Source of the DNA: Orbicella franksi
Taxonomy: Eukaryota
Length of the DNA stretch: 64,000 bases
Assembly (NCBI GenBank): GCA_964199315.1
Contig: OZ116709.1
Location: 22,940,001 to 23,004,000 of the forward strand
Reading direction: 5' to 3'
Below, one piece after another: positions 1 through 64,000 of this stretch; positions within the stretch are counted from its first letter, which is position 1, and the number at the start of each line of letters is the position of its first letter. The translations under genes were made by a program, and so were the position numbers. The notes under the pieces are model-generated. The model ran no database searches and was not told the DNA's origin. It was given only the letters and a program-made list of their open reading frames with translations.

Positions 1-2767
1 ATTTGAAGAGGGTTGGTTCGTTCCTTTTGTCTAGTTTTGTGAACATATGTGATTTCTTTATTCATAGAGAACTTGACTGTTAAACACGTGACCTTCATCA
101 GTTCGTGCGAAGCATACGGAAATGGAAAAAAAAAAAAAAATAAAATTGCGCATTAAAGAAACCAAAGCGTGTAGGCGCTGCAAGTTTATCATAATTTGTA
201 TGGCCGTAATCACTTATTTTTGCATTGAAGTTGCTGGTTTTTGTCACGATAGACAAAATGATTTCAGCTAAACGTTATTGTAAAGAAGATTACATTCAGA
301 ATGTCTCAATTGAACTTTTTCTAACAGGCAACTACAGAGAAAAAAAAATCTCTGCAAAAAGGATGGAATAAAAACACAAAACGAAACAAAACAAAACAAT
401 GAGAGTTTCATATCGGTTAATGGCATCACTGTTCAATGGGTTGGTGTTTTGATTTTTTTACTGTTGCGTTGCACTTAACACGTTTCAAAGGCCAGCGAAG
501 GCGATTGTTTGGATCTGGATTCCAAATCAACTATTTTACGCGTAAGGATTACGAAATTTTCGTGCCATTCATGTCACAAAATGATATATTGAAAAGTTCA
601 ACTGCAAACCTAACGCCCAGTCGGAAATTACACGCTCAGAGAGAGGCTTGTCTATGGCGAATCCATTTGTCCCGTGGTATTAAAGTATTAAGGTCTTAAT
701 CCTGCCAGAAAGAAAGACTAAAAGCTGGCCATTGTGTGGAAAGTCCTTTTCACTTAAAGAGGTAAAATAAATGTAAAAAAAAGCACCATTTATTCTGACG
801 TAATGGAGAACATCCAACCACTGACTGCATGCATGACACGACGAATTTTAAAGGCTTCTTTTTGTAATTATTCAGAAACGGCTTAAAACACCTGCTTAGC
901 CTGGAAGTAATGAATTTCTAAACCTTTCCTGAAAATGTAATCTGTTTTCGTTAAATTGCTTTGCACTTGCGACAGAATACCAGTTGATCAAGTGCGCGTT
1001 CTCGAAGTCTGAGCAATTAATTTTCGGCGCTACCTCATACAGTACTGATTCCAGCGACGGTCTAGAAATTACATGGCGGCCTACAAAGAATTTCAAAATG
1101 AGGTAACTTATTCTTTGCGATACTGTCAACTTTGAAAATTGATGATTATAGCTCTAGCGAAAAAAAATGTACTTAACGAGGAACGGACAACAAGAAGGAT
1201 GATTTTTACCAAAAACAGAAATTTGAATATATCTCGACGCGGGTGTAGTGAATATTCAGTAGGCGTTCTTGTCGTTCACAATTTTGTTATCACTCATATT
1301 CTAGCATATCGTAATATGAAGTTTACACGCTAATATTTAATTCAGGTACGTTGAACGTTGTCGAAGGCAGGACAGCACGATTGTAAGCTTCACTCATTTG
1401 AAAACCTCAGTTTTTATTTTCAATTAATATGGTCAATTGGGCTTCCAGGCAGAGTACACGGATTTGAATGAAAAATACCAAATTTATTTCAATGAAAGCA
1501 TAAGATCGTTCAAAGCATTCTTTGGCATTTTTTTTTTTCAAACAGTTAGAAGGTGCCTGCAACTGTCTAGTCCAACTAAAGGTTAATTCATTATGTTTTC
1601 CGGCGGTTATATTATAGGACCTTGATACAACTATAAAAATCTACTACGCCTGGTTTTATAGATCACTGTTCGGTTTTTATGTTTTTGACGTATGATAAAA
1701 TATCACGCTTACCACAATATTGATGCCATGAATATGCACCATAGTTCGTAAAATATTAAATATAACGCTCGCGGAATGAGGAAAGATTCATTAAATTTAG
1801 AGTGATTATTGAGCAAACATCGCCTCCAAATGACAAACAAACCCTCTGGACAAGTGAATGAATCTTTGCTCCGGGCAAAATTTGTTTTTCCGGCTCGGTG
1901 GCGCGAATTGTATTTCTTATCTTAAATGATGCAGATAATGCTTTAGAAAAAATAGGAAATATCCGCGCAAACTTCGAGTTAGCAAAACCAGTGACTTTTA
2001 AGGCCTCTGTTTGGCTGTGTAAATCGATTATTAAGTGATTAAAGTTGGCTGGCTGGTTTGGGCAAGTTCCAAAGTTCGATTCGTTTATATTTTTAGAAAA
2101 ATAAATTGATTGTTTCTTGAAAGAACCATCATGAATCAGGGAAAAGTACTTTGATGAAAACGTTTAGCGCTGGGAGATCGTAATCAATGAATATTCAACT
2201 GCTAATTTTTAGTAAGAAGAAAATATTAGTTTTTCTTTTTTTATGATTTGTAATTCCCAAAGTACTTTTGTCGCAAAAATGTTTGTCCCAGAATTTATAA
2301 TCTTTAATTCGTTGTTTTCTGACTCTCGAACACAGAAACTACGGTGAAATTTTTTAACTCTGTGGGGTGTCTTACACATGAGGAAAACTCTGCACAAATA
2401 ACTGTTTTTTTTAAGTTTTGTTTTCTCTTTAATAATCCTCGTCGATGCCCTTTAAGCTTCTTTAATACGATTTATAGTCCAGGTTTAAGTCTAAGTTATT
2501 AAGATATGTCATTTATAACGCGATATCACTATGTAATCTATTTTCCTATTGGTTTAAACTTTTAACACGCTCAATAACTTTTTTAAACTGTTAGGTAACA
2601 CCGATTGGTCGGTGTTGGTACGCCAGATTTTCGGGATTAGTCCGCTAAACTCGTCACAAAATCAAATTCTGCTTTTGTATTCGCTCAAGAATAAGATTTC
2701 CAATAGCTTCATTTCTATCGACGTCTTTGTTGATTGTATTGATAGTTTCTAACATCCCTTTTGTCAA

Positions 2768-2827
2768 TCTCGTTCCCAGCGTCCTATCTCTATCTCGCAG
2801 AAGAGAGAGGACCCTGGGAACAAGGTT
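2768..2827. repeat. Short palindromic MITE-like element (AACCTCGTTCCCAG...CTGGGAACGAGGTT type)
   Basis: aatctcgttcccag...ctgggaacaaggtt forms a hairpin. Related copies lie at ~24385-24447 (aacctcaatcccaggctctc...gagagcctgggatcaaggtt) and, as a half copy, at ~37240-37261. Confidence 0.6.
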
Positions 2828-2855
2828 TCCCTTTCGGTCGGGGTCACCTGTTTAA

Positions 2856-3309
2856 GGTCGTTCCCCAGTATTGCATTGCGCATCCCTACTGCGCATAATT
2901 TAGCGCGTGATTAGCTCGCGCGCATTGTAAAATGGCGGCTTTTTTTCTACGGCTGAACCTCGCCATAGAGGTAAATCGTCATTTTCTCGCAAACGAGTAT
3001 GGTGACCTATCATTTTTTTCTGTTATTTTGAATTGAGTAATAAATTTCTCTGTGTAAAATAAATATGGACCAATTCTCAGTGTAAAGCAAAAACAATTGT
3101 CGGAAACGTGAATTTAGCAAGTAATCGTGACTACAATCATGGTGCTATTATAAGGATTAATTATTGGGTATAACCAAGGTGCTTTTGCTCCTAAACGAAC
3201 ATGAGGACCCCTCATTTTTATTTCAAAATTTAAGTTCCTATAATATAAACAATCAATAGGCAAAGTTTCACAAAACTCTCAGTGCAGGGTCTATTTCAGC
3301 GGAATGACC
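2856..3309. mobile_element. Non-autonomous DNA transposon with TTAA target duplication (Kolobok-like)
   Basis: TTAA at 2852-2855 and 3310-3313 flank short imperfect TIRs GGTCGTTCC...GGAATGACC; no ORF. The superfamily is inferred from TTAA plus RR...YY termini. Confidence 0.5.
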
Positions 3310-4229
3310 TTAAGTATTGACTGAGCACGCGATTTTGTCAGTGACGGGATTTCAAGCAACTGGCATATCACCGTGGCAACAATAATCATTAATCATTTGA
3401 CGTCGTAACCGTGGTTTCTGATTGGTTGTAAATTCTACGGTTATGTTTACGAAATTTGCCCGAAAATGCTTGTTCCTTAACCCTGGTGCTATCAGGTATC
3501 GTTTCGTTCTACTGAAGAAACCATTCGTTATTGAGAAAAATATTAAAGAAAGGCTGTGAATGTAAGGTCGCGAAAAGTTCGCGACCTTCACCTTCCAGTC
3601 AAAAATAGCAGAAATTGCGAAATCATATTGGCAAACCTGTTGTTTCTTAAACCTGTTGTTTCTTAGCAACAAGAAACAAAAACGCCGGCTTAATCCATTC
3701 TATCCCAACTAAAAAAAGATTTTCAACAAGAGCGCAGGTTACCGGCAATAAACTGAGGTAACTTTGCATGTGCAGGTTTAGCCTTTCTGATCTTTTTTTC
3801 TCTTGATCATTCGTAGCCGATGGGAGGGTGTTCCTCGGCAGTATCCCCGGAGGACCCGAACGGACAACAAGCTGGTAAGACCACCTGGTGCGCATGCTGT
3901 GGCGCTAGGTGAGTTGTTTGGTGAATTTTTTTTACTCGTCCGGATTAACAAGAGTGACAACAAAAATCGTTGTCATTTTAGTTGTTGTTGTAATCCTCGA
4001 AAATGCCGAGCCGGCGAACGTCAGCGTTTATTTGTCTTGCCATATTAATTTAAGTGCAAGTGAAATAATTTTTGTGACAGCATTTTTCATAGATTCGGAG
4101 CGGTGAAGATCGACTACTCTCGCTCATAAAAGTGACTATGTTTTCCGCGTTGCCAAAAATGAGAATTCAATATCTGTAGGTGACGTGGTGACGTGGCGAC
4201 GTGTGTAGGAATTGTCTAAGGGAAATACA

Positions 4230-6905
4230 ATGGAGTGCACCCTGATTAACGAGGCTTTTAAGCACCACGCGTCTTCGTCCGGGGAACTGAGTGAAGAAAT
4301 TAGGATGTCATTTCGTCCCAGCAAACTCAAACACGTTATCATTAATAAAGGAAATATTTTACGGTTACTTTTATTTAGACGAGGCGGTCACTGTTTTAGG
4401 TAAAATGTGATACCTTCCATAAAAAAAAATTACGTTTACGACAATTAACTGCAAAGGGAGCCGGAGAAAAATGAAAACCTTCATAGTTTTATTTACAGTT
4501 ATGAAAAGCTGTTAAAGTGCGTATTTTCCCCGACTTTTCACTTAGCGGGGAATGAAAAATAACCGGTTCCTTATGCACTGATCAACGGCATGTTTGAGAC
4601 TGAAAATTCAAACTCATACCCGGCATGATTCGCGAGAAAGAACATTTCCATCGTGAGAACAATAATCATTGCAGCCCACTTCACTTACTATCCTCAAATT
4701 AGTATCGTTCCGTAATTATTGCTTTCATAAGTACGTAATTAAACTTTAACATCTGAGCAGGTATTCTAACATGTATCTATTCCTAACAGACAAGACTCTA
4801 CAGCGGCACTGTTGGCCAAAAAAGAGAAAGACCTCGACTGCGAAAGGTAATTAATTTGCGGCGGCATAAAGAGTCCGATGGTTGTGATTACATTAAAAAG
4901 AACGGTTTGTTTCGAAATAAAGAGGCGAGTTACCAATTTAGATAATTTAACTCACTGAGGCCTGTACTGTCCATACAGATAATTTACGCCTCATTATTCT
5001 TTTCGAGAATGAAAGTTTTTGCGATTTTCGCGGATTGAACGCAGTTACGAAAAATCGTCAAGTTAAGGAAAAATCGCAAACGGAAAATCGCAAAATTTGT
5101 TAACTTTGCACCTGAAACGAAAAATCGTAAAATTTGTAATTGCGTTTAATGCTGGAGGTAAGTGGAATAAAAAGGGGCCATGAAAATGAAAAACGTAAGG
5201 TTTAGAACCCTGTTACATGTACAGTGGAACCTATATATAACGAAGGGCCAAGGGACTGACAAAAATATGTTCGCTGTATCGAGGTTTCGTTATATCGGGG
5301 TTCTTTTTCATATCCTTTACTGGGGCGAGGAAGTATCGTTCGTTATACCGAGGACTTCGTTATATAGAGGTTCCACTGACTTTTACGAAGAGAAATTTGA
5401 CACAGTGATTCTGCAAGAGGTCCTTTTAACTTAAAATAAAACTTCTAGGAAAAAACACAAATAACAACGTGAAATGACTAAATTCTACGTTGTGTGGAGA
5501 ACGTAAACCACGACGGATAATATTTAAAATTGATATTTCGAATTTTACATTACGCTGTATTCCATATTTAGTTTCGTGATAGTTTTGACAGAGAGAAACA
5601 AATTAAATTACTTTAGAGTATTGCTGGATTCGTAAGTAAAATTTATATTCGTTTTTTTAATCAACTTTGTCCTCGGCGTGGCGATCGTAGTTTACTTAAA
5701 CTCATTTAAACTCATTAAATTTACTGCGCCACGGTATTAACGACTCTTCTCCCTCAATTTACAGGCCCTCTCCTGAAGAGGCTAAAAAATGGGCGACGTC
5801 GTTTGAATCGGTGTTGAAACACAAGTTTGGTGTGCAGTTATTTCAAGACTTTCTTCGTTCACAATACGGAGAGGAGAACCTTAATTTCTGGCTAGCGGTA
5901 GAGGAATACAAGAAAGCAGATGATAACACTCGAGCAGAAAAAGCCAGGGTGATCTATGAGGACTATGTCTCTACGCTGTCACCCACAGAGGTAAGTTAAA
6001 TTTTCTAATTCTTGCTTGAATGATCGAATCATTTTAAAAAATTGGTGCACTTCTATCGAGTTTTAGTACGCATCTACTAACTTTCTCTGACGAATGCCGT
6101 TCTCTTATTGAATACTCGACTCGTTATCTATTCTGTTGTTGATGGTGAGTAACCTAGCAGTGTGCCCTTGTTGACAAAATGGCGGCCACTTCTTTGCGTT
6201 TTCAAAGTGTCTGTGAAGAGGATTTAGACAAAGTGTGAGCGGCTGGTAGATTTGTACTGTCTAAAACAATTAGATTATTCCCTCTCGGTTGCAATGCGTG
6301 ATAGTTGACTCGGGTAACCATGACGAGTTAAAAATCTCGACCTCATAATCTAATAGTTAAATGGATGCACACGGGAGTTAGGGGAGCATTACACAAGCAT
6401 AATAATTTCCCGAGCGATATCTGAGAGTAGTTCGAACTTCTCGAGTCCTCACCAAACTCCCCAAGTACATCAAGAACTCAAGACACCAAAAACAGGAATA
6501 TTTCTATAACATAACAACAGAGGTTAGAAATAAGCTAGAAACAACTTCTACTTCCGTTCTTGAAATCAAATTCTCTTTTATGCGAATTATAGATAAAAGA
6601 AATATTTCTGCCACGTTTTCATCGTTTTTGTGAATGCTTTGTGGGGCTACTGAGCAATCCCTACCGAACGACCTTCAAGTAAACGTTAGCACGTATTACG
6701 TGCCTACCCGTTCAATCTGTGTTCTTTTTCTTCGCAGGTAAGCATCGACGCCAAAGTACGAGCAGAAATCGACAAAAATATGAGTAATCCAGACAACGAC
6801 ACTTTTCAAGTGGCACAGGACCATATATTTACTCTTATGTACCATGACTGTTTTCCAAGATTTATCAAATCGAAACATTACAAACAGCTTTTGAAGAGAC
6901 ATTAA
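4230..6905 (+). CDS. Regulator of G-protein signalling, RZ family (RGS17/19/20-like), ~206 aa
   Basis: Exons 4230-4399, 4790-4846, 5765-5990 and 6738-6905, all GT-AG with matching phases. RGS box: EENLNFWLAVEEYKK...KARVIYEDYVSTLSPTE|VSIDAKVR...AQDHIFTLMYHDCFPRFIKS. The first exon is the least certain part. Confidence 0.9.
5222..5378. mobile_element. MITE, Tc1/mariner-pogo-like (CAGTGGAACC termini), in RGS intron
   Basis: ~24-bp TIRs cagtggaacctatatataacgaag / cttcgttatatagaggttccactg, TA on the left flank, internal ttcgttata repeats. Confidence 0.75.
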
Positions 6906-7122
6906 TCACTGCTTTCATGCACTAAAGAAGATTTATTTATAAAGCTCCGTGGATGCTATCACTTCAGGACTTCAAACTCAGGCCAAGACAAAGACTGCAT
7001 TGGTTTAAATTTTGATGAAACGTCTTCAGCAAAATACCTCAAGCTCTCTGATCGACTTCTGATATTTTTTAGCTCAATATGCAGTTCTCTAATATACTTC
7101 TTAAACTCTTCTTGTAGCTGGT

Positions 7123-7391
7123 CCGGGTTGTTCAAAGCCCGATTAGGCTAACCGGATTAACTAACAGGATTAACTAACTAACAGGATTAGCGAGAATTTT
7201 GATCGCAGTTTTGAAACTTTTTCGGTTCGGTGAGCTTTTCTGTTGATATTGTTCGTCCTTCAGTTTTGAGTTTAAATAATCTCAAACTACACAAAACATA
7301 GGCAGTGAAAAACATTTTTATACAAGAAAAATTAATATTTCGGTTAACTTTTAATCCTGGGCTAGCGTTAACCGGCATTCGAACAACCCGG
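7123..7391. mobile_element. MITE with GGTTGTTC-type TIRs (PIF/Harbinger-like)
   Basis: ccgggttgttcaaa ... ttcgaacaacccgg; small internal tandem duplications (aactaacaggatt). Confidence 0.65.
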
Positions 7392-9021
7392 CGCACCGTA
7401 TGAAGAATTTCATCATTGAACAAAACACCATCCCTTGTTGTCACGCAATCCTCCCTCAAGGTTAGCGTTGCGTGATGGAGGCCCAGACACTGGCCGCATT
7501 GGGTGCTTTCCATTATGCTAGACCAATCGATTAGAGACCATTGGGACGACATTTTCCGTTCAAACCGGGCCAACCGAGAGGGATGGCTTTTTCCATTCTC
7601 TATTCCCATTCTCAATTTCCCACACGAGTGGAGAAGTAGAGCGACGAACTGGTTTGGTAAAATGTAACGGGCAAATTTCGGTCTGACTGATCAAAATGGA
7701 CAACCTCCAGAGGTTGTCCTGAATGACCCGGTCGGACCGAACCGTAACAGACCGTGCTACTTAACTTCCCACCAAAATTTCCAAAATTTTTGGCATAATG
7801 GCAAGCACTCAGTTTCTCTGGGAAAACGCCTCGACTGAAAAAGTATGAAAAATAGTGTAGGGAATTTCCAACTCCATCTCACGATCAAAGAGCATCACTT
7901 TACATCATTTAAAACTATCAAATGTGTAAATATAACGTCTTTCGACTAAAATCATCGATGTTGCTAACGCTCACCATACTGACGTTCGAAACTTCAGCTG
8001 TTATCCACGTTGCGGTTAGTCCTAAGATCAGAAACTCTCTTCTCCTTTCTGATATCCATGCATTTTACAACAGCCACTAGGAGGCTTTGCAGTAGTGCTT
8101 TAAGGAGAATTTTGATATTGACCACTCTTGGGTTCCATGGAATATTTTGGCAACATTCCGCACATTAATCCACATGTAAAAATGTAATCTCAAGATGCAA
8201 TTTTTCACGCAGGTCGCGATTGTTTCGAAAATTGCATGTTCTATATTTTGGCGGTTACGGAAAGATCGCAAAAAAATATTATTGAATCAAATTCCGATTT
8301 TAGTACGAATTTTAGTTCGTCATGCTATTGCCTTACACGTGATAAAAAGAGTTTCAAACATTATCGAGATATGTTATTTATTTCGTCCCAGCCGCAGACA
8401 GAGCAAAAGGAGAAAATAGGTTTACCGTGGAAATCACTGTAGAGAAAATGTCTGTAAATAGGCCACACGTAGTAGTACAAACACCTTGTTTCTTTGAGAC
8501 ATCGGCTGGCCGGCCAGATTACTGTACAACTCTATGTACTTGCAATGAAAATTGCTTATTTATATGAAGAATAATTCATTAAGAAAATGACATGACTAAT
8601 GATGACATGAACAAATTTAAAATAATTGTAATAAGATGAATTGAATGACATTGTAAATAGGACAAAGGTCATTGTGATGAGAAATAATTAAGCTCTTTTT
8701 CCCGAGCCATGACCTTCAACCGAATTTGTACAGAAAGTTATTGTAGACTTGTGAAATAAAAAGGCGTGGGTGTTGATCAGGCTCATTAGTTTTTTCATAT
8801 TTCTTTAGTTAAATAAACTGACGAAAATTAAAATCTAGTTTTCTAGTTTTCTATCCCGCTAAGCTAATGCGATTTTTCGCGAGATCGGCATTGGTTTATT
8901 CATGGCTCGGCCGCCTCGCACGAGCTTGTATTCGGTGATCATGCGGGGAAAACACTTTGTTAGCAAATCTCTGTTACACCTGTTGAGTGGTAAGGTCTAT
9001 AATAAGTAATAAATAAACCGT

Positions 9022-9250
9022 GTTAGCGTGGTTTTCAAAAAACTAATTGGTTCTTGCATTACTATGCTATACCTCTGATTAGCTGAAAAACTCGCGCCAC
9101 TTTTTCATCCAATCAGAAAGTGAAACAGGAACCAATCGTGCCTCGCTTGCACGCGTTTTCTCGCGCTTTGCGTCAGCTGCGTTTATTGACTTCGAGTTTT
9201 GATTGGTTCATTGGATCGTCTGTGTCTTTTGCGGTTGACCAGTGATAACG
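9022..9250. repeat. Dispersed repeat family (TAGAGCGGTTTTC...GAAAACCGCTCTA type MITE), degenerate copy
   Basis: Shares aaaaactcgcgccactttttcatccaatcagaa and ttttgattggttc, in reverse orientation, with 35020-35292 and ~58335-58600. Confidence 0.6.
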
Positions 9251-9317
9251 TGCGGTCAAGGTTGTTACGGGTGTGAAGATCAGAGCTACAGGTGAATCAA
9301 AAAACAAAAAAAATTAA

Positions 9318-9780
9318 CCCTAAGCTAACTCATACCCCCCCGTGGTACAAGAGGGAAGGGGTGGATGGAACCCCTCCCCCTTGGGTTTTCCCTCTGCTAA
9401 GGCAGAGCAAAATAAATTTACATTGATTAGATAGCTCTGAGCTTGCTCTATAAGTTGGTACCATTGTTGTTGGTTATGACGTCATATGATTGAATTACAC
9501 TGTTTTATAAAAAAATCGAGAAATAACGGAAACTGACACAAAATCAAGCCAGAATGCTTACAAAATGAACAAATTCATGAATTTCTGCAATTTGATGAAG
9601 AAGACTGGGACTGGGAAAAATACAGAATTATCTCAAAAAAAGCCGATTCTTGGCAAGACCTATATGAAATATGATGGTTGCCATGGTACAACTGACATGA
9701 ATGAAGGAACAACTACTGAAAGTTTTCAAAACTTTGAAAAACTTTGAAAAAACCTCCCCCCCACCTTGTACATCTGAGGT
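9318..9780. mobile_element. Non-autonomous element between TTAA sites (piggyBac-like termini)
   Basis: ttaa|ccct... at 9314-9321 and ...ctgaggt|ttaa at 9781-9784; subterminal gtacaag/cttgtac inverted motifs; no credible ORF. Confidence 0.45.
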
Positions 9781-10325
9781 TTAATAATGCCAGCGCTGAT
9801 TATAATAACACAAAATTCTCCCTAAACACATGAAATTTCAAGTATAATCGACTTTAATTGTTTATTTAAATTTTTTTTCAGACACAACGATCTCTTTAAT
9901 CAAACTTGTTGCATACATACACCCTTTACAGATTGAACAATATTTATTACGTTTGCCCACTGGATCAAGGAATCACAATGAAACTTACCATAAAAACTTT
10001 TACAAATGTCCCCTAGATTCCATAGTTTTCAATAAATACAGCTAAATTGTAATCCTGTCAGTGTTGGACTCTTTTATACCTCAGACTGTCAGTATTGCTA
10101 AGGCAAACTCTTTACAAAGATTGTGGAACAAGTACAATATCAAATAAATCAAGTTAAGCAAGCCTGCTTGAAAGAAAGTACTGGCACATGTAGCTGTTTC
10201 ATTCTCAATGGAAGTCTTGGCTTTGGTTCACATACCAGCAAACTTGCTTTGCTTTTTTTCTACACATGTACACAAGCCTTGGGAAACAGAGAAAAATTTG
10301 GTTCTAAATGACTTGGTAGGGAGGG

Positions 10326-10469
10326 GGTTGTTGGAAAGGTGGATAATGCTATCGGAATCCACCAGATAAATCACTATCCAGCGGATAGTGTGGTTTGTTT
10401 TGTTAACACTTATCTACTGGATAGCTATTTATAATCCAGTGGATAGCATTATCCAGCCTTCGAACAACC
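10326..10469. mobile_element. Palindromic MITE (GGTTGTTC/GGATA-repeat type) in the putative TFIIS 3' UTR
   Basis: 28-bp TIRs with ~3 mismatches: ggttgttggaaaggtggataatgctatc / gatagcattatccagccttcgaacaacc. Confidence 0.75.
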
Positions 10470-10792
10470 AGAGCCTGTTCTTGGAACTGTCTGTATGGCA
10501 ATACAGCTTAAATAGTTTGCATTATAATACTAGCCCATAGCAAGTTCAAAACAGACCATACTCTCTCAAAGACAAGGTACATGAGCAAACCTTACAAACT
10601 TGCATGCAATTATCTATTTTCATTTCCCACTAGTGGCTAAAATGATAAGTTACACTATTAACTACCAAAAGGTACCGCAACGGGAATTATCTAATCTAGA
10701 ATGGTTTGCATGTGATTCTACAAGTTATTGCCGCAGAATACCAGGTCAAACCCGACTCACAAAAAAGACAAATTCAGCTGAAAGTTTTATCG

Positions 10793-11047
10793 TCAGCAGA
10801 ACTGTGGAAAGAGAGAAGAAAAAGCATTAGGTATCTATGTTTTGTACACATCTACAATGTACCATTGTTTCAATCTGGACTTATTTAACAATACTGGTTT
10901 CCTATGAGTGAAATGCCACTGAGGCAAGGGCAAGTACATGTAATCTGTAAAATAAGTATTGTTATATGTACTCACTCTAAAGGATTGCAGTCCACAAACT
11001 GCAATTTTGTTCCCCCCCCCCCCAAAATAATAACAATAATAATAATG

Positions 11048-11087
<40 letters not shown>

Positions 11088-14000
11088 CAACAACAATGAT
11101 AATGATAATGATAATGACAATGATAATAAAATAACAAAAATAAACAAAAAAATAAAAAATAAAAAACAGCACTAATTTTATTTTTCATGAGCAAGGCATG
11201 TGTGACAATGTTCTGTTAAACAATTAGATTATGAGCTCCAGATTTCTATCGTGTGATAGCTGATGAGGGCACAGCCTGAGTCAACTATCATGTATAGAAA
11301 TTGAGAATGAATAATCTACATCAGTCATCTAATTGTTTTTAGTATAAATCAACTAGTTGCTCAAAACTTTATCTAAATCCTCTTCACAGGCACTTCAAAA
11401 ATGAAAATGTCCTTCTTTTAGATTATGAGCTTGAGATTTCTTTGAGGTGATAGAAATAATTTAATTGTTTTAGTAGAATTCTAACTACAATTTATTTCAA
11501 ATAACAGTTTCCAGTTTTTTCTTGACATATTATTAAAATTTGTGCCTTAGAAAGATTGCTTGGATTGAATTGTCATTTGAACTTGCAGTTGTGTGCACGT
11601 GCACATCATTTTTTCAGTAATTCCAAGTTTTTAAAGTCTCGAAACTGTAAATGTCCTTCTTTTAGTCATTTCAGGAACTTTATTTAGCCATTTGCATCAA
11701 AACATTCCTCCAAAAACTTTGGGAAAATGAAAAAAACGTTGCTCTTTTGAAGACGACCTCCAGCCACTGCACACTATAATTGGCTGATAGTGTGCAATGG
11801 CTCATCCAACCAGACTGCAGCATTTGCATTAGTGTTCAGGTGAAATTCTACTAACAGCATTTAGAATGTAGCGACTGTCTACCCACTAATAGATCTGAGA
11901 GTGCATTATTATTTTTATAGATGCATGGCTGGAAATTGTAGAGCATGTACAATGTAAGTACCACACAATGTGTTTCCAGTGCAATCACAGCCCTTTCTAA
12001 GATGTAAATATTTTTGCTTTTCTGTGCTTTATTCCAAAACAAATAGAAGATGGTGTTGCCACGTTTTCTAAGAATTAATGCACTTTCTGCTGAATGCAAT
12101 TGCAGAGTACATTGTGTTTGTGCGCTCACTATCAGTTTTTCTAGACCTCAAGTGTGCGTCATTGACTTTTAAAAAATAACTGACGTTAAAAAACTGACTC
12201 TGATTGGTCCAGGTAGGTTCCAACTTTGAGCCAATAGAAACTGCTAGTCGATCTAAGGACAATACTGATACTGATTGACTACATTTGTTCACAAACAAGT
12301 GGTTTCATCTAAATTAGTTACATGTAGAAACTTGACTTAGTTTGTTCAGTACATTACTTACTTTCCAGCGGTTTCCACACTCTAAACAAAGTACAAAAGT
12401 GGTCATTGGTTCATCGGCACTTCGTGTTTGTAGCTGTGTGTAGGTGGTTCGCCGCTTGCCACATTTCCCGCATTTAAAAAGCGCTGTTTCTGTGCCTTGG
12501 TTTTTAGCCACTTGAGCGTCTCGAATTCCTTCCTTGGCACATTCCTGTCGAAACTGTTTCATTTCTTCACTTGCCATTTCCTGAGAAAAGAGAAATAACA
12601 GTGTGCTGATTAACAAAATTCATCAGCAAAATAGTCGAGTGTCTGGATGGCTTTTATCCACAGGCTTTACAGCTAGAACCACCTTCAACAGCATAATAAA
12701 CAGTGCTACAAGTATATGAAAGTACTGCTCAATAGCTTTCGTTTGTCAAGTCACACACTGACTTTTAGCCACAGACTTGAAAGATTAGAACTACCAGGGC
12801 TTGAAATTGCGACTCAAGGTCACCAAGGCAAACAAAATTTGAGTATCAGCCTTAAGCTTAGTGCTGAAAATTGCATACACGTGAAACTAGATGAGTAAGA
12901 AGAGGAAACACGAAAAACGTAACTGGAGCTGCTATCATATTGACTATAATTTTGTATGTTGTTTTACTGTGTTCTTCCTTTAAATTTTTACTATCCTATA
13001 TATAGAGCTTCTCTGTGTGTGAACTTAAAATATGTCAAAGATTGTGTACATCAGGAAAATACTAAGAAAAAAAAAAAAACAACCAGGGTAAAAAAACAAA
13101 TGGTGAACAAAAATTACAATCTGGCAACCAAACTTTTGGGCTAAGTTGCAGTTGGCTCCTTATAAAAATACTTAATTTCAAACCCTGACCACCTGTAGGT
13201 AAACAGTATCACATGAAAGTACTGCCGCATAGCTTTTATTTTAATGGTCAAACACTAGGGTTTCATCAACAGACTTAAGAGTGCAAATTATGTTGGACAC
13301 TTATTTAAATTTAAGTTACTGTCTTTGAAAAGCCTCTTAGGGGAAAGTCAAGAAAGTATGTATGTATGTACGAAACAGAGCCAAAGGAAAGTGCTACCTA
13401 TTAGAATAGTCCCTCACTTGGGTAAAGTGACAAAGTTATTTTTATGATTTGAACCATTACTTTTAAAAGAAATTTTAAAATACATCTATTTAGAGCCTTA
13501 CCTCCGTAGGCATTGTTGCAAATCTTTCAGGAGAGATCTCTCCAGAGAGAACTTTCACTTTAAGCAATGGATTCTTGGCATCACGAAGGTTACTAACACG
13601 ACTCCGGACACGCTGCTTGTACTTCATATTTGTGTCTTTAAACTGTTGGAATATGCCTTGACACAGAAATCAAGGAAACAAACAGCAGTGTGGAGAGCAC
13701 ATACAAGTTATTTCAAGGTGCATTGCTGAAATAGTGGGGATAAATTATCTATTAACAAACTGGTTTGTAAAATTTCACACCAAAACCTACCAGTATTTTA
13801 AATCAAAACATACACAGTACACAAGTACATTTGTTTCGGTGAAAGCTACTAAAAAGTCAACATCAAGATGGTGATGGTAAGCTTCTGAATAGAATCAGCT
13901 CCCAATATTTCTGGCAGACAGGAAAAAAATTCATGTTGTGCTTTTATATTGAAAATAAAAAAATATATATATATTTTACAAAGGATACATTCTTCACATG

Positions 14001-17000
14001 CTGCAGCAAAGTCTTCAGGAGTAATGGCTAGAATAAGAAAACATGGATATAAGACAAATCTAGCAACTATCAACAAGTGTGTGGTTTGACAACAGGCTAG
14101 TACTGGTAGTTTGTTCAAACAAAAATGAAGATATGACGACATTAGCAAGTGTCATGAACACCGTACATAATAAATTGTCTTTGTTGCCTTCATGTGAACA
14201 TCTACATTGTGTTTTTAAAAATAGAAATCGTTACACTGGCTGTGCATGTCTAGTTTCACAAAGATCTGACAACTGTATTTCACAAGTGCCGTATTGTACA
14301 CTGTTCAAGATTAAATGTTATCTTACCTGCAAGCAAACCAGTCTCAAAAAATGTATTTTTATTTAAAAAAGGAGTTAATAAGGAGTTAACAAGAGCCCAG
14401 TTCTCTACTGGTACTGCTATGTATTCTGTTTTAAGCTGTCCTCAAATTCATTGGACTGACTTGTTCAATGTAATGTAATTTGGAATTTGTATTAAAGATT
14501 AAAGATTAAAGATGTCAAGGTCATTTTGAGAAAGCACTGTCTGGCTATTTTGTTTTTTCAGAAAATATTTCTAAGCAAACTTTTATCCTGTCACCTACAG
14601 CTTTGCTGCAGTACATTCACTACACGACAGAAAACAAAAATTACTACAGAAAAGATCAAAGTTAGGTCACCTACTTGGTTCAAATTCACCCTCTATCTTG
14701 AGAGAATTCACAATCATCTCCCGACACCTCCCACGTACTGAGTCACCTGTAACCTTTGGGGCTGGGAATATGACAACTTTGTTATCCTTGGGGGTACTTG
14801 GTGCAGACGATGACTTTGTGCTTTGTGCTGGGGAGCTGCTTCGACTGGATTTTTCACTGTTTGGTGTCTTTCTGTCTCCATTGGTTTCTTCACTCTTCCC
14901 TCCAGATTTCTCTGTTTCATGACAGAAACAAATGTACTCTAAGGTTTAACTTCAACTTGCCTAGTTGTTTTTATAGTCTAGGGCTTTATTAAGGGCCAGG
15001 CACTGGGCAAATTGATCGGCTCTGAGGATGATTTCGTCTGCCTGATTTGGCTATCTACTGGAAAGTTTTTCTTAAAAAGAAGTTCAGTTCAAATAGTTTT
15101 GCCTAGCTGTGAAAACCAGTTGGCACCCTGCCGACAACGTTAGTGAAACCTAGGTGTAGTAAGTCAGCAAATTAAATACATTTGAACCATGAACACTTGA
15201 CATATTTCGCACATTTTTTATGATTATCTAACGATAGCAAGTGCCTCACAAAAAAACAAAAGGATTACAGTCAAACTCACAAAACCATAAACAGATAAAA
15301 TATGTCTGGAATGTTCATTGTGTTATAACCAATCATGAACAAGATCTTAAACCACAGAAACCACAGAAACAGATGAGTTTCCACTGGTGATGAAACAAAT
15401 TTGTTTTGTTTCAAAAGGCCTCAAAATAAATCCTCTATTTAGGTTATGCAAGAAATTAGATAATGGCTTTCGCAGGCTATTTACAGTGTAAACACTAGCA
15501 AAGCGGGTTTGGGATATTTTTAACGTAAAAAAACCTGTTTTTACAAACCAATGTGCCAGGCTGACACAACTGGCAGCTGTTGAATCACTCAAGCGCGAAT
15601 GATCCAAATCAGTGCTTTCGTTATTTTGATAACAAAAAAAGTGACAAGTGATATTGATGAAAATGGAAGTCTTCCATTATATTTTGTAATATGTGAATCA
15701 AGTGCAAATTTATTTGGAAAGGGACAGTGGAAAATTGAGGTGTTTATTGCTTGCCACAACTAGTTCCAAAATTATTGTCGTCAATCTTTCCAGGGTGTTT
15801 AGATCACCAAATCACCGGGCCTAAGGGATTGTAATTATTTGCTAAATTAAACTGAGTCGCTAGTTTAACCGAAGATGATACCAAGGTTAGCAAAAACACC
15901 AAAATTTTTAATTTTTATTCATCCTTATTTATACATGTAGCTGTGTCAAATTAACCGTTGCTTTACTTGAGTAACCATGCGCATCGCGGGATTCTTGTTT
16001 TCCAAAAATATATCCCTCAAACTAAGTACTGGATGTGGTGCTCAATGCAAAAGGATAGTAATTATTTAGACTTTCAGTAATATATAAAGACAGAGGATGT
16101 ATCTTGGGACAAAACGAAAACCAAAACTATATTTATAGTTCTGTGACTGATGCAATTCATCTGTTTTCTGAAGACATTGGCCAGCACTTGAAACAGATGC
16201 AGGATTTGAAAAAAATAGGCATCCAAAATGTGCTATAGTGTCTGCTCAAATGAACAATTTATAAGGCAACACATGAAAAATAATAAAAAAAAAATTAACA
16301 TGGGCATCCACAGGATGCCTGGACAAAAATATGGCTAAAGGCCTGACCGGAGACTGTCCAGTGCACTAACCAACAGGTCACTGTAATCCCCACACACTGT
16401 ATAATTGTAATATTGAATAATTATTACATTGGGATACAACGACAAGTGGTATATGAAAATATCCCAAAAAAGAATATTGAATGTGACAATCTTGACCTCC
16501 CACTGGGGCATTCTCCCTAGTTTCCACGACACAAGGTAATAGCGGAGCTCCTGTGCACCGAAGGCACGCAAGTGGAGCCCCATACTTTAGAAAATTTGGT
16601 AACCCATCGATCTGAAAAATTTTGGTTGTCACATGACTGTCCGTACGCTAATACCTTGAAAACTAAGAGAGTAGCACCATTACCATAGCAACATCTTTGC
16701 TTTTGGGTGTCCACGCTATTGTTAATTGACAGCTGTCACAACAAGCTATCCGCTGACCAGTATCACATGACTATATCGCGGGCTCAGGTTTAGAGCTCAT
16801 CAAGGCTGAGTGTTTTTTAAAGTTGACTGCTGACCAGTTACTGGTTTACCGATTGGATCGTGGGCTCAAGTCATATTATTTCTCTGGGGGAGAAACAAGG
16901 AGTACTCGCAAAGGCAAAATTTCGCCGCAAATTAACCCCTGGCGCATTGTTGACTTTTCTTTTGACATATTCTTGTACAATCGTCTCTTGGAAAGTCCCT

Positions 17001-19201
17001 GATATATTGCGTACGTAATTTCTCCAATCTTGGTTAGGATTGTTGGGTATAGTTTGTTAACATTTAACTGGAAAAAATAGCAAAACCACACGCTGAACAA
17101 TTACATGCTCACAAATGATCATTTTTTGAGTTTCTGATCCAAGAAAAAATAATTCTCTCTTTCCGTTATCGTCAGTTATTGCAATCAGGAGCTCCGCTTT
17201 TAGGCTTGGCTAAATCTATATATTAAAGATTTTCACGAAAGTAGAGCAAGAAAGCATCTCCACCTTGCTAAGTCAGCAATCAAAGAAATCTTCAAGTTGT
17301 AAAAAGCTTCACTTGTTATTTTAGACAAACAAGTCCTTTCTGATCAGGGTTGTCATTAAGTTTTGAGTCGCATGTAGCCTTATTCTCAACACTAGTAAAA
17401 CACTTGTTACTTGGTGGGTGAATTCTATCAACAGGTAATTTCACCTGTTGCATCAAGGGCCCAAGCATACTCAGCCAGAACAAGCATTATGGGTTATGGC
17501 CCTTGATGACAGCCCTAGTGATGGTGTTCAACAGGGCAAGTAAGTTTTTTAAATTTTCTCTTACAGAGCAGCCTGTTAAGTTAAGATAATTATTTTCACT
17601 TGAAAAATATACTCATCTTACCAGGTAAGAGTTTCTTCCAGGATTTTATGAGTGACTTGGCTTGGGTTTGCAGGTCTGAATTTTCACTTTTCTTTCTCAG
17701 AGTGTTGACAGACATACCTATTCTTGTTTTCTGCAGTACTTCCAGAGTAATGGGAAGATCTTTAAGCATTTTTAAAAGATCCACTGCACTGTCAGAATCC
17801 ATCTGGAGAGATCAACACAATGGAGACAACAAAAATGTGAAACCTGTTCCTAGAGTATAGGTTCCTTATCAGTGCCATTCTTACTCATCTGCATAGGATG
17901 CCAGAAACATGAAAAAAAAAATTATTTCAGTTTTGCGAATGTTTTGTGCCTCAACAGAACTCAAGACCAACTTTTAACCATACTAACCCAGTGACAAATG
18001 ACAACTTTTTTTCACTAACCAAGAAAATATTTTTACCGTACCAACCAGAATGGTCAAAAGTTCAACAAATGCTGATACAAGATTCAAAAAGTTTGGTTTT
18101 TCAGAAACATACCTGAACACTCTGCCAATTTGGTATCATCAACAAACGTCATTTACATGCTTGAAAATTGAAGAGATAATAGCAGTTTGACCGAGTAACA
18201 CAAATCAGTGCTAATAAATGAAAACTCAAAAGAAAAAAAAAAAAAAAAAGCTCAACATATGACTTCTCATTGTTCTTTCATTTACACAGTGATCAAGTTG
18301 TACTTTCTCCTAAGAAATAAACACATTCTCAGGAAAGAAGAATACAAAGTACAATGTACAAATAAACATCTGATTAATAAACCTGGTTGCCACAGGCCTC
18401 ACTTTTCAAAAATTCACTGACTTTTTCCTGACTTTTCCGTGATAAAAATAAATACAAAATGTCAGATCTAGTGGTGGCTTCTGGCCTCAGCTTACAGATG
18501 TCCTTTTTTCCCATTCACGAAGACTCGTAAGTTTTCAAAAAAATTTTCCTTCTTCATTGAGGAAAAATATCAATGAGATCACAGTGACCCCAAATGTTTC
18601 TTCCAGCCCTCAATGACGTTACATTAGCCATGTTAAATTATTTCAATTTTCCCTGACTTTTCTTCAAAATGTCAATTTAACTCGAAGTAAAATTCCCTGA
18701 CTTTCCCCTGACCTTGAAGAATGTTTTACCCCTAAGCATTTTCTCACCTGTGGCAACCCTGGAGTTAATTTCAAAAGAAATTCAGGGCAATCAGTGAGCC
18801 AGGTAAGCTTAATAGCTAACATTAACTTGGAAATAAACGCTTCATTTCGTTTTAGCGTTTTGCGTGCAAAGAAATCGAAGGTCAGTATATACTCAGCTGG
18901 AAGATCCATATGTTTACCTTCTGGAGAAAAGTTATTATATTTGTACAAACTCACACTGAAACATATATACTCTTGGAGTAAACTACCTCGGGAACTTTCT
19001 TGTAACAGTTTTGCGGGAAATACATAAGTTCAAGTGCATGTACGGAGCTAGTGAATGGGCCTTTTGTAATGTTTATTCCGGTGATACCGGCCGGCAAATT
19101 GAATGACACTCGACAACAAATGCTCGACTCACCGCTCCTTCTTGGCCGACTATCTTTTCCAGCTGCTTGCCAATCTTGAAAACTTCTTCCTCGAGATTCA
19201 T
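10793..19201 (-). CDS. TCEA1: Transcription elongation factor TFIIS (TCEA), ~302 aa
   Basis: Exons (minus) 19201-19133, 17802-17622, 14911-14675 (or alternative donor 14690), 14027-13989, 13656-13502, 12580-12362 and 10801-10793. Domain [10 protein letters not shown]; domain [21 protein letters not shown]; zinc ribbon CGKC...[25 protein letters not shown]|FC-stop with the catalytic DE. Confidence 0.97.
11026..11130 (+). repeat. Compound trinucleotide microsatellite (AAT)n/(AAC)n/(GAT)n preceded by a C12 run
   Basis: Seen directly in the last TFIIS intron; it accounts for the poly-Ile/poly-Tyr ORFs in the track. Confidence 0.95.
13657..13988 (-). other. U12-type (minor spliceosome) GT-AG intron in TFIIS
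   Basis: 5' splice site GTATCCTTT; branch site TTCCTTGAT with the branch A ~14 nt upstream of an AAG 3' splice site; no long polypyrimidine tract; the reading frame across it (ACEE|CIFQQF) is intact. Confidence 0.92.
18382..18761. mobile_element. Non-autonomous TIR element (CAGGGTTGCCAC termini, hAT-like) in TFIIS intron 1
   Basis: cctggttgccacagg ... cctgtggcaaccctg (2 mismatches); internal ccctgacttt repeats; no TSD recognised. Confidence 0.6.
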
Positions 19202-19401
19202 TGTGCTTAAAATACCGAAAGATTACGCAAAAAACAAGGAAGCACAAACACCAATTCACATGGCACTAAAGCGATTCGCGCCGCATCATGGCCGACTGGC
19301 AATGTCGCGAGTCCACGATATATTGGCAGCGGCATTTTACGCCTCAGTACCAGTCTTCACGTGTGGTTGCGCGGTGGAGACACTTTGCTCGATCTCCCAC
19401 G
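19202..19401. promoter_or_regulatory. Putative bidirectional promoter / divergent first exon between TFIIS (-) and a + strand transcript
   Basis: CpG-rich stretch directly upstream of the TFIIS ATG; + strand donor CACG|GTACGT at 19401/19402 and strong acceptor ttttattttcttttcgtttgcttgcag at 19951. Confidence 0.45.
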
Positions 19402-19729
19402 GTACGTACTAGGCTCGCTTTGACGCGAAGGACTAGCATCGATCACATTCAGAGAGAGTACAAATACTTCTTGTCACTTCATGCTGCAGAAACTGAGGTA
19501 AGGTCCAGCTGTGGACCTTTTTTCACCAGTCTTCAAATATATCTGTTCACGGTATTGCCGGGGTTTTCTTTCAAGTTTTTGTTGATATATTTTTTTGAAA
19601 TTATTGGAGCATCATCATTCCAAGATTTCGCAAAAGTTAACTGAGAAGTAACATAAGAGGTATTAGTCGCTTATTTTATTTCTCCCTAGGGAAAATGAGA
19701 CAAGCGTAGCCTACGATCATACCCTTCCC

Positions 19730-19820
19730 TAGCCTGATTCTCAGACGTCCGTGGTCGTTCTCGGCCCCTTCGCTCACCGAAGGGGCCGCGAACGACCTCG
19801 GATGTCTGAGAATCAGGCTA
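19730..19820. mobile_element. 91-bp hairpin MITE with an 8-bp TSD-like flank (hAT-like)
   Basis: 43-bp arms (3 mismatches), 5-nt loop, TAG...CTA termini; flanks cccttccc / accttccc (7/8 identical). Confidence 0.75.
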
Positions 19821-20344
19821 ACCTTCCCCATGCGCGGAGCCCGTGACGTGACGCGGCTACTCATTTCAGCCGCACATCGCGAGACTCCTAGCAAATCAGA
19901 TCTAGCCTGGATGATTTCGCCTGCTTTTATTTTCTTTTCGTTTGCTTGCAGGCTAAACAGAGCTCTGACAGCTTACAGCTTTGTTTTTTCTCTTGAAAGC
20001 ATCTTCTTTGCACCGATAGATCAAGCCACAACACCACTCATGCACGACTCAGACAACTCACAGCCGTTGCGCCAAAGAGTCACTTGGTTGAGAGTAAAAG
20101 CTAGTTCTAAAAATAAATAAATACGGCGCTTTCTTAAAGCGGCTTTTTTCAAAATGTTGTTCCATCGCCGAGAAATGACCTGAACTATAGAGTGAAAACT
20201 TAAGATTAATCTGCCTACAACTGTTTATCATTCTTTTCTTTGTGAGAGAGCTCGCGAGTACGAACGATCCTCTTTGCATTCACCGTCGCTCAATTTCCTG
20301 CGGTGTTTAGCCTCGCTGATTATTATTTTTAGCTCTAGTAAGCT

Positions 20345-21264
20345 GAAGTATCAAGACCTTCTACGGAGGTCCTTGTTTAACCGTAAGTTCTTACAGTATT
20401 GATGAGATAGCAGGTGTACTAAGCTGCAACCTGACTCTCACTTCTCAAAGTCAAGGAAGACAAGAGCCTTTCGCCATTAGCAGGTTATTAATTTCCACAC
20501 AATCAAGTTAAAAGGGGTCTTTTCAGTCTTTTCAGTCTCGTGTAAAAGTTTGTCCCTCCCTCTTTTTGTCACACTGTCGAGCTTTGAGCAGTTGCCAAGG
20601 GAACGCGGCCAATTAACACATGCTGCTTCGCTCGCATTGGCTACATATATTATGCTTGGAGAGCGGATTTGTTTGCATGATCCAAGGCAAAGAAGATGTA
20701 AGCAAACGCGTGGAAACCTTTGTCCTGACATGCTGTGTTTATAAGTTTGGTCGACCGCAATTTAAAAAGAAGTATCAAGACCTTCTACGGAGGTCATTGT
20801 TTAACCGTAAGTTCTTACAGTATTGATGAGATAGCAGGTGTACTAAGCTGCAACCTGACATGAAATCCTTTTTCCTGTCTATATGCAGCTAGTACTGACA
20901 TCTTCTGCCAGGTGTCACTTGACTCACCTCTCACTTCTCAGAGTCAAGGAAGACAAGAGCCTTTCGCCATTAGCAGGTTATTAATTTCCACACAATCAAG
21001 TTAAAAGGGGTCTTTTCAGTCTTTTCAGTCTCGTGTAAAAGTTTGTCCCTCCCTCTTTTTGTCACACTGTCGAGCTTTGAGCAGTTGCCAAGGGAACGCG
21101 GCCAATTAACACATGCTGCTTCGCTCGCATTGGCTGCATATATTATGCTTGGAAAGCGGATTTGTTTGCATGATCCAAGGCAAAGAAGATGTAAGCAAAC
21201 GCGTGGAAACCTTTGTCCTGACATGCTGTGTTTATAAGTTTGGTCGACCGCAATTTAAAAAAAA
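20345..21264 (+). repeat. Near-identical tandem duplication (424 bp + 496 bp)
   Basis: Copy 1 20345-20768 and copy 2 20769-21264; only a few substitutions plus a 69-bp indel and an A-run length difference; ends 2 nt before the TIR-gene ATG. Confidence 0.95.
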
Positions 21265-21266
21265 GA

Positions 21267-24200
21267 ATGGACGAGGAGAAGACAGCCGGAGAATCGCCAG
21301 ACGTCGGCGATGAGGCCCTCGAAGCTGATGAGGTTAAAAGTAGTGCTAATGTTGACAATACGATTGTTCCAATATCCCATGACCCTACTACGAAAGACCA
21401 TACGCATTTGACAGAGAATAGAGACGGTGTAGATTGCGTTGAAGAAAACAACAACGATTCAGACGGCCAAGATGGCAGAAATGGAGGGAATGGGGATCAA
21501 ACAGACGACGATGCGCAACTCGAACGACTTCAAATCCCGAAATCGACATCAGATGGCAAAGAGTATAGTGGAGAAAGTAACTCCGATAACACGAGTACTT
21601 CGAATGAGGGATCCCAACCTACGTCCCCGACAAAGTCGGTCAGTCCGCGGAAAGCAAAGAAAAGGGCTATATTTGTATCGTATGCGCCAGAGGCGAGTTT
21701 TATTGAGAAGCGTTTCATCTCATACACCATCAAAGAGTTGAAAAACATCGGATTTTGCGACGATATTTGGTTCGATAAAGACGACGGATTACCCACAGAA
21801 AGTCCATTCTGTTTCCAGCAGAGATTGGAGATTGCTGAAAAGTGCCGCGCATCTATTATGTTTTTATCTGAGGCCTACTTCAACTCCAGAGTTTGTCACC
21901 ACGAGGGAAGAATTTTACTCGATCGGGACGAAGAACGCGCTATTGATCATGACAACGACGACGAAGTTGAAAAGCCTGTAAAATTGTTCTGTATGAAATA
22001 TAACCGCGGCAAGCTTCCTCAAGACTACAAGCAGCTGGAGGAGCGAGTTCTCGACCTGAGTCATCATGTTGCTTCTAGCGTCGCTGAACTTTCCTCGTTG
22101 GTCGTGGGCTCTTTTAGCGAAACTCTGGAGCGATATGCCCCCCTTTTCGGGCTACGCATTCCGTCTCCTCCAAGCGAACCAGACATTTTAAAACTAGACA
22201 GACAAAAGCCAGTGTCTTCGTGGAATATAACCGATGTGCAGGCTTGGCTGGCTTCGCTGAAAATGCAAGCACACTGCGCGCTCAGCTTCGAGGAGAACGA
22301 AATCGACGGCTACTTGTTGGTTTCCATGAATGAAACGGACATGGAAACCTATTTAAATGTTGACAGTCGAGTGGCGCGGCGGAAACTTGTACAGCAAGTT
22401 AGGAAAATTCAAGAAGATCAAGTACAATTCAAGGAAAACTGGTTTTTGAAGTGTAAAAAAGGCAAAGTCAAAGAAGATTCTGTCTACGTTATCTGTGATC
22501 CAAATGATGTCCGGTTTTATCATAACCTGCGAGCGGATTTAGTACAGAAGAACCTCCAGGTAAAAATATCAAATTTGAATTCTCAATTAGCGATTTAGCA
22601 GTCACGCTATTGTGTTATTTATTGACTAATTAACGTGTCAATGGATTTGTGTTGGAATAATTTAGGGTACAAATATAGTTTCCACTGCTCATTAGGGAGA
22701 TTGTTTTATTGTTTTCTATGAATTGAAAACAATTTGTACGTACTTTCCAATATCGCGTAAACCCGCATTAATATCACTCCTACGCACAACAAAGGTGCGA
22801 ATTTAAAATTAAGCCCATTTTTAAGACACAAACATAGAGAAATAGGCTGCTTTACTAGTATTTTAATTAAAAGTCTTCACTGTCTCAAGAACTTAAGCCT
22901 GTTTATCGAGACGATTTGACAGCCCTCCTCTATTGTGCGTTTGTTCGAAGACGCGCGTGATGTCACGCTCCACGCTCGTAAACTTAACGAGCGGACAGCC
23001 CTCGCACACAGTTCAAGGTTGGAAAGAGGGTCTGTGAAGCAGCAACTTTGATTATGTTCGAATTTTCGTAAGTAAAGTGTGATTGAGCATTGCCGAAATG
23101 CCTGTATAAGAGGTTTATTAATATTTCTTGCTGGAGGATCAACGGTAAAAAGGAACCGAACAAAGAACACAGGAAAACGGAAGAGAGTAAAATCGTTCGA
23201 GCAAGGAGAAGCGTAAAATGTACCTAACAAACAAACCTGTTATTGGATCATGCAATAGCTACGTTAGAACAAAATTTAGGAATTTATGTTTACATTTTAG
23301 CAATTTATAGGGTCGCGGAAATGGTAAAACTTGCCACTTTGTTAACGCCTCATGAAATTAACACAACGAAAAGTGACGCGATCTTTTAAAAACACGCGTT
23401 AATATCATGGAACGTTAATCTATGAAGAGGTATTTTAAAATGATAAAGAACCTCTCAGCTCTTCATTGGTAAGGCCAGTGAAATTTATGTGCAGAAAGTA
23501 ATAAAAAATTAAGGAAAAACTGGAAAACTGTGGTTTAATTTAAAAACAAAACAAAACAAAACAAAACAAAACAAAAAAACAAAAAACGAGAAATCCAGGT
23601 TTCTGCTGTGGCCGAGTTCACTGTGTTGCCGTATTTGGGCAAAACACTTTATCCTTACAGTGACCCTCTCCACCCCAGAGTATTGGTTGCTGACAAATTG
23701 TCGAAGCAACAGAATACAAATACTGGGAGGAGGTTAAAATGTTATGGAGTTAGCTCCCAACCAGGCAGAGAAGCAATATCCTATGTAAAGTTCTGATTTC
23801 TTTGTTCTAAAAGAAACTTTTTGTCGCGAAAAGCGACTGTACTACGCGAATGGGCATTTAAACATCTAAAACTGTGAAATGCAAACTGGCTTTTTCGTAT
23901 TTTTTCGCACAGGTGTTCAAGCACGAGCGACTCGGCCAATCTAGAGAAGAGTTCTTGCAGCTCAATTCTGCGCATCTGGCCGCGTGTAGTCACGTGATCA
24001 TCCTCCTCTCCACCGCTGCGGCCACGTCACTTTTTGTCTACAATGAAGTTCTTTTCGCTGATTGGTTAGGCAAACCTTTCGTGGTTGCCATGGCTGCAAA
24101 CTCGTGGGATAAACTTCGACCCAACATGCAAGCCATTCTAGGGAGCTGCCCCGCGGTGAATTTTGAGGGTAACTCCTATGAAGAGAGTATGGATATACTG

Positions 24201-25350
24201 TTGTACCACTTGAAACCTTTCCGGAACATGCCTGCCGTCATCCTGGAGCAGGAGTTCTTGGACAGGATGGTCGAAGGCCTGAAACCTTTAAGAGTTCTTG
24301 CAACGCTTTCTGGTAGGTGTTAAAATTTAACATAGGAAAATAACAACATTTTATATATTAGGCTCTCTTGCTCTCTCAGCGCTAACCTCAATCCCAGGCT
24401 CTCCTCAACGACAAGGGAGGCAAAGGAGAGAGCCTGGGATCAAGGTTGGAACTTCCCAGGACTTTACGTTATGCCTGCCTCTTGTAATGCAGGTCAGCCG
24501 TTGTGGTTTATCATGATTTTGTTCGACATCAATTTGGAAACGAAATTGCTGCAAATTTTCCAAAATATTAGCTTGACACACTTCATGTTACCTGGCAACG
24601 GGTACCTGGCAACGGGTACCTGGCAACGGGTACCTGGCAACGGGTACCTAGCAACGGGTACCTAGCAACCCAACTGAGCTGAAATTTTTGATTGTCACAC
24701 AATGTCTTTTTTTACTTTAAGTTATATACTGTCTTGCTCGCTGGCTGGAAACGTATTTCCTGATGATGGCAATGTCTTTCCTTATAGATAAAAGCAGTGT
24801 AGATTTGGAGGAAATTTCTCCGCGACCAAACCTCTTCCTGAGTTATCACTGGGACGTACAGAACAAGGTGCAAGTGCTTGTTCAGTACTTGGAGAGTCAC
24901 GGCTACCAGTGTTGGACAGACGTGAGTAACGCAAACAAGCGTCACGCAACAAGTCATTCTCCCAATCACGAGAACACGCCTAATCAGATTCAGCGGAACA
25001 TCAAAGCGGCTACAGCTGTTGTATGTTGCGTGACACCCAAGTACATTTGCTCTGAGAACTGCACAAAGGATCTTAGCCTTGCTGCCTCGATGAACAAACC
25101 GGTCATTCCCGTAATGCTTCAGTGGCTGGCATGGCCACCCGAGGGTGGTCGGGTACGTAGGATTTTGGCGCCGTTACAGTGTATTGACATGAGTAATGAG
25201 AGCCTGTTCAGAAGGAACTTGAGCACCGTCGAGAACCACTTGAAGAAATTCGCGGGAAAACAAAGTCCACGTGATGGGCACTTGGTAGAACACGTACGAA
25301 TTGCCAAGAATCCCAGGCTTGTTCAACAAAAATCTCAACAGAAAGTATAA
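21267..25350 (+). CDS. Multi-TIR/SAM protein (acidic disordered N-terminus - TIR - SAM - TIR-like - TIR), 751 aa
   Basis: Exons 21267-22559, 23913-24312 and 24788-25350 (phases 0, 1; total 2256 nt). TIR1 IFVSY...IWFDK...IMFLSEAYFNSRVCHHE; SAM VSSWNITDVQAWLASL...FEENEIDGYLL...ARRKLVQQVRKI; TIR2 VYVICDPND...VIILLSTAAATSLFVYNEVLFADWLGKPFV; TIR3 LFLSYHW...CWTDV...VVCCVTPKYICSENCTKDLSLAASMNKPVIPV. Domains recognised by eye. Confidence 0.85.
24589..24670 (+). repeat. 14-bp minisatellite (TACCTGGCAACGGG) x ~6
   Basis: Four TACCTGGCAACGGG units followed by TACCTAGCAAC variants, in intron 2 of the TIR gene. Confidence 0.95.
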
Positions 25351-27093
25351 AGCATCAGGTATCTCGGCAAACAGCGTGTGAATTTCTCGCCACTTTGGCC
25401 TTATCTTGAAACTAATTTGTGGCAGCAACATTTCCGGACTCCTTTAGCACAGAAGAAAAAAATCCTAACGAAGCTTCAAACCTCTGGCGGCCATTCAAGA
25501 ATCTTTTAACAAAACTAGTCACAAATATACGGCATAGTGGCGAATCCATACTAGAAATGTGTGCGGCTTGTGTTATACGTGTTATATAAGTTGTCGTCAT
25601 ATTTCCCCCGCACTCAGTTGTACGGGGCGTTCTGTATCCTCAGTCAAGGACCTTTGTGCTTCACTGAAAGGACCAAGGGAGGGTCATCTTCCGTTCTCCC
25701 ATACCGATTCCCCCCTGTACACCCCTCCCCCGTCCTTGGGTCGTCATCAGTCTCCTCTTCTCCCACGCACCCATGGATTCGACACGGTAGATGTGTCTTC
25801 TCGATCTCACATCTTCCCAGTGTTTAGAGCTGTTTATATCCGAACTTTCATGGGCATTTCATTATTTCACTTGGCATGGCAAGGAAGAAGTTATCATGAA
25901 CAGGAAAATTGCAACAGAGAGGCAAATACCGATCGAAAATAGTTAAAGCTAAAGAAAGTATTTAAATTATTGACGATTACTGAGAACTGAGGTAATTTTA
26001 ATAAAAATCGGATGGAATGAGGAAAAATTATTTTACACAGCAATATGTTTCTTAATTTAATTCTGTAATATAGCGAAATATGTTTATAAGTGAGGGAAAT
26101 TGAAACTGGAAGTCTTATTTTAGTACCTCAGGTTTTCTTTTCGACTAGCGTCTCGCGTAGGCTGCAAATCATACTTCCTAAACCTATCTTATCGATCGAC
26201 AAACTCAGAATTCATGTTCAGCGAACGGTGAATCTCGGCTCAGGAAAACCTTTATCGAAATAAACGTTTAGGCCGGGCACGATTGCTAGGCGTGCCTGAT
26301 TTTCTTAACTACAAGAACTCAATATGTCTTTTATGGAGTAGCTTCCTCGTAGTTTGGAAATCGAAATCTTTTTCAACTCTCACCAAAAAGGAAGTATTCA
26401 GCATTTCCCGGGTCAGGATAAACTAAGCGGATGCTAAAAAACGGTTTGGAAGGTTCCCCTTGCCGGTTTTGTTGACACTGGCGCACGCATTGGTCAGTTT
26501 TAAAGTTGTTTCAGGACAAAAACAGCAAAAGCTGGTCATGACAAGCTCTCAACCTTCATCCCTCAATTTTCCGAAAATTTCTCCGCGGGTTTTCAAACAT
26601 TCTAGCCTATTCATCAATCCTCCCACTTGCCTTTCGTCTTAGAAGAGTACGCACTCTTAGTCAGGGTCTTAGGACTCGGCCGTGTTAGGAACGGTGAAAA
26701 ACTACAGGAATCCGTATTGTTGGAGTCCATTTTGAAGAGCCACACTTTTGCAATACATGCTGTTAAATCGATACAAGTAAATTTTAAATCTGCGTGTGTT
26801 TTTTTGTCAGTCAAAACAGCCTGCAGCTCCCACTAGTCTTAACAGTGTTCCTCGCGCGCGCGCACAGGATCAGAACGATTCCGTCACTAACACCAATTAC
26901 AAATTAGGCCTACGACATAATTTCCGTAAATCGTCTACGACATAATTAGCTGATAAACTTTGTCGAAATTTTTTGCGGCGACTGACACAAAATGGGTTAA
27001 AAAAAGTTGTCAATTGGAGTCATCGCCGTTTTCTAACGGCAAAACGCAGCATTCATTGCCACGAATCAAAGCAGGGTCTAAATTTTGTACATC

Positions 27094-30000
27094 ATGCTGG
27101 CAGGTGTAAGGTATCAAGTGGACAGCGGATGGGCCTGGGTTGTGTGTTTTGCTTCTTTCTTTGTTCAGTGTGTTGTATTTGGCACTATACAGTCGTTTGG
27201 GACGCTTTTTATTTCATTGCTCAATGATTTTAAATCTGGAGAATCTGCGACAGGTAAGCTTTGAGTTTTATTACAGATCACTTTAGGCGTGATTGATATT
27301 ATGATTTATCACCGAAAAGATTTGAAGGAGTTTCTGTTCTTGACTCGAAGTTGTCCATTATTAATTTGAATTTTCGTAATTTACTACTTTTCTTTTCCTC
27401 CTATCGTATAAGTACTTTTCACGAACCAACTTTCATATTAGAATCATGTGAACCTTTTGATGGCGAACGGTAACGTACATGGCGAACGTAAGGGTTCGTG
27501 GAAAAGAACGCCGTCTTATGTCCTCAAAAGCATTAACACTTGTCTTCGGTATCGTCTGTGTTAAACGAGTATTATCCAATTTTTTTTATCTGTATACAGC
27601 ATGGGTTGGCTCGTTGGGTTATGGGTTTCTCTTCGTCATTGGACCCGTCACAACAGCCTTGTGCGAACACTTTGGATGCCGTGTTATGGCATGCGCGGGC
27701 AGCGTACTGACCACCGTCTCTTTGCTTGTGACGTCGTTCGCGCCCAGTATCGCCAGCATGTACTTCACGTTCGGAGTGCTTTGGGGGACTGGAGGAAGTT
27801 TCTTGTTCTTCTCCGGTCTGCTCATCTTGAGGTTTTACTTCAACAGAAACATTTCTCTCGCTAACGGTATCACTATGACTGGGGCCGGATTTGGAACGCT
27901 TGTCTTCAATGTCATGCTGCAGGAATTCGACGAGAAGTACGGTTGGCGCGGAGGAATGCGCGTTTTAAGCGTATTTTCCGCGTTGACGTTCTTGTGTGGC
28001 TGCGCGTACATTCCACCACCAGTTGATTACTTAGCCTTCGAAAGACCGAGCGTCTGGTTTCGGCTGAAGAGGCTCATAGATCCACGCCCGTGGAGAGAGC
28101 GAGCGTTTACGATGTGGGTGTTGTCAATGTCGTTCATTCTCTTCGCGTACTTCTTTCCTTATACATATCTGGTGAGCAAAATTCCGGCTAGTTCAATTAA
28201 TGTGGTCAAACGTCTATCACGTGACTTCATGAAAACTATAAGATATTGTCATACCTGTACAGAGAAAACAATTTAAAATCGAAATGGGTTGCAACGTGCT
28301 ACAACTACTAAATCGTCATCTCGGTCGTTTGCTAATTAACTAATGATGTGTGCGACAGAATTTATAACAAAAACAACGGAGACGGAACACTCGAGAAGAT
28401 ATTTTTCATATTTAGTATTCACGTATAATCAGATGTTTCAGAAGCAAAACTACTCTAAGATTAATAATCACATTAACAGGATCGCACTACAAGAAGAAGT
28501 TATACTTAAGGATTTAAATCATATCTCCAAAAAAAGTGGTAAATGGTTTCTAGCCACTTGGGTTTTGGGTTACAAAACTGGGTTACAAAAATAATCTAGG
28601 AGTGCTAGTCGTGGAACCAGATTTACGAAAGCCTTTTAAATTAAGATGTCTCGAATACGAAAGACTTGTTAAAAAAAATGCTTAGGATGCATCTTAACTT
28701 AAGAGAGCTTCGTTAATTAAGCTCCAACTGATCTCTGCTGATAATACCAATTGTATTGATACTAATAACTGAGTGTTATCTGTAAATCTATTGTAGGTCC
28801 GCATGGCTGTAACACTGGGTATCCCCGTCTCCCAAGGGGCTCTTTTGCTTGGGTACCTTTCAGTGTCAGCCATATTTGGTAAACTCCTGTGTGGAAGATT
28901 GGCGGATCTCCCACGCGTCAGGCGTTTGTACATTTTCGTTCTCTCAGCAGTCATTTTAAGCCTGTCTTCTATGTGTGTCACCGCTGCCAAAAGTTATCAC
29001 GGCCTGCTGGCTTACACATTAGTAGCTGGATTTTTTGACGGTTGTTTCGTGGTGACAGTTCCACTTATCACGCAGGATATTGTTGGCAAAGATCTCATGG
29101 CTAAGGCAATCGGGAACTTGTACGGAGTGGTGGCCTTTCCTTTGACTTTGGGACCTCCTGTCTTAGGTAAAGCTTATTTCTTTACTTTTTTTTTGCTTTA
29201 TTACAGAAGTAGGAACAAAATTAAAACCTGGTCCCTTAACCATATCAACAAAGCCAATGTAACCAAAAAGGGCATTCAAAAATTAGAAAAAAAAATTACC
29301 TTTAATCATCAAATTTACATTTTTAGCGTTTATGGATCGTTGTCAAGGGAATAACCCTAGGAGACTTATATGTCCGCGACTTGATTGCCCTTTCCTTCAG
29401 GGTTTCCATTTTCTAGTCAGTTAGTCGTAATTAAGTTTAGTTATTCTGTTTTGTTCTGTCCAAAGGTGAACTATACAAAACCACCAATTCCTTCACCACC
29501 GCTTTCTTTGTCTCCTCTTGTTTTATTCTCGTCGGTGTGAGCATTATCTACATCGTTCAAAGGATTCGTCCAGACCTGGTTAGCAAGCGAGAGCCCACCA
29601 GACAGGAAGTGTATGATTCTTCTCTGGTGCCTACTCCCAGCATACATTCTGCAAGCGTGGTGGATACATTGAGTGGTATGTTTGTCACAGAGCCGGGACT
29701 GTCTGCTACTCGCTTAGATCCAATGGAAATAGGTTCGTACCAACGATTCGATACTTTTCGCCGAGAGGAACCAAGAGCAACTTTTCTAGAGCCTGTCCAT
29801 GGGCGAATGGCAAATCCAACAGAGATAGAGGCAGTGTACAGACAAGCTGTTGACAATTTATCAAACATTAGTGGCGTTACAGGTCATCACCGCAATGCAT
29901 CGGACACCAGTGGCAATTCTAAAGTTAACGTTCCTACTCAATCTCGCTCAGCAAGTATGTTCAGTGGTTCAATGGCGTCATTTCCCGAAATGCCGACAGT

Positions 30001-33000
30001 TAATGTCGATTCTTCTTCGGGTTTACAAATTCCTTCCGGAGAAACCATGGATTTACCAAAGGCAAGCGAATCATGTACCACCCTGGTGGATCCAAATATT
30101 GGAGCGTCGCCTCACGGCGTAGATGAGGGTGGGATTAACATATCTGGTGATGGCATGATCCTGCAGGGAGGCGAGCAGCAGGAAAAAGTGTCTGTGACGA
30201 GCGATCAGTATCCAACCGCCAGTAGCCCAACTCTTGACATACAGACTGCTATGGAAGCAAAGGAAATCGAGCACGCTGATACAGAATTTTCTGATTTATT
30301 CACAAAGCCTCAACCGTCACAAGTGGCAGAAGAAAATAAGACTTCACCAGGGCCAATGATTGTTGACAACAGGGATATAGAACTCGAGATACAATTAGTT
30401 AAACTTCTCCCTCCTCCAGAAATTCATCGCAAAAGGAGAGCCGATCCTCTAGATACTGTATCAAATGACCAAAGTGACATTGCCAGTATCTCAAGCACAG
30501 ATGGCCTTGGAGATGATGTCACACTGAAAACAGAGAAAAAAGACCCTGATGCAGGAACGATTCAAGATAGCGAACAAAGCGTGAGGACTCCTATAATTGA
30601 GACAATATCGCTGGAGAACGAGGGAAGTGTAGAAAATGAATCTGTAAATGGTCTGCTCGAACTTGTTCGTATTCCACCCCCACCCAGCGTTCCACGCACA
30701 GGGCAGTTAGTGGCTTTGGAAAGTGAAGCAAATAAGGATGGGGAAAATTCTTTCCTTTCCGAGGTAAAATCGGACGCCGAGCAGGATAACCAGTATGACA
30801 AAGAAGCAGCCGCCGATGATAATTCTTCTTGCAGAGCCGTTTCAACCACTCAACGGAAAGAAAGATTACATCTTGCTATTATTGACCAACTTAATCTGTT
30901 GAGTGAAAGACTTGAAGCTGTTGCCGCTCGCCAGATTCAGGAAGAAGAGGAACACAGGGATAATGACCAACCAGATCAACGTCCCCCATTCTCACCAGCA
31001 CTCCAGAGTTTACCTTTAACGCCTCTTTATTCTGCAAATCACAGTGTACCACTTACACCCGCTTGTGCATGGTCAAGTTGTCTCAACACCCCAGCACCTA
31101 CTCCACACCAAACGCCTCCAAGTGCGTTTCTGACAACAGCACCGACTCCCATCCACATTCCGCACACACCAGCCCCAGGTGTGTCTGGAATCTGCACTCC
31201 AAGCGACGTGTCTATGGCGAACCTTTCACGCTCAAATGTTTATGAGACAGGACAGGTGAATACTAACGATTCTAATAAATGGAACGATGTAATGGACGGT
31301 TGCAGCCCTTCGCCCTCACAGGAAACTGACAACCAACAACGGAGCAGATGTTCCTCTTTCTCAGAGGTAGGACAAGAATTTGTTGTCAACGAATGGAGTG
31401 TAAGAGATCTGCGTGGATCCACAGAGGCATTCTCTCCAAAACAGTCAAGCGGAGCCAGTTCTTCAGTTTCGAATAGCGCCAGATCAATAGGTGACTTAAA
31501 CAGCGTGAGTGAACCAATTGATATTGTGGAATTCACGATTAATGAAAGCCACGGAGGACATATGAACTCTCCAGAAAATTATAGTCCCAGTCAGCAGGCG
31601 GAGGCCTCAGTTGATATGTGTCTACCGCAAAAGCCATGTTTAAATTATGAAAACACAGACGTTTACAGGCAAAATCCGCTTCAACAGTCACACCTGAATT
31701 CCAATTTAACAGAAGTAAAAACGAACCAAATGAACGACTCATGCAAAGTGGAAACTTTAAATATTACCCAACAGTTGGCTGAAGAAGTGCCTCAAGAAGA
31801 GCTTTCCAATAGTGAAATGCCTCTGGAAGTGCATACTTGCCAGCAATTGTTTAACACGACAGATTCAAAGGAAAACGAACTAGAGATGGTAGGTCTAACC
31901 GTGCAAAAACCAGACACAATTAGCAATAACTATCAACCCGAATCTGCAAGTATTCTCTTACCAGAGGTTATTTCTAACGCTTCTACTACTTCCGAGCCCC
32001 AACAAAAGATAGAATACAGACCAGATTCAAGAGACATCCAGCGAGAAACCAGGTTTGGTCCAAGCCCACTGGGCTCAGAATTAAACTCATTTTTGGTATC
32101 AGACCAAAAAGAGCTTACGGGATTTTCCCAGTGCAACCCATTTCAACAGCCATCGAAAAGATTGCCAGATGAATCGCAAAATCCATTCGAAATTCCTGGT
32201 GGATTAGATTCACATGATGAACATCCTCAGTCGTATCAGTCAAAGGGATTAACCACAGAGAAAGAACAGTGCATAACCGAACAAACGGAAGCGTTCTTAT
32301 CGGAGAGTAGGTCTTTCACCCAGGTCTCGCCAAACGTGAATTCATCACCTCAAGCAAGTGACTCGCATTTTGAGCCCTATTGTGCTGAAAATTTGATTGA
32401 CCAACAAGTTGTTCTTCAGCGAAATAATTTCACGGATAAGAACTTTCATAGACTCCCAGAAGAGTCTGACACTGGTATTACGGAACAGACATTCACCACT
32501 TCTGACAATCCCAAGCTGGAAACAGATCAAGAAGTCAGTACACGAAGCCAATGGACAATTTTTTCGCAAAGCGAGGAGGGTTTAATTTTTGAGATGGATA
32601 CAGAAAGTGAATCATCTTCGGATAGTAGTGCAAAACTTGAAAGCAACTCTGCATGTGCGTCAAGGGAACCAAAGACTGACGAGAAGGATCATTGTGCTGC
32701 AGATCAGGAGAGTCTGTTCCCTCCACTACAGATCTTTTCTGACGTGGCCGACATGATCACTAAGATGAATGGTCAGGGTATTCCTGTCACACTTCCTCCT
32801 CCGCCCAAACAAGTCCATCGTAAGCGAGCAGACCCGTCCGTTTCTGTCACCGCAGAAATATCTCTCCCTTATGAGACTGGTGGTAAGGACAGTGAATCAA
32901 GACAGAAATCTGTGGTAGACAAACAGACTGTCGAGAAAATAGTTCTAGAGCCTGTTTCCATGATAGATCACGAACACCTTGGAACCCTGAAACTAAAGCA

Positions 33001-33463
33001 AAGTGGGAGTACTGAAACACATCATGTGCCCAGTGATGAAGATTTGTCAGCGACTGGCAATTCTCTCAGCGAGATTGAATCAGATTTGATATCTGAATCT
33101 AAGCTTGACGAGCTTCCAGATAAACTGAGGGACAATTCAATATGTGGAATTGTCTGTCAAGAATTGGAATCAATTAATGATGAGGACGAGATGTTCGCAA
33201 GCGAAAAAGCCGATGACTCAAATATAGATGGAGAAATGGTAAAGACTTCGATCCACGATGATATTGCGCCACTTTTGGCACAAAACAGTGAGCCCATCCA
33301 ATACGTAAATCTTGGAGATCTTCCCGAGAATTGCCTTGTTCTCCACAAACGCCCCTCGTCTGCCTCATCAACAGATGATTCTAGCACTTCCACAGATTCT
33401 AGCCTGTCAGAAAACGAAATGCCTTACAGTAAATTGCACGAGGATACACCAGCCGAAGGATAA
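27094..33463 (+). CDS. SLC16A10-like: Monocarboxylate/aromatic amino acid transporter (SLC16, MCT8/MCT10-like) with ~1300-aa C-terminal tail, 1699 aa
   Basis: Exons 27094-27253, 27600-28171, 28797-29166 and 29466-33463 (phases 1, 0, 1; 5100 nt). SLC16 TM1 signature DSGWAWVV, AWVGSL, GCRVMAC, GKLLCGRLAD, PLTLGPPV. The last exon continues in frame into the 1308-codon ORF. Confidence 0.88.
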
Positions 33464-34813
33464 TGACAACAGTCAGTCTTTAAACGTGATCGTTGAAAGA
33501 TGATTACAACAGAGTAGAAAAAGGCTTAGCGATGGCGCAAGTGGAACAGGCCTGACAAAAATACAATTAAAAACGTCACGGCGTGCAGCCGTGACTTGTT
33601 AACAGTTTGAAATAAATCCATTAGTAAAAGAAAAGTGGTTTTAATCCCTTGATTATGTTTTACCCTGACTGTCTCAGCGGTTTTCGTGCTTCGTTTGCCT
33701 AGTGACGCGAAACAAAATCATAATCAATAATTGCGAAATAGAAAGGAAATCAAACGTCAGGAGTAAGGGTGGCACTCTGACTAGATTATTCCAACCTGGA
33801 ATTCGTGGAGGTATACGGGAATCTTTGTTTAAAATATTTGCCTCATTAGCGTAAGCGATACAGTTACTAATCAGTCTAATCAAATCCGTTTTTAAATAAT
33901 CGACCCTGGTCAGCTGGCGTTTATATTCAAATTCTAGCTACTTCTTAAAGATCTGCAAAGCGTGTTCCAGTTTAAACCACTGCAAGTCACGTGATGTCCT
34001 CTTTAGGTTAGCACGTGGCGTAGATCGTCACGAAATGTCTTTTCGGGTTTCCGTGAGGTGTAACGAGATGAAACTTAATGACTACTGATTATGTCAAAGA
34101 AGCATCAACCAACAGGCTGGGTATCTACATTTCCAAGTGATTTATTTCCTGCCCAATTCCCTGCAATTGCCGAAATATTCGATTCCTGGGCTCACAAGTG
34201 CATTAATATTATAAAAGATTGTAAATGCAATATAAGATTAAGTCCAGCTATACGTTTCACGGAAACAATAAGGTGATTTTATCTAGAAACTTAAAATAGC
34301 TTCTATATTCCCAGCTTCTTTGAAGCGCGCAGTTACGTTGTTTCACACTCTTACGCAATTCAAACTATTACAAAAAATTAAATATTAAATTACTCAGGTA
34401 ATAATAACAAATAACAAATAATTTGCCTGCAAATAATTTTAAAGCTAAATATTCGATGATACGATGTATAAAAAGCCACTTGATTTAGTGCATAATTCCA
34501 AAAAATTGTCTGTTAACTTGGTTCCCCTCCCCCCTCCGACTACCCTCTGTCGAAAAACAGTCGTTTGCAACTTCTCTTTCTAAAGTTGTCAAAATAATTT
34601 CTCCTGTCTGAGGTAAATGAAGTGAAGGTTTTCAGGAGCGCATTAAGCAAGTGTGATGAAAAGCAATTAATCATAAGAATACTTCCAAGAAACTTTGTTC
34701 TCTACCTGGGCAATGACAGTGTCAGCTAGAAAATGTATCTATTTATTGTATTTGTTAGTGCAATTATCCAGCCATTTTAATTAACTGAAGTGGCAGTGAT
34801 ATCGATTAACGAA

Positions 34814-34965
34814 TAGAGCGGTTTTCATTTGAGTGTCGAATGTAATTAGACAATTACTTTGGTTTTGGTTTTGGTTTTACTACAGTTTGAGATTGGCTGA
34901 ATAGTCTAATTGGTAAGTAATTGGTTTGGTTTTGGTTTTACGACACTCAACTGAAAACCGCTCTA
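34814..34965. mobile_element. MITE with TAGAGCGGTTTTCA...TGAAAACCGCTCTA termini
   Basis: ~25-bp TIRs (tagagcggttttcatttgagtgtcg / cgacactcaactgaaaaccgctcta) with internal (GGTTTT)n. Confidence 0.8.
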
Positions 34966-35019
34966 TAAAAGATACCTTAAAATAGGCACGAAGTAAAAGT
35001 CAATTCTAAGGGACACTAC

Positions 35020-35292
35020 TAGAGCGGTTTTTAACTGAGTGTCGTAAAATCAAAACCAAAGTAATCGCTCTAGCCAATCACAACGGACACAGAAAATGTA
35101 GTGGACCAATCAGAACTCGGAGTTATTACATGTAGCTGACGGGAAGCGCGGGAAAACGAGTGCGAGCGAGGCACGACTGGTTTTGGTTTTACTTCTGATT
35201 GGATGAAAAAGTGGCGCGAGTTTTTTAAGCCAATCGTATGGCGTAGTAAGTTCAAAATCAATCAGTTTTCGACGCTCAAAAGAAAAACGCTT
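35020..35292. mobile_element. Longer member of the same MITE family
   Basis: Starts tagagcggtttttaactgagtgtcg and ends ttttcgacgctcaaaagaaaaacgc; its interior is the reverse complement of 9060-9245. Confidence 0.7.
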
Positions 35293-36332
35293 TTTCAGGG
35301 CGATTTTGTTAGATTTTTAGTTGATACAGTGCTAAAATTTTTAACTGAGTGCATTCCCTCGTGAAAGAAATGCTCTAAGAACATCAAGATGGAGATACTA
35401 ACTGAATTATTAAAGGAAGAGTAAATGGTTATTAGTATTTTGCAATTTTTCTAACACACGACGACAGAATTTGACAAAATGATTTGCCAGACATTTTCAA
35501 TTTGACAACACAACCCACTGCATGCGTAACCCATTGTATCACTCCTTTTAGAGGGTCTCAATGGCCGTAAAACGGGCCAAAACGTTAGCCGTTAGGTGTA
35601 AAAGTTAGAAAATTTGTAACTGTTAACGGTAAACCAATTTTAGCCACGAAAGTGAGTCTCAAGGTCTCTTGTTAAGACTTTTTGTAGCCTTGTCTTGTGG
35701 TTCGGTAGTACATGGAAAAGACGGGAGACTTGTACCTTGTTCACACCAACATGTTAAACTTGTTTTAAAGTGGTTTAGCTAAACAAGGTTAAAAATTAGT
35801 TGCTCGTACCGTGCTTACCCAACAACTTAGCAAGGTAAAAGCCTGTTTGATTAAAACATATTAGCAACGTGGTTTGAAAATTACTGCAAAGCACAATTGA
35901 CAAATTGGAGAAACATAAACCTGATTTAGTTAAACTAGTTTAGTTGATGTGAATGATAATAAACTGTTCCATCTCGAAATGGTCCTAAGCGTTAAATATG
36001 TTTTAAAATAACCAAAATAAATTTTTAACTTTTTAAAACGATGCAAATTATTTTTTTTAACCTTTTAAATCAATTGTAATTAATTTCTAAGAATTCTGTT
36101 AACCATAAAGTATATATATTAACAGTTAGCTGTGAAGAAGCCAACTTTTAGCCTTAAAAACCCGTAAGATCCTCCTTGTATAACTTCAGTACTCTCGCGT
36201 ACTAATGTTTAACCAAACTTGCCCATTATATTTAGGTTTCCATGAGTGAAAATATGTAACTAAGTTTGAATTTGAATATCATTCCCATGATAGTACCCCT
36301 AAATTAAATCGTGTTTCACCTGCGAAATCCTT

Positions 36333-39300
36333 TCATAAAATTGTTTCTTGACAAAGTTCCAAGTTGTAGTCAAGTTCTGCCTGAGATAAAAGTGTTGTTA
36401 TTTGTATTTTTCCATCAGTAGTTATGTCTTTTCCACTGCTTGTGTTATCAATAATTGAAGCTGGACGACTAGTCACATCGTGTTCCAATGAATTTTCAAA
36501 CATTACGCTAAACATGTCCATAGAACTAGCGTACCATCCTCCCTTTACAAGCTTCTCTTGTTGAACAACTACTTCAAGATCGTCAAAGCTCAAAGCCGGT
36601 GTTACTATGGTTACAGAACCAAGCTTGTTTTCCTCTGACGTATCCACGATTTCGCTAGACTGCGAAGAAGGGCTCTGTCTATTGGAATCGCTTTCATAAC
36701 CCGATGATTCATTCAACGAATCAGTGCAGTGCAACTGGGCAGCGGCTGACCATGCGCGAAACATTGCCGACTTCATTAAAGTTGACGTACCACTTCGGTT
36801 TAGCATTTCCATGGAAACGCTACGCTGTAACACGTGGTCGCAGTGCGCAGCCCGCGCAAAGAAAGCAGCTTCGGTGGGAAAGCTGTAAATCGTTCGTGAA
36901 GCTCTCTCGTAATTCGTTGATTTTTTCGTCAATTTATCAGTCTCGTTCAGAAGCATAACCTTTTCTTGACATAGTTCTGTTTTTGTCGGCATCAGCCACG
37001 GCACTAGAAACAGAAGACATACCCCACATGTCATGACAGCTCCAGAAAGGTAAAATGCTATGTCGTATTTTCCGAACACATCGAAGATGAAGCCTGTGGA
37101 AAATGAAATTGAAATCTGTGATCATTACTTCATTCCTTATAACAATACAACAACGCATTGTCAATGTGAAATCTGACTCTCAAACAAAGCAAATCATCGA
37201 CTACCGCAAACATTAAAAGACGCCAGTGGGGCGGAAAGAGGAGAGACCGAGGGAACGAGGTTAAGATATCCGCTAGCCTTCTTATGACTTGTCTCGCGCT
37301 CTTCCCCAACGAAAGGTTGCGTGACGAGCCCAAAGAAGGGAAAATATTCGCTTGATCAGATTTTTCTGAGCTTCCATGATGATTGACGTTGCGTGAAAAA
37401 CCTTCCGAGAGATTTAACTATTTGCGTATCAAAACTACACGTCGATAGAGAAGTCTGCAACCAAAAGTTTCCACTTTTTATTAGGATGTCACTAAACAGA
37501 AACACTTTCTATAAACAACCTACTCAGACTACTCATATAAAATCTAACAGCGCGAGACGCGAGTCCACGGATAGAGATGGTTCTGATCTCCTGGTAAGAA
37601 GCTCCTGACATCATTCAAATTATACCAACCTGCCACAGGTGGCCCCAGGACATTTCCAATGGCCGCTGCGAAACAAAGATTTCCAAAGGCACGCCCTACG
37701 AGCTTCTCCCCGACAATGTAAAGAGTTCCCATCCCAAACATGACAGCTAAGCATCCATCGAAAAGTCCAAACACAACAACATACACAACTAAAGACAAAT
37801 AACTCCGAGCTAGAGGAAACAGTGTCGCGTTGACAGCCAAAACAAGACCAATGATTTGAACAGATGCAACTCTGTCTATTCGTGGACTATTTCCAAGCCT
37901 TCCGAACGCTATTCGGGCAGCTGTTTGCGTGAAGGCCTGGTAACCAATGAGTAAAGCACTTTTGGAGCTGGGTATACCAATGTCGTTTGCTATGCTTATC
38001 TGTTGAAACATAAGAGATACTCTTTAGTTCCCACAAATTAAAACCAGGGAGGGAAATTTTATTTTAGAATACTCTCTCCTCTTGCAGCGAAGATAATCAC
38101 TAGTGGTATTAGACTAAATGATAACACGTTATTTTTAACAAGAGGTAACATGGAATAAATTTACCAAATTATTTGAATTGTAGCTGATGTAACCAGTCCA
38201 ACTGATCCAACTCTAGTCTTTGCCCCGAGGGATTATTTTCGGCTTCTCGCTTCATAAAAAGCAACATTGCAACAACGTTGCACGCTTCTCAAACTCACCA
38301 TATACTGTAAACAAAGCAAGTCATGACCGTGACGGTGTCTGGAAATCTGATCTTAATTAACATAGATTTTTACGATTATATTTCTCCGTTCTCTCCTCAG
38401 ATTTAGTTTCGATTGAGAAGATATATCAAACACTCAAGACAATGTTTGACCACATTGCCACACACCTCGAAGTTTGTCAAAAATACTCCGATGCGCGACG
38501 TATTTTCAACTCTCTTCGCAGTGTTTGGAAAACAAACTGAACATACTTACCAAAAAGACGAAAGGTATAAAATTGCCAAACGCGATGAAACTCAAGGAAA
38601 TGGCCCACACCGCAAAGGCCTTATTTTTCCAAGGATTTAAACTGAGAAATTCCAACAAACGTAATTTAATCTTGTAAAGAATGCCAATATCTAAACTTCT
38701 ACGTCTGTCCTTCTTTTGCAGCTGAACACGTTGTTCCTGCTTATCCTCAAGTCTGCTGTAGCTCAAACTCGAAACACACATTAACAATGACATTCCAGCG
38801 AGAATTCGCATCGTTATCCTCCAATCATAATGAGCAATAAGTTGATTGATGGCCCACGTCATCGGCGGAACACCCAATCCAGCTCCAGCGATGGCAATTC
38901 CGTAAGCCAATGATAAATAGTTTCTGAAATGCGACGGTAAAATTACTAGAGAGGCGAAGTAACAGAAACTCGTCCCAGCTCCCCAGAGGAGCCCATAGGT
39001 AATGTACAACAGAGTAAAATTGGTGACGAATGACGTAGTTAGAAGACCCACAAATGACAGAATGCCTCCAAGGCACGTGACTACCCGGCATCCTAATTGC
39101 TCGCAGAGGACCGTGGTTAAGGGGCCCATGAAAAACATAACACCGAACGCCAGCGAGCCCACCCATGCTAGAAATAATAACAATAATAAATCATAATTAA
39201 ATAAAGCTGCCCGTGATTGCATCTCAAAAAGAACAAAAATCCTTCCCGGCTTCATTATTTATGGCTTTGACAGGAACTTATTAGAGTGACAGCCCGCCTT

Positions 39301-42300
39301 ACGGCCAACTCGTTAATACGGCCACCTCGTTATCACGGCCACTTTATTCTGGCCCGATCAAAAGCTCAGTCGGTTATTTTCTTAATTGTAAAGAACCCCC
39401 TGAATATGGCCAGCCCATTCAGTACAGCCAGAATATTTTCTGGCTCGTTGTCGACCGGATCAACGGGGTTCCACCATAAATGGACTTTGTTCACCTCTAT
39501 TTCGGTAAATACTGGGGAATGTTTTCTTCGCTATGAACTTTATGATACAGGAAATATTAAGACGGAAATGGATCGGAAAGGAGATCGACACGGAGAAGAA
39601 AATCGCCACAGCTTTCGGTTTTTACCTTTTCTGAATGAACAATGAGAAACTCTAACTATGTGAGCTCTTTCGGAACATTCGGTAGAAACCGTTAAGCTAA
39701 TTATCAGCACTTGGTTCCTTTCCTATAGATATCGCATGCAATACTCAAACGTGCTCTGAAGTTGAAACATAATCAACGGATATTACACTGGTGTTGACCC
39801 ACTGTGCGCTACAAATCCCATATTTTACTGATAGGTCAAAGGTAACCTGAATTAAAGCGCCAATAACTGGTAGGCACGTATATTTTATGTAAGCTGAAAT
39901 TTACTCTTTCCCTCCAGGAGCAAGTCAAAGTTTTGGCTTATGCTATATATGGTTCTTCCTTTTGATTCTGTGGATAAAATCCTTCAGAAAGAGCCTTAGA
40001 GCATTCTTGTTACGCGTTAGTTCATAGGAGCTGTGCCTAGAAGGAGCATCTGAAAACTCTTCCGCAACTGCAATATTTATCATACTCTTTTATTTTCGAC
40101 TTTGAAAAGTAACTTAAGTTGTACAGCAGAAAAAAAAAACACCCAAAAAGCGTGACCGAGTTCCATTAAATTCTTCTGATTGTACTATTCGGTCATCACG
40201 GAAAATCTACCTGTTCACTGACTAACTGGGGTAGGAAACAGGGTTACAATCCTAATTCTAGCGTTAGGCATTTTTAAAATAGAACTAAATTCGCATTTGA
40301 ATTTCGAGTAAAGATGGCGTTTACTTTCGCTTATAACTGAGCCCACCGAGCTTTCGGCTCGATTTCGGCCGCTATCTCTACGTTCCTGCCCGAGAGGGCT
40401 CCTTTCCAGAATAGCGACTGGTAATCGAGCCTAGCCGAGTTGTAACAATACAAATGTGCAGTGCTCAGTGCATTACTAAACCCATAGGCTCTAAATTGTC
40501 TAAAAATCGCCACTCCACGATACCGCGGTTTAGAGTCTTGTAAACCATTTTTTGGAGGCTGTAAACCTCTTAAATCTCCTGTCATCCTTGCGGAAATGAC
40601 GCGTGAACTTATTTTGCCTACTTGTATTGCTTATTCTGAGAGTACTTCAACTCATTTCAGACCCACCCAGAAACGCTACCTTCTAAGGTCATAGTAAGCT
40701 CAAGGTCATTGCAAGACAGATTCTTCCTTTCAATATCCTATGGTGGGTCTATTTTGGTCGTGGGAAAAATACACGCTAAAAAATGTTGGGCTACTTATCC
40801 TTTCTTCATTTCCTTCTGTCAACAGCTTTTTTTCACCTCCCAACGTGAATTATTACCGTGCGCGCGAAAAAAACCGTTTTGTCTGGCGCAGGAGAGAATA
40901 GAGAAGGGGTTCTGAATTAACACTGGCTTTTAATCCGCCATTTTGACCTGGGTGCTTATACAGACATTTTGAATTAAATTTTTGGAAAATTTTATTTATG
41001 AAATATTAGAAATCTGTTTACTTTGACACGCCGAAAATAATATTTCACCGATCAGTTTTTTTTACCATTTGTCTAAAAAATATCCTTTCTACATCTCGTT
41101 CTTGAGTAGAGAAACGAAACTGCATGCTACTTTATAAGCTCCTGCGCATAAACCCAAAAAAGTGTGGGAAGGAGGGAGTAGGTTGTCAATATAACATCGC
41201 ATCATAATCTATACCCCATAGAAACTACTGAGAAAATAATCCACAGGGAACTTGTAATTAAAGAAAAAAGGAAAAAAAAAGGTTAGCGCTTGTTTATTAA
41301 AAAAAAAAAACTTGAGATCTAGTAATTTCTATAACGCCAGATGGAAACAAGCCCACTTTATATCGTGTGGTAAGCCTAACGTGAGCTTTTTACTTGCTAT
41401 TAAAAACCCCAAGTTCAGTCCGAGTTTAAAGTCCAAGAGCATATCGATATTGGGCAAGCGCAATAACCGGTCGGTCTGTCAACGACTGACAAATGGCTCA
41501 AATAGCCAAAAAATGGCATTTGACCCAAAATATAACATTTTGCGATAGAAAAACAACAAAAGAGCAACCGGATTTTTCGAGTCCCAAACAAGCTGAAGGG
41601 ACGAAAAAACTGGCCGCTTTTGGATTTTACGTGCTAAACGCATTTCTCATAGAGTATAAAAGACACGCGAGTGCATCACAAGAACCGCCTACAGCTTGGG
41701 TTACAAGCAAACAGGCTCCTATCTCTAGTGAATGCTGTTGCTTTTCACGATCTCCACGTTCACGAGATCAGCGCATGGCCGGAAATTCCTCTCGTGTCTC
41801 CCTCTCGCGCGCATCACGCTCTGTGCGAATCTAGCACCCAGGGTCGCTCCTCGAGGTTGGCGGGCTTGTCACGATCTGCCCTCTTTCGATTCTCCTGTAG
41901 ATAGAAGGAGACTCTGCATGCAGGGTAATAACGATTTCAAAACGAAAGAACGCGTGACTAGCCAAATAGGTCACTGGTAGCTGCTCTAGCGCTCTGACAT
42001 GACATCCTTTAGCTTGGAGATTTGAAAGGAAAAAGAGTTCATAACGACGAGTGATCGCGCTCTTAACATGTTCCGCAACTGAATCGAAATAGATCCATGG
42101 GCGGGTTTCCCTGGCTGTTCGCTACTTGTATTCTGGGATTATAAATACACCGTTCGTCAGCCGTTAATTAAGCGGCCTTTATGAAGATATTTTTGTATGC
42201 AACTGAGTCAAAATTAAGTGGCCGCTGCTGTTGCGGAGAAATGGCTATTGCAGAGAAGTTAAAATAACACTGAGCGAATTTTTCGAGTCTGTGCTCTTTC

Positions 42301-43700
42301 AAAAACAAGTGCTTGTTGTAGAGGCGCCCGTTAGTAGGGGTTCGACTGTATATGTTTCATTGACACGACCACTGGTCGTGTCAATGATTCAGCTTACGAA
42401 GAGGCTCTCCGTACGGTTAAAGCAAAAATAACTGGATGCAAACGAAAGCGTAGGAAATTGTGGGTAGCGGAGTAAACAGAGTCAACTGTTAAGTATGTTT
42501 GGGTTTGGGCATGATTTTCCCTTATGATACATGGCATTCAATTTGCCAGTAACGCGATTTCACTGCTTTACTGTCTGAAAACTCTCATGTAACACTATGC
42601 TAACGAGTATATAACTATAAATAACTGTTTATATTACAGTTAAGATCAGAGTGGACCACAATAGTTCACATGAGGGACTCTCTTTGTCGGGTATAGACAG
42701 CGAACTCGAGGAGAGAGATGAAGCAGGGGGAAATCCCCTTCTTTCACCTTAGCCCTGCCCCTATATTATCACCGAACCGGCCGCCCTCTCGTGGACCATA
42801 TCAGATCTAATTTTTTTTTCTGTGGCAAGGAAAGGAAACAGTGCAGAAACATCAATCCCCGCCGCGTCTCTGTCATGTCCCGGGATCGAACCCGGGCAGT
42901 GCTGCGTGTCCTTTCCTAACGTAGCCTGTCCCGGGCGTTCGCGGTTAGTTGGGAGCACTTGAAGAACGGCAATTTTTCTCTCACTTTCCGTTGTAATTAA
43001 CCTCTGCTCCCAAATCCCAAATCCCTAATCGAAGGCTTGGAAGAATATTTTTTAAAAAGTACTATATGACATTCTGGAGCATTAAAAGAAAATACCGGCA
43101 ATTATTCGTCTTGTTCAATTATTCATGACCAAAACAAAACATCAACCGGAAGTTACTATTTAACAGTATATCCGGTTAACCGGACGTCAAGCGACTGCTC
43201 AGAAATCACGTCCTGCCTAAAATAAAATAAAAGCGTATCCGCTAGACTGGTTTGTAGTGAAGCCTGTTACCAGAATGAACCCACTGATATTAAGCACAAT
43301 GTAATATTACATTACCGAGATAAATATGGCATATTATTTACTCTTCTTGAATTTTCAAAACAGACATGAAACCAATCGGAAACGAAGTTTGCGGTGTGTT
43401 GTTTTGAATTACATTTGTATTGAAGTGTAGTAATTCTCCAACAGAGATTTAAAATCCTACCGTCCCATCAACTGTCAACCAGAAATCTTTTTCCAAAGCG
43501 AATAACACAGCAATTAAGATTAAAAACAATTAATTACCTGTAGCCGATTCACTGCGATGAAATTCCCTCCCGAAGGCAATAAAGAAAATCCCCACAGAAC
43601 TATGCACTCCAAAGATGATGAATTGCACGACGAAAGAAGACCCACAAACGAACCAAGATCTGTGCGAATCACAGCTGAAATCTTTGCAATAATTCGCCAT
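36333..43700 (-). CDS. SLC16A10-like: Second SLC16 transporter (MCT8/MCT10-like), ~636 aa, possibly with an N-terminal extension from upstream exons
   Basis: Exons (minus) 43700-43538, 39167-38551, 37999-37630 and 37093-36333 (phases 1, 0, 1). AWVGSLAFGVMFFMGPLTTVLCEQLGCRVV, LYITYGLLWG, ARIAFGRLG, NVLGPPVAG. Exon 3 is 370 nt, as in the neighbouring paralogue. Confidence 0.9.
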
Positions 43701-45152
43701 TCTGTCCGTGGACCGCACACGATCTACCAAAGACTCTGTAGATAAACCCAGGCGCGCATGAATACTGGGTTTTCACTCTTGTGGTTGGAGCCCGGTTGGT
43801 AATTGATAAACCGGTTTCTCATGCAACTGATGATAGGTGAAAATCCTGTTCGTCAACTTTTTAAATCCAACCACGACGGGTACCCGCACGGAAGCGCGAT
43901 CTGTCCTGTTATAAACCAAGCATAATAACCGTCGGTTAATTTCTAACGTAAAAAGGAAATCTGCACGGACGTGATCGCAAAAAGAAACTGTGTCAATTTC
44001 ACATGACCTAGAGAGGAGTAGTGTTGTCAGCCGATACACTGCGCAGTATGTAGACCTAAGTAGGCCTGTATTTTCAAAACAGGATTCGCTTGTCAAGATT
44101 TTCCCGTGTTGATTCGACCTTAATCACGCGACGCCAGCCATATGGTTCTTCAAAAACACAACAACAACAACAACGATCTTGAATTTTTCAGGTTTTCTTT
44201 TTTTCACGGAATCTCAGATTTTACTTTTGAAATTCAGAGAGAAAGGACGAAATACAACACGGTACCACTTTGTGTACGGAACATTTTCAAAATAATTTGA
44301 CCTTCAATAATGGATAACTGTACTATAATGTCATCAGTGGGGAGAGTTTTTCGTGACATTACCCCTGTAGTATTCTAACCGGAACTCAAGTTGGGGGGGT
44401 CTGGTAGTCTATGTTGGATTTAACCCCTCTAAGGACCCCTTATTTTGCGCCGGATGCGTTACCTTAGTATAAGTCTACTAGCGGTCTATCACGAATGCCG
44501 TTCTCTTATTGGCTAGGCACTCTGCATTTTTTCAATGCAACACAGCTCAGGCTGCCTTCACGAGCTTTCTTTTCTCTGTTCCCTCTGTTTCCAGTGTTCC
44601 CTTGTGCACTCTCTTTCTCCTCTCCAGCCCCTTTACTGCGTTGTACGGTCAATGCCGCACGAAAGAGGCCTATGCGGAGGAGAGACGCACGGCACTGATG
44701 GAAAACAAACCTGGATAAACCTGCAATTCTCCATTCCAGAACGCTTGCATTACGCGTGACTGGGGGATTGTACGACAATAAATGACAGAGAGAACAATGC
44801 TTGCGTGATTTGGCTTCAACTCAAATTTCCCATGAGGAAGAATTTATATTGACTGGAATTCTTGACTCCAGATAAAACATGACTTATTTGGAATAGTGAA
44901 TTGCGTGGAATTTTGCCATAAAAATAAAACAGTGCGTTTCGAAGCTATTTCGCATACATCTGTCTTACTCATTAACTGTTTCAACATCAAATACAAGGTA
45001 TCTCGCAATTTGTTTGCGATATTAATTTGTTTTCCCTTAATATCAATGAAATGGGCGCAAACAATATTTTAGAACGGACTGTTAAGGTAACGTCGAGAAT
45101 GTCTCATCATCCAGGCTCTTGCCAGGAATGAATGAACTCATTTAAAGGCCTT

Positions 45153-45345
45153 GGGCCCGTTTCTCGAAGGTCCCGAAAAGTTTTCGCACCCGAGAAACCG
45201 TAGCGAAATCTCAAACCTTATGAACAGAGGCTCCCTTCATAAAAGAAGTTTCAGACGTATACACCTCTCGTTCTTTAAATACCGATTAAATAAAAATGGC
45301 TTTGCGGGCCCGTAAAGTTTCCGGGGCTTTCGAGAAACGAGCCCC
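45153..45345. mobile_element. MITE with GGGCCCGTTTCTCGAA termini (PIF/Harbinger-like)
   Basis: gggcccgtttctcgaa ... ttcgagaaacgagcccc inverted termini. Confidence 0.75.
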
Positions 45346-47366
45346 GGCCTGGCTTCGAAATTAACGAAGTTAAAAATCGCACTGCCGCGAGATAAACAGA
45401 TTAGGCGAATCATCGTTTCTTTAAAAATCACGAATCGTCTGGCTCGGCAGACTGCCAGTTTAGAGAATAGAACAGACTTTGCCGTGTGAAATGAAAAACA
45501 TAGCTCATAATTATCAGTGATTAATAATTACGTTAACCAATCTTACCTGAAAATTTAAGTCCTTTTGCTATAATTTGAAAATGTCTAACTCTGTCTTCAT
45601 ATGTCAGCGAAGTACTGTAAGAGTCTGGAAGAATTATCACACTGTTGAGGCTATTAAAGCCTGCAAACACAGTTGGACAAAAACCACAATTTAGAAGACA
45701 CGCCTGCAAAATCTGAATTACCGATTAGAAATTTGTCGTTCGCAGGGAAAAACCTCCGGCCTAATTCAAGTTAGCAAGACAATTCACACGAATATAATGT
45801 AGAAAGAAATTTAACCAAAGGAGACTGCGGATTGTAAGTAAGTTTATAAAGTTGAGTGATGAACCTCTGATAATCTCTCTTCTAAACTTAAAACCGCAGT
45901 CGCTACAGTACCAGTCAAACTACACAGCCACAATACAAACAAATTAAAAATAATTAGAAATCAAGCAAAAATACTATTTGATGTGTATTTTAAGGCCTCC
46001 TCGGTTACATGCGTAAACCAATCAGAGAAACCGTTACCGGGGTATTTCTAACCAACCAGGACCAGTCGCGGCTTGCAACAATCTGTAGGAAAAAAGTATG
46101 GTGGTTGTACATTTTACCACAATATACCATGCGAACCTTAAACAGGCCATAACTGGTACAGGGAAAGCCATATTTTTGCATTATTTGTCCCTGTACTCAC
46201 GACATAGTGTATGCTAGATTTAAAGATGTTTAGAACTTTTCTGTACGTTTTTATGAGCGTTGTTTAAGTTTTCGTGCGCTTAGAGTTATGGGTAAATGTA
46301 CCAACGGAAGATTGGCTTACCGCAACGTATTAGTAATTCATTTTCCCACGCATGGTCCAGCTGAAAGTTTTAGCCGGCTTCGCGCGTTTAGCTTTGATTC
46401 AGTGTTCACTGTGCTTCTTGTCTTTCAAATGAATTGCTCGTGTAATTACCTGTAATAGCATTTTCGTTTTTGATAATGACTGCCTTAAAAAAAGCATTTT
46501 AGCTGAGAAAATACACACTTAGAGATACAAAACAAGATCTTCCTTTTCTTCGAAGAAGTTTAATTTTTTTCTCTATTCTTCCGCACGTTCTCTCTGTTCG
46601 CAGTAACTTAGAAAGCCAAACAAACCTACGTATATCGTCTGATACGTGAAAATATCTAAATTGTTTGACGCTACTAGACGAAACGAACCTAAGCATTCCC
46701 ACACGACTATCCAAAGCCAATAGAAAATGTTGAATAAAAAACTCGTGATAACGAAAGTCTTGAGACAAACCAAACCAAAACAACTTGATAAAAAATAGAT
46801 CTCTCGTGAATACCAAAGCAAATTAAAGGTCAGTAACAGCTCCTAAGCACATCTTTCAATACCTACAATAAAAATTATTGCTCAGACTAAATAAATCGAT
46901 CAAATGAGACTCCGCACACACCATGTGCGGGCTAAGCTAGACCTACCTTGAACGACTTCGAATCGTAAGACCAACATGATGGTCCCAAACCATCGCTTAA
47001 CGCAACAATCAAGAAACAACTGAACTCTTTCAGAAATTACTTAGTAAGCCGATTCCGTTTCAGTTTAAGTTCGCCGTAACGTGTTTCAAGAGCGCAGGAG
47101 AGAACACGGTCTCTGAACGAACGTTTCAAAAAAATAATGTTGACGGCGTATACAGATCAAGCGCTACGGGTTATAACAATATGTTTAGAAGAGATTGGTT
47201 GTGTCTCTTTGCGCTGGTACTGTCAGGCTTGTCATTGCATGCAAGCGGCTGCTTTAAAACGTGCGTGCTACAAGGAGAGAATCTAGATGTCATAACGAAC
47301 CACTAGTACTGCTGTGGCTATGAAGAACGTATTATTAAACCAATCATAGTTCTGCCTAGTTTTTCC

Positions 47367-47516
47367 TAGCCTAGAATTCATCCCCTCTTGAACCCGCATA
47401 ACAGGCGCTCGAGCAAATAGGGAGCGAGTGTTAACCGTAGGGCAAGTGTTTTCGCTCTCTGGCACCGCCCCAACTCACTGCCTATTATTCCTTGCGCGCG
47501 TTCTACACAGGCTACC
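47367..47516. mobile_element. Short MITE-like element with TAGCCT...AGGCTA termini
   Basis: tagcctagaa ... ttctacacaggcta; same terminal type as the 19730 hairpin and partial copies near 42922 and 60018. Confidence 0.45.
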
Positions 47517-48205
47517 TTCCCTCCCGTCGCCGAAATACTGCCCTAGTCCACCACCCTTGATACAAAGTTGACGACAAATGAATTGGTTCTGCAATCAAAA
47601 TATAGGAAACTAAAGAGAGACAATAATGGGCCGTCGACAAATTCACTTGTTCCTCGCTAACTTGATGTGGACGTTTAGGTAAGGAGAACGCCGGGAGGGG
47701 TGGGGCCGGGGGTTAACTTCATGAGGATACTTAGCCGAAGGGCGTGAGGGTAAGGCGAGTCCATTTTTGAAAGTTAGTGCGAGAAATTTTTGACGAAAAG
47801 CAGAATTATTCATTTTAAAAAGATTGTCTTTATGTTGAAAACTGGAGACAACAAAAGCAGAAAGTTTTTCCTTGCACGTGCGGTCGCATCGACTATTCTG
47901 CTTCTCTCTTCAAAAAATCAAAAACGTAAATAGGAATAAGTAGATACGTAGATGCTATATGTCTCAACAAAACAGGTAGGAGAGAGCTTCATCTGATTTA
48001 TAACAAGTCTGTTGTTCATTTTAAAAGGAATAAATTATGTTGTGATCTTCTCATCTCAGTAATGTTAACTACAGCAAGTGGAATGGGGCAGCAAAATTCC
48101 AAGTGGATCGGACGTTTAGGAGCGGAGGAGGGAGGAGAGTCGAGGCGGCCAAGGGGAGAGGGGGTCCGTCGTAAACAAGCGGAGAACAAATGAACATGTC
48201 AACGG

Positions 48206-48666
48206 CCTGGGGGGCGGTACTCCCAGAAAAATTGGGTGGGGGTGTGCGGCCCGCTTCCCAAAACCCTTACCCTATTTATGACCAAAATCTGCGATATTCC
48301 CTGCCCTATTAATGACTTGACCAAAAATTCGAAACCCTATTTATGACCTGACTCTTAAATTAAAACCCTGTTTCAGACCTGCGTTATAATTAGTTGCCTA
48401 GTACAGACCAATGTCAAATTACCTTAAATATAATTTGTGAAGGGCTTTTGTTGATTTTCTTTTCGATAATGATGAAAAAGTGGCTTCTTCTTAAAAACAT
48501 ACCCATATCACGGCTAGAGTGCAAAAACCATACCCTATTTATGACCAAAATGGCCAAAATCAGCTTAAATTGATAACCTATTTATGACCAAAACAGCTGA
48601 AAAACCATACCCTTTGGGGCCGCACATACCTATATAGCCCATATAAGGGAGTACCCCCCCCCCCGG
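48206..48666. mobile_element. Non-autonomous TIR element (CCCGGGGGGG-GTACTC termini) with internal CCCTATTTATGACC repeats
   Basis: cctggggggcggtactc ... gagtacccccccccccggg; several ccctatttatgacc repeats. A related degenerate copy appears at ~54418-54847 in a KAT8 intron. Confidence 0.75.
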
Positions 48667-51592
48667 GGTCGACGGCCCCTGACAATTACAGGTTTCAAGG
48701 GCAAACGGATTTTCCACTGTTGTGTCATCCGTCAGCGTTTGTGAGAAACTTGAATGACAGTCACATTTCTCACGGCATTTTGTATACTGGATAATCAACA
48801 TGGAAGCGACCTTCTCATTAAAATAACAATTTATATTACGTTTTCAAAATTCATGCTCTTATATTTCTCTGTTCATGATGCAGTGAGTACGAGAGTTGTC
48901 GGCTACGTTTTGAAGAGGGCAGGCTTTTAGACAGAAATAGGTCCTTTACACAGTTATACATCACACAGATAATTACTATCGTAAGTTGTAATACACCGAA
49001 AGGTACTATCAGTTGTCTAAGTCGCTGTCCGTAATTTTTGCAGTTGTCAACAAAAAGGACTCACCGGTGATGGCAAGACCGCGAAACTTTCCAAACGGCA
49101 AGCACTCAAGCGCTCCAAAATCTCGATGTTTTCGTGCCACTGTCATGCAATAAATTTTAACAGAGATCAACACAACAATTTCTCTAGGCGAAGTTCACAA
49201 AAGTAATGTTTTTCAAGGCAGAAGTACACTATGCAAAATTGCGTGAATAAACTCATTCGTTTGCTGCATTGTTTACATACATAATAAGCTTTTCACGCTC
49301 ACACTTGACAGATTCGATGACAGATCTCCGGTTGTCATGAAAGCGAGTCGAACATGCAAGTCAAAATAAATTAATACACGATTTTTACAAAGAACCTACT
49401 ATTACGTTTTTGTTGTAAATCGGGCTTGCAAAACGTCAACCTCTTTGTACTTCAGCGAGTAAATAATTTCTTCTTCTCCTCGCCAGAGTCCTTACACAAA
49501 AGGTATTGACCAAGATTTAAATTCTCCAAAGGAATTAAAGAACATATATCTAAAGAGCTAAGGGGAGCTTCTATGTTGATATTGAGTCTATAATAAGTGA
49601 AATGATTAGGGTGCAACATAGAGAACCGGCTGTACAGGTCGCGCTTTCCCATGGTTTGAATATCTATGTAAAACTTGAATTAACATACCAAGACAACCTT
49701 TAAACTTTTGTTAAGGTGTGAATGGTCAAAGTCTACTCCAAAGGCCAAGGCATATTGGTCAACGTTATCCCTAATCAGATCGCGAAAAGTACTTTAAAAT
49801 TCACATATACATACGTTTTGATTTCAGCGGTAAAGATTCTCATTTTAAAGGGACCCAGTTAATGTCCTCAACATAGAATTTCTGCAAAATTACCGCGAGA
49901 AACGGCTTTCACTAAGATCCGTCTGCTAAGGTTTGCGTCAAAGTAAAATGGGGCACTTGACATTTTCGATTAACTAATCTAAATTATTTTTCGCAAAAAT
50001 ATCACACAGGGTATAAGGCATTTCTTTACCAGCAAAATGGGAGCGTTTTTGTCAATTGGAAGTTTTTCCCTTCATGTTTGGCGGACAAGTTCAGTGACTG
50101 TTCCACGAGAGCGAACTGAAAACGTAGAGCTTTAACAAGACCTCGCGAAATTTTATCGCATCTCATTTGTCAGATAAAACAGTATAAACTTTCGTGATCA
50201 TTTATATTAACCTGTTCTGTCCACATTGGGGTATATTAGCCTCCTTGTTTGCAAGTGTATAAACCTTGCCTTCAGCTCGATCGTGGCTTTGTAAAAAAAA
50301 AAAAAACTTAATTGATATTTCCCCAATACAAACCTCACGCCAGTTCAATCACATCAGTGTCGCATTCCCCTTATGAGTTCAGAACAAATTTATGCCGACT
50401 GGTCAACTTGAATATTTTACGGCCATGACTACGGGCACAATTCGTCCTCGATAAACTAAAGCGAACAAGCAGCATTTAGTAATTACGATTACTTATAAAA
50501 AGGTTGAAGTTTTTTATAATAGCAAACAACACAGTGGCCGAAGGCCAGCTGAAGAAACGACCGATATTCATCTCTGAAAAATAGGGCAAAGTGGTTCTTT
50601 CTCACTGTCGTTACGTTACTGCAACTGATTTCAGTTTTGCCTTTTTTTTAATTTCATTTAGCCGTGCGCCGATTTATTTGAGAAATTTTTGAGAGTAAGT
50701 CATTCCATTTGAGTGTTGTTCGTTTGTCGACGTTTTGGTTTTATTGACTTTACAGCTTATATTTGTGTACTTATACTATCTGTTCGGTTCGAATAATTAC
50801 AGAAACTCATAACGTTTATACCTAAAAACAAGCATGCACTACGCATCAAAAAGTCGGATTTGAAATTCGCTACGTTGAATGACAAAAAAAGATTGCGGTC
50901 GGCTTTGGCAAATATTCTTACCTTCCTTATACACTGTACTGCGAGGGTGGTCTTACTTTATTCTGCCGAATCTATTCCCCAGGAGTAAACTGGATTCCAT
51001 CCGCGCTTTGTGACTTCAAAGATTGTGTCTCTTTTCGTAATGAGTGCTATAAACGTTTGGGTTTGTTTAGAGGCGGCGAGGGGAGGTCTTTGCTTCCTGT
51101 TTCTGTTGCTAGTTGTAGCTAGAGAGCTTGGGAGCGAGACAAAACAAAAATGGAGGTTTAGCAGGGAAATGCAGGGGAACCAACAGTGATGTTAGAGAAA
51201 CCTCGTTCTCCGTTGCATGTAACGAACTTTGATTTTAAGAATTACCTGTAGCACAAGTTAATCAGGTTTATGGATGGCCAGCGCACAGGTTTTGACGGTG
51301 CTTAAAGTTGTTGGCAGCGAACGGTAGCAAATAGATCATCCGTTGATTGGCCTTGATAGCTCGTTAATACTGAATCGATGGTGAAAACAGATTTTGTCCG
51401 TTCCTATCTCATCCTCCCTCTTAATTTATCGTCGTCAACTCAAACACGAACAGAGTACACAATTCGTGGTTTACTCCTTGCAAACAATAATTCAAAATTG
51501 CGGTTAAATGGGATAGCGCAATTAGGGTTTTTAAATCCGTTACTTGAGTCATGCAAAGGTTCTTTCCACTCGGCGTTGCGTTACGACCCAAA

Positions 51593-57867
<6,275 letters not shown>

Positions 57868-59216
57868 TGCTTGTACCAACAAGATATGGCTAGGATTGCA
57901 ACGGTGTTCGTGTAGCAGATGGTTTCGATCAGCAAGCGAATTGCAGTTAAAACTCAACTGAGGACATTTAACTTCATAGATGCGGAGACGAGAATTGCTG
58001 AGTCGTTTAGGTGTGGGTGATGATTATGGAATCGCGTTTTACTTGGTTGGTTTGAAGTTTTAGGTACTCAATTGCAGTTTGATTTGCACCAGATCTGGCT
58101 CGCTGCCGAGTCTTCAGCCAGACTAGTTTGAAACGACAGTATGGGGCCTTGCTCACGTCGATTTTGTACCAAATTGCATATAAACGGGTGGAAAGGCAAA
58201 AAGGATTGTATTTCATTCTTTTCAAGTAGTGGCAAAAACGACTATTGTTGAAGATACAACTTCACATAGGGTTCAATTATTGCAGCGTTGGAAAAAAAAA
58301 ACCTTACACGTCCAGCAAAAATCAAAGTAATAACTAACCAGTCACAGCGCCCCTAAAAACCGCAGGGAACCAATCAGAGTTCGCAGTAAACCTTGCACTC
58401 GGTGCCAAGCGCGGGAAACTGTTGAAATCCTGTTTACAGTTAGCTTTAGTTTTGCACATGATTGGCTGAAAAGAAAAACATGTTCGTTCTGATAGGATAA
58501 GCCAGGTTACACGAGCATTGAGTTGTGAACCAGTAGCAAAGCTTGGCAAGCGGAATAAAAAGCCAAAGCAAGAGATTACATTCGATCGTAAACCAAAAAA
58601 CTCTGCTGTAGTGCACAAAAAAATTAGCGTCCGTTGGTAACGTTTCACATCACTCGAACTGCCGATCATTTTACAACTTAGTTATTTAGGAGTCGAATAC
58701 GTACGAAGGGCAATTCAGAGAGAGATTGTTAACACCGCCATACAGAGGTTAGTTTTAAGATTCATGCAGATTTTCTTGTTTTATTTTACTTCAGTGTGTT
58801 AAGAGAACAGGTGATCTGGAGAGGCTATCTCAAGTAACACGCACACTATTTTCATACGTGTTTAAACTACTAATAAAATCTCACACTTAACTGTTACGCT
58901 GTGTTTGGGTGACTCGCACTTGAAAATGTTGCTAGTTGTGTCATGCAACAGCAAAAATTCCAGGACGGGAGCAAAGAGTTTAGAAAGTCAACAACAGACA
59001 ATCCAAAAACGAAATTTTCTGAAACGGGAACGGTTATTCGACTGTCCGCAAAGAATTTCGCAATTTTGAGTATATCTCGCCGGGCTGACCTTTTTTTTTT
59101 GAAAAACATCTTTGTAATCCGGTACAGCACACAAGAAAATACACTTTCAAAGGCCACCAGAAATTTACAAAAATTTGGTCCAATGGAAAGCGTCACATCG
59201 CCCACAACTGGCATTG

Positions 59217-59455
59217 AGGACCGTTTGAATTTTGATGGAGGTGTGGGTGATTTGGTACAGCAACAAATGTTATTTTTGTAGTTCTTTCATGCTCTAGGAA
59301 TTTTTTTTCTCGGGAGGTGTGTGTGCATGATATGTTTTCTTCGTGAACATGCTTTTACGGCGTGAATTTTTTTGATACAAGTATGCTTGTAGAATATTAT
59401 TTTTCATAATCACTCCCTCCCCACCCCTTCAAAAGTCAAACGGTCCACCCCTTAG
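59217..59455. mobile_element. MITE remnant with GGACCGTTTGA subterminal inverted repeats
   Basis: ggaccgtttgaattttga ... tcaaaagtcaaacggtcc. Confidence 0.5.
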
Positions 59456-60200
59456 TCCCCAGAACCCGTGTCCTGAGTGAACAGATGTTACGTTTCAAAC
59501 ACTCGATCCATTCCCCCAAAAGAGGTACACCGCCGAGAGAGGCATCAGCAATACAAATTTAAAAGTTAATTCAGGACATTCACTGAAAGTTGCTAAGTGG
59601 AAAAAAATTGATGAAATAAGAAGGTTTGCTATAGTTTGTTCAAGTAAAAGTCAAGTGCTTCTAAGAAATATGGTGTACATTCTACAAAAAAAAAACAAAA
59701 ACAAAAAAAACAAAAATGAAGAATGAGTTAGGCAGATCAACTTCTGGGTGTGTGACGGCTAACGCATAGCGCTCATGTAGAGCTGCTTAGAGCTATACAA
59801 ATATTTCTAGCTCTCCAAGCCTTATTTGCTTCCATATGCGATGTCATCTGTTCTTTGCTCTAAAATGTATATTTTTTTTTAAACCCCACTACTCGTGTGA
59901 TCGTTGACTGCTTCAAAAGTGTCCACTCTCCTGCATGTCTTAGCTAGAGAAGTGGCCGTCTAGTCTTGAGGGGAATTAAATAACGCTACGAAAAACCTGA
60001 AATGACGGATGAATGACTAGCCTGCCAATACAGCCGCCTCGCTTCGCCCACCGCCCAGGGTCGTTGCGCGAGAGAGAATTCGTCTCTCTCTAATGAATGG
60101 TGGGCAGGTTTTCGTTTTAGAAACTGTCAGAGGAAAGGTAGAAAAATAACAAGTAATAAAAAGGGACGTTTCGATATAATAATATGCTTGGATTCCACTA

Positions 60201-60825
60201 CAGTCGAACCTGTTTATAAACGGTCCTGTATGAAGCGGACACCCTCTATTAAGCGGCTAGTTTTCAAAGTCCCGATTTTTCGCTTATACAAACGCTGTAT
60301 CTGTTACTTGTATTAGGCGGCCACCTCTATTAAGCAGCTGCCGCGGTCACCTTGTAGCAGTCCTTTGTTTCTCTTTACTTGTTATTTTACTTGTATTAAG
60401 CGGACACCCTGAACGTAACAACTATGAAATGACGGAATGAGATATTTTGTTGTGAACTGAAAGTCGTAGAAATACAGTACTGCTTAACAAATAACACTTA
60501 ATGAATGAATAATAACACTTTATTTTACGAGGGTAACATTGATTACTGATGACTCAGTAGTAAAGGACAGTTTAGTGCACTGTACTTTTACACCATGTTA
60601 CGTATATTATGTTGTTAAGTTGCAAGTTGGCACTGAACTTTGTTTAAAAAATTAATCGCTTGAAAGAGTGCTGATTGTCCTATTGTTTCCTTGCAAGAAG
60701 TGTTTTTGTAGATACGCCATTAAAATTGACATTAGGCCATGCCCAGTGAGTATTTTTAGTGATCCTGTATTAAGCGGCCAGTTCCTTAAGTCCCAAGGGT
60801 GGCCGTTCATATACAGGTTCGACTG
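60201..60825. mobile_element. Non-autonomous Tc1/mariner-pogo-like element (CAGTCGAACCTG termini)
   Basis: ta|cagtcgaacctg ... caggttcgactg; internal tattaagcgg repeats. A right-end fragment (ggttcgactgta) lies at ~42338-42349. Confidence 0.75.
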
Positions 60826-63439
60826 TGCTGATAGTTGATTTTGTGTGTGTTTCTATATTAAAGGCCAAGATGCAATATTTTCTGGTCCAATGGACTATTA
60901 AAAATAGGACTAAAATAACTAAGGCGAGCTGCCCGGCACTGTGAAATTTATGAAAGTTCACCAATAGCTTTTTTCCTTTTGAAAACTATTCTTTTCAAAT
61001 AAGAATAAGAAGCTGCCGAGTTTATAATTATCAGCGAATGAGACATTATTTAACTGTACGAGTGACGTCAGACATTCCAGTTCAGTGGAGCAAATTGTTT
61101 TGACGTGGGAGTTTATTGAGAGAAAATCGCTTTTCAGGCTGGCGTATTTTGCCCGTTATTATCCTTGAAAGCAATCTGCTCTGCAAGTTTGTAAACGTCA
61201 AGACTGACTGCTAGGGCACATCTTAGAAATAACTACGACATGGGTCTTTGTGTGAAGTACACTCTATTCACACTTTCGTTTTTGATTTTGGTAAGTATAA
61301 AGTTTGCCAAAGTGTTTCAACTCGTTTAGTTGTAATCATGCCTTGTGACAGTGCAGAGTTGCTAAAAGAAAACTGCATCAGGCATTCTTTTAACATCAGG
61401 GATAGCTTCAATGTTGACACAAGATTATTTAAACTGTTTGGCAGATCAGAGTGATTTGGAGAACACATCAATTAATTGGGCAAAATGCAATTAAGGTTCG
61501 AACACAAACTTTCCAAGTCTGTTTATACTTTTCGATGGCGGCTATCAAATAACCATGAAATTAAAATTGCAGACGCTTTCTTTTCTTTAAACTGTAATGC
61601 GCATGTAATCAGTTGCACGTGAATTCAGGGCGTTCGGCTGATGGATATGGTACAAATAGTTGAAAACAATTTCTTTTAAGTTCTGTCGAATACATAAACG
61701 CTAGCGCATATGAACATGTTTGAAAAGCTTCAAGACTGAGTAACTTAATTGCATTTGCTTCAAGAAACAATGTCCACCCTTTGAAAGCTTTCATTCAGTC
61801 TCGAAAAACTGACCCCCTGACCTGGTTTGCATTACAAAACATTCGATCAAGCGTATAACTTTGGCAGCCCTAAAGCACGCAGTTTTGCGTATGTTTCCGG
61901 AATTGAATATAAATTTGTCGTTGTCATGATTACAAAAGGACTGGTTTCACGAGAATTGTCAACGTTATGAAGGGGCTAGACATTCTGCACCGTACAAAGC
62001 CTTTGTGTAGTTTAAATTTGAGTTGGTAGACGTCCTCAGTGACTACCAAACCATCATGGTTCATATGGATAAATGCTCGGTCTTTGTTCGATGGAGTATC
62101 TTCATGTTGAACTGTTTGGTCTGGGTAAGCGATACGATATGGATTCTTTTATATAGTGTCAGAGATTTGTACAAACCGAGGACCCAAAAAGGCGCGCGTA
62201 ATGTCGGTTTTCGCGCAATTTTTTGCTCGCGGGTGTTCGTGTCTACTATGTCTGTTAGTGAAAGCACGCACGTGAAATGAACTGGAACAACGGGCAAATG
62301 AACGTGATAAAGTTCGATTAAACTTTAAGCGCCCTGTATCTTGACAGACAACTCAATACTGTACAAATCTGCAGTGGATGGTTTTGTTTTCGTACCAAAA
62401 CCATGAGAAATTCTGTACTTGATCTTGCTGATAACAAAGGAAGCAATTAACATCGCGTGCTCCGCGTTGTCTTTAAAATTATATGATCCGGCGTTGCCAG
62501 TTATATCACGCACTTATTACAAATGCCAATATTTTCATACCCAGCATGTTTCGCACAAATAGTTTAATTTGAACGACTTAGCGGGATTGCTGTATTAAGA
62601 ACCGCAGTTTGTTAAGAGATCGGCATGTGGACGTCATGTTTGAAAGTTTGTTCTCGCAATACCGAAGACCTAAGAGGACTCCAACAAAACTGTCGCTGTC
62701 ATTTCACCTTCGCATTCAAAATTTGTGGACTCGGCATTTCAGCCATTGTCGGATTATACCGACTTTTGTATTAAAAAAAGGACTGAACCGATTTAAGTTC
62801 TTAATGAAACATTTTTGAGATGTTTTTAACCCATGATATGGCCGCATGACGCTTCCTTGTCACCTGCTTATTGCCGCTTTTATTCAGTTTCGCTGGGTCT
62901 TACGGACAAGCCTTCGGTTCATACTAAAACCGTTTCTTTATGTTTAATTTCGTATATTAGTCAACAGGGGTGGTGCCTTGATAATTTCATTGCGGTCATA
63001 AAACATCATTAGCTAGAAACGATGACCTTGACAGCTTCATTGTTATTGCAATGGAATCAAAGGTTTGCAATTTGTCTGGAACAACACTGTTGGTCTATCG
63101 TCACCTTACTTCAGTAAAAACGTATCTGACAGCTCAAAACAAGTGCTGAGAGAAGCAAGTCTTCCGAAAACCGTTATCGAATCTCCGCCATTTTCAGGCA
63201 ATACGCGAAGGTAAAAAAAATCGATATAACTCAGGGTTATAATGATAAAGGAGCGTGGAACTCCATCTTGTATGTCAAACGTTTATTCACAGTGAACAGC
63301 TGTCTAAAGCTTAAATGGGCAAGTCCTGTCAAACTCGCAGACAACCAAACAATAGTTCTTTTTGATCGCGCACTGATTAAAATCTAAGGAACGATTCTTT
63401 TCGCGGGTGAATGGAAACTCCACTCAAAATATGCTGGGT

Positions 63440-63929
63440 ACCCAGGGTTATGGCTATTTAGAAATTCGAGGTCAAAAACTTAAGGCTGAGATGGTCTGTA
63501 AGTCCTTAAATGGCCTCGCACCCAATTATTTCTCCTTGAAATTTATTCAGCGAAGTGATGTGATAACGTCTTATAATTTGCGCAATTCTGATAATAAACT
63601 TGCTATTCCCTTGCCACGTACTAACCATTACAAAAATAGCTTTGGCTATAGTGGTGCAGTCATCTGGAACAGTCTACCCTCAGCTGCTAGGCAAGCAGCA
63701 TCTCTGACTAATTTCCGACGATTGTTAATTAATCCCGACACGACACTCATGTAAAACAGGCTTTAATTTAGTTTACTTTTCTCTAATAGTTAGCAATATT
63801 TTAAATTATAGAAGATTAATCTGTATACATAGTCTTTCGTAATAAATTGTAGCTTTTATATTAAATTGTTAATGCCTGATGTATTTACCGTGTTTTTAAA
63901 TAAAGATGACGATGATGATAATGACCCCT
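63440..63929 (+). mobile_element. 5'-truncated LINE (CR1/L2 group) 3' end: ORF2 C-terminus, 3' UTR, (GAT)n tail
   Basis: KAEMVCKSLNGLAPNY...YNLRNSDNKLAIPLPRTNHYKNSFGYSGAVIWNSLPSAARQAASLTNFRRLL is the typical post-RT C-terminal segment of CR1/L2-type ORF2; followed by aataaa and gatgacgatgatgataatgac. Confidence 0.85.
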
Positions 63930-64000
63930 CCCTCCCCCCCCCCCCGGGAAAATTTTGGCTCGTTTTTCTTGCCTCACGTGCTGGAAAAGGATGCATACTC

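What the first reader, a model, noticed from the sequence alone, without database searches (positions are those of the whole stretch)
21267..25350. TIR-SAM-TIR-TIR protein: candidate self-oligomerising TIR enzyme/adaptor of cnidarian innate immunity
Seen: a 751-aa, three-exon gene with no signal peptide or TM segment, a ~130-aa acidic disordered N-terminus, three TIR-like units of the TIR_2/SARM/bacterial style (FxSY...W.D...S..C..E) and one central SAM domain. Known: in SARM1, SAM oligomerisation juxtaposes TIRs to activate NAD+ cleavage, and bacterial and plant TIRs make cyclic ADPR-type signals. Inference: SAM polymerisation here could array several distinct TIRs in one chain without ARM, LRR or receptor modules. 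I do not recognise this architecture from any characterised animal protein, so it may define a new TIR signalling or cell-death module.
Basis: partly seen in the sequence, partly recalled or inferred. Interest (0 to 1): 0.8.

Follow-up and report, generated by a model that had tools for sequence, protein, structure and literature searches.

The report
Conserved coral TIR-SAM-TIR-TIR gene
This is a real, expressed coral gene for a cytosolic protein with three different TIR domains around one SARM1-like SAM domain; it belongs to an old, single-copy animal family that databases already list but nobody has studied, so it is a good candidate for NAD+-cleavage tests rather than a new kind of system.

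Summary
Exons 21267-22559, 23913-24312 and 24788-25350 (+) splice at GT-AG sites confirmed by RNA-seq. They give a 751-aa protein that is 745/751 identical to RefSeq XP_020623595.1, an "uncharacterized protein" of Orbicella faveolata.

The architecture is: acidic disordered N-terminus (aa 1-130), TIR1, SAM, TIR2, TIR3. There is no signal peptide and no TM segment. TIR3 passes Pfam and TIR1 is borderline. TIR2 is invisible to Pfam, yet it folds confidently as a TIR and is the most conserved domain. The SAM's best solved relative is SARM1 SAM1.

The family is not cnidarian-specific. Collinear relatives occur in Montipora, Nematostella (A8DUR5, noted in a 2016 survey as a TIR+SAM "novel gene"), bivalves, gastropods, an annelid and sea urchins. 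Partial models occur in lungfish and paddlefish. The gene is single-copy in this genome.

The three TIRs are not equivalent. TIR1 has both NADase hallmarks (Ser138, Glu213). TIR2 has Glu476 but Cys/Tyr in place of the Ser. TIR3 has an invariant Asp659 in place of the Glu.

The most likely function is a SARM1-like self-assembling TIR enzyme or scaffold. Catalysis, oligomerisation and an immune role are all untested. This is a new variant of a known kind, of moderate interest.

The parts
21158..21266 (+). 5' UTR (approximate transcript start)
   Evidence: RNA contig X1 record 1 begins at 21158; depth rises in bin 21074-21260
21267..22559 (+). Exon 1 CDS, aa 1-431 (disordered N-terminus, TIR1, SAM, betaA/alphaA of TIR2)
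   Evidence: ORF, ATG at 21267, donor CAG|gtaaaa; junction seen in RNA
21267..21656 (+). Acidic intrinsically disordered N-terminus, aa 1-130
   Evidence: pI 4.1, 31 D/E versus 11 K/R; pLDDT 35-46; 9-20% identity across phyla
21657..22151 (+). TIR1, aa 131-295; Ser138 (21678-21680) and Glu213 (21903-21905); invariant WFDKD BB-loop motif
   Evidence: Pfam TIR_2 25.3 bits; family profile hits MyD88 TIR at E 4e-4; pLDDT >90 with beta-alpha order of a TIR; Glu in 110/111 homologues; Ser invariant
22212..22424 (+). SAM domain, aa 316-386
   Evidence: Pfam SAM_2 1.3e-10; best PDB hits are SARM1 SAM1, E 4.1e-8
22476..22559 (+). TIR2 first part, aa 404-431 (betaA VYVICDP with Cys410 at the Ser position, alphaA)
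22560..23912 (+). Intron 1 (1353 nt), splits TIR2
   Evidence: GT..AG, skipped in RNA contigs and in 18 raw reads
23913..24312 (+). Exon 2, aa 432-565 (rest of TIR2 plus its C-terminal helical extension); Glu476 at 24045-24047
   Evidence: TIR fold of the orthologous segment at pLDDT 85 with Foldseek top hits RPS4, SPARTA and SARM1 TIRs; VIA Z 14.1/13.5 for aa 398-534
24313..24787 (+). Intron 2 (475 nt, phase 1); holds a dispersed short repeat (~24406-24448) and a 14-bp tandem repeat (24589-24669)
24788..25350 (+). Exon 3 CDS, aa 565-751 plus stop TAA 25348-25350
24817..25260 (+). TIR3, aa 575-722; Ser583 (24841-24843); Asp659 (25069-25071) at the catalytic-Glu position; long disordered Ser/Thr-rich BB loop
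   Evidence: Pfam TIR_2 5.4e-17; VIA Z 16.8 to SPARTA TIR and Z 15.6 to SARM1 TIR; Asp in every orthologue, Glu in the nearest paralogous family; BB loop
25351..26239 (+). 3' UTR (at least to here)
   Evidence: RNA contigs X1 record 7 and X2 record 12 run on to 26239-26300

Best explanation
The locus is the single-copy Orbicella orthologue of an ancient metazoan family of cytosolic TIR-SAM-TIR-TIR proteins (the A8DUR5_NEMVE / LOC110061107 family).

Shown here: the gene is spliced and expressed as predicted. It encodes a disordered acidic N-terminus followed by four confidently folded domains. The SAM is most like SARM1 SAM1. All three TIR units have TIR folds but are very divergent from one another. 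Each has kept its own pattern of active-site residues across more than one phylum: TIR1 has Ser+Glu, TIR2 has Cys/Tyr+Glu, and TIR3 has Ser+Asp.

Inferred: the protein works like a SARM1-type assembly. SAM-SAM and TIR-TIR contacts bring TIR domains together, and NAD+ is then cleaved to ADPR or cADPR-type products at the canonical site of TIR1, possibly also at TIR2. TIR3 and/or TIR2 serve as non-canonical partner or regulatory TIRs, much as a non-catalytic TIR partners a catalytic one in paired plant NLRs. The long Ser/Thr-rich BB loop of TIR3 and the acidic N-terminal tail are candidate regulatory elements. An immune role is plausible by analogy only.
For: - Gene model and expression.
- Domains.
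- Full-length AF2 model: pLDDT 79.9 and pTM 0.66 despite about 21% disorder, with all four domains mostly above 90.
- SAM is closest to SARM1 SAM1, E 4e-8, ahead of Shank and Polyhomeotic SAMs. SARM1 is the top reviewed-protein structural match.
- alphaC carboxylate sits six residues into alphaC in all three TIRs. Glu is present in 110/111 TIR1 sequences and 55/64 TIR2-profile matches that cover the column; among TIR2 units of the family proper the only non-Glu residues are two Gln.
- The betaA Ser equivalent to SARM1 Ser567 is present in TIR1 and TIR3. Its role is described in bioRxiv 10.1101/2025.04.09.647920.
- Many non-TLR animal TIRs with this Glu make cADPR when expressed in E. coli (bioRxiv 10.64898/2026.04.20.719644).
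- Strong purifying selection is implied by 36-47% full-length identity between coral and anemone, bivalve or urchin proteins, with TIR2 at 52-56%.
- Single copy in the genome.
Against: - No biochemical datum exists for any member of the family.
- A Glu at this position is necessary but not sufficient: TLR2, IL-1R9 and IL-1R10 have it and are inactive.
- The most conserved domain (TIR2) lacks the Ser, and the best Pfam TIR (TIR3) lacks the Glu.
- There is only one SAM, whereas SARM1 needs a SAM1-SAM2 tandem for its octamer.
- The SAM-SAM complex prediction gave no verdict.
- TIR1's nearest solved sequence relative is the non-catalytic adaptor MyD88.
- Neighbouring genes are unrelated transporters, so context adds nothing.
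- No expression link to immunity was examined.
Confidence: 0.45

Rival explanations
1. Non-enzymatic adaptor or scaffold. The three TIRs act only as protein-protein interaction modules that bridge TLR or IL-1R-like receptors, MyD88 or other TIR proteins. The SAM provides multimerisation, as in a signalosome hub, and no NAD+ chemistry is involved.
For: The TIR1 profile's best solved relatives are MyD88 TIRs, including a DKD motif aligned to MyD88 box 2 (DRD). TIR3 has Asp rather than Glu. TIR2 lacks the Ser. Having three different TIR surfaces in one chain suits a bridging role. Several Glu-bearing animal TIRs are inactive.
Against: Glu213 and Glu476 are invariant in the ten full-length proteins aligned across cnidarians, bivalves and echinoderms. 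MyD88 itself has Gln at that position. A pure adaptor has no obvious reason to keep the carboxylate in all three domains. There is no death domain or other downstream module.
Confidence: 0.3
2. TIR2 is the functional core. It is either the catalytic centre with an unusual pocket or a ligand- or nucleotide-sensing TIR, while TIR1 and TIR3 are accessory.
For: TIR2 is the most conserved domain across phyla: 52-56% against 37-55% for TIR1 and 39-47% for TIR3. It has many invariant residues beyond the fold core, including D411, P412, D414, F445, S470 and E476. Its compact structural matches are to the catalytic SARM1 TIR, with TM by target up to 0.73.
Against: It lacks the betaA Ser that lies 2.6 A from the catalytic Glu in SARM1; however S-to-A only reduces activity in RBA1. 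Lungfish and paddlefish members have Gln at the Glu position. Pfam TIR models barely see it.
Confidence: 0.15
3. The protein's role is not innate immunity. It has a conserved housekeeping, neuronal, developmental or stress and NAD+-homeostasis function, as SARM1 does in axon degeneration. This rival concerns the biological role and is compatible with either mechanism above.
For: The gene is a single-copy, slowly evolving, one-to-one orthologue across phyla. Expanded, fast-evolving coral TIR immune families look different. It is not clustered with immune genes. It is transcribed in ordinary poly(A) coral RNA-seq libraries, whose conditions I did not check.
Against: TIR domains are overwhelmingly immune or cell-death modules. 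The nearest paralogous TIRs sit in ARM-Death-TIR-TIR proteins that have been proposed as immune adaptors. No tissue or challenge data were examined either way.
Confidence: 0.35
4. Artefact: a chance ORF chain, pseudogene or mis-joined gene model.
For: None beyond the fact that exon 2 alone has no Pfam hit.
Against: Exact splice junctions are seen in RNA. The model is identical in length to the RefSeq model. It aligns collinearly along its full length across phyla. The AF2 model is confident.
Confidence: 0.01

Closest known systems
SARM1 / TIR-1 / dSarm (ARM-SAM-SAM-TIR NAD+ hydrolase)
   Same: A cytosolic SAM+TIR protein. The SAM is the closest solved relative of SARM1 SAM1 (E 4e-8). TIR2 and TIR3 superpose on the SARM1 TIR (Z 13.5 and 15.6). 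SARM1 is the top reviewed-protein structural hit. TIR1 has both the Ser567-like and Glu642-like residues.
   Different: There is no ARM autoinhibitory domain; a disordered acidic tail and an extra TIR sit N-terminal instead. There is one SAM rather than a tandem. There are three TIRs rather than one, and the C-terminal TIR has Asp rather than Glu. It is not an orthologue of SARM1.
ARM-Death-TIR-TIR proteins of invertebrates ('ecTIR-DC family 6' as cited in PMC6836662)
   Same: These are the nearest sequence relatives of TIR3 outside the family (E about 1e-46 to 1e-38). They also carry tandem TIRs in a cytosolic multidomain protein and are also uncharacterised.
   Different: They have an ARM-like N-terminus and a Death domain in place of TIR1 and SAM. 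Both of their TIRs keep Glu at the catalytic position. They are 1200-1500 aa long.
MyD88 TIR adaptor
   Same: The TIR1 family profile hits MyD88 TIR domains best among solved structures (E 4e-4). Its DKD BB-loop motif aligns with box 2 of MyD88.
   Different: There is no death domain. TIR1 has Glu where MyD88 has Gln.
Paired plant TIR-NLRs RRS1/RPS4 (catalytic plus non-catalytic TIR heteromer)
   Same: The concept of unequal TIRs working together: heteromeric TIR assemblies are described in PMC13732033 (abstract listed). That the RRS1 TIR lacks the catalytic Glu while RPS4 has it is from my own knowledge. RPS4 TIR is the top Foldseek hit of TIR2.
   Different: Here the unequal TIRs are fused in one chain with a SAM. 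There is no NB-ARC or LRR. The comparison is an analogy only.
Prokaryotic SPARTA TIR-APAZ TIR domain
   Same: It is the best structural match of TIR3 (Z 16.8, rmsd 2.3 A over 130 residues). It is an oligomerisation-activated NADase.
   Different: Only the fold is shared, at 17-21% identity. There is no Argonaute partner, and TIR3 lacks the Glu.

Membership tests
TIR domain superfamily (each of the three units) | Flavodoxin-like betaA-alphaA...betaE-alphaE fold that superposes on solved TIR domains | tested here: met
   TIR2: model pLDDT 85, and almost all Foldseek PDB hits with E<=1e-3 are TIRs; VIA Z 14.1. TIR3: VIA Z 15-16.8 to SPARTA, Hydra TRR-2 and SARM1 TIRs. TIR1: not searched alone for lack of a structure job; pLDDT >90 with the correct element order plus sequence hits to MyD88 and RUN1 TIRs.
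TIR domain superfamily (each of the three units) | Pfam TIR/TIR_2 score above the gathering threshold | tested here: inconclusive
   TIR3 is met (62.9 bits against 28). TIR1 scores 25.3 bits in the window protein, is met in the Potamilus orthologue at 28.7 bits, and PF01582 scores 25.7 against 21.3 on the whole protein. TIR2 is not met: 13.9-20.4 bits in five orthologues, although the matches cover the full length of the profile.
Catalytic (NAD+-cleaving) TIR domains | Glutamate protruding from helix alphaC into the pocket | tested here: inconclusive
   TIR1 Glu213 is met (110/111 homologues). TIR2 Glu476 is met (55 of the 64 TIR2-profile matches that cover the column). TIR3 is not met: Asp659 is present in every orthologue.
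Catalytic (NAD+-cleaving) TIR domains | Conserved betaA serine next to the Glu (SARM1 Ser567, SNC1 Ser26) | tested here: inconclusive
   TIR1 Ser138 and TIR3 Ser583 are invariant. TIR2 has Cys/Tyr. The role of the residue is taken from bioRxiv 10.1101/2025.04.09.647920.
Catalytic (NAD+-cleaving) TIR domains | Measured NAD+ consumption or cADPR/ADPR production that depends on the Glu | not testable with these tools
   This needs recombinant protein and LC-MS.
SARM1 orthologues | N-terminal ARM autoinhibitory domain | tested here: not met
   aa 1-130 are disordered and are followed by TIR1. There is no ARM hit in Pfam.
SARM1 orthologues | Tandem SAM1-SAM2 that forms the octameric ring | tested here: not met
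   There is a single SAM, aa 316-386. It resembles SAM1. The self-association prediction gave no verdict.
SARM1 orthologues | Single C-terminal TIR with a catalytic Glu | tested here: not met
   Two TIRs follow the SAM, and the C-terminal one has Asp.
TIR-SAM-TIR-TIR orthogroup (A8DUR5_NEMVE / XP_020623595.1) | Full-length collinear alignment with the same four domains in the same order | tested here: met
   99.2% identity to the Orbicella faveolata RefSeq model. Full-length identity is 73%, 65%, 47% and 36% to another coral, Montipora, Nematostella and Potamilus, and 38% and 39% to Mya and Diadema. The domain content of the orthologues was confirmed.
MyD88-type adaptors | Death domain N-terminal to the TIR | tested here: not met
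   No Death domain hit.

The most novel reading that the evidence does not exclude
The chain is a pre-assembled heterotypic TIR machine. Three anciently diverged TIRs each retain a different subset of active-site residues: Ser+Glu, Glu only, and Ser+Asp. They pack against each other and, through SAM-driven oligomerisation, form composite NAD+-processing sites, with degenerate TIRs acting as built-in activators or regulators of the catalytic one. This would define a second animal SAM-TIR NADase pathway parallel to SARM1, retained from corals to lungfish and lost in tetrapods, insects and nematodes, possibly with a distinct nucleotide product.
Probability: 0.2. Interest if true: 0.75.

Novelty: new variant of a known kind. 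Interest (0 to 1): 0.5.

Why it matters
TIR domains are now known to be NAD+-processing enzymes in bacteria, plants and SARM1. A 2026 preprint reports that many non-TLR animal TIRs make cADPR.

This family is a clean, single-copy, deeply conserved test case. It has three unequal TIRs and a SARM1-like SAM in one 751-aa cytosolic protein, with natural "mutants" (Asp for Glu, Cys/Tyr for Ser) fixed for hundreds of millions of years.

Showing which TIR is active, and what the others do, would inform three questions: how catalytic and scaffolding TIR functions diverged in animals; whether SARM1-type SAM-driven activation predates the ARM regulator; and which TIR signalling corals use.

The apparent presence in lungfish and paddlefish also bears on the claim that vertebrate TIR proteins are limited to TLRs, IL-1Rs and five adaptors (PMC8662601).

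The existence and architecture of the gene are not new, however.

Tried and rejected
- Complex prediction with two copies of the SAM domain (window:22194-22442) scored 0.19 against a mark of 0.32. The tool's verdict was "no answer", so this counts neither for nor against SAM self-association.
- hhalign between the shallow alignments of TIR1, TIR2 and TIR3 gave only weak scores: TIR2 against TIR3 E 3.6e-4 at probability 37%, the other pairs E about 0.1.
- An hmmsearch of the TIR2 profile against PDB sequences found nothing. The TIR3 profile gave only E>=0.13 to SARM1 and TIR-1.
- Exon 2 alone has no Pfam hit.
- Gerdol et al. 2017 (Dev Comp Immunol), which defines the "ecTIR-DC" families, is not held. 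I therefore could not tell whether this family has an ecTIR-DC number. The three papers that use the term do not describe a SAM-containing family.
- Searches for the gene and protein accessions in papers found nothing.
- One of the two raw-read RNA runs (X21) laid no reads.
- A search of this genome for a second SARM1-like SAM found only weak hits, E>=0.005. The ORF holding one of them (the third-ranked hit, L009) is SAM-only. Whether a canonical SARM1 exists in this genome was not settled.
- Model coordinates cannot be read in scripts, so inter-domain contacts and side-chain orientation were not analysed.
- Pseudogene or artefact: rejected.
- TM or secreted protein: rejected.
Full report
**1. 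Observation**

The ORF scan and the sequence around the proposed boundaries show three coding blocks joined by canonical introns:
- Exon 1 is 21267-22559 (donor CAG|gtaaaa).
- Exon 2 is 23913-24312 (acceptor ttcgcacag|, donor CTG|gtaggt).
- Exon 3 is 24788-25350 (acceptor ccttatag|, stop TAA).

Together they give 2256 nt, or 751 codons plus a stop. Public RNA-seq laid on 20700-26300 shows exactly these two joints. Each is GT..AG and each is present in assembled contigs of two independent studies. In raw poly(A) reads, 18 reads support the first joint and 7 the second. The transcript starts near 21158, and the 3'UTR continues beyond 26239. Within the listed differences, substitutions occur in the CDS but the only indels lie in the 3'UTR.

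**2. Identity of the gene**

The spliced product is 745/751 identical, and equal in length, to RefSeq XP_020623595.1, "uncharacterized protein LOC110061107 [Orbicella faveolata]". The window is therefore from Orbicella or a very close relative, and the gene model already exists in public annotation. Searches of the window's own 497-Mb assembly with exon 1 found only this locus. Exon 3 found only distant TIR genes elsewhere. The gene is single-copy. Downstream neighbours are MFS/SLC16 transporter genes and there is no immune-gene cluster.

**3. Domains**

Pfam results on the window's own pieces:

| Unit | Residues | Result |
|---|---|---|
| SAM | aa 316-381 | SAM_2 E 1.3e-10 |
| TIR1 | aa 135-223 | TIR_2 25.3 bits, cut-off 28 |
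| TIR3 | exon 3 | TIR_2 E 5.4e-17 |
| Exon 2 alone | aa 432-564 | no hit |

Further evidence per domain:
- **TIR1.** On the full-length protein, PF01582 also passes its whole-protein cut-off, with its best stretch over TIR1. TIR1 passes TIR_2 in the Potamilus orthologue. A profile of TIR1 orthologues hits MyD88 TIR (E 4e-4) and RUN1 TIR among solved structures.
- **TIR2.** It spans the exon 1/2 junction. In five orthologues it gives only sub-threshold TIR_2 matches, though four of the five cover nearly the whole profile (E 8e-4 to 0.08). An AF2 model of the orthologous segment is confident (pLDDT 85, pTM 0.83). Its Foldseek hits in the PDB are almost exclusively TIR domains: RPS4, SPARTA TIR-APAZ and SARM1, with TM by target up to 0.73.
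- **Full-length model.** The model of the RefSeq protein has pLDDT 79.9 and pTM 0.66. All four domains are mostly above 90, and aa 1-130 and 726-751 are disordered.
- **VIA-align.** TIR3 (aa 575-722) reaches Z 16.8 to SPARTA TIR, 15.9 to Hydra TRR-2 and 15.6 to SARM1 TIR. TIR2 (aa 398-534) reaches Z 14.1 to RUN1 and 13.5 to SARM1.
- **SAM.** Its best solved relatives are SARM1 SAM1 (E 4.1e-8), ahead of Shank and Polyhomeotic SAMs. SARM1 is the top match among reviewed proteins.
- **N-terminus.** It is acidic (pI 4.1) and poorly conserved.
- **Membrane or secretion signals.** There is no hydrophobic leader. The only hydrophobic 19-mer is the buried betaC/alphaC stretch of TIR2.

The three TIR units are very unlike each other; hhalign between their small profiles is weak. 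They are anciently diverged, not recent tandem copies.

**4. Distribution**

Full-length, collinear relatives with the same domain order were found in:
- another coral (73% identity) and Montipora capricornis (65%);
- Nematostella vectensis (47%; UniProt A8DUR5 and A7SU33);
- the bivalves Potamilus, Sinanodonta and Mya (36-40%);
- the sea urchins Diadema antillarum and D. setosum;
- the gastropod Babylonia, with partial models in Nucella and Biomphalaria;
- the annelid Dimorphilus.

Strongly matching partial models come from chromosome-scale assemblies of the lungfish Protopterus annectens (E 5e-124) and the paddlefish Polyodon spathula (E 4e-94). The family is therefore at least eumetazoan in age, not cnidarian-specific.

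Domain by domain, TIR2 is the most conserved across phyla (52-56%). TIR1 is at 37-55%, SAM at 33-53% and TIR3 at 39-47%.

**5. Active-site residues**

Helix alphaC carries a carboxylate six residues from its start in all three TIRs. The residues at the two hallmark positions are:

| Unit | betaA serine position (SARM1 Ser567) | alphaC carboxylate position | Conservation of the carboxylate |
|---|---|---|---|
| TIR1 | Ser138, invariant | Glu213 | Glu in 110/111 homologues |
| TIR2 | Cys410 (Cys or Tyr in orthologues) | Glu476 | Glu in 55 of the 64 TIR2-profile matches covering the column; Gln in lungfish and paddlefish |
| TIR3 | Ser583, invariant | Asp659 | Asp in every orthologue from coral to urchin |

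Both TIRs of the nearest paralogous family (ARM-Death-TIR-TIR proteins) have Glu at the TIR3-equivalent position. A HMMER alignment to the C. elegans TIR-1 TIR puts Asp659 opposite the catalytic Glu. MyD88 has Gln opposite Glu213.

The betaA serine lies next to the Glu in SARM1 (Ser567) and contributes to activity (bioRxiv 10.1101/2025.04.09.647920).

Only TIR1 carries both hallmarks. TIR2 and TIR3 each lack one, and these differences have been fixed for a very long time. TIR3 also has a long, variable, Ser/Thr-rich disordered BB loop. TIR1 has an invariant WFDKD BB-loop motif.

**6. Mechanism**

What is shown is the anatomy described above. What is inferred is a SARM1-like logic. Assembly through the SAM and through TIR-TIR contacts would bring TIRs together. 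NAD+ would then be cleaved at TIR1, perhaps also at TIR2, with the degenerate TIRs acting as partners or regulators.

Points in favour:
- The SAM and TIR folds are related to those of SARM1.
- The Glu residues are strictly retained.
- A recent preprint reports that most non-TLR animal TIRs keep this Glu and that many make cADPR in a Glu-dependent way (10.64898/2026.04.20.719644).

Points against or open:
- Glu is not sufficient; TLR2, IL-1R9 and IL-1R10 are inactive despite having it.
- There is one SAM, not the SARM1 tandem.
- The in-silico SAM-SAM test gave no verdict.
- TIR1 looks most like MyD88.
- No member of the family has been assayed.

A pure adaptor role is the main rival. The single-copy, slowly evolving pattern also leaves open a non-immune role, as with SARM1 in neurons.

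**7. Comparison with what is known, and novelty**

It works most like SARM1, but it fails three defining features of SARM1: the ARM domain, the tandem SAM, and a single Glu-bearing C-terminal TIR. It is therefore not a SARM1 orthologue.

It is a member of an orthogroup that public databases list as "uncharacterized" or "TIR domain-containing". UniRef auto-names the Mya protein an ADP-ribosyl cyclase. The family was seen before: van der Burg et al. 2016 (PMC5094078) list TIR+SAM transcripts of sea anemones whose best TrEMBL hit is A8DUR5_NEMVE, among "additional novel genes" that were not followed up. I could not read Gerdol et al. 2017 to see whether it has an ecTIR-DC number. I found no functional study.

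- the cryptic but best-conserved TIR2;
- the fixed pattern of Ser+Glu in TIR1, Cys/Tyr+Glu in TIR2 and Ser+Asp in TIR3;
- the affinity of the SAM to SARM1 SAM1;
- the wide phyletic spread, including basal vertebrates.

**Verdict.** This is a new variant of a known kind (SAM-TIR proteins), of moderate interest (0.5). This scan holds no other note on this gene; the only matching entry is the same finding.

Noticed in passing
window 20345-21227: A near-perfect duplication lies immediately upstream of the gene and overlaps its transcript start. One 300-nt block occurs at 20435-20734 and again at 20928-21227 (99% identical, 493 nt apart). A 91-nt block occurs at 20345-20435 and at 20769-20859. The RNA 5' end at about 21158 lies inside the second copy, so the promoter region may be duplicated.
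   Followed up: partly
window 24406-24448 (intron 2): A short dispersed repeat attracts many RNA reads and contigs that continue into unrelated sequence. There are 'opposite strands' joints at 24409/24426 and depth up to 105. It is probably a small inverted-repeat element that is common in transcripts elsewhere in the genome.
   Followed up: no
window 24589-24669 (intron 2): A 14-bp tandem repeat (TACCTGGCAACGGG, 5.8 copies). RNA-library contigs skip 42 nt (three units) at 24608-24651, which suggests a length polymorphism between individuals.
   Followed up: no
window 27479-33463 (+) and 36333-39255 (-): MFS/SLC16-type transporter exons lie on both strands downstream. They include a 1308-aa ORF (29537-33463) with no Pfam hit, which is the subject of another first-stage note. 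In the AFDB cluster search, a 284-aa entry named 'Monocarboxylate transporter 4' (A0A6S7HRJ4) aligned at 36% identity to TIR2-TIR3 of this protein. That hints at a mis-named or fused model, and possibly at conserved adjacency of the two genes in another cnidarian.
   Followed up: partly
P0051 (688 aa, MetaClust UPI0007D32E7E): A family variant with an additional N-terminal TIR_2 domain (aa 55-188) ahead of the TIR1-SAM-TIR2 region, that is, a fourth TIR. Its source organism was not identified.
   Followed up: no
P0054 (Protopterus annectens), P0068 (Polyodon spathula): The vertebrate members have Gln instead of Glu at the TIR2 catalytic position. The AFDB cluster hits A0A401PFU5 and A0A401QDF9 (40% and 33% identity) may be further fish members, but their organism names were not shown.
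   Followed up: partly
P0052 (Biomphalaria glabrata A0A2C9JL59): This gene model joins TIR1-SAM-TIR2 to reverse-transcriptase and RNase H fragments. It is probably a retroelement insertion or a mis-joined model in the snail assembly.
   Followed up: no

Follow-up and report, generated by a model that had tools for sequence, protein, structure and literature searches.

The window, a 64,000-nt stretch of Orbicella franksi DNA, carries at 27094-33463 on the forward strand one protein-coding gene; the coral belongs to the robust clade of stony corals. Four exons, all with GT/AG borders, are spliced into a CDS of 5,100 nt encoding 1,699 amino acids (aa), with one stop, the terminal one. A preliminary description of this DNA had proposed an SLC16 transporter with an acidic C-terminal tail of ~1300 aa encoded by one 4-kb exon, and this was confirmed by the spliced model, the open reading frame (29537-33463, + strand, 1,308 aa) and the amino acid composition. 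The features of the gene model are:

27094-27253, + strand: exon 1, start codon and TM1 (FGTIQSFG); in-frame stops lie 5' of the ATG
27600-28171, + strand: exon 2, TM2 to TM7 with a short TM6-7 loop; Pfam MFS_1 (E 1.2e-11); aligned to MCT10 and MCT8 chains
28797-29166, + strand: exon 3, TM8 to TM11 (FGKLLCGRLAD, GFFDGCF); Pfam MFS_1 (E 3.6e-9); aligned to 9gsz, 9hhq and 9fkn
29466-33463, + strand: exon 4, TM12 (to ~29560), then directly the ~1,294-aa tail and the stop codon
33611-33616, + strand: AATAAA, likely polyadenylation signal, ~150 nt 3' of the stop; polyA-RNA contig cover ends one bin before 33526-33724

Every junction is the same in RefSeq XP_078362006.1 (Oculina patagonica, 1,701 aa), and the exon 4 acceptor AG (29464-29465) is kept in the ortholog contig L001. 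This Logan contig was rejected as a transcript and regarded as genomic because the intron upstream of the tail exon is retained. Databases label the gene solely "uncharacterized" or "MCT10". The possibility raised earlier that the long frame is a separate gene does not hold: in every lineage seen (at least 19) a single exon encodes TM12 and the tail in one frame, and several NCBI models unite core and tail and cover the whole of exon 4. The frame had also been described as intact in AT-rich DNA. It is indeed intact, with a probability of ~1e-33 of finding no stop in 1,332 codons at the local base composition and 40-101 stops in the remaining five frames of exon 4, but the DNA is only mildly AT-rich (42-45% GC). 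A second SLC16 gene in the window (36333-39255, - strand) follows the same exon plan: MFS_1 exons come first and the last exon codes for TM12 and a tail; in this paralog the tail is ~215 aa long and unrelated in sequence (BLASTP E 1.4), and the TM8 Arg discussed below is retained. The tail-to-tail arrangement of the two genes is repeated at a further locus (L004).

Residues 1-405 form a 12-helix SLC16 core, with Pfam MFS_1 matches in exons 2 and 3. Hydrophobic peaks continue to aa 392, the final one spanning aa 385-392; a 12-TM core followed by a tail is as previously described, with the boundary moved from ~aa 400 to a tail start at ~aa 406. The core can be aligned over its full length with MCT10, MCT8, MCT2 and MCT1 chains, and in the PDB comparison the E values were 2e-55 for MCT10 and 2.5e-52 for MCT8 but only 1e-26 to 1e-30 for MCT1/2. 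In the alignment to MCT8/10, the TM7 Tyr and TM10 Asp pair is present (FFPYTYL for FVPYVHL, GFFDGCF for GLFDGCF), FFPY of exon 2 being the counterpart of MCT8 F336/Y339. This pair has been described as exclusive to MCT8 and MCT10, in which the TM7 F-x-x-Y and the TM10 Asp gate transport (PMC12078798). In place of the proton-coupling residues D309 (TM8) and K38 (TM1) of MCT1, the core has Ala and Gln. Judged by its sequence, the core is of the MCT8/MCT10 type (aromatic amino acid/iodothyronine) and not of the lactate/H+ type, which narrows the amino-acid or monocarboxylate flux suggested before. Its most likely activity is the downhill transport of aromatic amino-acid-like substrates, uncoupled from protons. 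The low core dN/dS (0.09) and the retained gating residues give no sign of decay.

Two substitutions are found in all coral orthologs seen. In TM8, Lys (FGKLLCGRLAD) replaces the carboxylate-binding Arg (MCT8 R371/MCT10 R343); in TM1, Gln (FGTIQSFG vs FGIQNACG) stands at MCT8 N119/MCT10 N89, the Asn that together with the TM7 Tyr shuts the gate, a conservative amide change. Because the TM8 Arg has become Lys, with the charge retained, we label the core "MCT8/10-like" and not an ortholog with proven equal substrate; given both changes, the substrate of the coral carrier may differ from that of MCT8/MCT10.

The tail (aa 406-1699, ~1,294 residues) contains 13.2% Ser, 9.5% Glu, 7.6% Pro, 7.1% Asp and 7.0% Thr, and with 211 Asp and Glu vs 92 Lys and Arg it has an evenly distributed net charge of ~-119. 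No TM-like or hydrophobic segment was detected past aa 392 (tail KD19 maximum 0.87), a Pfam search of the tail gave no match, and Tandem Repeats Finder reported no repeats in exon 4. AlphaFold (AF2) assigned pLDDT <50 to 881 of the 947 tail residues modelled (mean pLDDT 35), and its sole confident tail element was a 36-residue helix (model residues 76-111, pLDDT 87-92). As modelled, the tail is almost wholly disordered, in agreement with the earlier proposal. A homodimer prediction for the helix scored 0.04 and gave no answer either way; AF2 modelling of the Oculina core plus proximal tail, from a 7-sequence alignment, had a mean pLDDT of 32, was low even in the MFS core and was rejected. Since the standard MFS topology places both the N and C termini inside, we infer that the tail is cytosolic.

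Orthologous tails were found in both main stony-coral clades (Oculina, Stylophora, Acropora, Montipora) and in three deeper lineages (P0038, P0039 and P0040). The gene is single-copy, its tree recovers Robusta and Complexa, and tail length is ~1,250-1,400 aa across lineages at 35-85% identity. Compared with the ortholog L002, nucleotide identity is 91.6% in the tail, 86-88% in introns and 95-97% in core exons; all nine of the indels are multiples of 3. The tail dN/dS, an NG86 estimate from this single pair as is that of the core, is 0.41, and among 60-codon windows of the tail some fall to 0.04-0.10 while large parts reach 0.5 to >1. By this measure the tail is under relaxed purifying selection. 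We concluded that the frame is kept by selection, as had been argued from its intactness alone, because of the tail dN/dS, the in-frame indels and the conserved islands described below. A profile search of 1.84 billion representatives returned no sequences outside this family. No comparable build turned up elsewhere: the core recurred in just one further protein of 935 aa or more, a beetle model with several MFS domains, in keeping with the unusual length among SLC16 members.

In RNA data, polyA-library contigs covered 18 of 20 exon 4 bins vs none of the 4 flanking bins, intronic or intergenic (Fisher P 0.0014), and tiled exon 4 to 33525 with no joints inside it. No full-length transcript or protein with core and tail was present among assembled RNA data, and no read bridged exon 3 to exon 4 in the read runs mapped. 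Raw polyA runs X21 and X23 had zero depth on the gene, reflecting either low expression or a different species; the latter was considered because their reads are only 90-95% alike. An 8.1-kb contig from run X1, labelled metatranscriptomic, was discarded as RNA evidence, since it is colinear with the genome through intron 3 and hence DNA or unspliced RNA. The long frame might rarely or never become one protein if early polyadenylation or internal splicing of exon 4 produced an ordinary short-tailed carrier, as the missing full-length product, the zero depth of the raw polyA reads and an internal AATAAA within exon 4 at 31274 could suggest. We consider this very unlikely: the frame is intact in every lineage with in-frame indels only and dN/dS <1 to the C-terminus, the polyA contigs run through the exon unjointed, and NCBI models span all of it.

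Conservation within the tail is concentrated in a series of blocks, whose presence was counted over 16 orthologous tail sequences, with P0039 and P0040 as distant homologs:

29642-29758, + strand: juxtamembrane blocks IHSASVVDTLSGMFVTE and SYQRFD (YxxΦ site, 16/16); also in P0039 and P0040
30401-30451, + strand: first proline/basic block, KL(L/P)PPPE..HRKRR, in ~12/16 sequences
30659-30715, + strand: invariant ELVRIPPPPxxPRTGQLVA, 16/16; also in P0039 and P0040
30845-30952, + strand: predicted amphipathic helix QRKERLHLAIIDQLNLLSERLEAVAARQIQEEEE; AF2 pLDDT 87-92, column conservation 0.93, dN/dS 0.04 (codons 841-900)
30983-31156, + strand: conserved Ser/Thr-Pro cluster, including two invariant PLTP sites (31013-31024 and 31049-31060)
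32135-32188, + strand: two NPF motifs (32135-32143 and 32180-32188); 1-4 NPF per ortholog vs 0.10-0.24 expected
32552-32608, + strand: invariant WTxF, then LIFEMDTES and an acidic serine run; WxxF 16/16
32714-32827, + strand: invariant LFPPLQIFSD, then the proline/basic block LPPPPKQxHRKR
33260-33436, + strand: C-terminal block with DIAPLL (acidic dileucine, 16/16), YVNL, the STDDSSTSTDSSLSENE acidic serine cluster and PYSKL (YxxΦ, 16/16)

Few parts of the tail are as strongly conserved as the C-terminus, whose D-x-x-P-LL and serine cluster extend to P0039 and P0040. Islands with at least 80% column conservation comprise 182 tail residues, and ~85% of the tail lies outside them. The tail might be mostly a spacer whose length and charge matter, acting as an acidic "entropic bristle", a tether or a condensate-forming region, with specific function confined to a few islands. 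The evenly spread negative charge, the length held at 35-85% identity and the large parts with dN/dS of 0.5 to >1 would fit such a role. The islands, however, keep a fixed order across deep coral divergence and specific motifs persist in the most distant homologs, and we regard the spacer explanation as unlikely.

NPF is ~10-fold enriched in seven of the eight lineages tested (shuffle P <= 0.013), and the eighth has DPF and DPW in its place (P 0.01); the positions of these motifs drift between species while their number is kept. WxxF, DIAPLL, YSKL, YQRF and IPPPP occupy invariant positions in 16/16 sequences. YxxΦ and [DE]xxxL[LI] are not enriched in the tail by count, and only their fixed positions argue for function. 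Neither WTxF nor IPPPP satisfies the strict definition of its class (WxxFx[DE] and EVH1, respectively). Not conserved in the tail were PPxY, PTAP, YPxL, NPxY, FFAT, RVxF, 14-3-3, TRAF, SxIP, PxIxIT and strict LIR motifs. NPF, DP[FW], WxxF, dileucine and YxxΦ are textbook motif classes for EH-domain and AP/clathrin partners. Long disorder, NPF or DP[FW] enrichment in all eight lineages and WxxF in every sequence together match an endocytic-adaptor-like motif array, which denotes a functional class and not a homology family. By analogy, EH, AP-2 or kinase partners may be assigned to the tail motifs.

We propose that the gene encodes a facilitative carrier of the MCT8/10 type and that the carrier's tail is an array of motifs serving sorting, endocytosis and phospho-regulation, an explanation to which we give about half of our confidence. 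The tail would act as a string of short linear motifs and not as a fold: NPF (or DPF/DPW), WxxF, the acidic dileucine and YxxΦ would engage EH-domain proteins and AP/clathrin adaptors, and this engagement would set the location of the carrier and the speed of its internalisation or recycling. Proline-recognition domains would be partners of the [ILV]PPPP blocks, kinases would control the carrier through the PLTP/Ser-Thr-Pro cluster and acidic serine runs, and the single conserved helix is a probable partner-binding site. Of the roles suggested in the preliminary description, a scaffold coupling flux to trafficking would fit the motif content of the conserved islands, as read from the motif classes.

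A transceptor role, also suggested there, found nothing in its support, the core being undecayed and keeping the MCT8/10 gating residues. In a broader form, the tail would assemble kinases and adaptors as a signalling scaffold and report substrate occupancy of the core, much like the long tails of the yeast sensors Snf3 and Rgt2, and would not steer trafficking; we see this as possible but clearly less likely. The invariant PLTP sites lie ~50 residues after a basic-Φ-x-Φ sequence (RKERLHL), an arrangement that resembles a MAPK docking site with phospho-acceptors, and the tail has a pYxN-like YVNL, proline blocks and acidic serine clusters. RKERLHL is, however, within the predicted helix, an unusual setting for a docking motif; among the enriched motifs, the one with the best support (NPF or DP[FW]) is of the endocytic and not the signalling class, and the constraint on the core is like that of a working carrier. 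The tail could also be cleaved off and act elsewhere, for example in the nucleus via its RKRR and HRKR basic patches; these two conserved patches lie beside PPPP blocks, with RKR in 16/16 sequences. The patches are short, Pfam is empty, and the tail shows no protease site and no DNA-binding or activation domain; we find cleavage and separate action of the tail highly improbable.

An extension of the preferred carrier-with-motif-array explanation is a cargo-adaptor hybrid, in which the tail, its PLTP cluster switched by proline-directed kinases, would recruit EH-domain and AP-2 machinery and so, in corals and related anthozoans, link the flux of aromatic amino acids (or iodotyrosine-like substrates) to the remodelling of membranes, perhaps at compartments derived from phagosomes, the symbiosome for instance. 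We offer the hybrid as a speculation that is unlikely to be right. The link to symbiont exchange made in the preliminary description was not substantiated: a literature search returned neither a paper on the gene or its tail nor data on expression or localisation. If true, the hybrid would define a class of transporters that have an endocytic scaffold built in and arose once, early in the lineage.

SLC16 carriers have been studied as compact 12-helix proteins with short tails, and the extension of MCT8 is, as the preliminary description notes, N-terminal (PEST region). Human MCT10 (SLC16A10/TAT1) and MCT8 (SLC16A2), with structures 9gsz, 9hhq, 8zkn and 9fkn, share the 12-TM SLC16 core; their chains in the PDB end ~10-50 residues past the last aligned core position, whereas the coral protein continues for ~1,294. 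Epsin, Eps15, AP180, synaptojanin, stonin and Dab2 likewise have long disordered acidic or Ser/Pro-rich regions with several NPF/DP[FW]/WxxF motifs and adaptor-binding signals. Epsin-type endocytic accessory proteins are soluble adaptors whose folded N-terminal domains bind lipid or cargo; in the coral protein the "head" is a membrane transporter, and there is no sequence homology. The yeast glucose sensors Snf3/Rgt2 and other transceptors likewise join an MFS core to an unusually long cytosolic C-terminal tail. The Snf3/Rgt2 tails (~200-340 aa) recruit partners and their cores no longer transport, whereas the coral tail is four to six times longer, its core is not decayed, and homology is again absent.

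A transporter with such a tail is a previously unstudied build of an SLC16 carrier, and so odd a build could be overlooked or split by gene predictors. A disordered tail of 1,290 residues, kept in both main coral clades and beyond, offers a natural system in which to study what long disordered tails contribute to transporters, be it sorting, turnover or signalling, and its motifs are discrete and can be mutated singly. For corals, the single-copy gene is a candidate for regulated transport of the amino-acid type.

The transporter gene was modelled on the + strand with four exons, with GT/AG borders at all introns, and is followed by a second SLC16 gene:

Exons of the transporter gene and the neighbouring paralog (window coordinates)
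27094-27253, + strand: transporter exon 1
27600-28171, + strand: transporter exon 2, Pfam MFS_1 match
28797-29166, + strand: transporter exon 3, Pfam MFS_1 match
29466-33463, + strand: transporter exon 4, coding for TM12 and then the tail
36333-39255, - strand: second SLC16 gene, tail-to-tail downstream of the transporter

The spliced coding sequence (5,100 nt) gives rise to 1,699 aa, and its sole stop is the terminal one. TM12 is the last hydrophobic peak (aa 385-392, at the start of exon 4); a hydrophobicity scan detected no further TM-like segments in the tail, whose ∼1,294 residues share exon and frame with TM12. Given the base composition of exon 4, a run of 1,332 codons would lack a stop with a probability of ∼1e-33; each of the five other frames contains 40-101 stops. 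The tail consists of 13.2% S, 9.5% E, 7.6% P, 7.1% D, and 7.0% T, with a net charge of approximately -119, and neither tandem repeats nor a Pfam domain were found in it. The preliminary description of an SLC16 transporter with a ∼1300-aa acidic tail from one 4-kb exon was correct in its observation, because the spliced model is intact, the exon is stop-free, and the composition is S/E/P/D/T-rich. It had placed the end of the core at ∼aa 400, which we corrected to a tail beginning at ∼aa 406, and had called the DNA AT-rich, where local GC was measured at 42-45%.

Core and tail are united in gene models of several corals, and the long ORF is not a separate gene. The N-terminus and three junctions of Oculina patagonica RefSeq XP_078362006.1 (1,701 aa) are identical to those of the window model. 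Core is joined to tail in full-length models of three Acropora species, A. palmata (1,822 aa), A. muricata (1,766 aa), and A. cervicornis (1,804 aa, database name MCT10), in those of Montipora foliosa and M. capricornis (1,780 aa), and in a partial model of Stylophora pistillata (1,559 aa, also named MCT10). In all genomic orthologs TM12 and tail form a single open frame after the same acceptor site, with MFS_1 exons located upstream. The gene is single-copy within its own genome. It is very unlikely that core and tail are not produced as one protein; no read record bridging exons 3 and 4 was found among the runs compared. The A. palmata protein XP_074636922.1 carries ∼60 extra residues (∼373-432) exactly at the exon 3/exon 4 junction, which resemble translated intron and may stem from another choice of splice site or from an intron that the model has kept.

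Read support for expression is thin. Contigs from the polyA library X6 (190-384 nt each; 13 of the 34 aligned contigs at least 99% alike) cover 18/20 exon 4 bins vs 0/4 flanking intron/intergenic bins (Fisher P 0.0014), show no joints inside exon 4, and stop close to an AATAAA at 33611. Depth on the gene was zero in two raw polyA runs. Run X1, labelled metatranscriptomic, was rejected as expression evidence: its 8.1-kb contig, aligned across 28750-34079, runs colinearly with the genomic sequence across intron 3, and X1 therefore contains coral DNA or unspliced RNA. Past the likely polyA site, 34123-34700 is covered by polyA reads and contigs (X23 and X6, depth 3-9.5), which could come from a transcript that lacks annotation, an extended 3' UTR, or repeat-derived RNA. 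A short dispersed repeat at 33812-33865, ∼350 nt 3' of the stop codon, has very high depth in all four runs (summed contig depth to ∼1,300), and many reads run on into unrelated sequence on both sides.

The nearest solved structures to the core are MCT10 (2e-55) and MCT8 (2.5e-52); MCT1 and MCT2 reach only 1e-26 to 1e-30. Gating and binding residues were compared as defined in PMC12078798. The TM7 F-x-x-Y and TM10 Asp of MCT8/MCT10 are retained, and this Tyr/Asp pair is described as exclusive to MCT8/10 (PMC12078798). In contrast, the TM1 Asn is Gln in the coral core, and all coral orthologs compared have Lys in place of the TM8 Arg that binds the carboxylate (FGKLLCGRLAD, exon 3). K38 and D309 of MCT1 are replaced by Gln and Ala. 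From these residues the core is read as a putative facilitative carrier of amino-acid-like substrates without proton coupling; given the Arg-to-Lys change, its substrate may differ from those of MCT8 and MCT10. The downstream paralog (MFS_1 matches on ORF pieces 39255-38506, 38011-37544, and 37079-36333) kept the TM8 Arg. Its last exon codes for TM12 and an ordinary ∼215-aa tail, whose sequence is unrelated to that of the long tail. Tail-to-tail SLC16 pairing also occurs at the deep ortholog locus L004 (MFS_1 at 17105-19087, minus strand).

A word-indexed search detected 38 tail homologs, and a tail profile (residues 385-1331 of the exon-4 protein) run against 1.84 billion representatives recovered only 15 proteins, all tail-family members. 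The maximum-likelihood tail tree groups Oculina, Stylophora, and the window sequence (Robusta, support 97/99) and Acropora with Montipora (Complexa, 99/99). Three homologs, P0038, P0039, and P0040, fall outside both clades on long branches of uncertain placement; all start with TM12. P0038 is alignable across the entire tail, and P0039 and P0040 retain eight blocks in order: ISGLDTLSGM, Y-x-R-F, IKLPPPP, RLPPPPxxPRTGTLV, SQRLEAVAARQ, SANHS[VI]PLTP, D-x-x-P-LL, and terminal STDTS[LI]SENEMP.

Selection on the tail, which had been proposed earlier, was borne out against ortholog L002 (∼85% amino-acid identity). Nucleotide identity was 86-88% in introns, 95-97% in core exons (dN/dS 0.09, NG86; dS 0.14), and 91.6% in the tail (dN/dS 0.41, NG86; dS 0.17). 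Some 60-codon tail windows fall to dN/dS 0.04-0.10 and others are at ∼1 or higher (e.g., codons 1201-1320). The lengths of the nine tail indels are all divisible by three, and 12 islands (182 residues) reach at least 80% column conservation in 16 aligned tails. We conclude that this is almost certainly a real gene carrying a conserved, selected tail. Islands in a fast-evolving matrix, together with a tail of stable overall length, are the sequence signature expected of a functional disordered region; that the tail is chiefly a charge or length spacer is unlikely. Disorder of the tail was also predicted by AlphaFold2 with the 16-sequence alignment (residues 385-1331, mean pLDDT 35, 881/947 below 50). 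The lone confident helix (pLDDT 87-92) is QRKERLHLAIIDQLNLLSERLEAVAARQIQEEEE (aa 828-863, window 30845-30952).

EH domains and AP-2 appendages bind NPF, DP[FW], and WxxF in long disordered regions of endocytic accessory proteins. Adaptors classically recognise [DE]xxxLL and YxxΦ as sorting signals, and ERK-type kinases favour PX[ST]P sites. NPF occurs in 1-4 copies per ortholog vs 0.10-0.24 expected (shuffle P ≤ 0.013 in 7/8 lineages); NPF is absent from the remaining one, P0039, which carries DPF and DPW instead (P 0.01), and DPW is present in P0040 too. WTxF, DIAPLL ([DE]xxxLL), IPPPP, a basic RKR patch, and the YxxΦ sites PYSKL and SYQRF hold a fixed position in 16/16 sequences, LPPPP is found in 15/16, and Y[VL]NL in 13/16. 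WTxF and IPPPP deviate from strict consensus forms, and YxxΦ and dileucine match counts in the tail are not above expectation. Eight of the 13 conserved Ser/Thr-Pro sites, candidate phospho-sites, lie between residues 509 and 564 when numbered on the exon-4 protein, two invariant PLTP among them, and acidic serine runs occur at the end of the LIFEMDTESESSS block and at the C-terminus. Judged by motif class, there is an even prospect that the tail is a motif array, in which the NPF/DP[FW]/WxxF, dileucine, and YxxΦ motifs would serve sorting and endocytosis and the Ser/Thr-Pro sites and acidic serine runs phospho-regulation. A signalling scaffold or transceptor tail is a minor possibility, and cleavage of the tail as a nuclear fragment is extremely improbable.

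Besides members of the coral family, a search for proteins of at least 935 aa with an MCT8/10-type core recovered only a single beetle model, which contains several MFS domains. Our literature search found no published study of the long-tailed gene, nor any evidence linking it to symbiosis; the transporter is present in databases yet unstudied. The SLC16 family and sorting motifs in disordered tails are already known, and it is their combination and scale that are new.
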